Part shown: positions 1-32,000 of the stretch, piece after piece
Position numbering within the stretch: position 1 is the stretch's first letter
Layout: each line of letters starts with the position of its first letter
Source of the DNA: an uncultured Alphaproteobacteria bacterium
GTDB taxonomy: Bacteria; Pseudomonadota; Alphaproteobacteria; Rs-D84
DNA length: 32,000 nucleotides
Direction of reading: 5' to 3'
Assembly (NCBI GenBank): GCA_963931495.1
Contig: OZ007020.1
Span: 660,001-692,000, forward strand
Translations under genes and position numbers: made by a program
The notes under the pieces: model-generated
What the model saw: the letters and a program-made list of their open reading frames with translations, nothing else
Told to the model about the DNA's origin: nothing
Database searches by the model: none

Positions 1-1
1 A

Positions 2-1058
2 CTTTTAGCCCAGATTTCCGACGACATTTCTGCCGTCAGGGGGTTTCTTTGACCCAGAAAAATTACAGAATCAAATTGACGCATTGGTCGTTCAATCAAA
101 TGACCCAGAATTATGGAGCAACCCTGACAATGCGCGCAGTGTGTTGCAAAAAAAATCTGGCCTGGAACGGTCGTTAAGCGAATTACGTAAACTAGAATCA
201 GATTATGCAACATTATCTGAACTGTACGCGATTGCCCCAGATGATAAAGATGTAATTAATGAAATAGAAAATCTGGCCAATGCCGCGCACCAGGCGAAAT
301 TCATAACGCTGTTTCGGGAACCGGCGGATGAAAATAATGCGTTCCTGTTTATCCAGGCGGGCGCCGGTGGAACCGAAGCCCAAGATTGGGCACAAATGCT
401 GGCGCGTATGTATGCACGATGGGCCGAACGCCATGGATTTTCGTGTGATGTTATTGAAGAACATCCTGGCGATACGGCTGGTATTAAAAACATAACATAT
501 CGTATTGTTGGAAATCGTGCATATGGGTGGTTAAAAAATGAAATTGGTGTTCATCGTCTGGTGCGTATTTCGCCGTTTAATGCAAATGGCAAACGTCAAA
601 CAAGTTTTGCATCAGTGGATGTATGGCCGGATGTTGATGATTCTATACACATTGAAATAAATGACAAAGATTTACGCATTGATACATATCGGTCGTCTGG
701 GGCCGGCGGACAACATGTTAACAAAACAGACAGCGCGGTGCGCATAACACATCTGCCAACGGGGGTTGTTGTTACATGTCAAAATGAACGCAGTCAAATT
801 CAAAACAAAGAAATGGCGATGAAAATGTTGCGCAGCCGTTTGTATGAACTGGAATTACAGAAACGCGCCGAAGCAGAAAATGCCGCCCTGGCCCAGCAAA
901 AGAAAATTGAATGGGGCAGCCAAATCCGCAACTATGTTTTATACCCGTATCAATTGGTCAAAGATGTTCGCACTGGTGTTGAAAAAACTGATTCTGGGGC
1001 GGTTTTAGATGGCGATTTGGATGATTTTATGTTGGCCTGTTTGCAACGAAATCAATAA
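2..1058 (+). CDS. prfB: Peptide chain release factor 2, 5'-partial; two frames joined by a programmed +1 frameshift (2..49 then 51..1058)
   Basis: The frame starting at nt 2 reads LLAQISDDISAVRGFL and then hits UGA at 50-52. A +1 shift at CUU-UGA-C continues as DPEKLQNQIDALVVQSNDPELW into the 84..1058 ORF. The protein carries the RF2 hallmarks SPF (SPFNANGKRQTSF) and GGQ (SSGAGGQHVNKT). The N-terminus lies upstream of the window. Confidence 0.93.
38..53 (+). promoter_or_regulatory. prfB +1 frameshift cassette: SD-like AGGGGG (38-43), spacer UUU, slippery CUU (47-49), in-frame UGA (50-52), C (53)
   Basis: The sequence AGGGGGTTTCTTTGAC has the same architecture as the classical autoregulatory RF2 recoding site (AGGGGGUAUCUUUGAC in E. 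coli). Confidence 0.9.
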
Positions 1059-1095
1059 TTCCTGCTTGTTAAATAAATAATAAAAATTAATCAGA

Positions 1096-1920
1096 ATGCG
1101 TTCACACATAAAAATGTCAAAAACAGAAAATATTTTTTCAATCGTTCGCAGTGTTATGCCGTATGCGTATGACATTCGTTATCCGAATATACCCGGATGT
1201 TTGAACAGTGTTGCTATTGCGCGTTCAAAACATGGTGAATTTGTGTTCAAGATAAATCATCATGACATGGCGAATAAAAATGCGGTGGTTTCGGAATTAT
1301 TGAACGATGGCGGAATACATGTTCCGCACGTAACTGTGCATACGTATAACGCAACGTGTTTTGAAAAGTACCGAATTATCCCAGGTCGCACATTATACGA
1401 ATGCATGGGTGACATGTCATATGAACAAATTCATGCGATATATGCCTGTGTCGTCAGAAACTTTGCCAAGATGTCGCGTATTGATTGGACAGCGGTAAAA
1501 GATATGCCGTGCAAATATATGCACCAGGTTGCGAAATATAATGTTTCTGATGTTAATAATCCTGTTATGGGAAAATTGTTTTCTGGGGCGGTTCGGGCCA
1601 TGAACATGGGGAACGCGGACGATATTGGATTGTATCATTGTGGGCTGACCCCGGAAAATATCATCGTTGATAACGATGGACATTTTTCCGGTATCGTTGA
1701 TTTAGACGAAGTCGCGATATCAAATCAAAATTATGCATTTGCAATTATGGCGGCAAAATATCAAAAAATGGGTTTTGATAGTTCTGAATTAATAGATTAC
1801 TATGAAAAAATCAGCAATAAAAAACTTAATCGTCATCATATTGATACCATGTGCAACATAACCAATGTTGGTAAATACTTGATGTGGCGCATGTCGCATA
1901 TTCGTGGCAATACGAAATAG
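1096..1920 (+). CDS. Kinase-fold phosphotransferase (aminoglycoside/choline-kinase-like family); the catalytic-loop Asp appears to be substituted
   Basis: YHCGLTPENIIV...GIVDLDEVAISNQNYAFA matches the H-G-D-x4-N ... I-D-x-E/D pattern of APH-type phosphotransferases, but reads H-C-G instead of H-G-D. The start (ATG 1096 versus ATG 1114) is unresolved and there is no clear SD. Confidence 0.55.
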   Translation: MRSHIKMSKTENIFSIVRSVMPYAYDIRYPNIPGCLNSVAIARSKHGEFVFKINHHDMANKNAVVSELLNDGGIHVPHVTVHTYNATCFEKYRIIPGRTLYECMGDMSYEQIHAIYACVVRNFAKMSRIDWTAVKDMPCKYMHQVAKYNVSDVNNPVMGKLFSGAVRAMNMGNADDIGLYHCGLTPENIIVDNDGHFSGIVDLDEVAISNQNYAFAIMAAKYQKMGFDSSELIDYYEKISNKKLNRHHIDTMCNITNVGKYLMWRMSHIRGNTK

Positions 1921-1933
1921 CATGTTATAATTC

Positions 1934-1961
1934 TTGCATTCTGGTTGTATATATTTATAAT
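1934..1961 (+). promoter_or_regulatory. Sigma70-type promoter for tRNA-Arg (TTGCAT-N16-TATAAT)
   Basis: TTGCAT lies at 1934-1939 and TATAAT at 1956-1961. The tRNA 5' end is 12 nt downstream. Confidence 0.5.
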
Positions 1962-1972
1962 AGGTGTGTTTT

Positions 1973-2049
1973 GCACCCGTGGCTTAACTGGATAGAGCAT
2001 CGCCCTCCGAAGGCGGGGATTGCGCGTTCGAATCGCGCCGGGTGCGCCA
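1973..2049 (+). tRNA. tRNA-Arg (anticodon CCG)
   Basis: A 77-nt cloverleaf: acceptor GCACCCG/CGGGTGC, anticodon stem TCGCC/GGCGG with loop CTCCGAA (anticodon CCG), T-arm GCGCG-TTCGAAT-CGCGC, and an encoded CCA. Confidence 0.92.
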
Positions 2050-2056
2050 GAAATTC

Positions 2057-2078
2057 AACCGCCGCATGGCGGTTTTTT
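2057..2078 (+). terminator. Intrinsic terminator after tRNA-Arg
   Basis: AACCGCC-GCAT-GGCGGTT hairpin followed by TTTT. Confidence 0.7.
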
Positions 2079-2203
2079 AATTTATGTTACGCAACCCGCG
2101 ATTTGGACGCGCACGCGTTTGACAACGAGTAGTTGAAAACAAACGCAGTGCAGTTTGAAACGTAACGAATGCCCCACAGCCGACACGACCGTGTCGTGCG
2201 AGG

Positions 2204-2257
2204 GAATCGCGCCGGGTGCGCCAGAAATTCAACCGCCGCGTGGCGGTTTTTTAATTT
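2204..2257 (+). repeat. Second copy of a 54-bp direct repeat (first copy 2030..2083) made of the tRNA-Arg 3' end (T-arm 3' half, acceptor 3' strand, CCA) plus its terminator
   Basis: GAATCGCGCCGGGTGCGCCAGAAATTCAACCGCCGC(A/G)TGGCGGTTTTTTAATTT occurs at both positions, offset by 174 bp. The single mismatch (2065 a versus 2239 g) is in the terminator loop. No matching tRNA 5' half precedes the second copy. Confidence 0.9.
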
Positions 2258-2487
2258 TAATATTTACGCTTTGTATTATGTCGCACAGCCAGCATCACCA
2301 TGCCATGATATGCGATTTTTTCCAGTACTGATTCTGGAATTAATCGTTTGCCACTTTCGTATCGGGTCAAATCACGACGTGATATCCCCATAATTCGGGA
2401 CATTTCATGACGTTTTATATGCGCACATTTACGTGCACGACGTATTATTTGACCATAGTATGCATTATCAACCAATACAACAGACAT
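2257..2487 (-). CDS. Small XRE/Cro-type helix-turn-helix protein, 76 aa (paralog A)
   Basis: YGQIIRRARKCAHIKRHEMSRIMGISRRDLTRYESGKRLIPESVLEKIAY fits the HTH_3 pattern. The ORF is intact in both repeat copies, with 1 synonymous and 3 conservative changes. The RBS-like run GGGGGGAATAAACA precedes the ATG at 2487. Confidence 0.7.
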   Translation of the reverse strand: MSVVLVDNAYYGQIIRRARKCAHIKRHEMSRIMGISRRDLTRYESGKRLIPESVLEKIAYHGMVMLAVRHNTKRKY

Positions 2488-2667
2488 TGTTTATTCCCCC
2501 CATATGTTTTGTTAAACAAAATACCGCCGTGATTAAGGGCGGTTGGAGGCTCAAAGCTATTAACAGTAATAGTGTTGCTTATTTGTATATTCGCAACCCT
2601 CCAACCCATGTTGGAGTGTTTCTGTTAAGAGGTTTTGAGACCCCGCATCGGTAATCGGCCAATGCAA
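2488..2667 (-). promoter_or_regulatory. Structured leader or small RNA upstream of HTH paralog A, with mutually exclusive helices and an intrinsic terminator (attenuator-like)
   Basis: On the minus-strand RNA, CUCCAAC (2616-2610) or CCUCCAACC (2549-2541) can each pair with GGUUGGAGG (2606-2598). The second of these shares 3 nt with terminator arm ACCGCC (2543-2538), which pairs with GGCGGU (2528-2523) and is followed by AUUUUGUUU. The TSS is inferred from the promoter at 2700-2673. Confidence 0.45.
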
Positions 2668-2672
2668 GGCAT

Positions 2673-2700
2673 ATTATATCATATCTGAAACAGAATGCAA
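2673..2700 (-). promoter_or_regulatory. Sigma70-type promoter (TTGCAT-N16-TATAAT) driving the leader and HTH paralog A
   Basis: On the minus strand TTGCAT lies at 2700-2695 and TATAAT at 2678-2673. Homology between the two repeat copies starts essentially at the predicted TSS. Confidence 0.5.
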
Positions 2701-2777
2701 ACAATTGCAGATTTTTTATTGTTTTGATTTATAATTTTTGTTTACACTGGTGGTGTGTGAAATTATGGGACGCATAA

Positions 2778-3245
2778 ATGAAAGTCTGGCTAGTACTGTT
2801 TACCGTGGTGTCATTGGTCGCATGTAACAGTGTGTATTATGAACCGAATTCTTTGGATGTAACACAAACGTTTTATTCTGATCGTGGCGGTTTTTCAATG
2901 AAACGTGGCATCAAAGAAAAAATGCTGGCACGCGGGTATAATGTTGTTGTTGGGACGGCGGAATCCAGTCGTGGAATTGCCACAGACACAGATAACATAG
3001 AAATAGATTCAGCAGTTATCCCACATGACGTGCGCTATATTGTAAAGGTCAGTGAACGTCGCGAAAAATTTAATCCGATATGGTGCGCGTTTAATGGATT
3101 TTGGTGGTGGAATTTTAATGTTTCTGTGGCGGATCAGAAAACGGGGCAAGAAATAATGTCGTGGCGCGGACGTGGTTGCGAAGACAGTTCGCTGCGAACC
3201 CTGGATGATATTCTTGATGATATGGAGGTAAAAAATGAACAATGA
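2778..3245 (+). CDS. Putative lipoprotein (155 aa)
   Basis: The signal peptide ends in the lipobox L-V-A-C (MKVWLVLFTVVSLVAC). I recognised no family. Confidence 0.6.
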   Translation: MKVWLVLFTVVSLVACNSVYYEPNSLDVTQTFYSDRGGFSMKRGIKEKMLARGYNVVVGTAESSRGIATDTDNIEIDSAVIPHDVRYIVKVSERREKFNPIWCAFNGFWWWNFNVSVADQKTGQEIMSWRGRGCEDSSLRTLDDILDDMEVKNEQ

Positions 3246-3657
3246 TGAAATTCAATCAGTCATTGATGTTGTGCGTGCGTGTCCGGATGTCCAGTTGTGC
3301 ACAATTCGTATGGATGGATATCCAGAAACACGTCATGTAATGAACGCAATGAATGATGATGTCAGTACACTGGAATTACATTTCTTAACAGGATGCGACA
3401 CACCGAAATTGAAACAAATTATCCAGAATCCAAACTGCTGTTTGTATTATTTTAATCCAGAAAATCGTCATGCGGTACGTTTGTTTGGTGAAATCGCCCC
3501 AGTAACAGATATGGCCATACGTCGTGAATATTGGCGCGATGATTATAAACAGTTTGGGTATACGGGTGCCGATGATCCAGAATATACACTGTTAAAATTT
3601 ACACCAAAATTATATAAATTTTATGATGCAGATGGATTAAAATCAGGTATGCTTTGA
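3235..3657 (+). CDS. Pyridoxamine 5'-phosphate oxidase-like (FMN-binding split-barrel, general-stress-protein-26-like) protein
   Basis: A GGAGG RBS at 3224-3228 precedes the ATG at 3235. Size and overall pattern (..LCTIRMDGYPETRHV.. ..LYYFNPENRHAVRLFGE..) fit PNPOx-like proteins. The assignment is by eye only. Confidence 0.55.
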   Translation: MNNDEIQSVIDVVRACPDVQLCTIRMDGYPETRHVMNAMNDDVSTLELHFLTGCDTPKLKQIIQNPNCCLYYFNPENRHAVRLFGEIAPVTDMAIRREYWRDDYKQFGYTGADDPEYTLLKFTPKLYKFYDADGLKSGML

Positions 3658-3660
3658 TGT

Positions 3661-3692
3661 AAAAAAAATCCCGCATTCGCGGGATTTTTTTT
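3661..3692. terminator. Bidirectional intrinsic terminator between convergent genes
   Basis: A8-ATCCCGC-ATTC-GCGGGAT-T8. It sits between the stop of the 3235..3657 gene and the rubrerythrin stop. Confidence 0.8.
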
Positions 3693-4314
3693 AGTCGTCA
3701 ATTTTTGCGTATTCACAAAAACCTTCGTTCGTGTCACAACGTGAAATTGTGCCTTCGCTGATAAAATATCCCTGGGGATGCAGACATGCGGGGCATACCT
3801 TTGGCGCTTCGGTTCCGATGTGCCACATACCACAGTTTGTGCAACGCCACATAACAATTTTATCTTGCTTGAACAATGTGCCGTTTTCAATCGCATCAAT
3901 TAACGCGCGATAGCGTGATTCGTGATAGCGTTCGGCATATCCGATATTTTTTAACACTTCGGCAATTGAATCAAAACCTTCTTGGGCAGCAATTTGCGCA
4001 AATTTTGGATACATATTTGTGTTTTCTTCGTGTTCACCGTATGCGGCCGCCTGCAAATTTTCCAGTGTGGTGCCAATTTTGCCCGCCGGATATGATGCGG
4101 TGATTTCTAAATCGCCCCCTTCCAGGAATTTGAACAAACGTGATGCGTGTTCTTTTTCTTGTTCGGCCGTTTCTAAAAATATTTTGGAAATTGCCTGGAA
4201 TCCTTCGTCTTTGGCGCGTGATGCAAAGAATGTATAGCGGTTACGTGCCTGGGATTCACCGGCGAACGCAATTAACAGATTTTTTTCTGTTTGTGTTCCT
4301 TTTAATGACGTCAT
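3691..4314 (-). CDS. rbr: Rubrerythrin
   Basis: MTSLKGTQTEKNLLIAFAGESQARNRY is followed by diiron E-x-x-H motifs (ETAEQEKEHA) and a C-terminal rubredoxin-like C-x2-C...C-x2-C (CTNCG...CPAC). The start is set at ATG 4314 because GGAG lies 8 nt upstream. The ORF-track N-terminal extension to 4389 is rejected. The protein has a roughly 22-aa C-terminal tail with 2 extra Cys. Confidence 0.9.
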   Translation of the reverse strand: MTSLKGTQTEKNLLIAFAGESQARNRYTFFASRAKDEGFQAISKIFLETAEQEKEHASRLFKFLEGGDLEITASYPAGKIGTTLENLQAAAYGEHEENTNMYPKFAQIAAQEGFDSIAEVLKNIGYAERYHESRYRALIDAIENGTLFKQDKIVMWRCTNCGMWHIGTEAPKVCPACLHPQGYFISEGTISRCDTNEGFCEYAKIDD

Positions 4315-4380
4315 ATTCTGTTCTCCTTTGTTTACTGCTTTAATATGATTTGCGTCCCAGATGTTAACAAATAATATCAT

Positions 4381-4405
4381 AAAAATCAAATCTTATCGGG
4401 AATGA

Positions 4406-4417
<12 letters not shown>
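4381..4417 (-). terminator. Probable intrinsic terminator of the obg-downstream operon
   Basis: On the minus strand, a UCGGGAA-8nt-UUCCCGA hairpin (4417-4396) encloses the stop codon at 4408-4406 and is followed by a U-rich stretch (UAAGAUUUGAUUUUU). Confidence 0.45.
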
Positions 4418-5924
<1,507 letters not shown>

Positions 5925-5932
5925 TTAAAAAC

Positions 5933-5960
5933 TTGCATTTGCCACTAGAAATATTATAAT
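5933..5960 (+). promoter_or_regulatory. Sigma70-type promoter for ssrA (TTGCAT-N16-TATAAT)
   Basis: TTGCAT lies at 5933-5938 and TATAAT at 5955-5960. The predicted TSS near 5967 would give an acceptor piece of about 81 nt. Confidence 0.55.
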
Positions 5961-5966
5961 TATCCA

Positions 5967-6380
5967 TGTCGCATGTGCGATGATGATTCTGAATCCGTTG
6001 CGGAATAGTCGTTTTGGACTGGGGGGCGGTACCCCACAGCTCCACCATTTTAAGATTCAGAAAAATGATTATAAATATACTGACTGGCGCGGATTGTTTT
6101 CAGTACGTCAGGCGTGTGTTTATAATCATTTTTATGGGGCTGACATAGTTTCGACAGGCGCAGTAAAGGCAAATCGGGTGAATCCGACATGGCGTCGTTA
6201 AAAGCCGAATAAAAACTGAATGGCGATAGAATCGCTGCGAACGACAATGTTCGCCTTGCAATGGCTGCCTAAATTGGCGTTTGGATGTAATCGGCAATTG
6301 TTGATTATGTCCGTTTAGCCTATTGCGGGGCCCCTGGGGGTGCCCGGCAACAGAAACCCCCAGATTGATAATTTTTACAA
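5967..6380 (+). ncRNA. ssrA: tmRNA, circularly permuted two-piece type (acceptor piece to 6047, intervening segment 6048-6135, coding piece from 6136)
   Basis: The T-arm is UGGGG-GGCGGUA-CCCCA (6020-6036), followed by CAGCUCC-A-CCA ending at 6047. GGGGCUG at 6136 is complementary to CAGCUCC and includes a G3:U pair (alanine identity), and GUUUCGAC follows. The tag ORF at 6234-6272 encodes (A)ANDNVRLAMAA-stop. The 3' boundary is approximate. Confidence 0.85.
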
Positions 6381-6399
6381 CTAACAAAGGGCTGAAAAC

Positions 6400-6630
6400 A
6401 TGTTTGGAAAAGTGAAGAAAATATTTTTTACCGGTATCTTTGGGTTCTTGTATATTTCTTTTATCGCACAGATTGTCTATATTCTGGGTTGGGTGCCGGG
6501 GTTTGATACAAAATTAACCTATATGGGGCTGATTGCGTTTGAATGGTTGGCGTTAATTGCGGCACGTTATCTGTCAAAACGGTCCAGCAGCAGCGCCCAG
6601 TACAACGGATATAACGGTCGTCGTCGTTAA
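6400..6630 (+). CDS. Small hypothetical membrane protein (76 aa, two hydrophobic segments)
   Basis: The ATG is preceded by AAGGG. Two TM-like stretches are present (IFFTGIFGFLYISFIAQIVYILGW and LIAFEWLALIAARYL). A clean terminator follows at 6659-6682. Confidence 0.4.
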   Translation: MFGKVKKIFFTGIFGFLYISFIAQIVYILGWVPGFDTKLTYMGLIAFEWLALIAARYLSKRSSSSAQYNGYNGRRR

Positions 6631-6658
6631 TAATTGTATTGTTCCGTGACGATTAATG

Positions 6659-6682
6659 GTTCCCGGAAACGGGAACTTTTTT
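6659..6682 (+). terminator. Intrinsic terminator
   Basis: GTTCCCG-GAAA-CGGGAAC followed by T6. Confidence 0.8.
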
Positions 6683-6688
6683 ATACCC

Positions 6689-6717
6689 TTGAAAAACAAT
6701 AAAAAAATTCTTATATT
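6689..6717 (+). promoter_or_regulatory. Candidate promoter of the Lon-like gene (TTGAAA-N17-TATATT)
   Basis: The -10 element ends at 6717 and the ATG is at 6728 with no SD. This implies a very short or absent 5' UTR. Confidence 0.4.
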
Positions 6718-6727
6718 TAGAAACGCT

Positions 6728-8485
6728 ATGAAGAATTATATTTTGCCTTTTCGTGATTTGGTTGTGCATCCGGGATTAACGGTTCCGGTGTATATTGATA
6801 ATCCTATGTCGGTTGCATGTATAGAAAGTGCAACAAAATATAACCAAAAACTGGTTATCACCGCACAGCATACTTGGTCATACCCAACCAGTGCCGCCGA
6901 TATATATGATGTCGGTACAATTGGCGACATTGCCCAAGTGTTACGATTACCGGATGGCACACTGCATGCAATAATTCGGACAACAGATGTGGTGAAATTG
7001 TCTGATATTACGGTTGAAAATGGGCTGTTTATGGCCGAAACAACACCAATTGAAATTAACGACGACAGTAATTTTGAACAGACAATCGCCCTGCGTGATA
7101 AAGTCGCTGAAAATATCCAGCAATTGGCCGGAACACGAAAGTTCAAGGTTGATAAATTGCGTAATATCGTCCAGAACTATCCGATGCCGGCGTTTATTGA
7201 TTCTGTGATTCAAACAATTGAAATGGATACTGATGATGCGGTGCGGGTACTGTGTGCACCGTCGTGGCGCGAAAAGTTAATGCTGCTGTTGGAACAGGTT
7301 AACTTGATGGCCGAAACCGCAAAAATAGAAGAATCAATCAATCGGCGTATTCATCAACAGATGGAAAACGGGCGTCGCGAAGCGATTTTACAGGAAAAAA
7401 TGCGCGCTATTCAGCGCGAAATGGGCGATGACAGCGAAGAAATGGATACCGAAAGTATTCGTAAACGTATTGAAAAATCGGCAATGCCAAATGACGCCAA
7501 AGAAAAAGCGTTGTCAGAATGGAAACGTATGCGCACCATGTCGCCAATGTCAAACGAAGGGGGATTGTTAAAAACATATCTGGACGAACTGTTGGCCATG
7601 CCGTGGGGGAAATCAGACACTGCGCCAATTGATTTGAAATCTGCACGTGCGGTGTTGGATTCGCAACATTCGGGAATGCAATCTGTCAAAGAACGCATAC
7701 TGGAACATATTGCCGTAATGAAAAAAACAGGCGGCAACCAGGGCAGCATCCTGTGCTTTGTTGGTGCGCCAGGCGTTGGTAAAACGTCGCTGTGTAAATC
7801 AATCGCGGATGCGTTGGGACGCAAGTATCAACGTATATCGTTGGGCGGTATATCTGATGAAGCGCATTTCCGCGGACATCGCAAGACGTATATCGGTGCC
7901 CAAACGGGGCGTATTATGGATGCGTTAAAACGGTGCAAGGCAAATAATCCGGTCATTGTGCTGGACGAAATTGACAAGATGGGGCGCGATTGGCGCGGCG
8001 ATCCAGAATCGGCGTTGTTGGAAATTCTGGACCCGGAACAGAACAAGTCTTTCCGTGACCATTATTTGGAAGTTGATTTTGACCTGTCAAACGTATTGTT
8101 CATTGCAACAGCAAACAGTTTGAACATGTCCAATGCACTGAAAGATCGTATGGAAATTATTGAAATTCCGGGGTACAGCGAAGATGATAAAGTTCAAATT
8201 GCACGTGAACATTTAATCGCACGTGCCGCGCATGATACGGGATGGAATCCAGACAACATTATCATCAGTGATGATGCACTGCGTCATATTATCCGTAACT
8301 ATACATCTGAACAAGGTGTGCGTGAATTGCAACGTGAATTAACCGCACTGTTGCGTCGGACATTGCTGGAACATGATGGTGAAGATGTTAAAACAGAATT
8401 TACCGAACAGAAAATTGATGAATTGTTGGCAATGCGTCATTCGGCTGTGTTGGCAAAGCGTATCGGTTTTGGATTGCGCGCATAA
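6728..8485 (+). CDS. lon: Lon homolog consisting of the Lon N-terminal domain plus the AAA+ module only; no protease domain
   Basis: LPFRDLVVHPGLTVPVYI (Lon N domain), Walker A GAPGVGKTS, Walker B VIVLDEIDK and GVRELQRELTALLRR are all colinear with E. coli Lon up to about residue 590. The ORF then stops (TAA 8483-8485) and tsaB starts at 8503. The start is moved to 6728 because the ORF-track start at 6656 would span the terminator at 6659-6682. Confidence 0.85.
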   Translation: MKNYILPFRDLVVHPGLTVPVYIDNPMSVACIESATKYNQKLVITAQHTWSYPTSAADIYDVGTIGDIAQVLRLPDGTLHAIIRTTDVVKLSDITVENGLFMAETTPIEINDDSNFEQTIALRDKVAENIQQLAGTRKFKVDKLRNIVQNYPMPAFIDSVIQTIEMDTDDAVRVLCAPSWREKLMLLLEQVNLMAETAKIEESINRRIHQQMENGRREAILQEKMRAIQREMGDDSEEMDTESIRKRIEKSAMPNDAKEKALSEWKRMRTMSPMSNEGGLLKTYLDELLAMPWGKSDTAPIDLKSARAVLDSQHSGMQSVKERILEHIAVMKKTGGNQGSILCFVGAPGVGKTSLCKSIADALGRKYQRISLGGISDEAHFRGHRKTYIGAQTGRIMDALKRCKANNPVIVLDEIDKMGRDWRGDPESALLEILDPEQNKSFRDHYLEVDFDLSNVLFIATANSLNMSNALKDRMEIIEIPGYSEDDKVQIAREHLIARAAHDTGWNPDNIIISDDALRHIIRNYTSEQGVRELQRELTALLRRTLLEHDGEDVKTEFTEQKIDELLAMRHSAVLAKRIGFGLRA

Positions 8486-8502
8486 ACAAGGGATGGTGTA
8501 AT

Positions 8503-9045
8503 ATGATTCTGGTTATAAACACATCTGGGGTCGGATTGGAATTTGTGCTGGATGATAAATACAAACATGTTGATACAGAAAAACAATCTGTGGAATTGCC
8601 GGCGGCGTGTGCGGATTTTTTAACCGCATGTGGTGCCAAATGGTCGGATTTAACCGCAATCGGTGTCGTTGTTGGTCCGGGCAGTTTTACCGGAATTCGT
8701 TTGGGTATTGCGTATGCCAAAGGACTGGCGTTGGGGTTGAATATACCGTTGGTGCCGATAAACGCGTTTGAATTGTATTTGCATGATGCCCCAGATGCAT
8801 TTGTCGCAATTGATTCGGGGCGTGGGGATTTTTTTGTTGCATCACAGACGTTGGCACCATGCACCATGACAATTGATGATGTTGAAACAAAACAAATGGA
8901 ATGCCCGCGTACAGTTGGGCACAAGCCATTTAATCTGGGTAATGCTGTTAAAATTGTTTCAGAAAAATTAAATTCTGGTGTAAATGAACCGGTGGTGCCG
9001 ATGTATTTGCGCCCCAGTTATGCGGAACAGAACAAAAATTGTTAA
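8503..9045 (+). CDS. tsaB: tRNA t6A37 biosynthesis protein TsaB (YeaZ)
   Basis: The GPGSFTGIRLG motif is present, the size is 180 aa, and the gene sits in conserved synteny immediately upstream of rimI. Confidence 0.85.
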   Translation: MILVINTSGVGLEFVLDDKYKHVDTEKQSVELPAACADFLTACGAKWSDLTAIGVVVGPGSFTGIRLGIAYAKGLALGLNIPLVPINAFELYLHDAPDAFVAIDSGRGDFFVASQTLAPCTMTIDDVETKQMECPRTVGHKPFNLGNAVKIVSEKLNSGVNEPVVPMYLRPSYAEQNKNC

Positions 9046-9425
9046 ACGATTTAGAAAATCTTCATAAACTTTGCTTTCCGAACAAGCCTTGGTCGGCGAC
9101 AGATTTTGCAGATTTGAAAAAATCCGGATGTGACATTATCGCCAGCCAAAATGGATTTATCGTTTGGCGCGTTGTTGCCGACGAAGCGGAAATAATTACC
9201 GTTGGTGTTCATCCGAATGCGCGCAGGACCGGAATCGCGTCTGCGATGTTGGTTTTGGCGGAAAACGATGCAAAAAAACGCGGCGCAAAAAAAATATTTT
9301 TGGAAGTTGCGGAAAATAACACCCCTGCCCGTGTGATGTATAAAAATAATGGATATACACAAATTGGTGTGCGCCCAAAATATTATGATGGCATTGATGC
9401 AATTTTAATGGAAAAGATTCTGTAA
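9039..9425 (+). CDS. rimI: Ribosomal-protein-alanine N-acetyltransferase (GNAT)
   Basis: The GNAT acetyl-CoA motif is present (VHPNARRTGIASAML). The TTG start overlaps the tsaB stop, and tsaB-rimI pairing is typical. Confidence 0.8.
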   Translation: MLNDLENLHKLCFPNKPWSATDFADLKKSGCDIIASQNGFIVWRVVADEAEIITVGVHPNARRTGIASAMLVLAENDAKKRGAKKIFLEVAENNTPARVMYKNNGYTQIGVRPKYYDGIDAILMEKIL

Positions 9426-9427
9426 AA

Positions 9428-10699
9428 CTATTGGTTCGTCACAAAATCTAGAACGCGATTATCAAAAATAACGTCACGGGCGCGCAACGGTGCGGCAATG
9501 TGCATATCAGACGCACTGCGTGTGCGCGATAATGCAACATATGTTTGACCGTGTGCAAATGCACCACGTGAAATATCAACAATCACCGCATCCAATGTTT
9601 TACCCTGGGCTTTGTGGATTGTCATCGCGTACCCCAGGTTTAATGGAAATTGCCTGAAACTGCCGACTTCATTTTCCATCAATCGGTCGTTTTCATCACG
9701 CGTGTATTCAATCTTTTGCCATTTTTCTGGACGTACAGACACAACGTCGTGCGATTTATTTAACAATTCAACCGTAATTTCGCGTGACGCCAGGCGGCGT
9801 ACAATTCCCATTGAACCATTGTGCCATTTGTCCCCATTCTTTACAAATACAACCAATGCGCCAACTTTCAGTATCAAATTCATTGGCGCCGGCACATCGC
9901 GTTCGGAAAACGTTCCCGCCAGTTCCCCAGTGTACATAATTTCTGGGGCGTTTATCTGTGCCAGACGCGATGCATTTATTCGTTCGGCAACCGCACGAAA
10001 AGGCGTTATTATTACCGCATTTTCACGGCGCGATGTATCAGAAATCTGGCAGTGATTAAAGAATTCCAGTGCCCCAATATCGTTATTACGCAAACGACGC
10101 AGGTTTTCCAATAAATCTGCATCGCTTTGACGATACACTAAATCAAAATCATATCGTACAAATTTTGCACGTTGGTATACGTTCGCATCAAAAAAATATG
10201 CGTTATCGTGTCCATATTCTGTACGATAATATTCCATGGCGTCACGTGTAATAACCGGCGGTAATTGAAACAAATCACCAATTGCAACGACTTGCAGTCC
10301 CCCAAATGGTTCATTATTATGTCGTGCGGTGCGCGCCAATATATCAATTGCATCCAGTAAATCTGGGGCAACCATTGATATTTCATCAATAATTAATACA
10401 TCGGCCGCGTTTAATATATTGCGTGGCTTGGCCTTTAATTTCAGCAATTCCGGCATAATAAAGTCACGCGGTTGAATTTGAAACAGTGAATGGATTGTTT
10501 GCCCCCCAACATTTAATGCCGATACCGCGGTTGGACATGCGCATATAATACGCTTTCTGGATGCAGTTTTCAAATAATTTACAAATGTTGATTTTCCGGT
10601 TCCGGCCTGGCCCAATATCAGCAAGTTTGAATTCGTGCGTTCAATTGTATTAAACGCCGCCATTTGAATATCACTTAAAATCTGGACCAATTCTGACAT
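9428..10699 (-). CDS. PIF1/RecD-family SF1B DNA helicase
   Basis: Motifs present: Walker A GQAGTGKST, Walker B LIIDEISMV, GDLFQLPPV, TIHKAQGKT and YVALSRTR. The start is set at ATG 10699, because the ORF-track extension to 10765 runs into the tRNA promoter. No clear SD is present. Confidence 0.8.
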   Translation of the reverse strand: MSELVQILSDIQMAAFNTIERTNSNLLILGQAGTGKSTFVNYLKTASRKRIICACPTAVSALNVGGQTIHSLFQIQPRDFIMPELLKLKAKPRNILNAADVLIIDEISMVAPDLLDAIDILARTARHNNEPFGGLQVVAIGDLFQLPPVITRDAMEYYRTEYGHDNAYFFDANVYQRAKFVRYDFDLVYRQSDADLLENLRRLRNNDIGALEFFNHCQISDTSRRENAVIITPFRAVAERINASRLAQINAPEIMYTGELAGTFSERDVPAPMNLILKVGALVVFVKNGDKWHNGSMGIVRRLASREITVELLNKSHDVVSVRPEKWQKIEYTRDENDRLMENEVGSFRQFPLNLGYAMTIHKAQGKTLDAVIVDISRGAFAHGQTYVALSRTRSASDMHIAAPLRARDVIFDNRVLDFVTNQ

Positions 10700-10756
10700 A
10701 ATGTCATAATGCTGGCACAACAGAGATAAAAAATAAAGCACATAAATAAAAAATAC

Positions 10757-10784
10757 TTGCAACAAATTACAAATAATATATAAT
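10757..10784 (+). promoter_or_regulatory. Sigma70-type promoter for the CAT-anticodon tRNA (TTGCAA-N16-TATAAT)
   Basis: TTGCAA lies at 10757-10762 and TATAAT at 10779-10784. The tRNA 5' end is 10 nt downstream. Confidence 0.5.
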
Positions 10785-10793
10785 TGCGCCTGT

Positions 10794-10870
10794 GGGTTAG
10801 TAGCTCAGTTGGTTAGAGCGGAGCGCTCATAACGCTTTGGTCGTGGGTTCAAGTCCTACCTAACCCACCA
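10794..10870 (+). tRNA. tRNA with anticodon CAT: elongator tRNA-Met, or tRNA-Ile2 if lysidine-modified
   Basis: A 77-nt cloverleaf: acceptor GGGTTAG/CTAACCC with a paired 1:72 position (so not an initiator), anticodon stem GAGCG/CGCTT with loop CTCATAA, T-arm GTGGG-TTCAAGT-CCTAC, and an encoded CCA. Confidence 0.9.
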
Positions 10871-10874
10871 AGAT

Positions 10875-10903
10875 AAAAACGGGGATTATACCCCGTTTTT
10901 TTT
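10875..10903. terminator. Bidirectional intrinsic terminator shared by the tRNA and HTH paralog B
   Basis: A5-CGGGG-ATTATA-CCCCG-T8. The TAA of the minus-strand HTH gene (10902-10904) overlaps the T-tract. Confidence 0.8.
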
Positions 10904-11132
10904 AATGTTTACGCTTTGTATTATGTCGTGCAGCCAGCATCACCATGCCATGATATGCGATTTTTTCCAATACTGATTCTGGAATTAATCGTTTGCCACT
11001 TTCGTATCGGGTCAAATCACGACGTGATATCCCCATAATTCGGGACATTTCATGACGTTTTATATGCGCACATTTACGTGCACGACGTATTATTTGACCA
11101 TAGTATGAATTATCAACCAATACAACAGACAT
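10902..11132 (-). CDS. Small XRE/Cro-type helix-turn-helix protein, 76 aa (paralog B)
   Basis: It differs from paralog A at 3 of 76 residues (A9S, V67A, Y76H). Confidence 0.7.
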   Translation of the reverse strand: MSVVLVDNSYYGQIIRRARKCAHIKRHEMSRIMGISRRDLTRYESGKRLIPESVLEKIAYHGMVMLAARHNTKRKH

Positions 11133-11312
11133 TGTTTATTTCCCCCATATGTTTTGTTAAACAAAATACCGCCGTGATTAAGGGCGGTTGGAGGCTAGAA
11201 ACTATTCAAACGGATAGTGTTGCTTATTTGTATATTCGCAACCCTCCAACCCATGTTGGAGTGTTTCTGTTAAGAGGTTTTGAGACCCCGCATCGGTAAT
11301 CAGCCAATGCAA
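11133..11312 (-). promoter_or_regulatory. Structured leader or small RNA, copy B (same helices as 2488..2667, different hairpin loop)
   Basis: All four attenuator segments and the terminator are identical to copy A. The hairpin at 11202-11217 has a different loop sequence. Confidence 0.45.
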
Positions 11313-11419
11313 GGCGTATTGTTGCATATATTCAGCAAAAATTCCAGTAATAAAAAATTATTCTTTTTTTGTAAATAATGTGGTTGCCCTGGGGGCGATT
11401 TTTTTGCTAATGTCGTGGC

Positions 11420-14400
11420 ATGGAAAACCAATTTGTTCATCTTCGCACGCATTCGCGATTTTCTGTTGGTGCCGGCACCATGAAAATCAAGGACATCCCA
11501 GAATTATGCCACGCAAACAATATGTCGGCATGTGCACTGACCGATACGAATTTAATGTCTGGGTGTGCTGAATTTTCTGATCTTATGCCGAAAAACAAAC
11601 TGCAACCCATCATTGGTACAGAAATAACATTGAACCAACATAATGCAGATCCTAAAATATTGCGAACAAATGCGCTGTCGCGCGTCGTTTTGTTGGCACA
11701 AAATCATGATGGATATTTGAACTTGTGCGAACTTAGCCGTATTATGTACATGCGTACAGAAAATCATCACTTGGGACCATATATCACATTTGACGAATTG
11801 GCATCACACAGCAATGGATTAATTTGCCTGTCGGGTGCACATACCGGGCCAATTGGAATGGCAATATTAAACAACCAAGATTCGTTGGCCCGACAATACG
11901 CACAACAATTTTTGGATATTTTTGGCGACCGTTTCTATATGGAAATCCAGCGTCACGGTTTGGCCGACGAAATAAAAACAGAACCAGATTTCTTGAAAAT
12001 CGCGCTGGATTTGAATATACCACTGGTCGCAACAAATGATGTGGAATTTGCAAAAAATACTGATTATGAGGCCGAAGATGCACTTAGTTGTATACTGGGC
12101 CAGACAAAAATAATTGACCCAGAACGCCCACGCAAATCATCTGAACAATATTTTAAGTCTGGGGCCGAAATGGCAGATTTGTTTTCTGATTTACCCGAAG
12201 CAATTGAAAACACCGTGGTAATCGCAAATCGCTGTGGTTTTATGGTGAATGTTCACGAAAAACCATTGTTGCCACGTTTTGGCGATGATTTGGAACAAGA
12301 ATGCCAAATGTTGCGTAATAATACTATGTCCGGGTTGGCAAAAAAACTGGAACAACATGGAATAACAGATACGGCACCATATTATGAACAGGCGGAGTTT
12401 GAACTGGGGGTAATCATTAATATGGGATTCCCTGGGTACTTTCTGATTGTGGCCGATTATATTGATTGGTGTCGTCGCAATGACATTATGACCGGGCCGG
12501 GCCGTGGGTCGGGTGCGGGTTCTATTGTTGCGTGGGCATTGGGAATTACGCACGTTAATCCATTACAGTATGGTTTGCTGTTTGAACGTTTTTTGAATCC
12601 TGATCGTATTTCTATGCCGGATTTTGACGTTGATTTTGAGCCAACTGGAATAGAACGCGTTTTGGCATATATTTGCGATAAATATGGACACGATTCAGTG
12701 TGTCGCATTATCACGTTTGGCAGTTTACAGGCCCGTGGTGCAATTCGCGATATTGGCCGCGTGTACGGGATTCCATATTCTAAATCAGACCGATTTTCAA
12801 AACTGATTCCCCAGGATGCAAAAACATTAAAAGATGCGGTTGACGCGTCCCCAGAAATTCAATCGGTAATGCAAACAGATGAAGATATGAACAAGGTCGT
12901 ATCAATCGCCGAAGAATTAGAAGGCGCGTTGCGTAACCTGGGGCAACATGCATGCGGTGTTGTTATTGGCGACCGACCGACAACAAAAATTGCACCGGTG
13001 TATCGCGACCCGGCAAATGCATTGCCGTCATGCCAATTTGACGGTCATTATTTGGAATCAGCCGGATTAATTAAATTTGACTTTTTGGGGCTGGAAACTT
13101 TGGCCGTTTTGAAATACGCCATTAAGTTAATCCAGCAAACACGCGGGGTAAATATTGACCTGGATAAAATTCCAACAGATGACCCAAAAACAATGAAGTT
13201 ATGGCAATCTGGATTAACCGAAGGTATATTCCAATTTGATGCCCCGTTTGTTCAGCAAACTTTGCGCAAAATGCATCCAACCAGTTTTCTGGAAATATCG
13301 GCGTTAAATGCGTTGAACCGTCCTGGCCCGATTGCGTTCATTCCGCAATTCATCGCACGTATGCATGGCGAAGAAAAAGTTGAATATGTGCACCCGCGCG
13401 CAGAACCGATTCTGAAAGAAACATATGGAATTATTGTATATCAAGAACAGGTTATGCAACTGACCCGCGCGTTGGCCGGATTCACACGTGGACAATCTGA
13501 TAACGTGCGTAAAGCCATGGGTAAAAAAATTGCCAAAATGTTGGATGAACTGGAAGGCAAATTTTATGACGGATGCGAAAAAGAACAAACATTAAATCGC
13601 GACCAAGCAAAACAATTATGGGAACAATTCAAAGAATTTGCCAAGTATGCGTTTAACAAATCGCACGCGGTTGCGTATTCAATCGTTGCAAATCAATGCG
13701 CGTTCTTAAAAGCCAACTATACCCCAGAATTTTTGGCGGCATCTATGTCCAGTAATCTGAATGATACGGATCAATTGGCACTGTTTGTTGATGATGCAAA
13801 AATGAATTTTGGTATTCAAATCGTGCCACCAGATATCAATCAGAGTGAATCTTTGTTCACGGTGCGCAATGGAAAAATTATATATGCATTGGCCGCAATC
13901 AAGGGTGTCGGAACCAGTGCCACAGACGCAATCGTCGCAGAACGAAACACAAACGGAAAATTCAAAAATCTGACTGATTTTGCAAAGCGTTGTGCCCCAA
14001 TTATAAACAAGCGCATTCTGGAAGCGTTTGCCAAGGTTGGTGTTCTGGATTCGCTGGAACCGAATCGTGCGGCGATATTTATGAATGCCGATGCAATTTT
14101 GTCATATGCATCAAAGTCGCGGGATGGTTTGAATGCATTATCGCTGTTTGCAAATACTGTTGAAGACGATGTCGCCGAAGACAGATTAAAAAAGAATTTG
14201 CCGAATACGCCGGCATGGAATTTCGCACAACGATTGGAAAACGAATTATCAGCATTGGGGTTTTATATATCGGCGCACCCGCTGGATCAATACAAGCATT
14301 TAATCAAACGGGCAAAACTGACCACCAGTGCAACATTGGTATCACTGGGCGACAGAAAGCCTGTGTACATTGCCGCAACCGTCAGTTCTTTTTCGCGGCG

Positions 14401-14830
14401 TCGTACCAAGACAGGCAAGGATATGATTACCATAAATGCATCCGACAGTTTTGGTAATATAGATGCGGTTGCATTTGGTCAATCGGCCGCAGATTTTGCC
14501 CAGATATTGTCCACAGAAACATTGGTTTTAATATCAGGAAAAACATCATGCCGTGATGACCGGGTTTCTGTATTTGTGGATTCTATTATGCCACTGACAC
14601 AATGGGTCGCAAAAATTGCAAAAAAGATAACATTGGATATTTATGATAAATCTGTTTTAGCGGCGGTAAAGAAATCTATTACATCATTACCGCATGGACC
14701 GACCCAGGTGGTTCTGAATTTACACGCATCGGACAAAGTGGCGGCAATGGCGTTACCTGGGGGGGTTGAGTTGGGTAATACAACCGCCAGTGATTTTACT
14801 AATTTGGGAATAAGGGTTGAAATTGAATAA
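11420..14830 (+). CDS. dnaE: DNA polymerase III alpha subunit
   Basis: 1136 aa. The N-terminus is a PHP domain (FVHLRTHSRFSVGAG). The polymerase core (GRGSGAGSIVAWALGIT, PDFDVDF), the HhH region and a C-terminal OB region follow. Confidence 0.97.
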   Translation: MENQFVHLRTHSRFSVGAGTMKIKDIPELCHANNMSACALTDTNLMSGCAEFSDLMPKNKLQPIIGTEITLNQHNADPKILRTNALSRVVLLAQNHDGYLNLCELSRIMYMRTENHHLGPYITFDELASHSNGLICLSGAHTGPIGMAILNNQDSLARQYAQQFLDIFGDRFYMEIQRHGLADEIKTEPDFLKIALDLNIPLVATNDVEFAKNTDYEAEDALSCILGQTKIIDPERPRKSSEQYFKSGAEMADLFSDLPEAIENTVVIANRCGFMVNVHEKPLLPRFGDDLEQECQMLRNNTMSGLAKKLEQHGITDTAPYYEQAEFELGVIINMGFPGYFLIVADYIDWCRRNDIMTGPGRGSGAGSIVAWALGITHVNPLQYGLLFERFLNPDRISMPDFDVDFEPTGIERVLAYICDKYGHDSVCRIITFGSLQARGAIRDIGRVYGIPYSKSDRFSKLIPQDAKTLKDAVDASPEIQSVMQTDEDMNKVVSIAEELEGALRNLGQHACGVVIGDRPTTKIAPVYRDPANALPSCQFDGHYLESAGLIKFDFLGLETLAVLKYAIKLIQQTRGVNIDLDKIPTDDPKTMKLWQSGLTEGIFQFDAPFVQQTLRKMHPTSFLEISALNALNRPGPIAFIPQFIARMHGEEKVEYVHPRAEPILKETYGIIVYQEQVMQLTRALAGFTRGQSDNVRKAMGKKIAKMLDELEGKFYDGCEKEQTLNRDQAKQLWEQFKEFAKYAFNKSHAVAYSIVANQCAFLKANYTPEFLAASMSSNLNDTDQLALFVDDAKMNFGIQIVPPDINQSESLFTVRNGKIIYALAAIKGVGTSATDAIVAERNTNGKFKNLTDFAKRCAPIINKRILEAFAKVGVLDSLEPNRAAIFMNADAILSYASKSRDGLNALSLFANTVEDDVAEDRLKKNLPNTPAWNFAQRLENELSALGFYISAHPLDQYKHLIKRAKLTTSATLVSLGDRKPVYIAATVSSFSRRRTKTGKDMITINASDSFGNIDAVAFGQSAADFAQILSTETLVLISGKTSCRDDRVSVFVDSIMPLTQWVAKIAKKITLDIYDKSVLAAVKKSITSLPHGPTQVVLNLHASDKVAAMALPGGVELGNTTASDFTNLGIRVEIE

Positions 14831-15677
14831 CGAAAAACATATTCCGGTATTACTGGATGCGGTTATGGCCGCATTGGGTGATATTAATGGCAAATCAGTT
14901 GTTGATGCAACATTTGGGGCCGGCGGATATTCCCAGGCGTTCTTGTCGGCGGGCGCAACAGTAACCGCGTTTGATCGTGATTCAAATGTTGTTGGTGATG
15001 CCCGTGTGTTGTCTGATAAATTTGGGTCCAGATTTGAATTTGTGCCCCGCCCTTTTTCACATATTGCCGAATTACAGAATACGTATGATGCAATCGTTTT
15101 TGATTTGGGTATATCTTCTATGCAGATTGATGTTGCATCGCGCGGATTTTCGTTTCGGTTTGACGGGCCGTTGGATATGCGTATGTCTGATAATGGGATT
15201 ACAGCATCAGAATTAATTATTAATACGCCTGTGGATCAATTGGCAAAAATATTGCGCGATTACGGTGATATAAAAAATGCCACACGTTTGGCGCGTATAA
15301 TTCATGATGCGGCCCCACAAACAACATTTGAATTAAAATCTTTGATTCATGATTCACGTGATGTTGCCCCTGTGTTCCAAGCGTTGCGTATTGCGGTTAA
15401 TGACGAATTAGGTGAACTGGAACGCGCATTGGATGCGGTACCCAAAAGACTGAATCCTGGTGGCAAATGTATTTGTGTTACATTTCATTCAACCGAAGAC
15501 AGAATTGTGAAAAACACATTTCGTAAATGGACCAGCGTATCTGGTGACCCACGATTGCCAGATACAAACAGCGCACCATTTACATTAATAAAGACGATGC
15601 GGCCTGATGATGCGGAAACACAACATAATCCACGTGCGCGCAGCGCGCATATGCGCGGTGTGATAAAATCATATTGA
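14817..15677 (+). CDS. rsmH: 16S rRNA (cytosine1402-N4)-methyltransferase
   Basis: Motifs HIPVLL, DATFGAGGYS and DLGISSMQID are present. The TTG start (14817, or 14823) overlaps the dnaE stop. Confidence 0.9.
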   Translation: MKLNNEKHIPVLLDAVMAALGDINGKSVVDATFGAGGYSQAFLSAGATVTAFDRDSNVVGDARVLSDKFGSRFEFVPRPFSHIAELQNTYDAIVFDLGISSMQIDVASRGFSFRFDGPLDMRMSDNGITASELIINTPVDQLAKILRDYGDIKNATRLARIIHDAAPQTTFELKSLIHDSRDVAPVFQALRIAVNDELGELERALDAVPKRLNPGGKCICVTFHSTEDRIVKNTFRKWTSVSGDPRLPDTNSAPFTLIKTMRPDDAETQHNPRARSAHMRGVIKSY

Positions 15678-15740
15678 CCATGTAATAAAAAATTGTGTAC
15701 GATTATTCAAGCACAATGAAAAATTCAAGGGGAACTTGCC

Positions 15741-16247
15741 ATGTTAACAAGATTTTTACCAGTATTTGTATTAATGTTGGGGGTGCTTGGCATTAGTGCT
15801 GCGGACGCCGTATGCCCAGTGTGTACCGTTGCCGTTGGTGCCGGACTGGAAGGTATGCGTTTACTGGGCGTTGACGATGTTATCACCGGGATTTGGGCCG
15901 GCGGTTTGACATTATCGCTGTTTTTCTGGACGGCCGGGTGGTTAAAAAAACACAATGTAAAAAGTGTATTTTGGCAAATTATTGTCCCGTTTATAGTATA
16001 TTATGGATTGCTGGCCGCGGTATATGCATTACCAGGAATGACATTTGGTGCGGCAACGTTGTGGGGAATTGATAAATTCTTGTTGGGAATTATCGTCGGT
16101 ACCATTGCGTTTTATTTGGGGGCGCGTTGGTATGTAAAGATAAAGCGCGACAATGGCGGGCATGCAAAATTTGCATTTCAAAAAGTCGTCGTGCCATTAT
16201 CGTTCTTGATTGTGGCGACCATTATATTCTGGTTGATTACGATGTGA
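15741..16247 (+). CDS. Hypothetical polytopic membrane protein with an N-terminal CPVC motif
   Basis: An AAGGGGAA RBS is present. A signal/TM1 segment is followed by AVCPVCTVAVGAG, the only two Cys in the protein, and then several hydrophobic segments. Confidence 0.55.
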   Translation: MLTRFLPVFVLMLGVLGISAADAVCPVCTVAVGAGLEGMRLLGVDDVITGIWAGGLTLSLFFWTAGWLKKHNVKSVFWQIIVPFIVYYGLLAAVYALPGMTFGAATLWGIDKFLLGIIVGTIAFYLGARWYVKIKRDNGGHAKFAFQKVVVPLSFLIVATIIFWLITM

Positions 16248-16277
16248 TATAAATATTAGTACGAAAGGAAGGTTGTT

Positions 16278-16919
16278 ATGAAAACGACAAAAAAAACACC
16301 AGTGAAAAAATCTGGCAAAAAATCTGAAAAAATGACTATGCAAGAGATGATTGCAAAGGTTGATGCATCCAAAAAAGTTAACCCGTTGGATTTGTCATCA
16401 GATCAAGATTTATCAATCGCGTTGATGAATCTGATTTCACTGGAAGAACATTTCTTTTTCAGTGGCGCAAAAACTCAGAAAACTGGATTTTATGATTTGA
16501 TTAATACCGTTCGCGATATGCGCAAGGATTTAATGGCGCGTATCGTGAAAAAATCAACCGCTGAAAATGGCGAAGTATGGTGTATTTCAAAACACTTGTT
16601 GGCGGCATCTATGCGTATTATGGAAGTCGGAACCAAGGCTTTGTCTGCGGGAAATACAGATGACGCATATAGTCTGTTTAATAAATCGTATGAACTGTAT
16701 TCGCTGTTTTGGGGAATTAATATGGACTTGATTGATTTGACCGGCGTGAAAAAAATTGCCCCAGATGTGTATGAACATGCAATCAAAGAATGCAAAATGC
16801 CCGAAAAATCAAACGAACAAACCCCGGATGTCACAGCACACAGCATCAAGGAATCTAAGTCTGTGGCACGTCGGTTGGGTGACTGGGTAAAAAATGCAGT
16901 TAATTGTTGCATTGAATAA
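16278..16919 (+). CDS. Hypothetical protein (213 aa) with a Lys-rich N-terminus
   Basis: The RBS is strong (AAAGGAAGG). I recognised no family. The protein ends in ...NCCIE. Confidence 0.5.
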   Translation: MKTTKKTPVKKSGKKSEKMTMQEMIAKVDASKKVNPLDLSSDQDLSIALMNLISLEEHFFFSGAKTQKTGFYDLINTVRDMRKDLMARIVKKSTAENGEVWCISKHLLAASMRIMEVGTKALSAGNTDDAYSLFNKSYELYSLFWGINMDLIDLTGVKKIAPDVYEHAIKECKMPEKSNEQTPDVTAHSIKESKSVARRLGDWVKNAVNCCIE

Positions 16920-16928
16920 ATTTTGGTA

Positions 16929-16958
16929 TTGATTCAATTTGCGCAAATATGATAAAAT
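16929..16958 (+). promoter_or_regulatory. Candidate promoter of the Cys-rich two-gene operon (TTGATT-N18-TAAAAT)
   Basis: TTGATT lies at 16929-16934 and TAAAAT at 16953-16958. A purine-rich AGAGAGAAG run follows, then the TTG at 16981. Confidence 0.35.
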
Positions 16959-16980
16959 ACATGCCAGAGAGAAGAAAAAT

Positions 16981-19548
16981 TTGAAAACACGTGTTCTGAA
17001 TTTTTGGAAATGTTCCGTTGCAATTGGTATATTGGCCTTGGGTGGGGATTTCGCATCCGCAGATCCGGCACCAAACCCACGTTCGGGTGTGAATGTCGTT
17101 ACCGCATCTGCGAAAACAGCGGTTGCAACAGCCCGGAATGATGGGCGCGCCGTTCGCAATGTCGCAACGTCATCTGGTTCTGGTGATTCTGGAACAGTGA
17201 CCGGCCGTACAGCGGCGGGTACCGTATCGCGCAGTGCGACGTCACGGCCGTCTGTGACGGTATCGCGTTCGGCGGTTGCGGTTCCAACAACAAATCGCGG
17301 CACCACCACAGTGCGCAGTGCCACCGCACGTAATGCGGGTGTTACGTCCAGTGGAACGTCACGCGCGGCAACGTCGCGTGCGGCGGCGTCAAATGTTGTG
17401 CGCAGTGCAAATCACAGTGCCGGATCATCGGCGCGCAGTGCTGCACGCAGTGCAACAACCGGGGCATCGCGCGCATCAATGGCACGCGCCACGGCGGTGT
17501 TTGATGATATATCAAAAATTGGTGGCGGATACGCGGAATGTCGTGAAGCGTACGCAACATGCATGGATCAATTTTGTGCAAATGCAAATGATACATATCG
17601 TCGCTGTTTTTGCAGTGCACGGTACACGGATTTTCGCAATACAGAAAACGCCATTAATGAAGCGTTAAGCATGTTGGCGGAATTTGAAAACAATAACTTG
17701 TCGGCTGTTACAATGACGGCCGAAGAAGTTTCCGCAATGTACAGCGCAACCGAAGGCGAAAATGCAATCAAGCGCGATACCAGTGCCGCCGCCGCAATGT
17801 TAAGTGAAATTGGTGATTTATTGTCTGGTAACAGTTCTGCATCATCATCTTCGTCTGGCGCATCATTGTCGCTGGGGGTAATTGATTTTACATCTGATTT
17901 GGGCGATATTTGGGGCGAAGGTGGTTCATCCGTATTTGACAACAATTCGGGGGTTGATTTATCTACGCTGGAAGGCGAAGCGTTGTACAACCAGGCCAGT
18001 CGCCAGTGTGCCGAAATGGTTGCAGATTCTTGTGAAAATAATGCCGTTATGACAATGGCGCGCAGTTCGTATGGTATTTTAATTACGCAAGATTGCAATA
18101 CGTATGAAAAACGTATTAATTCACAAAAAGAAAGTTTGGAACAAACTATTCGTACGGCGGAAAAATATCTGCGCGAGGCACGTCTGGAAGAATATCGTTC
18201 ACATAATTCGGCCGATGTTAATGAATGTATTGGAAATGTGCGCACGGCATTACTGTCGGATGTTGCATGCGGTCCAAATTATGAAAAGTGTATGGACTAT
18301 ACCGGTGCATACATAAACCAGTCCACAGGCGAAGCGATTTATTCACCACGTTTGTTTGAACTGGAAAATTTAATAGTGTTGGCCGGGGTCAGCACGAATG
18401 AAGGTGCGACGAACACAACCGGGGATATATTGCGTGATAATCAGGATTTTGATAATTTCTTGGATTCGCGTCGTATGTTCGCAGAAACGGCATTGGATTC
18501 ATGTCGTGACATTGCCGAAGAAGTTTGGGAAGAATTTAAGCGCCAGGCATTGATTGAAATTGCCCAGGCCCAGGACGAAAAACTGGAAGAAGTGCGCATG
18601 TCGTGTGTCAGCACAATGGCAGATTGTTATGACACGCAAACTGGTGCGTTGCGTGATTTTGATACAACCACGGCCCAGGCCAGTGGCGCCGTTGGTACAA
18701 TTGCCGCCCGTGAAATGTGCGAAGACAAAGTTATCGCGTGTGCATCATTGTATGGCAATACAGACAATTGCACATTTGATGGAAATGGACATCTTGTAAA
18801 TGGTAGTGATACAGGGGCCGCGGCGGCGCAACGTTGTGGACTGTCGGCGTTGTTGGCGTTTGTTGATACGGTTGATACTGTGCGTATTACCGAAGGTTGC
18901 GCCGATGCGGTTGAAGCATATGTTACAGATTTGTGCACACCGACAACAGGTGATTATGGATTCCCATGGAACTGTCGCGACAAAGAAATCGGGTCAATCG
19001 CCAGTGTTAATGTTGAAGAGGCAAGTGGTGGACTGGATGCATCGTTGGCGGAAAACATGGTATACTATGCGCGCACCAATTGCATGATGGGTACCGATAC
19101 CATGAACGGAACAGGTTTAGCAAATCTGGATTCTGAACTGGAACGGGAACTAGAAAGCATACTGGACGACGTCAGTGAAGAAATGGATGTCATGTTGGGC
19201 GAAATATGTGAAGAGTTTGATGGATATTGGCTGTCCGCAGGATATGACAGTGCCAGCAACATGATTGCCGAACGACTGGGCGGCACAGATGGCGCACAAC
19301 GTTTGTTGGCATTCTATACAACGGCATACGGTGGCGATCAAACAGAAGATTGGGGAATGTGTTTAGAAAATACCACCATGGTACAATGCTTGAACTATAA
19401 CGATACATATGGCGAAGAAGTTGCGTCGTATGACATCACCAGCGATACATGTACTTTCACAGACCAGTGGTATATAAATCAATGCGAACAAGTGTTGGGC
19501 GGATATTATGAAAACAATACTTGTTATGCGCCGATGACAGACAGGTAG
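16981..19548 (+). CDS. Secreted protein with a basic Ser/Thr/Ala/Arg low-complexity tract and a large Cys-containing domain (family unknown)
   Basis: From TTG 16981 the protein opens with a Sec signal peptide, MKTRVLNFWKCSVAIGILALGGDFASA/DP. An R/S/A/T-rich region follows (about 17110-17500), then CREAYATCMDQFCANANDTYRRCFCSARY... The start is uncertain (TTG 16939 is also in frame). Confidence 0.7.
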   Translation: MKTRVLNFWKCSVAIGILALGGDFASADPAPNPRSGVNVVTASAKTAVATARNDGRAVRNVATSSGSGDSGTVTGRTAAGTVSRSATSRPSVTVSRSAVAVPTTNRGTTTVRSATARNAGVTSSGTSRAATSRAAASNVVRSANHSAGSSARSAARSATTGASRASMARATAVFDDISKIGGGYAECREAYATCMDQFCANANDTYRRCFCSARYTDFRNTENAINEALSMLAEFENNNLSAVTMTAEEVSAMYSATEGENAIKRDTSAAAAMLSEIGDLLSGNSSASSSSSGASLSLGVIDFTSDLGDIWGEGGSSVFDNNSGVDLSTLEGEALYNQASRQCAEMVADSCENNAVMTMARSSYGILITQDCNTYEKRINSQKESLEQTIRTAEKYLREARLEEYRSHNSADVNECIGNVRTALLSDVACGPNYEKCMDYTGAYINQSTGEAIYSPRLFELENLIVLAGVSTNEGATNTTGDILRDNQDFDNFLDSRRMFAETALDSCRDIAEEVWEEFKRQALIEIAQAQDEKLEEVRMSCVSTMADCYDTQTGALRDFDTTTAQASGAVGTIAAREMCEDKVIACASLYGNTDNCTFDGNGHLVNGSDTGAAAAQRCGLSALLAFVDTVDTVRITEGCADAVEAYVTDLCTPTTGDYGFPWNCRDKEIGSIASVNVEEASGGLDASLAENMVYYARTNCMMGTDTMNGTGLANLDSELERELESILDDVSEEMDVMLGEICEEFDGYWLSAGYDSASNMIAERLGGTDGAQRLLAFYTTAYGGDQTEDWGMCLENTTMVQCLNYNDTYGEEVASYDITSDTCTFTDQWYINQCEQVLGGYYENNTCYAPMTDR

Positions 19549-19552
19549 TAAT

Positions 19553-20980
19553 ATGAAAAAAGCAACACTGTTTTTGATATTTGTGATGTGTTTGTGCAGT
19601 GCAAATGATAATGCGTTCGCGCTGAGCAAGGATTATTCCAGTCTGGCCGGCATATGGTATGCCCCGGACATAAAAGACAATACATGCAAAACATCTGATG
19701 CGGCATCGGCAACAATTGGAACGCAAAAAAGTCGCTGTACGGGCGGCGTATATGATGTTGATGCGTGTGACAGTGCCACATCAGGTGGACAACATCCGTC
19801 GTTACTGATGATGGTTGCGCACACAATTGTTGAAAACGGCGCATATTTCTGTCCAACAACAATTCATGCCGACAAGGCAAAGAAAAGACGCCCATATACG
19901 TTATATAATCCGGCCGAACCAGGCGGTAATTCTGGGTGTATATGGCTGTGCAAACCCGGTTATACGGGTGACAGTTGTACCGAACGCGCACTGACGTGCG
20001 ACACAACCGAAATACGGCGCAGTGATTATGACGATTATACATTTGGCCCGGCGTCAGAATCGGCGTCAATTGAAAATTCCATTGGGATGTTTTATGGCAA
20101 GGTTGATGTAAAATGCGGGGAGCGTAATATTGCTGACGAACACGATATGATTCTGGCGATTTCAAAATGGCTGGACAGTGGTCGGGGTGTATTGGCCCAG
20201 CCGTTTGTTGTTCGTGCAAATCGTGTGGAATATAAAGATACATGGGCATTTCCAGAAGTTTATTCTGTGGGCAGTCCGACGTTATTGTGCAAATCAGGCT
20301 TTGTATCAAATGATGCCGGCACAGATTGTATCGCCGCCCCTGGCAGTGCATGTGAAGACAGCGAAAACGTTGAAACACCAGAAGATGCCGGCCAAAGCAT
20401 GTGTGATGGTTGGTCCATAGATGAATTTGATCCAGCGACGATGGAAATGGCGTATTCGGGTTCTTGTACAACCATGGGTGAATCTGTGGGCGGATATACA
20501 TTCAAATGCACCCAGGATGGATATGCCCTGAACCGCATCAACAGTCAATTAACATGTTCGGAATGTCCGGTCAGTGTACGGGTTGGAATTAATCCGGATG
20601 GTGAATGTGTTACATGTGACGTTGGTGAATATTTTGATGTTGATTCGCCAAATACTGGTTATTGTTCCGAAACATACGTGTTTACACGTCAGGATTTACA
20701 GTACGGTACAGCAGATCCAAATACCGGGAATGTTGAAGCCGAATGCTGGACAAAAAGCACCCCGTCTGAATATACAGAATGCGTGATACGGGCCGCAACC
20801 CCATATGTCCGCAGTGACGCCACCGTTGTTTACGAAGGGGTACAGACAGTGTCGGGAACAGTACAAACTCCTGTAAGATTACAACCAACGCCGGTAACAC
20901 TGTCAAATCCAACACTGCAACCAATCAGTGGGGTTACGGCGACATCAAATGCAACCGCGCAACAGATGTTGATAAATTAA
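19553..20980 (+). CDS. Secreted Cys-rich protein (475 aa) with an EGF-like Cys spacing and a Pro/Thr-rich tail
   Basis: It starts 4 nt after the preceding stop. The signal peptide is MKKATLFLIFVMCLCSANDNAFA. CIWLCKPGYTGDSC is present. The C-terminal tail reads TPVRLQPTPVTLSNPTLQP. Confidence 0.7.
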   Translation: MKKATLFLIFVMCLCSANDNAFALSKDYSSLAGIWYAPDIKDNTCKTSDAASATIGTQKSRCTGGVYDVDACDSATSGGQHPSLLMMVAHTIVENGAYFCPTTIHADKAKKRRPYTLYNPAEPGGNSGCIWLCKPGYTGDSCTERALTCDTTEIRRSDYDDYTFGPASESASIENSIGMFYGKVDVKCGERNIADEHDMILAISKWLDSGRGVLAQPFVVRANRVEYKDTWAFPEVYSVGSPTLLCKSGFVSNDAGTDCIAAPGSACEDSENVETPEDAGQSMCDGWSIDEFDPATMEMAYSGSCTTMGESVGGYTFKCTQDGYALNRINSQLTCSECPVSVRVGINPDGECVTCDVGEYFDVDSPNTGYCSETYVFTRQDLQYGTADPNTGNVEAECWTKSTPSEYTECVIRAATPYVRSDATVVYEGVQTVSGTVQTPVRLQPTPVTLSNPTLQPISGVTATSNATAQQMLIN

Positions 20981-21017
20981 TAACATACCCCGGACAATAT
21001 CGGTAATCAGTTTACAT

Positions 21018-21047
21018 AAAAAATCCCCGATTGCGGGGATTTTTTTT
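21018..21047. terminator. Bidirectional intrinsic terminator
   Basis: A-tract-TCCCCG-ATTG-CGGGGA-T8, located between convergent genes. Confidence 0.85.
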
Positions 21048-21064
21048 AACATTATGTTTCAAGT

Positions 21065-21478
21065 TTATTCAACACCATTCAAACTTTTTAACATATCCAT
21101 AACATTTTTACGTTGTTTATTGTTTGTTAACCCCCAGTACAGTTTTATCAACTGTAACGTTTCGTTTTTTGCCAATGGATCGTCCGACGTTTGTTCAGAT
21201 ACGCGTGCGACACGTCCATTACGCGAAGGTTCAGGTGTGTTCCCCGGCAGCCCCATAAAGAAGAATGACACAGGTGCTTCTAGGGCAGTGCTGAGATCAA
21301 ACAGACGCGATGCCGATATGCGGTTGCCCGCACTTTCGTATTTCTGAATTTGTTGAAACGTTACCCCGCATATTTTTGCCAGGTCTCTTTGCGACAGTCC
21401 CATCATCTGACGGCGCAATTGAACACGTTGTCCGATATGGGTATCAACCGCGGTTGGTTTAAATGTCTTGCAACTCAT
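21065..21478 (-). CDS. XRE-family transcriptional regulator (137 aa, alphaproteobacterial type)
   Basis: IGQRVQLRRQMMGLSQRDLAKICGVTFQQIQKYESAGNRISASRLFDLSTALEAPVSFFF forms an HTH_3 domain with the conserved C-terminal helical extension common in alphaproteobacterial XRE proteins. Confidence 0.8.
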   Translation of the reverse strand: MSCKTFKPTAVDTHIGQRVQLRRQMMGLSQRDLAKICGVTFQQIQKYESAGNRISASRLFDLSTALEAPVSFFFMGLPGNTPEPSRNGRVARVSEQTSDDPLAKNETLQLIKLYWGLTNNKQRKNVMDMLKSLNGVE

Positions 21479-21621
21479 GCCAATTTCTCTCTGTTAAAAA
21501 ATTGTTATATACTACGAAATCCTTCCTAATATACATAACAGTTATACAATTTTTCTTTTTCTTTTGCAATCAAAAAACAGTTATGTTACATTCACGCATG
21601 TAAAAAAGTTGGAGGATTGAT

Positions 21622-23097
21622 ATGAATCGCCCTGTTTTGCTGTGTATTCTGGACGGTGTCGGAATTAATGATAACCACGCACATAACGCGGTGGCAATGG
21701 CAAATATGCCTTTTTTGCATGACTTGATGGAAAAATATCCGCATTCACAGTTAAATGCCAGTGGCCCTGCCGTCGGATTACCAGAAAACACCATGGGGAA
21801 TTCAGAGGTTGGACACATAACAATCGGTTCTGGTCGCGTTGTGAATCAGTTCTTGCGTCGGTTTGAATTAGAAGATTGGGCCCGTAACGCGCCATTACGT
21901 GACTTTATAAATTCTGTGCGTACAGATGGCGGTATTGTACATTTGGCGGGTCTGATGTCTGATGGGCGTGTACATTCAGATATTGATCAAATATTAATAA
22001 TTGCACGACATATATTAGATTCCGGTCTGCGTGTATGTATCCACTTTATTGCCGACGGTCGCGACACGCCCCCACAATCGGCACCAATATACGTTGCGAA
22101 AATCAAATCGGAACTGGGGCAATATTTTGTGGATGGCCGTGCGTTTTTTGGCACTGTATCTGGACGGTATTATGCGATGGACCGGAACCAGAACATGGAC
22201 CGTACAGAATCCGCGTTTAACGCAATTGCAAATGCGCAATCTGGATACCACGCGGCAAGCATAGACGATGCAATAAACGATGCATATGCCCGCGGTGAAA
22301 CAGACGAATTTATTCGTCCAACGGTTATTGATGGTGATGTGCCAATCACATCGCGTGACGGATTCGTGTTTGGAAATTATCGCAGTGACCGTGCGCGCCA
22401 GATTGTTCGCGCAATACTGGGGGTTGGAATGCACATATTGTGCTTTTCCCAATATGGCGAAGGATTAAATGAATTGTGCCCTGCACTGTTGCCTGATGTA
22501 CCGGTGGAAAACACGCTGGGGGACATTTTGGCCCGGAATGGACGGAAACAACTGCGCATTGCGGAAACAGAAAAATACAATCATGTTACGTATTTCTTTG
22601 ATGCCGAACGCAATATTGATTTTGATGGCGAAGAAAAAATACTGGTGCCATCACCGGATGTTGCGACATTTGACTTAAAACCAGAAATGTCGGCAATGGA
22701 AATCACAGACGCACTGTTACCACGACTGGGCGAATTTGACGTTATTATATTAAATTACGCAAATGGCGATATGGTTGGGCATACCGGGAATGAAGTTGCC
22801 ACAATTCGTGCGATGGAATTCTTGGATACACAACTGTCACGTTTGGTGCCGGCGGTATTGGAAATGAACGGTGTTGTGTTAATTACCGCCGATCATGGCA
22901 ATGCTGAAAAAATGTGGGATTCTGAAAACAACATGCCATGGACCGCCCATACAACCAATCCGGTTAACTTTATTGTTGTTTCAAATAAACAGTATTCCGT
23001 GCGGGATGGCGGACTGGCCGATATTGCACCAACGATTTTAACTTTATTAGGCATAGATGTCCCAGAACAAATGTCTGGGCACAGTCTGGTATCGTAA
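21622..23097 (+). CDS. gpmI: 2,3-bisphosphoglycerate-independent phosphoglycerate mutase
   Basis: The RBS is GGAGG. Motifs LLCILDGVG, GNSEVGH (catalytic Ser) and ADHGNAE are present. Length is 491 aa. Confidence 0.95.
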   Translation: MNRPVLLCILDGVGINDNHAHNAVAMANMPFLHDLMEKYPHSQLNASGPAVGLPENTMGNSEVGHITIGSGRVVNQFLRRFELEDWARNAPLRDFINSVRTDGGIVHLAGLMSDGRVHSDIDQILIIARHILDSGLRVCIHFIADGRDTPPQSAPIYVAKIKSELGQYFVDGRAFFGTVSGRYYAMDRNQNMDRTESAFNAIANAQSGYHAASIDDAINDAYARGETDEFIRPTVIDGDVPITSRDGFVFGNYRSDRARQIVRAILGVGMHILCFSQYGEGLNELCPALLPDVPVENTLGDILARNGRKQLRIAETEKYNHVTYFFDAERNIDFDGEEKILVPSPDVATFDLKPEMSAMEITDALLPRLGEFDVIILNYANGDMVGHTGNEVATIRAMEFLDTQLSRLVPAVLEMNGVVLITADHGNAEKMWDSENNMPWTAHTTNPVNFIVVSNKQYSVRDGGLADIAPTILTLLGIDVPEQMSGHSLVS

Positions 23098-23177
23098 ATG
23101 TTGGTATGACCAGATAATTTTTCTCTTGCGTGATATATGCGTTTTTTTCTAAGATGTTATATAAAAGAGGGAAAGAT

Positions 23178-26100
23178 ATGGGAAAAAAGCGCTGTTTTCT
23201 CAAGTTTTTTACACTGTTTGTGGGAGTGTTTGTTGCCGGCAATGCAATGGCGGCATATGACTGTCCGAATGTACGAAAATACACATCGTGCAACAGTGGG
23301 TATTATATGACAGGTGGTGTGACGACTGGGAACGACTGTCTGTCATGTACTAGTGTCAGCGCGACGGATTTGTCAGCTGCATGTGACCGAGACCCGACAA
23401 GCACAGAACTGTCAAATGCGCATGCCGCATCGGGTACAATCAGTGACGCAAGCAAGGCCTGTACTGGGAATCATACCGGTGGTGCGGGCGGTACGAACGG
23501 CAGCAGTGCATGTACAGGGTGCAGTTCGTATGGCGATTGTACTGGTGGAAAATTAACAATTAGCACATGCGCGGCAGATTACTATCATGACGCCGATACC
23601 AACAAGTGCCTGGCGTGCAGCGATTTAGGCTATACATCATCTGCGTCTGGCAATACTGGTGGCGCCGATGTATGTTATAAGTCATGTAGCAAATCTTGTA
23701 CACAATCTTGCACTATATCTGGCGCAGCGTCGTGTACGTATGGCACCAAAACAACGTCTGGGACACAATATTACGGGGGTGATTGTGATGCGGAGGCTCC
23801 TGGTAATTGTCCGATAAACAGCTGGTCTTGTAAAACTGATTATTATCATACCACCAGTGGCTGTTCAGCTTGTACGGGTGTTTCTGCAAATGGTGATATT
23901 CTGGAAACAACAGAGATAACCAATGGTAAGCGTGTTGAAACATGTACCGGAAATCATACCGGTGGTGCGGGCGGTACGGACGACAGCAGTGCATGTACAG
24001 GGTGCAGCGCATCGGTCATATCTTGTGAGTGTGACACCGGATACCATTCCGAAGGCGATGGTGCCGCATGCACGTGCGTGCGGGATTGCAGCACGTCCAA
24101 GGCATGCAGCGACGATTTTGCAGGTTATTCGGGCACATATAACGAATGCACACAGAATCAAGAAACTGAATGCTATAAATCGTGTTCGGTCGCGTGCAGT
24201 GGTAATGCAACGTGCCCATCAAACGCAACATGTACATATGACACAACCAAGACATATTCCGGCACACAGTATTATGGCGGCAGTTGCGATGCCACCGCCG
24301 GTACGTGTCCGGTGGAATCAGTGACGTGTAATGCCGGATATTACAAGAATCCCGGCGGCACGTGTTCAAAATGTGGTGGGAATCAATATTATTGTCCGGG
24401 TGATAACAAGCGTTATGGCGTGTCATCTGGGTATTATTCAACTGGTGGGGATTCAACAACGCGCACTGGGCAAGCGCAATGTGGTGGAAATGAATATTAT
24501 TGCGTTTCTGGGGTGCGTTATAACGTGTCATCTGGGTATTATTCAACCGGTGGGACCGAAACAACGCGCACTGGGCAAGCGGAATGTACCAGCGGAACAT
24601 ATTGTGTTTCTGGTGAGAAATACAGTTGCAGTTCGTTGTCTGGTGGTGCAAAACCCACCGGTGGAGAGTACAGTTCAGCGGCCAAGTCAACGGCCAGCAC
24701 AGCATGCAAGTACAAGGCACCAAACCCATCGGTACCAACAAACTGTTCATCAATAGACAGTAATACGATAACATATACCGGCAGTGCATGGCCAACGGTG
24801 ACATATTCGGTTACCGCCAAGGCCGGGGCACGTATATCACAAAATAACGTGGCCAGCCCAACATGTTCGCTGTGCGCGGCTGGAACATATCAGCAAAATA
24901 ACAACAGCACCGCGACGTCATGCAGAGTGTGCAGCGGCAACACATATGCACAAAAGACTGGCGCGGAATCGTGTGCTTCGTGCCCATCGGGATACACTAT
25001 CACGGGGACCGCGGCCAGTAACCATGATAACAAGAACGATTGCAAAATAACATGTTCCGCCGGTACAGTTGTGGCCACCGCGGATAAAACGTGTTCAACC
25101 CCATCCGGCAGTTGGTATTCATCGCAACACACGGTGTCGGCGGGATCAACATCTGGATCAAACAAGGCCAGTTGTGTGTCTGGATATGCAACGCCAAGCA
25201 CGACAACAAAAACAGACCATGATTCATATACTGATTGCAGAATAACATGTTCGGCCGGTACCCAGGTTGCCGCCGCCAATGCAAAGTGTACAACACCGAA
25301 TACCAATAACTGGTACACGAATTCGCATACCGTGACCCAGGGATCAACGTCTGGATCAAATGTCAAGGCGTGCGATACAGCGGACGGGTATGTAAACAGT
25401 GGCAGTACCACAGCAAATCACGCAGGATCAGCATCTTGCAAGGTGACATGCGCCAACGGTACATATGTAAAAACCGCCAATGCCGCATGTGAAGCAGTCG
25501 GCAGTGGATATTACCGTGAATCGCACGTTGTCGCATATGGCAGTACCAGTACACGAAATCAATGCAACACGGGATACGGCAATTCGCCGGCGGGTGCATA
25601 CCGACCCCAAGATTGCTATATGAATGTCAGTGGCGGGTATTTTGTTGAAGATGCTGGTGACGCAACCGCAACCAAGTGTGATGCCGGATACGCACGCGCA
25701 GCCCATACGGTTAATTACGGTTCCGTGTCATCGTGTAATATTTGTAAAGGCGCAACATGGTCGCACGCCGGTGCCGCCACATGTTCAAACTGTCCAACGG
25801 GTTATACATATAACACAACCAGTGGCAAAACAGATAATACGCAATGCCAGATAAGCGTGCCGGGTGGTAAATATGTCGGAACAGTTGGCGCTCAAGGCAG
25901 CACACTGGGGACATGTGTCGCCGGAACATCCAAGGCCACGCATATCGTGAATTATGGTTCTTTGTCTTCTTGCCCGGTGTGCGGAACCAACCAATATTCT
26001 GATGCGGGGGCCGCAAAGTGTATCGCATGTGATTCAGACTATGCAAACAGCGGAACATCTGCGTCCAGTCACGCCGGCGTTACGTCGTGCAAAGTTACCT

Positions 26101-29100
26101 GTTCCCCAGGAACACGCGTGGTTAATCCCAATGAACCATGTACAGTGCCGTCTGACAACACGTGGTATACACCAAATGAACATGTTGTTTCACAAACCAA
26201 GGTCAGTCCATATGAAACATGTCCGGGTGGTTATACAACGCGTGGAACAAATGCGACATCGCACGACCAGAAAACAGACTGTCAAATCAATTGTGCAGCC
26301 GGTACCCAGGTGGCCAGCCCTGATGCCCGATGCACAACACCAAATGAAGAAAACTGGTATACAGATCCGCATATTGTACGCGCAACAAAAACAACTGAAG
26401 ACGAAGGATTTCTGTTTGCGTGCTTGTCGGCAAATGGATATGTAAACGATGGCACGGTTGCGTCAAATCACGCAACAATCCGTTCGTGCATCGTAACGTG
26501 TCCAGACACAACATATGTCGCCGAATCAGAAGGCAAATGTATAACCATCGGAACTGGTTATTATCGCGCAGAACATACCGTGCGGCAAACAGAAACCAGT
26601 GAAAGCGAAGGCACTCCGCGTAATTTATGTCCCGGCCGGTATACTGACGGTGAACCAGTGGCCATAGAAGATGACTGTATCAGTTTCTGTGTCAGCAGTG
26701 ACGTAGACAATTCTACGTCTGTATCGGGCGAAATAAACTATGCATGGGCAAAATATGGTATTGATGATGAACGCACAATATTTACATGCCAGGCGACGTC
26801 TTGTTTGGCCGACTATTACCTGTTGGCTGGCAACAAAGGCAGTCCGAATGGATTGGCATCGTGTCCGGCGTGCGTCAGATACGGCACATGCGCCGGTGGT
26901 ACAGATTGGTTCGTGTGTAACCATGGGTATCACTATTCCGACGAAAATTATGACGTTGATACGATATGCGATCCCGATCCGTATGAAATCGTACTGAACA
27001 AAAACGGCGGATCTGGTATGGTGAATGGTGTTGACGACGCAGCAAATGCAACACAAATCTGTTACCATGGCGTTGTTTGCGATTTGCCGCCACGCAACAG
27101 TACGGAATTCCTGTTTGACCTTACCCGTGGTGATTCTTGGGGCTTTACCGGATGGGGGTATTCACCAACGTGTGACACCGGATTCTTCCAGGCATCTGTT
27201 AACGCACCGGGAACTTTGTACGCGTGCTGGATGCGCCATACGGTACAATGCGAAATTGGTGAATTCTATAATGCCGGCAAGTTTGAAGAATGTCCGTCTG
27301 GATATTACTGTACAGGCGACGGGTCATCACCGGTGGATGAAATTGGGTGCCGTACAATCTGTCCGGCGGGGGCATCTGGGTCTGATTTGGGTGCAACAGA
27401 TAACAAACAATGTTACTATACATGCCCAGACAAACTGTTGACCGGCGGTACCGCAACAAAGAACGAACAACATGTGTACTATGACGGCGCAATGTATCCA
27501 AAGTGTACGTACAACGTAACATGCGATGCGGGGTATGTCGCATATGGCGGTGGTACAGATGCCGCAACATGCTTGAAATGTGCCGATGGGCAATATTGCC
27601 CGGGTGGCAATGACCCAAGCGCCGTTGAAGAATGTCCCCCGGGTTCGTACTGTCCGGATGGCGTGATTCATGAATGTCCAAATGGCGGTCTGTCGGCCCA
27701 AGGTGCCAAGTATATAACAGACTGTTACAAAACAGGATTGGCGTATGTCGCAACGCATGGCGAAGGTACCCAGACATGCTATTACGATGATTCGCTGGGG
27801 ACATACAGTGCGAACTGTACAAACAAGATAATCAATATCTGTGACGCAGGTTATTGGTTGAAAACAGCATTGGTCACCAATCCAGACTGTGACCCGGTTG
27901 AAGTTGGGTATTACAGCGAAGGCACTGGTATAACACGCGAACAGTGCCCGGCATCTGGACTGACGGATGACAGAACATCAACAAAAATCCAAGACTGTTA
28001 CCAAAATGGCGTACGGTACATCGCCCAACATGGCGAAGGAACCCAGCGGTGTTATTACACCAGTGGGGCCGGAACCGGCGCGGTATACAGCAGCAACTGT
28101 GACACCAAAAAGATAGATGAATGTGATGGTGGTTACTGGCTGGTGGATGTTGATGATATTGAATGTTCTGCGGTGGACAAGAACTATTACAGTAACGAAG
28201 GCGAACTGGAACGGCATGCGTGTCCGGCCGATGGACTGACCGGGACAACGACCGCGGTTACAGTGTCCGAATGCTATAAAGAACACCTGCCCTATCCAGA
28301 TGCAGAACATGGCGAAGCGTATTACACATGTTCGCACACCAGTGGACTGGATGTGAATGCGGTATACGATACAAAATGTGGTGCACCAACGTTTACAAAG
28401 TGTGATGGCGGATACTACTTTGATGTATCGGCGCGGGTAAATGACTGTATAAAGGTTGGATACGGTTATTACAGTGTTGAAGATGACCTGGATCGTGATC
28501 CGTGCCCACGTGAAGGTAAAACACTGACCGAAATCAGCGCGTCCGTCACACAATGCTATCGCGAAGATATGTATTGCCCAATCATATGGAATGGCGAACA
28601 GACTGGTGATGGATATCAAACATGTAACTATGACGAAGAAGACGCGGAATATACCGGTTTCTGTCAGACGTGCTATGTGCAAGAATGTGACGAAACATAT
28701 GCACAATATGGCGATACTATGTGCATTATGTGTCCGGAAAATCACGTGTGTCATGATAAAATCCAGGAAACATGTTCTGCAATGACGGGTGGTAAATACG
28801 AATTCTCGGACATTGGAACGATGGATGTCGCAATGTGTTATAAAACATGTGATGTTGATATCGCAGGGCATGCCGCCGCAATGACTGGTCGTGACTATTA
28901 CGATTATCCAGATACGTGCGAAATTATCCGCTGTCAACCTGGATACACACTGCAAGACGGCGTATGTGAACCATGCCCAGCCGGCAGTTACTGTGACGGA
29001 ACAGTGACGCCAATCTTGCCGGGCGATGATATCAAGTCTTGTGCAGATTTGCCGGGCGATGGCGAATGGAAGTATTCTGACGAAGGTTCAGATGATCCAA

Positions 29101-29915
29101 CAGACTGCTATCGCATGTGTGAAGACTATGAAATAGAATATGGTACAGCGATATGCATCAACGATACTGAACAATATCCAACAGCGTGTCAGTATCGCGG
29201 TGAATCAATAACCGGAAATCCATGTCTGATTATTGATGGCAGATGTGTTGAAAGCGCGTGCGAATATGACTATGAAATGAAAAATGGCATTTGTGTACCA
29301 TGTAACCGCGAACACGCAATGGGATATCTGCCAACAGGGAACTGTCTGGTGGCATCGTGCGAAAAAGGTTATCACCCCAATGGGCAACAGTGCGAATCTG
29401 ATATCAAAGAATGCACGGTTGCTGGGACGCACGCACTGTACGCAGAACAAACATGGGATTATGCATTGAAGGCATTCGGACGCTGTGTAATCAAAGAATG
29501 CGAACCAGGATATCATCTGGAATCTAATGCATGTATAACAAATACATCTGCGTGCAAGGTTGAAAACGGTATCGGCGAACGTCAATGGGATGCAGAAAAT
29601 AACAAATGGGGCGAATGTATCGCAACATCTTGCAACCCAGGATATACCAGCAACCCAGACGAAATGTTTGAACATAACAAGCAATGCGGTGAATGTAAGA
29701 ACAAGTACAGTATATTGGGTGAAATCGCCGCCAGCAGTTATGTCAAAGAATGCGAAATCGCATCGTGTATGTATCAAGGCGAACTGTATGCGTTGCAGGA
29801 TAATGAATGTGTACCAATATGTCCATCAGAACCATATATTGATGAAACAGGTTCTGTACAACGAATTGGTAACAAGTGTGTGACAACGTGTCAACCGGGA
29901 TACATACCATGGTAA
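23178..29915 (+). CDS. Giant secreted Cys-rich repeat protein (2,245 aa) with ephrin-receptor-like/furin-like/VSP-like CxxC repeats and one Flg_new-like domain
   Basis: An AGAGGGAAAG RBS precedes ATG 23178. The signal peptide is MGKKRCFLKFFTLFVGVFVAGNAMA/AYD. About 10% of residues are Cys, and there are several internal repeat families. A perfect 22-nt palindromic terminator follows the stop. Confidence 0.85.
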   Translation: MGKKRCFLKFFTLFVGVFVAGNAMAAYDCPNVRKYTSCNSGYYMTGGVTTGNDCLSCTSVSATDLSAACDRDPTSTELSNAHAASGTISDASKACTGNHTGGAGGTNGSSACTGCSSYGDCTGGKLTISTCAADYYHDADTNKCLACSDLGYTSSASGNTGGADVCYKSCSKSCTQSCTISGAASCTYGTKTTSGTQYYGGDCDAEAPGNCPINSWSCKTDYYHTTSGCSACTGVSANGDILETTEITNGKRVETCTGNHTGGAGGTDDSSACTGCSASVISCECDTGYHSEGDGAACTCVRDCSTSKACSDDFAGYSGTYNECTQNQETECYKSCSVACSGNATCPSNATCTYDTTKTYSGTQYYGGSCDATAGTCPVESVTCNAGYYKNPGGTCSKCGGNQYYCPGDNKRYGVSSGYYSTGGDSTTRTGQAQCGGNEYYCVSGVRYNVSSGYYSTGGTETTRTGQAECTSGTYCVSGEKYSCSSLSGGAKPTGGEYSSAAKSTASTACKYKAPNPSVPTNCSSIDSNTITYTGSAWPTVTYSVTAKAGARISQNNVASPTCSLCAAGTYQQNNNSTATSCRVCSGNTYAQKTGAESCASCPSGYTITGTAASNHDNKNDCKITCSAGTVVATADKTCSTPSGSWYSSQHTVSAGSTSGSNKASCVSGYATPSTTTKTDHDSYTDCRITCSAGTQVAAANAKCTTPNTNNWYTNSHTVTQGSTSGSNVKACDTADGYVNSGSTTANHAGSASCKVTCANGTYVKTANAACEAVGSGYYRESHVVAYGSTSTRNQCNTGYGNSPAGAYRPQDCYMNVSGGYFVEDAGDATATKCDAGYARAAHTVNYGSVSSCNICKGATWSHAGAATCSNCPTGYTYNTTSGKTDNTQCQISVPGGKYVGTVGAQGSTLGTCVAGTSKATHIVNYGSLSSCPVCGTNQYSDAGAAKCIACDSDYANSGTSASSHAGVTSCKVTCSPGTRVVNPNEPCTVPSDNTWYTPNEHVVSQTKVSPYETCPGGYTTRGTNATSHDQKTDCQINCAAGTQVASPDARCTTPNEENWYTDPHIVRATKTTEDEGFLFACLSANGYVNDGTVASNHATIRSCIVTCPDTTYVAESEGKCITIGTGYYRAEHTVRQTETSESEGTPRNLCPGRYTDGEPVAIEDDCISFCVSSDVDNSTSVSGEINYAWAKYGIDDERTIFTCQATSCLADYYLLAGNKGSPNGLASCPACVRYGTCAGGTDWFVCNHGYHYSDENYDVDTICDPDPYEIVLNKNGGSGMVNGVDDAANATQICYHGVVCDLPPRNSTEFLFDLTRGDSWGFTGWGYSPTCDTGFFQASVNAPGTLYACWMRHTVQCEIGEFYNAGKFEECPSGYYCTGDGSSPVDEIGCRTICPAGASGSDLGATDNKQCYYTCPDKLLTGGTATKNEQHVYYDGAMYPKCTYNVTCDAGYVAYGGGTDAATCLKCADGQYCPGGNDPSAVEECPPGSYCPDGVIHECPNGGLSAQGAKYITDCYKTGLAYVATHGEGTQTCYYDDSLGTYSANCTNKIINICDAGYWLKTALVTNPDCDPVEVGYYSEGTGITREQCPASGLTDDRTSTKIQDCYQNGVRYIAQHGEGTQRCYYTSGAGTGAVYSSNCDTKKIDECDGGYWLVDVDDIECSAVDKNYYSNEGELERHACPADGLTGTTTAVTVSECYKEHLPYPDAEHGEAYYTCSHTSGLDVNAVYDTKCGAPTFTKCDGGYYFDVSARVNDCIKVGYGYYSVEDDLDRDPCPREGKTLTEISASVTQCYREDMYCPIIWNGEQTGDGYQTCNYDEEDAEYTGFCQTCYVQECDETYAQYGDTMCIMCPENHVCHDKIQETCSAMTGGKYEFSDIGTMDVAMCYKTCDVDIAGHAAAMTGRDYYDYPDTCEIIRCQPGYTLQDGVCEPCPAGSYCDGTVTPILPGDDIKSCADLPGDGEWKYSDEGSDDPTDCYRMCEDYEIEYGTAICINDTEQYPTACQYRGESITGNPCLIIDGRCVESACEYDYEMKNGICVPCNREHAMGYLPTGNCLVASCEKGYHPNGQQCESDIKECTVAGTHALYAEQTWDYALKAFGRCVIKECEPGYHLESNACITNTSACKVENGIGERQWDAENNKWGECIATSCNPGYTSNPDEMFEHNKQCGECKNKYSILGEIAASSYVKECEIASCMYQGELYALQDNECVPICPSEPYIDETGSVQRIGNKCVTTCQPGYIPW
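24372..24629 (+). repeat. Tandem in-frame repeat of roughly 105-108 bp (about 2.4 units) inside the giant gene
   Basis: CGGNQYYCPGDNKRYGVSSGYYSTGGDSTTRTGQAQ is followed by CGGNEYYCVSGVRYNVSSGYYSTGGTETTRTGQAE and then CTSGTYCVSGEKYSC. The DNA shares identical blocks, for example GTGTCATCTGGGTATTATTCAAC at 24420 and 24525. Confidence 0.75.
26982..27230 (+). other. Segment of the giant gene encoding a Listeria-Bacteroides repeat (Flg_new)-like domain
   Basis: YEIVLNKNGGSGMVNG...ICYHGVVCDLPP...GFTGWGYSP...GTLYACW fits the Y-x-V-x-F-x-x-NGG ... GY-x-F-x-GW ... LYA-x-W signature. Confidence 0.6.
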
Positions 29916-29918
29916 TGT

Positions 29919-29946
29919 AATCCGCCCATATGGGCGGATTATTTAT
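29919..29946 (+). terminator. Intrinsic terminator of the giant gene
   Basis: A perfect palindrome AATCCGCCCATATGGGCGGATT (29919-29940) is followed by ATTTAT. Confidence 0.85.
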
Positions 29947-30017
29947 GAAAACAAACCTGTCATTTAATATGCAAAAAAATTATAAAATGCTTGTTGTAAA
30001 TAACAAGGGGTTTAAGA

Positions 30018-30932
30018 ATGCAAGAAATTATATTCATCGCATCTGATGGCCAAAAGTTGGTATGCACCATGTGGGACAAGGTTAAACGGCCAATTGGGGT
30101 TGTGCAAATTATACATGGTATGGACGAACATGTTCGCAGATATGCACGATTTGCAAAATTCTTGAACAGCCATGGGTACATCGTGTTCGGTGATGATCAC
30201 CGCGCGCATGGAAAAACCGCTGAACATCCATCAAAAATTGGTCAACCAAACGGGGCATACGATTTATTCGCGCAAACCGCCCAAGACGAAATGGAAATTG
30301 CAAAATACTTAAAACAAAAATACAAAAAATTACCGCTGATGCTGTTCGGGCACAGTTATGGCAGTTTTATTACACAAAAAATTATGGAAAATCCTGATTT
30401 ATGCGCCGCCGGTGTATGTTTGTCTGGGTCGGCAAAATACCCCGCCGCACTGGTGATGATTGCACGCGCCATGGCATTTGTTGGTATGCGATTATTTGGT
30501 CCAGATGCCCCAGCCAGATTTTTAGAATTAATGTCCCCTATTCGCGGCAAACGCAAGGGAACCAGCAAACTGACGCGCGATGCAAAACAGGCTGCGAAAC
30601 ACGACGCGGACCCATTACGTGCAAAATATTTTTCATATGGTTTTTATTATTCTTTGTTCAAAAACTTATCAAAATTAACCGGAAACATTAATCCGCAAAT
30701 GCCGTTGTTAATAATCAGTGGCAGCCAAGATTTAGTCAGTTTTAACAGCCGATTTGCCACAAAATTGTACAGCATGTATAAATCACATAATATGAATAAC
30801 CTGACGCTGATTATATATCCAAATGCACGACATGAACTGTTGATGGAAATAAACTATGCCCAGGTTCAAAATGATATATTAAAGTTCTTTAATTCTGTGG
30901 CACGCAAACGTCCGCAAATGAAACAGAAATAA
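30018..30932 (+). CDS. Alpha/beta hydrolase (lysophospholipase / monoacylglycerol-lipase-like)
   Basis: The nucleophile elbow GHSYGS, HGMDEH near the N-terminus and a C-terminal His region (NARHELL) are present. The RBS is AAGGGG. Confidence 0.8.
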   Translation: MQEIIFIASDGQKLVCTMWDKVKRPIGVVQIIHGMDEHVRRYARFAKFLNSHGYIVFGDDHRAHGKTAEHPSKIGQPNGAYDLFAQTAQDEMEIAKYLKQKYKKLPLMLFGHSYGSFITQKIMENPDLCAAGVCLSGSAKYPAALVMIARAMAFVGMRLFGPDAPARFLELMSPIRGKRKGTSKLTRDAKQAAKHDADPLRAKYFSYGFYYSLFKNLSKLTGNINPQMPLLIISGSQDLVSFNSRFATKLYSMYKSHNMNNLTLIIYPNARHELLMEINYAQVQNDILKFFNSVARKRPQMKQK

Positions 30933-31368
30933 TTTTTGCCAAATCTGATACAGCAACCTGTACCTGGTATCCGATGCGACCGGCACTGAATATAATCGTA
31001 TCAAAGTTTTGGGCGGATGAATCAATAACCGTTGTAAAAAACTTTTTCATGCCAATCGGACTGCATCCGCCATGCACGTATCCTGTTAATCCCAACAATT
31101 CGCGTGATTTTAACATATCAATTGACTTTTCACCAACCGCGGTGGCGGCGCGCTTTAAGTCCAGTTCCATACACACAGGCAACATAAAAACATAGTTACG
31201 ACCAGAACGCGCAACAGTTACCAATGTCTTGAAAACCTGGGCCGGATTCTGCCCCAGTGCGGCGGCAACTTCGCCACCGTTTATTGCCCCTGTGCCAACA
31301 TATGAATACGATTTATATGGCACGCGATGCGCATCAAGAATTCGCATAACATTCGTTTTTGTTTCCAT
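30889..31368 (-). CDS. ybaK: Cys-tRNA(Pro)/Cys-tRNA(Cys) deacylase YbaK/EbsC
   Basis: 159 aa from ATG 31368 (METKTNVMRILD...), with the motifs KTLV and HGGCSPIG. The ORF-track N-terminal extension is rejected. Confidence 0.85.
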   Translation of the reverse strand: METKTNVMRILDAHRVPYKSYSYVGTGAINGGEVAAALGQNPAQVFKTLVTVARSGRNYVFMLPVCMELDLKRAATAVGEKSIDMLKSRELLGLTGYVHGGCSPIGMKKFFTTVIDSSAQNFDTIIFSAGRIGYQVQVAVSDLAKIISVSFADVCVPQN

Positions 31369-31440
31369 AATATGACAGTATATAAAACACTTTATCACAC
31401 GTCAATCTTTGGATTATAATTTATATAACAAGGATACAAA

Positions 31441-31836
31441 ATGACAAATCAAAAATCATACCGTAACAAAATTATTGAATATGCCAACAAAACGTATGGC
31501 ACATCACCAGAATATTTATGGCGTGAACACCCGGGATATGCCGTGCTGCGTCGTGACGATAATAAAAAATGGTATGGAATTATTATGAACATTCCACGCA
31601 ATCGTATCGGAATGCCCAGCAGTGATATTATTGACGTATTAAATGTAAAATGCGATCCGGCATTATATGATTTTCTGTGTGGCGATGGCGGTTTTCGGCG
31701 CGGATATCATATGGGCGGAACGTGGATTTCAATTGTACTGGATGGATCGGTATCAATGCAACAGATTATCCCGCTGATTAACCGCAGTTATGAACTGGTC
31801 GCCAACAAAATTCCCCGGGCAAAGCGCAAAATATAG
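31441..31836 (+). CDS. MmcQ/YjbR-family protein
   Basis: The YGTSPEYLWREHPGYAVLRRDDNKKWYGIIMNIPRN...LNVKCDP pattern is typical of the MmcQ/YjbR family. Confidence 0.75.
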   Translation: MTNQKSYRNKIIEYANKTYGTSPEYLWREHPGYAVLRRDDNKKWYGIIMNIPRNRIGMPSSDIIDVLNVKCDPALYDFLCGDGGFRRGYHMGGTWISIVLDGSVSMQQIIPLINRSYELVANKIPRAKRKI

Positions 31837-32000
31837 ATATCACGCACGCGACGCGCCGGCGCCAAACGTCGGCACAGGACGACTGTAAACACGGATATTA
31901 TTGAATACAAAATATACTTTTTTATTGTCGCGAATTCGTGTTTTGTATACTGGTTGAATCACCGAATAAAATGCGCGCACTAAACGATACCACGGATTGT

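Follow-up and report, generated by a model that had tools for sequence, protein, structure and literature searches.

The window analyzed here, a stretch of 32,000 nt (positions 660,001 to 692,000 of contig OZ007020.1), carries two copies, A and B, of a compact unit of which a third copy, C, lies elsewhere in the same genome. The repeat is probably a three-copy paralogous unit that arose recently in the lineage of this species and consists of a partly variable promoter of the sigma-70 type, a leader RNA of ~185 nt working as a switch, with the terminator fold as its default state, and a gene for a single-domain DNA-binding regulator of the XRE/Cro type. This degree of confidence applies to the explanation as a whole, that is, to the leader switch, the insertions, the order of the copies and the lack of a tRNA link taken together. 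What is new is the triplicated leader-plus-HTH unit. With it, the tempting link between tRNA genes and a regulator module is removed, and a testable picture of an XRE regulator amplified three-fold under a switch leader takes its place.

Copies and product of the repeated unit

The genome, that of a small gut alphaproteobacterium, comprises 958,618 bp in one contig with a G+C content of 42.7% and encodes a two-piece alphaproteobacterial tmRNA. Alignment of positions 2257-2675 with 10902-11320 of the window reproduced what the first-pass annotation had reported: over 419 bp, ungapped and at an offset of 8645, the two differ at exactly 16 positions. Identity between A and B ends about 2 bases past the stop codon (2257), and at the promoter end there are only partial matches within ~10 bases past 2675, around the -10 box; the stop codon and the -10 region mark the ends of the copies. 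The same annotation had described a compact leader and XRE gene unit placed twice, of which the repeated placement held and the number did not, as a third copy was found at positions 109,115-109,533 of the genome, with 9 differences from copy A (98% identity) and 17 from copy B. Copy C sits between two secreted-protein genes and gyrA, upstream of the latter, and has no tRNA gene within 7.8 kb. No further paralogue of the 76-aa protein was found by tblastn in this genome. In each of the three copies, which are 96-98% identical, leader and HTH gene were copied as one piece, and the unit is flanked by housekeeping genes.

As had been concluded before, A and B are not the ends of a composite element, the 8.2 kb between them being ordinary housekeeping DNA that includes the two-piece tmRNA, a PIF1-like helicase and dnaE. 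The promoters upstream of A and B differ in a consensus scan, in agreement with the earlier reading; A and C have in common a TG-extended -10 box, not shared by B, together with a 26-bp terminator hairpin after the stop codon, and for copy B the scan gave no clear promoter, just a TGn-AACAAT-like -10. Comparison of the filled site with the empty site of a sister genome (G042) revealed no signs of a transposable element (IS or MITE), the junction lying at a terminator T-run with no duplicated target. Elsewhere in the genome, at 528,132-528,482 and 380,248-380,496, lie two Y1 (IS200-type) transposase genes whose reading frames are broken by stop codons. The coordinates of the features in the window are collected in Table 1.

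Table 1. Features of the window around copies A and B of the repeated unit (window coordinates).
Feature	Position	Strand	Basis or detail
tRNA-Arg (anticodon CCG)	1973..2049	+	ARAGORN; Rfam tRNA, 61 bits
Direct repeat copy 1: last 20 nt of tRNA-Arg and terminator hairpin (2057-2074)	2030..2083	+	54 bp, 98% identical to 2204-2257; terminator scan
Direct repeat copy 2: displaced tRNA-Arg 3' end (T-loop onward) and terminator hairpin (2231-2248)	2204..2257	+	
Copy A HTH gene, 76 aa, XRE/Cro-type	2257..2487	-	Stop codon flush with terminator T-run; Pfam, AlphaFold2, Foldseek
Copy A leader RNA	2488..2672	-	MFE; R1, 107.7 bits; pair counts
Copy A promoter-like site (TTTGCA, 17 nt, TATAAT, preceded by TG)	2673..2701	-	-35 at 2701-2696, -10 at 2678-2673
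tRNA-Met (anticodon CAT)	10794..10870	+	ARAGORN, Rfam
Terminator hairpin between tRNA-Met and copy B stop codon	10875..10900	+	Terminator scan
Copy B HTH gene, 76 aa, 3 aa different from A	10902..11132	-	ORF
Copy B leader RNA	11133..11317	-	Alignment with A; R1, 103.9 bits

The ORFs of A and B are both intact, with 76 codons each. Their products match Pfam HTH_3 (PF01381) with 27.5-27.8 bits against a cut-off of 23, and the AlphaFold2 model (pLDDT 93.4) places helices at residues 8-21, 26-33, 37-45 and 52-74, a four-helix HTH with a long C-terminal helix. All top Foldseek matches were XRE proteins (probability 1.0, TM 0.6-0.7), with E-values of just 5e-3 to 1e-1. A full HMMER scan of 1.84 billion representatives found 212 relatives, among them full-length proteins of 70-81 aa with 35-50% identity and the N-terminal motif M-x-x-[VIL]-L-[VI]-D. 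A word-indexed protein search returned the protein's own cluster alone, and back-translated scans gave no match in species genomes and, in metagenome contigs, no close copy, the single match there being a distant relative with 39% identity over 41 residues. The only hit of tblastn against plasmids was an unrelated XRE protein of Salinibacter. Beside the three copies, no partner gene of the toxin, restriction-modification or anti-CRISPR kind was found.

The leader RNA and its family

The leader folds with -61.9 kcal/mol (z = -4.6 against shuffled sequence). In copy A it consists of a 5' hairpin, box 1 (CUCCAAC, 2616-2610), box 2 (GGUUGGAGG, 2606-2598), two covarying inner hairpins, box 3 (CCUCCAACC, 2549-2541) and an internal terminator (~2543-2513), with box 3 overlapping the 5' arm of a hairpin that has a U-run ~45 nt before the start codon. 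Pairing of box 2 with box 1 leaves box 3 free, so that the intrinsic terminator can form; pairing of box 2 with box 3 closes a three-way core like that of sRNA-Xcc1 and removes the 5' arm of the terminator. The terminator state is the minimum free energy fold (-54.5 kcal/mol), the antiterminator state (-46.7 kcal/mol) being costlier by 7.8 kcal/mol. The terminator fold would be the default, in which most transcripts would stop as a short RNA, and transcription would continue into the HTH gene once a signal freed box 2; the transcript start, the attenuation and this read-through are all predicted.

In an alignment of 22 leaders, from which a covariance model of the leader core (R1) was built, the inner hairpins carry compensatory changes in 4 of 5 and 4 of 6 pairs (8/11), and their pairing holds in 88-95% of the cells, compared to 27-62% in slid controls. 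Each of the 22 sequences can form both box pairings (97-99.5% of cells paired), and since the boxes are almost invariant, covariation neither supports nor contradicts the pairing of the box helices. Two other readings of this region were rejected. A 54-aa ORF in copy A (2445-2609, starting from the loop between box 1 and box 2) was considered as a leader peptide and has no counterpart of at least 40 aa in copy B, and a reading of the boxes as an attC-like element of integrons failed on their order and spacing.

A DNA search found matches of 70-82% to the leader, and not to the ORF, in 21 of 24 genomes of the same genus, with up to 13 matches per genome. R1 detects 15 copies in the genome under study; the three that precede the 76-aa HTH gene score 104-108 bits, high by construction as they helped to build the model, and the 12 others 26-99 bits. 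The genes that follow these leaders encode the 76-aa HTH protein (three times), a 61-aa HTH-like protein (once) and, for most of the others, signal-peptide or Cys-rich proteins; among the remaining leaders, one has no detected ORF after it and two precede proteins without an evident signal peptide. In sister species the same mix of small HTH or secreted-protein genes follows the leader. By sequence, then, the leader is a member of a large multi-copy, three-box family in a genus of small-genome gut Alphaproteobacteria, for which the sole match in Rfam was a sub-threshold one, of the core from box 2 to box 3 to sRNA-Xcc1. In the 22-sequence alignment, leaders that precede the 76-aa HTH gene and its relatives share a 5' hairpin of the type GCAUUGG...CCRRUGY, and the leaders of secreted-protein genes have other 5' hairpins and an extra inserted hairpin; in the genome under study, the leader before a 496-aa protein has a near-variant of the former hairpin. 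The same switch would control about ten genes for secreted, Cys-rich proteins in this near-minimal genome.

tRNA genes and terminators at the insertion sites

The stop codons of A and B do touch the T-runs of tRNA terminators, as the first-pass annotation had pointed out, A abutting the second copy of the tRNA-Arg(CCG) terminator and B the terminator of tRNA-Met(CAT). The 5' flank of the hairpin next to copy B resembles the flank of the tRNA-Met terminator in sister genomes. At the locus that corresponds to that of copy A, G042 likewise carries the tRNA-Arg 3' end in duplicate (73 bp, 97%), with a spacer of ~120 bp and without the module; it aligns at 81% to positions 1972-2252 of the window, and its second terminator directly precedes the lipoprotein gene. 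As the same duplication is present there without the module, the duplicated tRNA-Arg 3' end is older than module A, and this comparison identifies the second copy of the direct repeat as ancestral to the insertion of module A.

Several further observations were made in this neighborhood. The two copies of the tRNA-Arg terminator are 97-98% identical within each genome and different between the genome under study and G042, a within-genome likeness that suggests concerted evolution of an old att-like remnant. Positions 1971-2185 of the window, comprising tRNA-Arg(CCG) and ~136 bp downstream, are 69% similar to tRNA-Arg(ACG) and its flank at 741,959-742,173 of the genome, a likeness that could come from paralogy of the flanks or from what is left of related integrated elements. 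The ORF that follows module A (2778-3245) is a conserved lipoprotein-like gene; its alignment with G042 indicates the ATG at 2790 as the likely start, with a signal peptide ending in Cys.

The association of the module with tRNA genes, which had been proposed together with the statement that copies at non-tRNA locations would speak against it, did not survive the search for further copies, copy C being located at just such a site. Moreover, 18 related leader loci of sister species, 6 of them with an orthologous HTH gene, all lack a tRNA gene within 1.5 kb. In the genome under study, tRNA-flanked intergenic regions hold 4 of the 15 leaders, A and B being convergent with the tRNA gene and the other two divergent from it; with such regions making up 14-17% of all intergenic regions (binomial P ~0.24 for 4/15), this excess is not significant. 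The leaders at 656,537-656,649 (+) and 234,375-234,493 (-) lie ~150 bp from tRNA-Ser(CGA) and tRNA-Met in divergent orientation and precede the genes of a secreted protein and a 305-aa protein.

The adjacency to tRNA genes thus looks like a local accident and not a rule. It would reflect permissive, terminator-containing intergenic space, with no functional or integrase-mediated link to the tRNAs. The two independent insertions of A and B both end exactly at the T-run of a tRNA terminator, for which the chance, estimated from the frequency of such intergenic regions, is ~0.03, so that terminators, though not necessarily tRNAs, may be weakly preferred. Microhomology to the A-run that follows the stop codon, or selection for a ready-made terminator, may account for these endpoints. 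In most of the orthologous HTH modules of sister species the stop codon is flush with a terminator of A-run, hairpin and T-run, showing that a stop codon that touches a terminator is usual in this family.

History of the copies and comparison with known systems

Among the three copies, the site patterns (12 with B alone, 5 with C alone and 4 with A alone) fit the tree ((A,C),B). The hairpin of copy C has the same CACG loop as the second tRNA-Arg terminator and is native to the tRNA-Arg locus; as copy C carries the terminator hairpin of A, it was copied from locus A. In sister genomes, tRNA-Arg(CCG) and the lipoprotein gene are adjacent in 16 of 27 loci, with a leader between them in none, and comparison with G042 delimits the insertion of module A to ~450 bp, from 2257/8 to ~2705. 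Of 29 sister loci, 22 have the helicase gene beside tRNA-Met, and no leader is present in any part of the loci examined. These neighborhoods, kept without the module, imply that A and B are lineage-specific insertions, and the filled and empty sites provide exact insertion boundaries for the study of how such units spread.

Upstream of dnaE, a leader is found in the genome under study and in one sister genome (G003) alone, 28 other sister genomes having nothing there. The leader of G003 (78%, the best match anywhere) has the place and orientation of copy B and precedes a different small HTH gene, with no tRNA. These two genomes also share a conserved terminator-like hairpin immediately upstream of dnaE (11382-11400). 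The genes that precede dnaE in several sister genomes have their matches ~53-58 kb away in the genome under study, which places copy B at a synteny break. The orthologous HTH modules of sister species occupy other, non-syntenic sites, which are empty here. In the sequence of events that we favor, copy A would have inserted between the pre-existing duplicated tRNA-Arg terminator and the lipoprotein gene, copy C would have come from A, taking the tRNA-Arg terminator hairpin along, and copy B would sit beside the tRNA-Met terminator at the synteny break in front of dnaE. As the repeated DNA of A and B has no terminator of its own, these copies rely on the one they abut. A bolder version, which we regard as speculative and rather improbable, makes the unit, from promoter to stop codon, a mobile cassette without a transposase that would spread inside genomes and from one of these genomes to another, landing on the A/T-tracts of intrinsic terminators already there by microhomology to the A-run behind its stop codon, and makes the XRE protein a hub regulator of the leader-controlled secreted-protein genes; were it true, the unit would be an independent analogue of the Brt/Trp system of Bartonella.

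Recent duplication was weighed against other origins of the repeat. It is possible, though on the unlikely side, that the copies are older paralogues at fixed sites kept near-identical through gene conversion, in which case the edges of the repeat would be those of the ancestral unit. Residues 9 (A/S), 68 (V/A) and 76 (Y/H) of the 76-aa protein each have two states, and the 15 strain variants listed for it show 7 of the 8 possible combinations, the four-gamete test failing for every pair of these sites; the number of combinations indicates that recombination or conversion between copies or strains is active, and such a process may contribute to the high identity between the copies. Gene conversion would also fit the same-family leader with a different small HTH gene that G003 has at the dnaE site of copy B, and the tRNA-Arg terminator pair, which is likewise homogenized within genomes and different between them. 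However, the nearest sister genomes lack the module at the A and B sites, the presence in copy C of the hairpin that flanks A is a signature of duplication and not of the conversion of an older unit, and the site patterns within the genome fit a simple tree with no need for mosaicism. Gene conversion is, in any case, compatible with a recent duplication, the two being not exclusive.

Much less probable is an origin of the modules as remnants of integrative elements targeted to tRNA genes through a tyrosine integrase. The duplication of the tRNA-Arg 3' end starts in the T-loop, like classical att sites, two of the three copies abut tRNA genes, and the genome encodes, besides two tyrosine recombinases of 315-317 aa that from their size are presumably XerC/D, two of integrase size (392 and 411 aa, at 212,623 and 886,616). 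Yet module A lies outside the repeat pair and not between the repeats, and G042 has the same tRNA-Arg duplication with its 120-bp spacer and no module. Copies B and C are without a duplicated tRNA fragment, C is without a nearby tRNA, and the related loci of sister species are likewise free of tRNA genes (0/18 within 1.5 kb). No integrase gene lies near any copy, the recombinase genes being elsewhere in the genome. As for an assembly artefact, in the form of a collapsed or misjoined repeat, we give it almost no credence: 9-17 substitutions separate the copies, the flanks of each are unique, and the genome is a single contig; moreover, all three protein variants are present on a 968,759-bp contig of another assembly and on 13-48 contigs each. 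The differences, the flanks and the second assembly together make such an artefact unlikely.

Compared with regulators of solved structure (C.BclI, C.AhdI, HipB, Aca2 and ImmR), the product of the repeated unit shares the four-helix HTH_3 fold and a length of ~70-80 aa (profile E = 1e-9 to 1e-3), with no specific match to a subfamily; it has an N-terminal motif of its own and a long C-terminal helix. As regards the RNA, the part of the leader that runs from box 2 to box 3 can be aligned end to end, through the closing stem and two hairpins, with the model of sRNA-Xcc1 (RF02221), at 34.2 bits (E = 3e-4 for 551 bases searched), which does not reach the Rfam gathering score of 53 bits. Both RNAs are multi-copy. 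According to the account of Chen et al. 2011 given in PMC12189769, sRNA-Xcc1 is a free-standing, trans-acting sRNA of Gammaproteobacteria, found in integron cassettes and genomic islands of Xanthomonas. In contrast, the core described here is embedded in a leader, with an anti-antiterminator box upstream, a terminator downstream and a gene directly after it.

The Brt/Trp system, which controls the BadA adhesin of Bartonella, likewise has an alphaproteobacterial host. In that genus, the RNAs Brt1-9 precede the XRE regulators Trp1-9, the RNA being abundant and the HTH gene poorly transcribed (Tu et al. 2016, PMC5387305), and a role in termination or as a riboswitch has been proposed for Brt, which was reported as specific to Bartonella (PMC5387305). 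The architecture is alike, with a multi-copy structured RNA of ~190-200 nt immediately upstream of an XRE HTH gene (PMC5387305). Membership of the present unit in the Brt/Trp family is nonetheless highly improbable. When R1 was run against 18 Bartonella loci with 39 Brt copies, fetched with the published probe sequence, nothing better than E = 0.47 was obtained, and a Trp-like protein of B. vinsonii (123 aa) shows 27% identity to the 76-aa protein over a 48-residue HTH. The tblastn search against plasmids gave no Bartonella match, though a Brt-bearing plasmid of B. grahamii was expected there (PMC5387305, Table 1). Trp proteins have 108-152 aa, as opposed to the 76 aa found here, and only a generic HTH is common to both. 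Brt/Trp is the closest published architecture, and at the sequence level the likeness is one of design by analogy and not of homology. If switch and regulator formed one circuit, the three-copy unit would represent a second, independently evolved instance of the Brt/Trp design, and a handle on the control of surface proteins in uncultured gut bacteria.

Follow-up and report, generated by a model that had tools for sequence, protein, structure and literature searches.

A structured leader between a minus-strand promoter and a small XRE gene

The window analysed here is a stretch of 32,000 nucleotides of contig OZ007020.1, from an uncultured alphaproteobacterium of the Rs-D84 lineage. It contains two copies of a structured leader, both on the minus strand, at 2513-2668 (copy 1) and 11158-11313 (second copy, ~97% identical to copy 1). 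Copy 1 is preceded by a promoter at 2673-2700, made of a -35 box TTGCAT (2700-2695), a 16-nt spacer with a TG and a -10 box TATAAT (2678-2673), which was found exactly where the original prediction had placed it. In the promoter scan it is given as TTTGCA-17-TATAAT, with a TG upstream and 10 of 12 matches, and transcription is predicted to start near 2666. An RNA starting just past the -10 box, as had been proposed, is supported by the homologues of the leader: 96 out of 118 have a TAnn[AT]T box at most 30 nt upstream. In 60 of the 118, the -10 box is found at a fixed distance, 3-4 nt before the first position of the family model (hairpin P0), and in the rpmH-linked copy it is included in the repeated unit.

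The gene downstream of copy 1 (2257-2501 with its SD, minus strand) encodes a 76 aa XRE/HTH_3 protein, with an SD GGGGGG at 2501-2496, an ATG at 2487-2485 and a stop at 2257. The ATG lies ~35-36 nt past the terminator stem, at the distance expected from the original prediction, and a good separate promoter would not fit in this 35-nt gap. The XRE proteins form a family of 72-81 aa with members in related MAGs; a single-sequence homology search retrieved the protein's own cluster alone, and the relatives were reached by an exhaustive HMMER search. The second leader copy adjoins tRNA-Met and is followed by an XRE paralogue (10902-11132); the promoter scan found no consensus promoter in its upstream region.

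Segments and helices of the leader

Almost all segments of the leader have two alternative partners, which results in two folds, terminating and read-through; covariation supports both of them. All the features described below are on the minus strand. The 5' end is a 7-bp hairpin, P0 (2645-2665), in which GCAUUGG (2665-2659) pairs with CCGAUGC (2651-2645); compensatory changes are found in 7/7 pairs and ~98% of cells are paired across 118 sequences. It is followed by the Pa hairpin (2629-2644), where a (GGGG, 2644-2641) pairs with a' (CCUC, 2632-2629), with compensatory changes in 4/4 pairs and 91.5% of cells paired. The Pa loop contains b (CUCAAA, 2639-2634). When the leader adopts its other fold, the partner of a is the CCUC of segment 3 and that of b is b' ((C)UUUGAG, 2550-2556); both pairings were found in the RNAalifold consensus and in the MFE structure. 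The b' sequence lies in the P3-P1 junction of the read-through fold and is the partner of b in the terminating fold; the b:b' helix shows both-side changes in 6/6 pairs and its four-pair core is 91% paired in the 118 sequences. The next segment, c (UUAACAG, 2622-2628), has as partner c' (CUGUUAA, 2566-2560), with both-side changes in 6/6 pairs of an alignment that was not fitted to structure and within-species variants including UUAAAGG:CCUUUAA and UUCAAAC:GUUUGAA.

Segment 1 (CUCCAAC, 2610-2616) is the anti-antiterminator strand and pairs with 2605-2599. It is paired in 90-96% of cells (118 sequences), and its changes are mostly C to U, which keep a G-U pair. Segment 2, GGTTGGAGG (RNA GGUUGGAGG, 2598-2606), is the 5' strand of P1 and can pair with either segment 1 or segment 3. 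The P2 hairpin (2575-2596, UUGC with GCAA) carries the conserved loop GAAUAUACAAAUAA; 4/4 pairs are compensatory, 98.6% of cells are paired, and the hairpin aligns to P2 and the AUACAA motif of the sRNA-Xcc1 model discussed below. The P3 hairpin (2557-2572, CUAUUA with UAAUAG) includes c' in its apical part (2566-2560). Its basal pairs are well supported (4/4 compensatory, 99.1% paired) and its apical pairs are weak; P3 is the patch that varies most between the two window copies. Segment 3, CCTCCAACC (RNA CCUCCAACC, 2541-2549), forms the 3' strand of P1 and is the antiterminator. It contains an anti-SD-like CCUCC, and the terminator stem begins with the last 3 nt of the segment. P1 is 99.9% paired, with compensatory variants in 5/9 pairs, including swaps from G-C to U-A and from G-C to A-U. 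The intrinsic terminator (2514-2543) pairs ACCGCC (2543-2538) with GGCGGU (2528-2523) across a 9-nt loop and continues into ATTTTGTTT (RNA AUUUUGUUU). It is 92% paired with 3 compensatory pairs, and the three pairs that it shares with P1 are kept in 106-116 of the 118 sequences. The copy 1 terminator was missing from the terminator scan because its 9-nt loop exceeds the scan maximum of 8 nt.

Segments 1 (2616-2610), 2 (2606-2598) and 3 (2549-2541) and the terminator had been predicted correctly to the base, and the proposed topology, in which 1:2, 2:3 and the terminator are linked by a 3-nt overlap, is conserved in more than 90% of the 118 copies. The four-segment account was nevertheless incomplete, since P0, Pa, b:b', c:c', P2 and P3 had been missed.

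The leader defines a large family in gut Alphaproteobacteria

A covariance model built from 28 homologues scored both window copies at 163 bits (E ~1e-41) and found at least 118 copies elsewhere, in MAGs of related gut Alphaproteobacteria (Ca. Enterousia, order Rs-D84 and relatives); among GTDB species representatives there were at least 119 matching stretches, and one genome carries at least 8 copies. Over the window, the model returned no copies beyond the two; this also holds for the sequence preceding the cysteine-rich repeat genes (23-27 kb). The leaders make up a large family, not catalogued before and without an entry in Rfam 15. They are placed among housekeeping genes such as dnaE/tRNA-Met, rpmH/gyrA, pnp/rpsO and prfA. 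An SD and a start codon follow in 100 of the 118 copies at a tight distance (median 21 nt past the model end), and a U-rich run comes after the terminator hairpin (~9 of the 18 nt across the model end are T).

About 40% of the copies lie upstream of small XRE genes. The XRE context described in the original prediction holds for copy 1 but is not a specific trait of the family, as 60 of 100 copies precede other genes, mostly encoding secreted (signal-peptide or cysteine-rich) proteins. Most downstream genes are without Pfam domains, and XRE regulators and secreted or cysteine-rich proteins reveal no metabolic theme. Very few regulators are present in the lineage that carries the leaders, and these lie upstream of the genes for a family of tiny HTH proteins and for the surface proteins, which are the likeliest to mediate contact with the host or partner. 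Assemblies of these genomes break inside the leader, so that knowing it aids MAG finishing.

Both folds carry a covariation signature

Folding of the 180-nt leader gave z = -4.27, and 0/200 shuffled sequences folded as well. Run on an alignment that had not been fitted to a structure, RNAalifold yielded the terminating fold unprompted, with 37 pairs, 18 of them with compensatory changes. On the structure-unfitted alignment, this fold was 92.6% paired and 20 pairs had changes on both sides; its covariation was 0.352, compared with 0.159 for shuffles (0/500) and at most 0.065 for slid controls. The read-through fold, scored on a 118-sequence alignment fitted to that fold, was 98.1% paired, with compensatory changes in 24/28 pairs and a covariation of 0.469 versus 0.150 (0/500). 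Segments 1, 2 and 3 co-vary in variants L016 (CUCCUGAC / GGUCAGGAGG / CCUCCUGACC), L105 (CACCCCUGAC / GGUCGGGGUG / CACCCCGACC) and L053. Most copies were collected with a pattern that fixes segments 2 and 3, so the covariation of P1 and 1:2 rests on ~8 independently found variants; a pattern that leaves both segments unfixed for unbiased collection is GGAGGG-N4-6-GAATATATTGAATAA. The abundance of conserved G-U pairs indicates that the functional strand is the minus-strand RNA.

The sequences of b and c are private to each copy and have their matching partners in the same molecule, not elsewhere. Using duplex energies on delimited regions, the 5' domain paired with its own P3 and b' region at -18.2 kcal/mol, compared with -9.5 ± 3.7 for non-cognate regions; the cognate value was reached in 0/2000 permutations. 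No discrimination (7.3 versus 6.8 pairs) was obtained with an ungapped 8-mer test of b:b' that allowed G-U pairs and was run against 125 nt of AT-rich sequence lying upstream. The second copy of the window is a chimera, with the b and c of type 1 in its 5' half and the c' and b' of type 2 in its 3' half, and its long-range helices are therefore mismatched: its cognate duplex energy is -3.8 kcal/mol (rank 87/119), versus -12.2 for copy 1 (rank 2).

The comparison of fold energies suggested by the original prediction favoured the terminating fold, which in copy 1 reached -52.3 versus -43.1 for the read-through fold and was the more stable one in 99% of 86 leaders, by a mean of 10.5 kcal/mol. The energy model leaves pseudoknots out of account; should b:b' and c:c' be able to form such structures alongside P1, they would be a scaffold common to both states, outside the switch, and the energies would be close. 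The 118 copies also bear out the pairings 1:2, 2:3 and the terminator, which are conserved and covary. Collectively, the folding z-score, the near-identical second copy, the homologues and the covarying pairings place the predicted attenuator pattern beyond chance.

A two-state model for transcription attenuation

In our judgement, the copy 1 region probably encodes a promoter-proximal 5' leader of ~150 nt whose two global folds exclude each other and which thereby attenuates transcription in cis. Both sets of helices covary and are conserved, P1 overlaps the terminator, and the leader has a defined position relative to the promoter and the start codon. We infer that termination and read-through actually take place, that one fold is the default and that an effector exists. 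In the terminating fold, which is the predicted default, segment 1 would pair with segment 2, and the 5' domain (a, b and c) would pair with c', b' and the CCUC of segment 3 to form a long interrupted helix enclosing the 1:2 hairpin and P2. This arrangement would free AACC-GCC, allowing the intrinsic terminator to be completed. In the read-through fold, a:a' would close Pa, P3 would form and segments 2 and 3 would pair as the 9-bp P1, which closes an Xcc1-like three-way junction (P1, P2 and P3) and takes 3 of the 5-6 terminator pairs. RNA polymerase could then enter the XRE gene, with the SD free. The switch would not be driven by a translating ribosome; a factor stabilising the junction or sequestering segment 1 or the 5' domain is envisaged, with small ligands, proteins and RNAs as candidates. 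Some points speak against the model. Variation in segments 1-3 and the P2 loop is nearly absent, beyond the needs of pairing, which points to a factor acting in trans, and the gene context of XRE regulators and surface proteins suggests no ligand. An RNA in which both alternative folds carry a covariation signature is uncommon, and this signature makes the mechanism directly testable with few mutants.

Among other explanations, the leader could be a small-RNA gene of the Xcc1 type, whose product would be the ~150-nt terminated RNA, acting in trans or in a c4-like manner through its short, copy-specific complementary stretches, with XRE expression by terminator leakage being secondary. In L109, two full-length leaders, complete with -10 box and terminator, are present and no ORF comes before the next leader; this agrees more with a stand-alone small RNA than with a leader acting purely in cis. 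The terminating fold as predicted default and the copy-private b and c sequences also agree with a small-RNA gene, as do the five tandem Xcc1 homologues in Xylella (PMC12189769) and the bona fide Xcc1 RNAs, which are stable untranslated species of ~88-100 nt in Xanthomonas (PMC2996969) and E. coli EDL933 (PMC5331693). However, the SD and start codon at a tight distance in 100/118 copies (median 21 nt) would be unexpected, b and c match partners within their own molecule rather than elsewhere, inspection of the sequences revealed no second copy of the target near the ribosome-binding site, and the conserved segment 1 and exact overlap between P1 and the terminator would be purposeless in a plain small-RNA gene. 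We consider this explanation unlikely as the main one, and note that it can be combined with cis attenuation as a dual function. Mainly translational control is less probable still: the CCUCC(A) of segment 3 would pair with the SD UGGGGG (2502-2497) unless held in P1, and the following hairpin would be structural. The full-length MFE structures of both copies do pair CCUCCA with the SD, and a 3' hairpin that overlaps in the same way, lacking a U-tract, is present in E. coli at the Xcc1 locus. Throughout the family, however, the hairpin is followed by the U-rich run (~9 T in 18 nt), and control at the SD would supplement termination control, not replace it. CCUCC is complementary to any SD, so that this pairing cannot be tested by covariation.

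We regard it as very improbable that the element is a DNA-level repeat, be it a REP-like palindrome, an att site or the end of a mobile element, instead of a functional RNA. Its dispersal together with the XRE gene as a unit at three or more loci, two of them beside tRNA genes, the 54-nt duplication of the tRNA-Arg 3' end that flanks copy 1 and the breaks of assemblies inside the leader are all reminiscent of such repeats. Against this, many conserved pairs are G-U, equivalent to A-C on the other strand or in DNA, the helices covary as the sequences drift, the order of promoter, terminator, SD and ATG is fixed, and no terminal inverted repeats or target-site duplications were found at the unit bounds. 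Ribosome-mediated attenuation, with a ribosome occluding segment 1 at the end of a 7-codon mini-ORF, is barely conceivable. The mini-ORF itself (ATG CGG GGT CTC AAA ACC TCT TAA, 2648-2625) is present as predicted and ends 8 nt before segment 1, but its suggested role as a regulator did not hold: it has no SD, its ATG is missing in 53/118 homologues, and the peptides in the other homologues are 1-50 aa long, without any conservation of stop or frame. Its ATGCGGGG is made up of the P0 3' strand and the Pa 5' strand, and it follows those helices in its variants AUGUGGGG and GUGUGAGG. The idea that its CGG codon is linked to the nearby tRNA-Arg(CCG) had to be abandoned as coincidental, because CGG belongs to the P0 3' strand and the GGGG of Pa; moreover, other copies lie beside tRNA-Met, rpmH, pnp/rpsO and other genes.

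Several other candidates were set aside. A protein-coding reading of the small overlapping ORFs is at odds with indels that are not in threes and with helices that covary. An integron attC site would require the inverted core motifs in another order, and a T-box mechanism was rejected since 1-kb scans of both copies gave no T-box match at E up to 10. P1 with the following NCC may mimic a tRNA acceptor end and be cut by RNase P.

Relationship to sRNA-Xcc1

At gathering thresholds, the Rfam scan returned no match in the region. Below these thresholds, the two window copies match sRNA-Xcc1 (RF02221) over its full length (model positions 1-87), with 34.2 and 34.6 bits. Related copies score 34.9-38.5 bits and 0/15 related loci pass the gathering score of 53, whereas the positive control, the Xcc1 of E. 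coli EDL933, scores 69.1 bits. With ~34 bits against a threshold of 53, the leader is not a member of RF02221. The earlier statement that the element was not recognised as any known family is not supported, given this full-length resemblance below the threshold, a weak signal that is lost in a 41-kb E-value scan.

The resemblance includes the three-way junction, in which a 9-bp P1 encloses P2 and P3 (99-100% paired and compensatory in 118 sequences), the form of the closing helix (GGNNGGNGG / CCNCCNNCC), the P2 loop motif AAUA(C/U)A, the P3 hairpin and the U-rich junction that leads into the 3' strand. Leader variants with a P1 made of GGUCGGGGUG / CACCCCGACC nearly reproduce the E. coli P1. 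The EDL933 Xcc1, which was located by a 100-kb Rfam scan, precedes the start codon of a phage antirepressor gene by 40 nt, and its 3' hairpin (CCGCCAG / CUGGCGG) overlaps the last 2-3 nt of P1, as in the leader. The EDL933 Xcc1 coordinates given in the literature correspond to the hok/sok locus in the current assembly.

Unlike Xcc1, the leader is extended on its 5' side by a domain of ~60-90 nt, which comprises P0, Pa, b, c and segment 1 and in some cases a further hairpin. By eye, this domain was not seen at the E. coli Xcc1 locus, where a CACCCGA ~55 nt upstream looks like a chance match. The leader also has a canonical U-tract terminator, unlike that locus. It is chromosomal, multi-copy in Rs-D84-type Alphaproteobacteria and located beside housekeeping genes, whereas Xcc1 is found in integron cassettes, transposons, plasmids and prophages. 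In the literature, Xcc1 is described as a trans-acting sRNA and not as an attenuator. Its expression is documented by RACE and Northern data in Xanthomonas (PMC2996969) and by RNA-seq in E. coli (PMC5331693). The discrete Xcc1 RNA of ~88-100 nt begins with P1, whereas the leader is predicted to start ~60 nt upstream of P1. More speculatively, and with the odds rather against it, the leaders could be an orphan riboswitch-like class whose Xcc1-like junction senses a signal and co-ordinates a regulon of surface proteins and small XRE proteins in uncultured gut symbionts with genomes below 1 Mb. If this view is extended to the widespread sRNA-Xcc1 found in integrons and prophages, that RNA might be the antiterminator or sensor core of a cis device before toxin, antirepressor and HTH genes and not a conventional trans sRNA: its closing helix may compete with the downstream hairpin and thereby control the next gene.

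Comparison with attenuators, riboswitches and c4 RNA

The leader resembles the trp, his and pyrBI attenuators in that 2:3 excludes an intrinsic terminator and 1:2 excludes 2:3. It differs from them by the lack of a conserved leader peptide, SD or regulatory codons in the 118 copies, by a much larger conserved structure and by a second layer of long-range alternative pairings. In the 41-kb E-value scan, the Trp_leader model gave chance-level matches only, and these were elsewhere. Transcriptional ON-riboswitches whose aptamer closes with a P1 that competes with a terminator, such as the adenine pbuE type, likewise have a three-way junction, a P1 3' strand common to the 5' arm of the terminator, near-invariant loop and junction nucleotides and a terminating state as predicted default. 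Unlike these, the leader has a gene context that suggests no ligand, and 1-kb scans gave no match to Rfam riboswitch families at E up to 10. It is also unlike simple ON-switches in having a dedicated anti-P1 strand and a covarying 5' clamp.

The last system compared was the c4 antisense RNA of phages P1 and P7 (RF01695), reportedly described by Citron and Schuster in 1990 and by Hartmann et al. in 1995. Both are structured RNAs co-transcribed upstream of a small regulatory gene, and each carries a pair of short complementary stretches whose sequences vary among relatives and have to fit those of their partners. In contrast to c4, the partners of b' and c' are found upstream in the same leader and not over the downstream ribosome-binding site; the inspected sequences held no c4-type, copy-specific second target near the SD, and scans of both copies gave no match to the Rfam c4 model at E up to 10. 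Reviews of RNase P list c4 antisense RNA among their terms. In Xylella, Xcc1 homologues lie beside c4 and isrK (PMC12189769).

The copy-1 leader is predicted to form two mutually exclusive folds

The promoter TTGCAT-N16-TATAAT (2700-2673), segments 1 to 3, the terminator, a 7-codon ORF (2648-2625) and the ATG of the XRE gene were all found exactly where the original prediction had placed them, on the minus strand, as are all elements of this leader (copy 1, 2513-2668). The promoter scan gave 10/12 matches with an upstream TG, the -10 box TATAAT lying at 2678-2673. The predicted transcript begins with hairpin P0 (GCAUUGG/CCGAUGC, 2665-2645), strands a (GGGG, 2644-2641), b (CUCAAA, 2639-2634) and a' (CCUC, 2632-2629; a:a' forms hairpin Pa) and strand c (UUAACAG, 2628-2622). 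Segment 1 (CUCCAAC, 2616-2610), segment 2 (GGTTGGAGG as DNA, GGUUGGAGG in the leader anatomy; 2606-2598) and hairpins P2 (UUGC/GCAA, 2596-2575) and P3 (CUAUUA/UAAUAG, 2572-2557) follow; the apex of P3 is c' (CUGUUAA, 2566-2560). Next come b' (UUUGAG, 2555-2550), segment 3 (CCTCCAACC as DNA, CCUCCAACC in the leader anatomy; 2549-2541) and the terminator ACCGCC (2543-2538)/GGCGGT (2528-2523) then ATTTTGTTT, which spans 2543-2514 with its U-tract and was overlooked by the terminator scan solely on account of a 9-nt loop. The SD GGGGGG (2501-2496) precedes the AUG (2487) of the 76-aa XRE/HTH_3 protein. The leader folded with z = -4.27 relative to shuffled sequences, none of 200 shuffles being equally good.

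Conservation of the terminating fold was analysed on a MAFFT alignment built without fitting to a structure. The RNAalifold consensus was the terminating fold itself, with 37 pairs, 18 of them showing compensatory changes; it comprises P0, a long helix in which a+b pair with b' and the CCUC of segment 3, the long-range helix c:c', the 1:2 hairpin, P2 and the terminator. Counted on this alignment, 92.6% of cells were paired and 20 pairs had changed on both sides, as had 6/6 pairs of b:b' and 6/6 of c:c'; the covariation score was 0.352, compared with 0.159 for shuffles (0/500), and slid controls did not exceed 0.065. An alignment-free comparison gave -18.2 kcal/mol for the 5' domain with its own P3+b' region, against -9.5 +/- 3.7 with the regions of other leaders, the cognate duplex energy being reached by 0/2000 permutations. 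Strains of the window's species carried matched swaps in both b:b' (CUCAAA:UUUGAG or CUAGAAA:UUUCUAG) and c:c' (UUAACAG:CUGUUAA, UUAAAGG:CCUUUAA or UUCAAAC:GUUUGAA).

The read-through fold (P0, Pa, P1, P2 and P3, where P1 is the 9-bp 2:3 helix) was 98.1% paired over 118 sequences with 24 of 28 pairs compensatory, including 4/4 in Pa and 4/4 basal P3 pairs, and scored 0.469 vs 0.150, numbers that lean towards this fold because the alignment was fitted to it. The unfitted alignment showed compensatory changes in P2 pairs, basal P3 and part of P0, and one-sided changes only in Pa. Since most copies had been collected by their segments 2 and 3, variation in P1 and the 1:2 hairpin was possible only in copies found by the covariance model; these contained the P1 pairs GGUUGGAGU/ACUCCAACC, GGUUGGAGA/UCUCCAACC, GGUCAGGAGG/CCUCCUGACC (segment 1, CUCCUGAC), GGUCGGGGUG/CACCCCGACC (segment 1, CACCCCUGAC), GGUCGGGGUG/CGCCCCGACC (segment 1, CCCGAC), GACCAGGAGA/UCUCCUGGCC and GGAUUGGAG/CUCCAAUCC. 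Segment 1 otherwise showed mainly C to U changes that retain a G-U pair. The many G-U pairs indicated that the functional molecule is RNA from the minus strand and ruled out a DNA-level repeat. The attenuation topology originally proposed was borne out: both folds covary, and the three pairs common to P1 and the terminator are kept in 106-116 of 118 copies.

Terminator-like signals flagged on the plus strand at 2599-2616 and 11244-11261 (CTCCAACCCATGTTGGAG then TGTTTCTGTT) are the 1:2 hairpin read as its complement and probably incidental, since no plus-strand gene ends there. P1 followed by NCC may be an RNase P site, by analogy with c4 RNA.

The terminating fold is favoured in the nested model

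All fold energies come from a nested model only. For copy 1, the terminating fold reached -42.5 kcal/mol and the read-through fold -36.7 kcal/mol in a transcript ending with segment 3, and -52.3 vs -43.1 kcal/mol through the U-tract. The terminating fold was favoured in 99% of 86 leaders (mean margin 10.5 kcal/mol), so that the design looks 'off unless something stabilises P1': the default state would be off, and stabilisation of P1 would lead to read-through. Pa together with b:b' is arranged like a classical H-type pseudoknot, and b' lies directly next to segment 3, so that b:b', and perhaps c:c', may be compatible with P1; these helices would then be a scaffold present in both states, and the two states would be nearly equal in energy. 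Cis attenuation through the two folds appears reasonably likely. The CCUCC of segment 3 may also mask the SD in read-through transcripts.

The finding is real and richer than first described, and the trigger put forward with it is wrong: a mini-ORF survey of homologues and the diversity of loci carrying the leader argue against the 7-codon ORF, with its CGG codon and tRNA-Arg(CCG), in that role.

The leader belongs to a large uncatalogued family

The XRE protein is one of a family (72-81 aa, consensus MxxxLVDxxYYG...ARK...YExGKxLIPE) present in small-genome alphaproteobacterial MAGs. In every locus examined, the gene lay among housekeeping genes behind a 250-430-nt spacer containing the same leader, even with proteins at only 35-50% identity. 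Searching GTDB species representatives with a pattern of segments 2 and 3 returned at least 119 stretches, at least 8 from one genome, nearly all from Ca. Enterousia, 'uncultured Alphaproteobacteria' or 'Rickettsiales' MAGs of rumen, gut and termites. Ca. Enterousia (order Rs-D84) inhabits animal guts and has genomes below 1 Mb (PMC12306168). Two matches from GC-rich Alphaproteobacteria (L052 and L120) were excluded as a fully palindromic GC-rich repeat (GGTTGGAGGGAGGGGC...GCCCCTCCCTCCAACC) that matched the pattern on both strands; it is REP-like and unrelated to the leader family.

A covariance model trained on 28 leaders found 118 copies in 100 sources and scored both window copies at 163 bits, with no further copies in the window. 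Of the 100 copies whose downstream gene could be recognised, only 40 precede an XRE gene; 44 of the other 60 genes encode signal-peptide-like N-termini, including cysteine-rich and repeat proteins, mostly without Pfam domains. In 60/118 copies a -10 box precedes the model start by a fixed 3-4 nt. The start codon lies a median of 21 nt beyond the model end. Copies before non-XRE genes usually have one extra hairpin, placed between strand c and segment 1. The other helices drift, whereas segments 1-3 and the P2 loop hardly vary.

About 35 nt upstream of the leader, the -35 region of XRE-type loci (e.g. L017, L031, L112 and L143) often contains the palindrome ATTTGCAAAT, and TGCAATTGTTTGCA overlaps the -35 of window copy 1. 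The XRE protein may use this as its operator, or it may simply be the palindromic hexamer TTGCAA.

Locus L109 (2334-2990, minus strand) carries three tandem leaders within 660 nt. Leaders 1 and 2 are orphans with their own -10 box and terminator and no ORF before the next leader; leader 3 precedes a 195-aa signal-peptide protein. The arrangement is reminiscent of the array of five tandem Xcc1 homologues described for Xylella. Terminated leaders may act in trans as well.

The leader has an Xcc1-like core

At Rfam thresholds the leader region gave no hits, and T-box and c4 membership were ruled out by Rfam model scans of both copies. Below threshold, both aligned to the full length of the sRNA-Xcc1 model (RF02221) with 34 bits (E ~5e-4, in small search spaces; gathering score 53 bits), spanning P1, P2 with its AUACAA motif, P3 and the tail. 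Scores of relatives were 35-38 bits, and 0/15 related loci passed the threshold. Because the score falls short of the defining threshold and the leader family differs in its large extra domain and its genomic setting, we filed it as having an Xcc1-like core, not as an Xcc1 member.

A bona fide sRNA-Xcc1 (69 bits) in E. coli O157:H7 EDL933 (NZ_CP008957.1, ~1394619-1394707, minus strand; L148, 1620-1708) is followed after 40 nt by a phage antirepressor (Ant) gene. As in the leader, a hairpin overlaps the last 2-3 nt of P1; unlike the leader, it has no U-tract, and no leader-type 5' domain was seen there by eye. Its position and overlapping hairpin suggest a leader role for Xcc1 in E. coli as well. 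Xcc1 precedes symE in Xanthomonas integron cassettes (10.1101/2025.06.18.660453) and an ORF6N gene in APSE phages, forms tandem arrays in Xylella (PMC12189769), and has been treated as a trans-acting sRNA in all three; in Xanthomonas its 5' end maps to the P1 start (PMC2996969).

Copy 2 combines halves of two leader types

The leader and gene are repeated at 10900-11315, beside tRNA-Met, with ~97% identity to copy 1 and an intact XRE ORF. No consensus promoter was found at this copy, the promoter being degraded. Its leader (11158-11313, minus strand) has a type 1 5' half (b CUCAAA, c UUAACAG) and a type 2 3' half (c' GUUUGAA, b' UUUCUAG), which no longer pair; at -3.8 kcal/mol, its cognate duplex ranks 87th among 119. 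As the same locus carries matched sets in other strains (L002, L008), copy 2 appears to have arisen by recent recombination between copies. In the nested model, its energies to the segment-3 end are -34.0 (terminating) vs -35.8 kcal/mol (read-through), which predicts a lean towards read-through.

The last 20 nt of tRNA-Arg(CCG) and its terminator (2030-2083) are repeated 174 nt downstream (2204-2257; 98% identity), the second repeat directly abutting the XRE stop codon. With only ~120 nt between them, the repeats resemble an att-type scar left by integration. In related strains, this terminator sequence is also present after the XRE gene at the rpmH locus.

Four contigs from different samples (L019-L022, with protein P0041) all stop 51 nt upstream of the XRE start, inside the leader terminator. 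Short-read assemblies of these genomes evidently break at the multi-copy leader. Several diverged direct repeats (27-82 nt) lie inside long ORF territory at 23460-27653, probably repeat-rich secreted protein genes like the leader-carrying ones in other genomes, but with no leader before them according to the covariance model. The window also contains a two-piece (permuted) alphaproteobacterial tmRNA gene at 5929-6364 (158.6 bits).

Follow-up and report, generated by a model that had tools for sequence, protein, structure and literature searches.

The locus raises the question of what a 2,245-residue cysteine-rich protein does in a Candidatus Enterousia-like gut alphaproteobacterium of the order Rs-D84, with a ~0.96-Mb genome, and whether it was acquired from, or mimics, a eukaryotic host, as the initial annotation had suggested. 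Rs-D84 genomes are smaller than 1 Mbp, and their bearers are non-respiring and inferred to depend on partners (PMC12306168). We analyzed a 32,000-nucleotide chromosomal stretch (hereinafter the window), which includes a two-piece alpha-proteobacterial tmRNA.

The gene, its leader and its family

The gene and the signals at its 5′ end are as follows (window coordinates):

23165..23175, + strand: Shine-Dalgarno-like purine-rich AAGAGGGAAAG, by direct reading, with a 2-nt gap to the ATG at 23178
23178..29915, + strand: gene for the 2,245-aa Cys-rich protein, by ORF translation, stop codon included
23178..23252, + strand: Sec-type signal peptide, aa 1-25, MGKKRCFLKFFTLFVGVFVAGNAMA followed by AYDCP; sole hydrophobic segment, with a putative cleavage site at its end

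The ORF is real: the identical protein occurs on 22 contigs from several samples (the longest of 958,617 bp) and is therefore not an assembly artefact, its MGK.R.FL leader is kept in 50 or more orthologs, and the stretch 5′ of the start (in-frame ..YKREE.MGK) recurs ahead of orthologs. Candidate promoter and terminator signals of the gene did not rise above shuffled sequence. The product is high in Cys, Thr, Ser, and Gly; its 184 cysteines make up 8.2% of the 2,245 residues, and the ~49 previously counted in the first 500 are exactly 49.

The predicted Sec-type signal peptide was borne out by a basic n-region, a 15-residue h-region, and an AxA site (A-M-A↓A), an architecture conserved family-wide, and its hydrophobic stretch (aa 5-25) is the only one in the protein. 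The leader has no lipobox. We could likewise confirm that a membrane anchor, LPXTG motif, and autotransporter barrel are absent: the sequence has no LPXTG, second hydrophobic segment, or C-terminal TM helix, and Pfam and NCBIfam searches returned no anchor or barrel model. No secretion-partner or sorting signal was recognized in the protein, and no dedicated transporter gene adjoins its own. To our knowledge, type V secretion is impossible for folded, disulfide-bonded domains, and the route across the outer membrane is therefore unexplained. The leader and the motif A-x-A↓GY-x-CP..K.YTSC are kept across families, in the class to which the protein belongs (class A) and in a second one (class B); with the mature N-terminus thus conserved across classes, the protein could be anchored by that end instead of by its C-terminus. 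Sequence features thus far support an exported repeat protein of the disulfide type, in which the leader would be cleaved and the cysteines paired.

At least 150 relatives were found among GTDB genomes, in related gut metagenome-assembled genomes (MAGs) assigned to Candidatus Enterousia, uncultured Alphaproteobacteria or Rickettsiales, all of gut source. On sequence evidence, the giant protein is a member of an undescribed lineage-specific family, class A, defined by the leader and mature N-terminus GY-x-CP..K.YTSC, variable arrays of Cys-rich β-hairpin modules, one Flg_new domain, and, over the C-terminal ~1,000 aa, a conserved region that closes with a 323-aa domain. The 51 complete orthologs span 1,568-3,768 aa (median 7.6% Cys), and two short ORFs also bear the C-terminal domain. 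In most relatives the gene is flanked by genes for a PIF1-like helicase and a hydrolase, and the slot 5′ of the hydrolase, tRNA-edit, and YjbR genes is conserved in up to 35 of 78 loci. We found no grounds for the suggested system with two upstream Cys-rich proteins (16939-20980; 3.3% and 5.1% Cys): BLAST found nothing in common between them and the giant protein, and most relatives do not have the giant gene beside them.

Module array and predicted fold

Behind the leader, we delineated the following regions:

23253..24977, + strand: head (aa 26-600), variable between strains and denser in Cys than the rest, reaching 13.5%
23454..23879, + strand: ~145-aa repeat, unit a, aa 93-234, 17 Cys (chunk-versus-self BLASTP, HMM)
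23937..24380, + strand: ~145-aa repeat, unit b, aa 254-401, 20 Cys (chunk-versus-self BLASTP, HMM)
24372..24629, + strand: GYYSTGG units of 36 and 35 aa and a partial copy, aa 399-484 (direct reading)
24852..24983, + strand: canonical ephrin-receptor-like (GCC2/GCC3-type) unit, aa 559-602, CSLCAAGTY... (sub-threshold Pfam match; homologs)
24978..26609, + strand: eight 60-64-aa units, aa 601-1144, 4 Cys each (HMM iteration, E 1e-20 to 3e-30)
26958..27254, + strand: diverged Flg_new (Listeria-Bacteroides/InlB B-repeat) domain, aa ~1261-1359 (via homologs only)
27717..28796, + strand: four ~92-aa units, aa 1514-1597, 1605-1689, 1697-1783, and 1791-1873, 6-8 Cys each (HMM)
28944..29912, + strand: family-defining C-terminal domain, 323 aa, aa 1923-2245, ending ...CQPGYIPW (BLAST against homologs)

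Several repeats are as first described: the two large N-terminal units are present (~142-148 aa; mutual identity 41-46%), the GYYSTGG units of 35-36 aa lie where reported, with 70-73% identity to their counterpart in the homologs P0018 and P0065, and HMM iteration placed the ~92-aa units, four in number, at aa 1514-1873. The same procedure resolved what had been taken for ten ~50-aa units into eight of 60-64 aa (aa 601-662, 665-728, 731-794, 795-854, 871-933, 950-1013, 1014-1076, and 1081-1144; consensus C.sGY...HD..dC.i.C..Gt.V.....C......WY..HtV..GsTS). The description of the protein as built of CxxC/G-T-Y repeats holds for about three canonical units (C-x2-C-x2-G-[TK..]-[YFW] at aa 563, 1465, and 1930) and is otherwise overstated, most modules being family-specific and derived: plain CxxC shows no enrichment beyond composition (20 versus 14.9±3.7 in shuffled sequences), whereas C-x(2-3)-G-[YFW] is truly enriched (23 versus 5.5).

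Direct Pfam matches to the protein are all sub-threshold (Ephrin_rec_like at 18.6-21.6 bits, including 20.5 bits at aa ~1570-1607, against a gathering cutoff of 23.1; TNFR_c6 at 19.7 bits on the aa 559-602 unit), and the ephrin-receptor/TNFR likeness holds through homologs: PF07699 is matched by 6 of 21 aligned homolog segments (best E 6.8e-6), and the homolog P0010 scores 292 bits with Ephrin_rec_like, 149 with NCD3G, and 97 with TNFR_ELAPOR1. These transitive matches support a predicted ephrin-receptor-like/TNFR-type module class. The proposed Flg_new domain stands on a similar footing, for a direct Pfam search found no match at E≤1, but aa ~1261-1359 are 41-47% identical (E 1e-19 to 1e-26) to segments of P0003, P0004, P0006, and P0023 that are bona fide PF09479 (E 1e-12 to 1e-18). 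The C-terminal domain is 41-71% identical to its counterparts in the 43 homologs of our BLAST table and occupies the extreme C-terminus in 39 of 39 aligned homologs; its alignment has 64 invariant positions, 33 of them Cys, and closes with C..GY..W (G[YF]..W), in which the W is invariant.

AlphaFold modeled aa 545-800 as strings of small β-hairpins (pLDDT 89.0, pTM 0.72). In Foldseek searches, the best PDB match of this model was the Chlamydomonas mastigoneme protein Mst1 (E 3e-4 to 8e-4); Elapor1, the CaSR Cys-rich domain (3.4 Å over 56 aa), TNFRs (4-1BB/OX40), and Eph ectodomains were non-significant. The model of aa 1860-2245 (pLDDT 88.6) has short β-hairpins throughout, and the C-terminal domain has neither a PDB sequence relative nor a significant fold relative. 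PDB structural neighbors of the modeled regions are eukaryotic without exception, and profiles of both modules matched no PDB sequence at E≤1.

Strain variation and the proposed function

Compared with strain L084, the head (dN 0.043, dS 0.053, ω 0.82; aa 26-410, ω 1.14) is under relaxed constraint, whereas aa 601-2245 are under purifying selection (ω 0.11) at similar dS (Fisher p=1.6e-7); the head's ω≈0.8 is statistically indistinguishable from neutrality, and positive selection is therefore not proven. Twelve strain variants differ at 121 sites, 85 of them in the head, such that 70% lie within the first 27% of the protein, and a Cys is affected at 2 of the 121 (1 of the 85). The head is the region with the least homolog coverage, and in some strains a ~160-aa unit (161-210-aa block) is gained or lost in frame.

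On balance, we lean towards a surface fiber or adhesin, exported by Sec and stiffened by disulfides, whose shaft and base are conserved and whose head varies from strain to strain. Following export, ~90 potential disulfides would hold the modules together as a stiff rod or fiber, by analogy with the ladder in the algal Mst1. Both the shaft and a cell-proximal base or assembly domain would come from the conserved C-terminal two-thirds; the exposed head would be formed by the N-terminal ~600 aa, with inter-cysteine loops free to vary and a strain-dependent repeat number, and might contact a partner (host surface, mucus, or another cell) or be a target of immune or phage pressure. Disulfides are usually formed by the quinone-coupled DsbB/VKOR route. 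Rs-D84 reportedly lacks respiratory chains (PMC12306168), which puts that route in doubt here.

High Cys, Thr, Ser, and Gly content, an invariant Cys scaffold with varying loops, and unit copy number differing between strains could also fit an antigenically variable protective coat (Giardia VSP- or S-layer-like) rather than an adhesin. In such a coat, dense modules fixed by disulfides would protect against gut proteases, bile, and immunity, and the head and paralogs would supply variation; in some genomes the gene is indeed present two or three times, or in tandem, and class B has the same leader. We regard such a coat as rather unlikely: the Giardia VSP likeness proposed earlier yielded no match in the Pfam VSP check, a C-terminal TM helix is lacking, each slot holds one gene, the window contains neither a large switchable gene family nor an invertible element, and a 2,245-aa rod would be an unusual brick for a closed layer. 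Coat and fiber are nonetheless compatible and could hold together.

We find it improbable that the protein is instead a released soluble factor (a binding protein, toxin carrier, or bacteriocin-like polymorphic protein), as its signal peptide without an anchor and its pairing of one variable with one conserved end, like that of polymorphic toxins, might suggest; none of the domain libraries searched returned an enzymatic or toxin domain, structural modules make up the whole chain, the variable end is the N-terminal one, and the next gene is not immunity-like, a conserved α/β-hydrolase housekeeping block lying 3′.

Base composition, inheritance and known systems

The giant gene is indeed richer in G+C than its flanks (48.6% versus 38-48% in its neighbors), a difference taken earlier to hint at foreign origin. 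It lies wholly in codon position 2 (0.55 versus 0.33-0.43), while GC3 (0.43) is inside the neighbors' 0.28-0.46 and the genome's codon quirks are present; a recent transfer from a eukaryote is therefore unsupported. The suggested recent acquisition from a host likewise lacks support, given the breadth of relatives in gut MAGs, and native codons, a conserved slot, and genus-wide orthologs mark the gene as vertically inherited.

Still, the module class is held to be eukaryotic in origin, with rare bacterial cases put down to horizontal transfer (PMC6993872), the PDB neighbors are all eukaryotic, and the aa 545-800 profile matched a 5,432-aa protein of the stramenopile Triparma strigata (E 2.8e-69, 29 stretches) whose repeats are bona fide Ephrin_rec_like. 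We nevertheless judge it very improbable that the gene or its modules were taken from a eukaryotic host, or mimic ephrin-receptor/TNFR-like ectodomains to manipulate signaling. Apart from the native codons and GC3, the genus-wide slot, and the failure of both module profiles against PDB sequences, the G+C excess stems from amino-acid composition; the aa 545-800 profile picked out no more than 488 relatives from 1.84 billion cluster representatives, and those inspected nearly all carry bacterial leaders, Enterousia-type or prepilin-type; canonical units number only ~3; and the one eukaryotic relative that could be named belongs to a marine alga and not to a gut host. Ancient module exchange with eukaryotes may have taken place, to judge from such matches. 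Metal binding by zinc-ribbon- or metallothionein-like clusters in place of disulfides, for which an anaerobic host without a respiratory chain (PMC12306168) and the 20 CxxC pairs could speak, is scarcely credible given that CxxC is no commoner than composition predicts, the predicted export signal implies a location beyond the cytoplasm, disulfide-laddered ectodomains are the closest in fold, and domain searches matched no His/Cys metal-site family.

Among known systems, Eph receptors and TNFRs possess ligand-binding domains, neither of which is present in the giant protein. Polymorphic toxins vary at the C-terminus, whereas the giant protein varies at the N-terminus. In Mst1, the tandem that the model matched forms an ephrin-receptor-CRD-like disulfide ladder, which makes the filament robust and is sensitive to DTT (PMC10602792).

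The giant gene, its product and its leader

The ORF at 23178-29915 (+) encodes a 2,245-aa product (hereinafter the giant protein, to which aa numbers refer) with 184 Cys (8.2%), of which 49 fall within the first 500 residues, exactly the number that the initial annotation had estimated. The gene is carried on a 958,617-bp contig, ena:ERZ21564551:s287.ctg000449c, and 22 contigs from several samples encode an identical product; hence, it is not an assembly artefact. A longer GTG start at 23130 is unlikely, since the purine-rich AAGAGGGAAAG precedes the ATG at 23178 and the product of the latter opens with a leader conserved in more than 50 orthologs. A promoter/terminator scan yielded sites no commoner than in shuffles.

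The sole hydrophobic stretch of the giant protein (aa 5-25) follows four basic residues and ends in A-M-A↓A. With K3, K4, R5 and K9 in the n-region, the h-region FFTLFVGVFVAG and A-M-A at -3 to -1, the leader has, on a heuristic reading, a textbook SPase-I layout with a predicted cleavage site, in keeping with the Sec-type leader proposed initially. It is devoid of a lipobox, which rules out a lipoprotein, and LPXTG anchoring is likewise ruled out by absence of the motif. A terminal TM helix is lacking, hydrophobicity being confined to the leader, and the autotransporter, TpsA, T9SS CTD, PEP-CTERM and RTX families are absent from the Pfam/NCBIfam results. The first reading, that TM anchor, LPXTG motif and autotransporter barrel are all missing, thus stands by Pfam, NCBIfam, motif and hydrophobicity alike. 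For crossing the envelope, we found neither a known anchor or secretion domain (Pfam, NCBIfam, motifs) nor a transporter gene beside the giant gene.

Repeats, modules and predicted structure

Self-BLAST of the whole protein returned the diagonal only; accordingly, the repeat units listed here are those defined by chunk-versus-self BLASTP and HMM iteration. The iterated HMM of the 92-aa and ~145-aa units strayed into other Cys-rich regions, and clean copies alone were counted.

Repeats and signatures of the giant protein
aa 93-234 and 254-401: ~145-aa repeat, two units, 41-46% identical to each other
aa 399-484: two full GYYSTGG units (36 aa, 35 aa) and a partial one
aa 601-1144: array of eight 60-64-aa units, four Cys each
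aa 1514-1873: ~92-aa repeat, four units
aa 563, 1465 and 1930: canonical C-x2-C-x2-G-x-Y signature, three occurrences only

The two long N-terminal units, the GYYSTGG units and the ~92-aa units (four copies) of the initial annotation were all recovered; its array of about ten ~50-aa units is real, but consists of eight units of 60-64 aa. Its description of the protein as built from CxxC/G-T-Y repeats was an overstatement, given that the canonical signature occurs three times and plain CxxC is at its compositional level (20 observed versus 14.9±3.7). The motif that is enriched is C-x(2-3)-G-Y (23 observed versus 5.5 expected).

A Pfam scan of the whole protein and its segments gave no gathering-level match. 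Ephrin_rec_like (PF07699) reached 18.6 bits on the whole protein, 21.6 bits on aa 545-800 and 20.5 bits on aa 1500-1870, all below its gathering threshold of 23.1, and the TNFR_c6, TNFR_ELAPOR1_6th, NCD3G and EGF-like models were sub-threshold and weaker still. The ephrin-receptor-like/TNFR modules suggested initially are thus missed by direct Pfam comparison but are recovered through homologs: P0010, a homologous protein that aligns with aa 560-1074 at 36% identity, scores 292.5 bits with Ephrin_rec_like (best stretch 2534-2580), 149 with NCD3G and 97 with TNFR_ELAPOR1, and 6 of the 21 aligned homolog segments match PF07699 (best E 6.8e-6). Judged from these alignments, the Ephrin_rec_like assignment holds transitively.

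The same applies to the proposed Flg_new repeat (PF09479). Neither the whole protein nor aa 1190-1370 matched it in Pfam at E<=1, and NCBIfam, including List_Bact_rpt (TIGR02543), gave nothing at E<=0.1, but aa 1255-1360 aligns with homolog segments at 41-47% identity (E 1e-19 to 1e-26). Four of these (P0003 715-805, P0004 679-771, P0006 622-711 and P0023 524-619; 44-45%, E 1e-22 to 1e-26) were tested and are bona fide PF09479 (E 1e-12 to 1e-18). By sequence similarity, the Flg_new assignment of aa ~1261-1359 is therefore transitive, in a position orthologous to the bona fide copies. The suggested kinship to Giardia VSPs fared worse, with no Pfam match to VSP (PF03302) in the protein or its segments, no CxxC enrichment and no C-terminal hydrophobic segment.

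AlphaFold models built from alignments of 21 sequences predict short β-hairpins both for aa 545-800 (pLDDT 89.0, pTM 0.72) and for aa 1860-2245 (pLDDT 88.6, pTM 0.47), the latter including the C-terminal domain (CTD, aa 1923-2245). In Foldseek searches, the only PDB match of the aa 545-800 model with E<1e-3 was the Chlamydomonas mastigoneme protein Mst1 (8wa2, 9b4h, 8tx1; E 3e-4 to 8e-4, probability 0.92-0.99), with low TM-scores (0.2-0.26), since superposition is limited to local stacks of modules. Its non-significant matches were Elapor1, the CaSR Cys-rich domain (3.4 Å over 56 residues), 4-1BB/OX40/RANK and Eph ectodomains. The CTD model had no significant match in the PDB, and its top, non-significant list comprises ADAM22, Mst1, Elapor1, EphA2, NELL, Pfs25 and 4-1BB. 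Sequence and profile searches of PDB chains with regions of the giant protein found nothing at E<=1. The matching tandem of Mst1 is ephrin-receptor-CRD-like, with a disulfide ladder at ~11 Å spacing that gives this extracellular hair its robustness and DTT-sensitivity (PMC10602792).

Family, genomic setting and selection

A first homolog search retrieved 178 proteins, of which the best 120 are 1,235-3,792 aa long and nearly all nameless, the sole names among them being "InlB B-repeat-containing protein"; cluster look-ups named 3 of 21, and word-indexed searches with aa 545-800 and the CTD profile gave few, short, unnamed proteins. The CTD (last 323 aa) is the best-conserved part: the BLAST table lists 43 proteins that match it at 41-71% identity. 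It lies at the extreme C-terminus in all 39 aligned homologs and ends in C..GY..W with an invariant Trp (CQPGYIPW in the giant protein); Cys accounts for 33 of the 64 invariant columns of its alignment. The whole C-terminal 1,000 aa are common to ~25 proteins; the middle arrays vary among homologs, and conservation is lowest in aa 100-350.

On the basis of leader and CTD, we delineated in this analysis a family, class A, that is curated nowhere. Its complete orthologs in GTDB loci are 1,568-3,768 aa long (median 2,277; median Cys 7.6%), and most carry the leader M.K.R.FL...A.A↓GY.CP..K.YTSC (consensus from 138 sequences). By both features the giant protein is a class A member, its leader reading MGKKRCFLKFF...NAMA↓AYDCPNVRKYTSCNSGYY in conformity with [G]Y-x-CP..K.YTSC. 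A CTD-profile scan of one genome per GTDB species recovered 150 relatives, the best only 62% identical, indicating that the window's species is absent from the GTDB representatives. The best 80 of the 150 are mostly from Candidatus Enterousia or uncultured Alphaproteobacteria, Proteobacteria and Rickettsiales, and these 80 stem from gut MAGs of humans, chickens, mice and ruminants. Two class A loci are present in at least six GTDB genomes; one locus (L041 2-19803) has two adjacent class A genes (>3,709 aa and 2,859 aa), and another (L038 549-12136) three ORFs with the C..GY..W ending.

A second family, class B (125 of 315 fetched proteins, P0161-P0299 and P0018-P0100; often ~1,313 aa), shares the Enterousia-type leader and mid repeats with class A and has a different conserved C-terminus that is not Cys-rich (GLTTIG.GAGADEAGDCGR...YLRS..TTPSLNV...TTYSV[HYV]DDSM). 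Distant relatives of the 63-aa module (P0010, P0215, P0248, P0266, P0269, P0280 and P0287) bear prepilin-type N-termini (GFTL[VI]E), that of P0010 matching Pfam N_methyl, indicating that other bacteria present such modules on pilin-like anchors as well.

The flanks of the giant gene are ordinary chromosome, coding for a release factor, Obg, a Lon-like AAA+ protein, TsaB, a PIF1-like helicase, dnaE, rsmH, gpmI, an α/β-hydrolase, a tRNA-editing protein and YjbR.

Further features of the window and its contig
1973-2049: tRNA-Arg(CCG)
5929-6364 (+): two-piece (permuted) alpha-proteobacterial tmRNA (RF01849 158.6 bits, RF04321 122.5 bits)
6656-8485 (+): Lon-like protein, 609 aa, with substrate-binding, AAA+ and lid domains; TsaB directly next
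10794-10870: tRNA-Met
15741-16247 (+): 168-aa polytopic membrane protein, signal-like N-terminus followed directly by C-P-V-C
16939-19548 (+): exported-looking protein, 869 aa, 3.3% Cys, no Pfam/NCBIfam family
19553-20980 (+): exported-looking protein, 475 aa, 5.1% Cys, no Pfam/NCBIfam family
L001 21570-26738: phage-/mobile-element-like cluster starting ~3 kb past the window's 3' end on the 958-kb contig

The two-piece tmRNA independently places the window in Alphaproteobacteria. The Lon-like protein has no match to the Lon protease domain, and its matches fully inside related loci span ~1.8 kb; the L001 cluster holds zeta-toxin/AAA_33-like, ParB_N-N6_N4 methyltransferase, DUF5681 and HNH genes. 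The genomes of Enterousia (order Rs-D84) measure ~0.75-1.0 Mb; they lack a respiratory chain and the TCA cycle, and glycolysis is incomplete. The published study infers that the lineage lives in obligate symbiosis or parasitism, for which no mechanism of partner contact is known, and makes no mention of giant Cys-rich proteins (PMC12306168).

The 869-aa and 475-aa proteins had been grouped with the giant protein in one coat or adhesin system. They are kept after dnaE-rsmH in five other Enterousia genomes (L025, L028, L071, L082, L083), but are unrelated to it in sequence and their adjacency to its gene is not generally conserved, so we reject an operon or joint system. The N-terminal third of the 869-aa protein is rich in Ala, Ser, Thr and Arg. 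The 168-aa membrane protein, whose only two Cys are those of C-P-V-C, is 79% identical in L028 within the same dnaE-rsmH block; checked as an oxidoreductase, it had no Pfam match at E<=1. Its sequence makes it a candidate for an envelope thiol-disulfide protein, in a lineage with very Cys-rich exported proteins.

An acquisition from the host had also been proposed, in part from the gene's high G+C. At 48.6% the G+C is indeed higher, but the excess over the neighbors is limited to codon position 2 (0.55 versus 0.33-0.43), reflecting a Gly/Ala/Thr/Ser/Cys-rich product; GC3 (0.43) lies inside the neighbors' 0.28-0.46, and the gene shares the genome's codon quirks (GAA ~95%; GCT, CTN and AGG avoided). 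Foreign origin by composition is therefore rejected. In 78 related loci the genes 3' of the giant gene include the hydrolase (35 loci), the tRNA-editing gene (26) and YjbR (10), and the helicase gene is usually 5' (40 of 78), with the dnaE-to-gpmI block intervening between helicase and giant gene in the window's genome. This pattern points to vertical inheritance within the genus, and recent capture is unsupported in the face of native codon usage and a conserved slot.

The deeper history of the module is a separate matter. Among 1.84 billion cluster representatives, the aa 545-800 profile matched 488 proteins, most inspected members of which have bacterial leaders. One, P0191 (GMH76975.1; 5,432 aa), is from the stramenopile alga Triparma strigata (profile E 2.8e-69, 29 stretches; 26% identity over 607 aa), an assembly for which contamination is possible. 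It consists of dozens of bona fide Ephrin_rec_like repeats (PF07699 90 bits) and shares a ...HD..DC.xC..G.Y motif with the bacterial 63-aa unit. The literature places the origin of PF07699 in early eukaryotes and attributes its rare bacterial occurrences to HGT (PMC6993872). On these similarities, modules may have been exchanged between bacteria and eukaryotes in the distant past, in either direction.

We compared the giant gene with that of L084, a 97%-identical strain with a product of the same length. Along the gene dS changes little (0.03-0.05), but the dN of aa 1-600 is ten times that of the remainder, giving ω of 0.82 for aa 1-600 (1.14 for aa 26-410) versus 0.11 for aa 601-2245 (Fisher p=1.6e-7); ω is 0.03 for the flanking gpmI. 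Among 12 strain variants, 85 of the 121 variable sites fall in the first 600 aa and only 2 of the 121 involve Cys, and some strains lack one in-frame block of 161-210 aa. In the head (aa 26-600), the Cys scaffold is thus retained, and it is the loops and the number of units that change. The ω of the head is indistinguishable from neutrality, implying relaxed or mixed selection, with positive selection not proven.

Interpretation and comparison with known systems

These results establish a real, vertically inherited, lineage-specific family of proteins, with export predicted from the leader, that combine Cys-scaffolded modules, probably of the ephrin-receptor-like/TNFR structural class, and one diverged Flg_new with a conserved leader and CTD and a strain-variable N-terminal head. 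The observations of the initial annotation are hence upheld with corrections, and its interpretation in part. We envisage that disulfides would lock the modules into a stiff fibre displayed on the cell surface, with the C-terminus probably as base and the N-terminus as tip, which may either mediate partner or host contact or provide a variable, protective coat. At 6.7 kb the gene occupies 0.7% of such a reduced genome and is conserved across the genus, with strong purifying selection on aa 601-2245, the C-terminal three-quarters of the product; size, conservation, a constrained shaft and a diversifying tip make it a prime candidate for a contact organelle.

A bolder reading, which we hold to be improbable, sees bacterial "mastigoneme-like" hairs, in which disulfide-laddered fibres would tether a non-respiring gut bacterium that depends obligately on a partner to its host cell (epithelium, protist or another microbe), the hypervariable heads would set partner specificity, and the module would be either bacterially deep or exchanged with stramenopiles. 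If true, some so far unrecognised route would have to form ~90 disulfides per molecule in a cell that has no respiratory chain. Irrespective of that reading, the oxidation of ~180 Cys per molecule in a non-respiring anaerobe poses a biochemical question, and the large-scale use of ephrin-receptor-like/TNFR-class modules by bacteria is relevant to the eukaryotic origin stated for PF07699. The giant protein would also lend itself to enrichment, to FISH or immuno-capture and to identification of the host of Candidatus Enterousia, a widespread, uncultured gut lineage. We regard it, with moderate confidence, as a giant modular bacterial surface protein, of interest for its eukaryote-type modules, the lineage that harbours it and the problem of its disulfides.

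Among known systems, PF07699/TNFR-like modules (PF23091 TNFR_ELAPOR1_6th, PF07562 NCD3G, PF00020 TNFR_c6) share with the giant protein C-x2-C-x2-G-x-Y at three sites, and the small β-hairpins of its models may belong to the same disulfide-ladder fold class. It differs in consisting mostly of 63-, 92- and ~145-aa derived super-modules with no Pfam model, and in being a bacterial protein with a Sec leader and Flg_new rather than a eukaryotic receptor ectodomain. Mst1 resembles its model in the tandem ephrin-receptor-CRD-like modules, which in Mst1 form a ladder of disulfides in a rigid extracellular hair; Mst1 has no detectable sequence homology to the giant protein, and differs from it in having nine Ig-like domains, a glycosylated polyproline helix and polymerisation on cilia. 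Flg_new (PF09479, InlB B-repeat) is represented by a single copy (aa ~1261-1359) with the ..NGG.G...F.GW.....LYA.W pattern, albeit diverged below Pfam/NCBIfam detection and carrying 6 Cys; as it makes up <5% of the protein, the NCBI name "InlB B-repeat-containing protein" describes the family poorly.

Giardia VSPs and ciliate surface antigens are similar as Cys-rich (8-12%), Thr/Ser/Gly-rich proteins of a gut dweller with predicted export and a conserved Cys scaffold with variable loops. However, the giant protein is about four times larger than VSPs, has no C-terminal TM helix or CxxC enrichment, and a switching gene family is not in evidence. RTX/BAP-type and TpsA adhesins are typically Cys-poor and composed of Ig-like or β-helix repeats, and the giant protein departs from giant bacterial adhesins in its Sec leader, its 184 Cys and the absence of an RTX, TPS or barrel domain in Pfam/NCBIfam. 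With these adhesins (RTX/BAP-type T1SS, TpsA and surface proteins of reduced-genome symbionts) it nevertheless shares size, tandem modules and a variable region with conserved termini, and with those of the symbionts also the setting of a reduced genome and, for Enterousia, a probable partner-dependent lifestyle.
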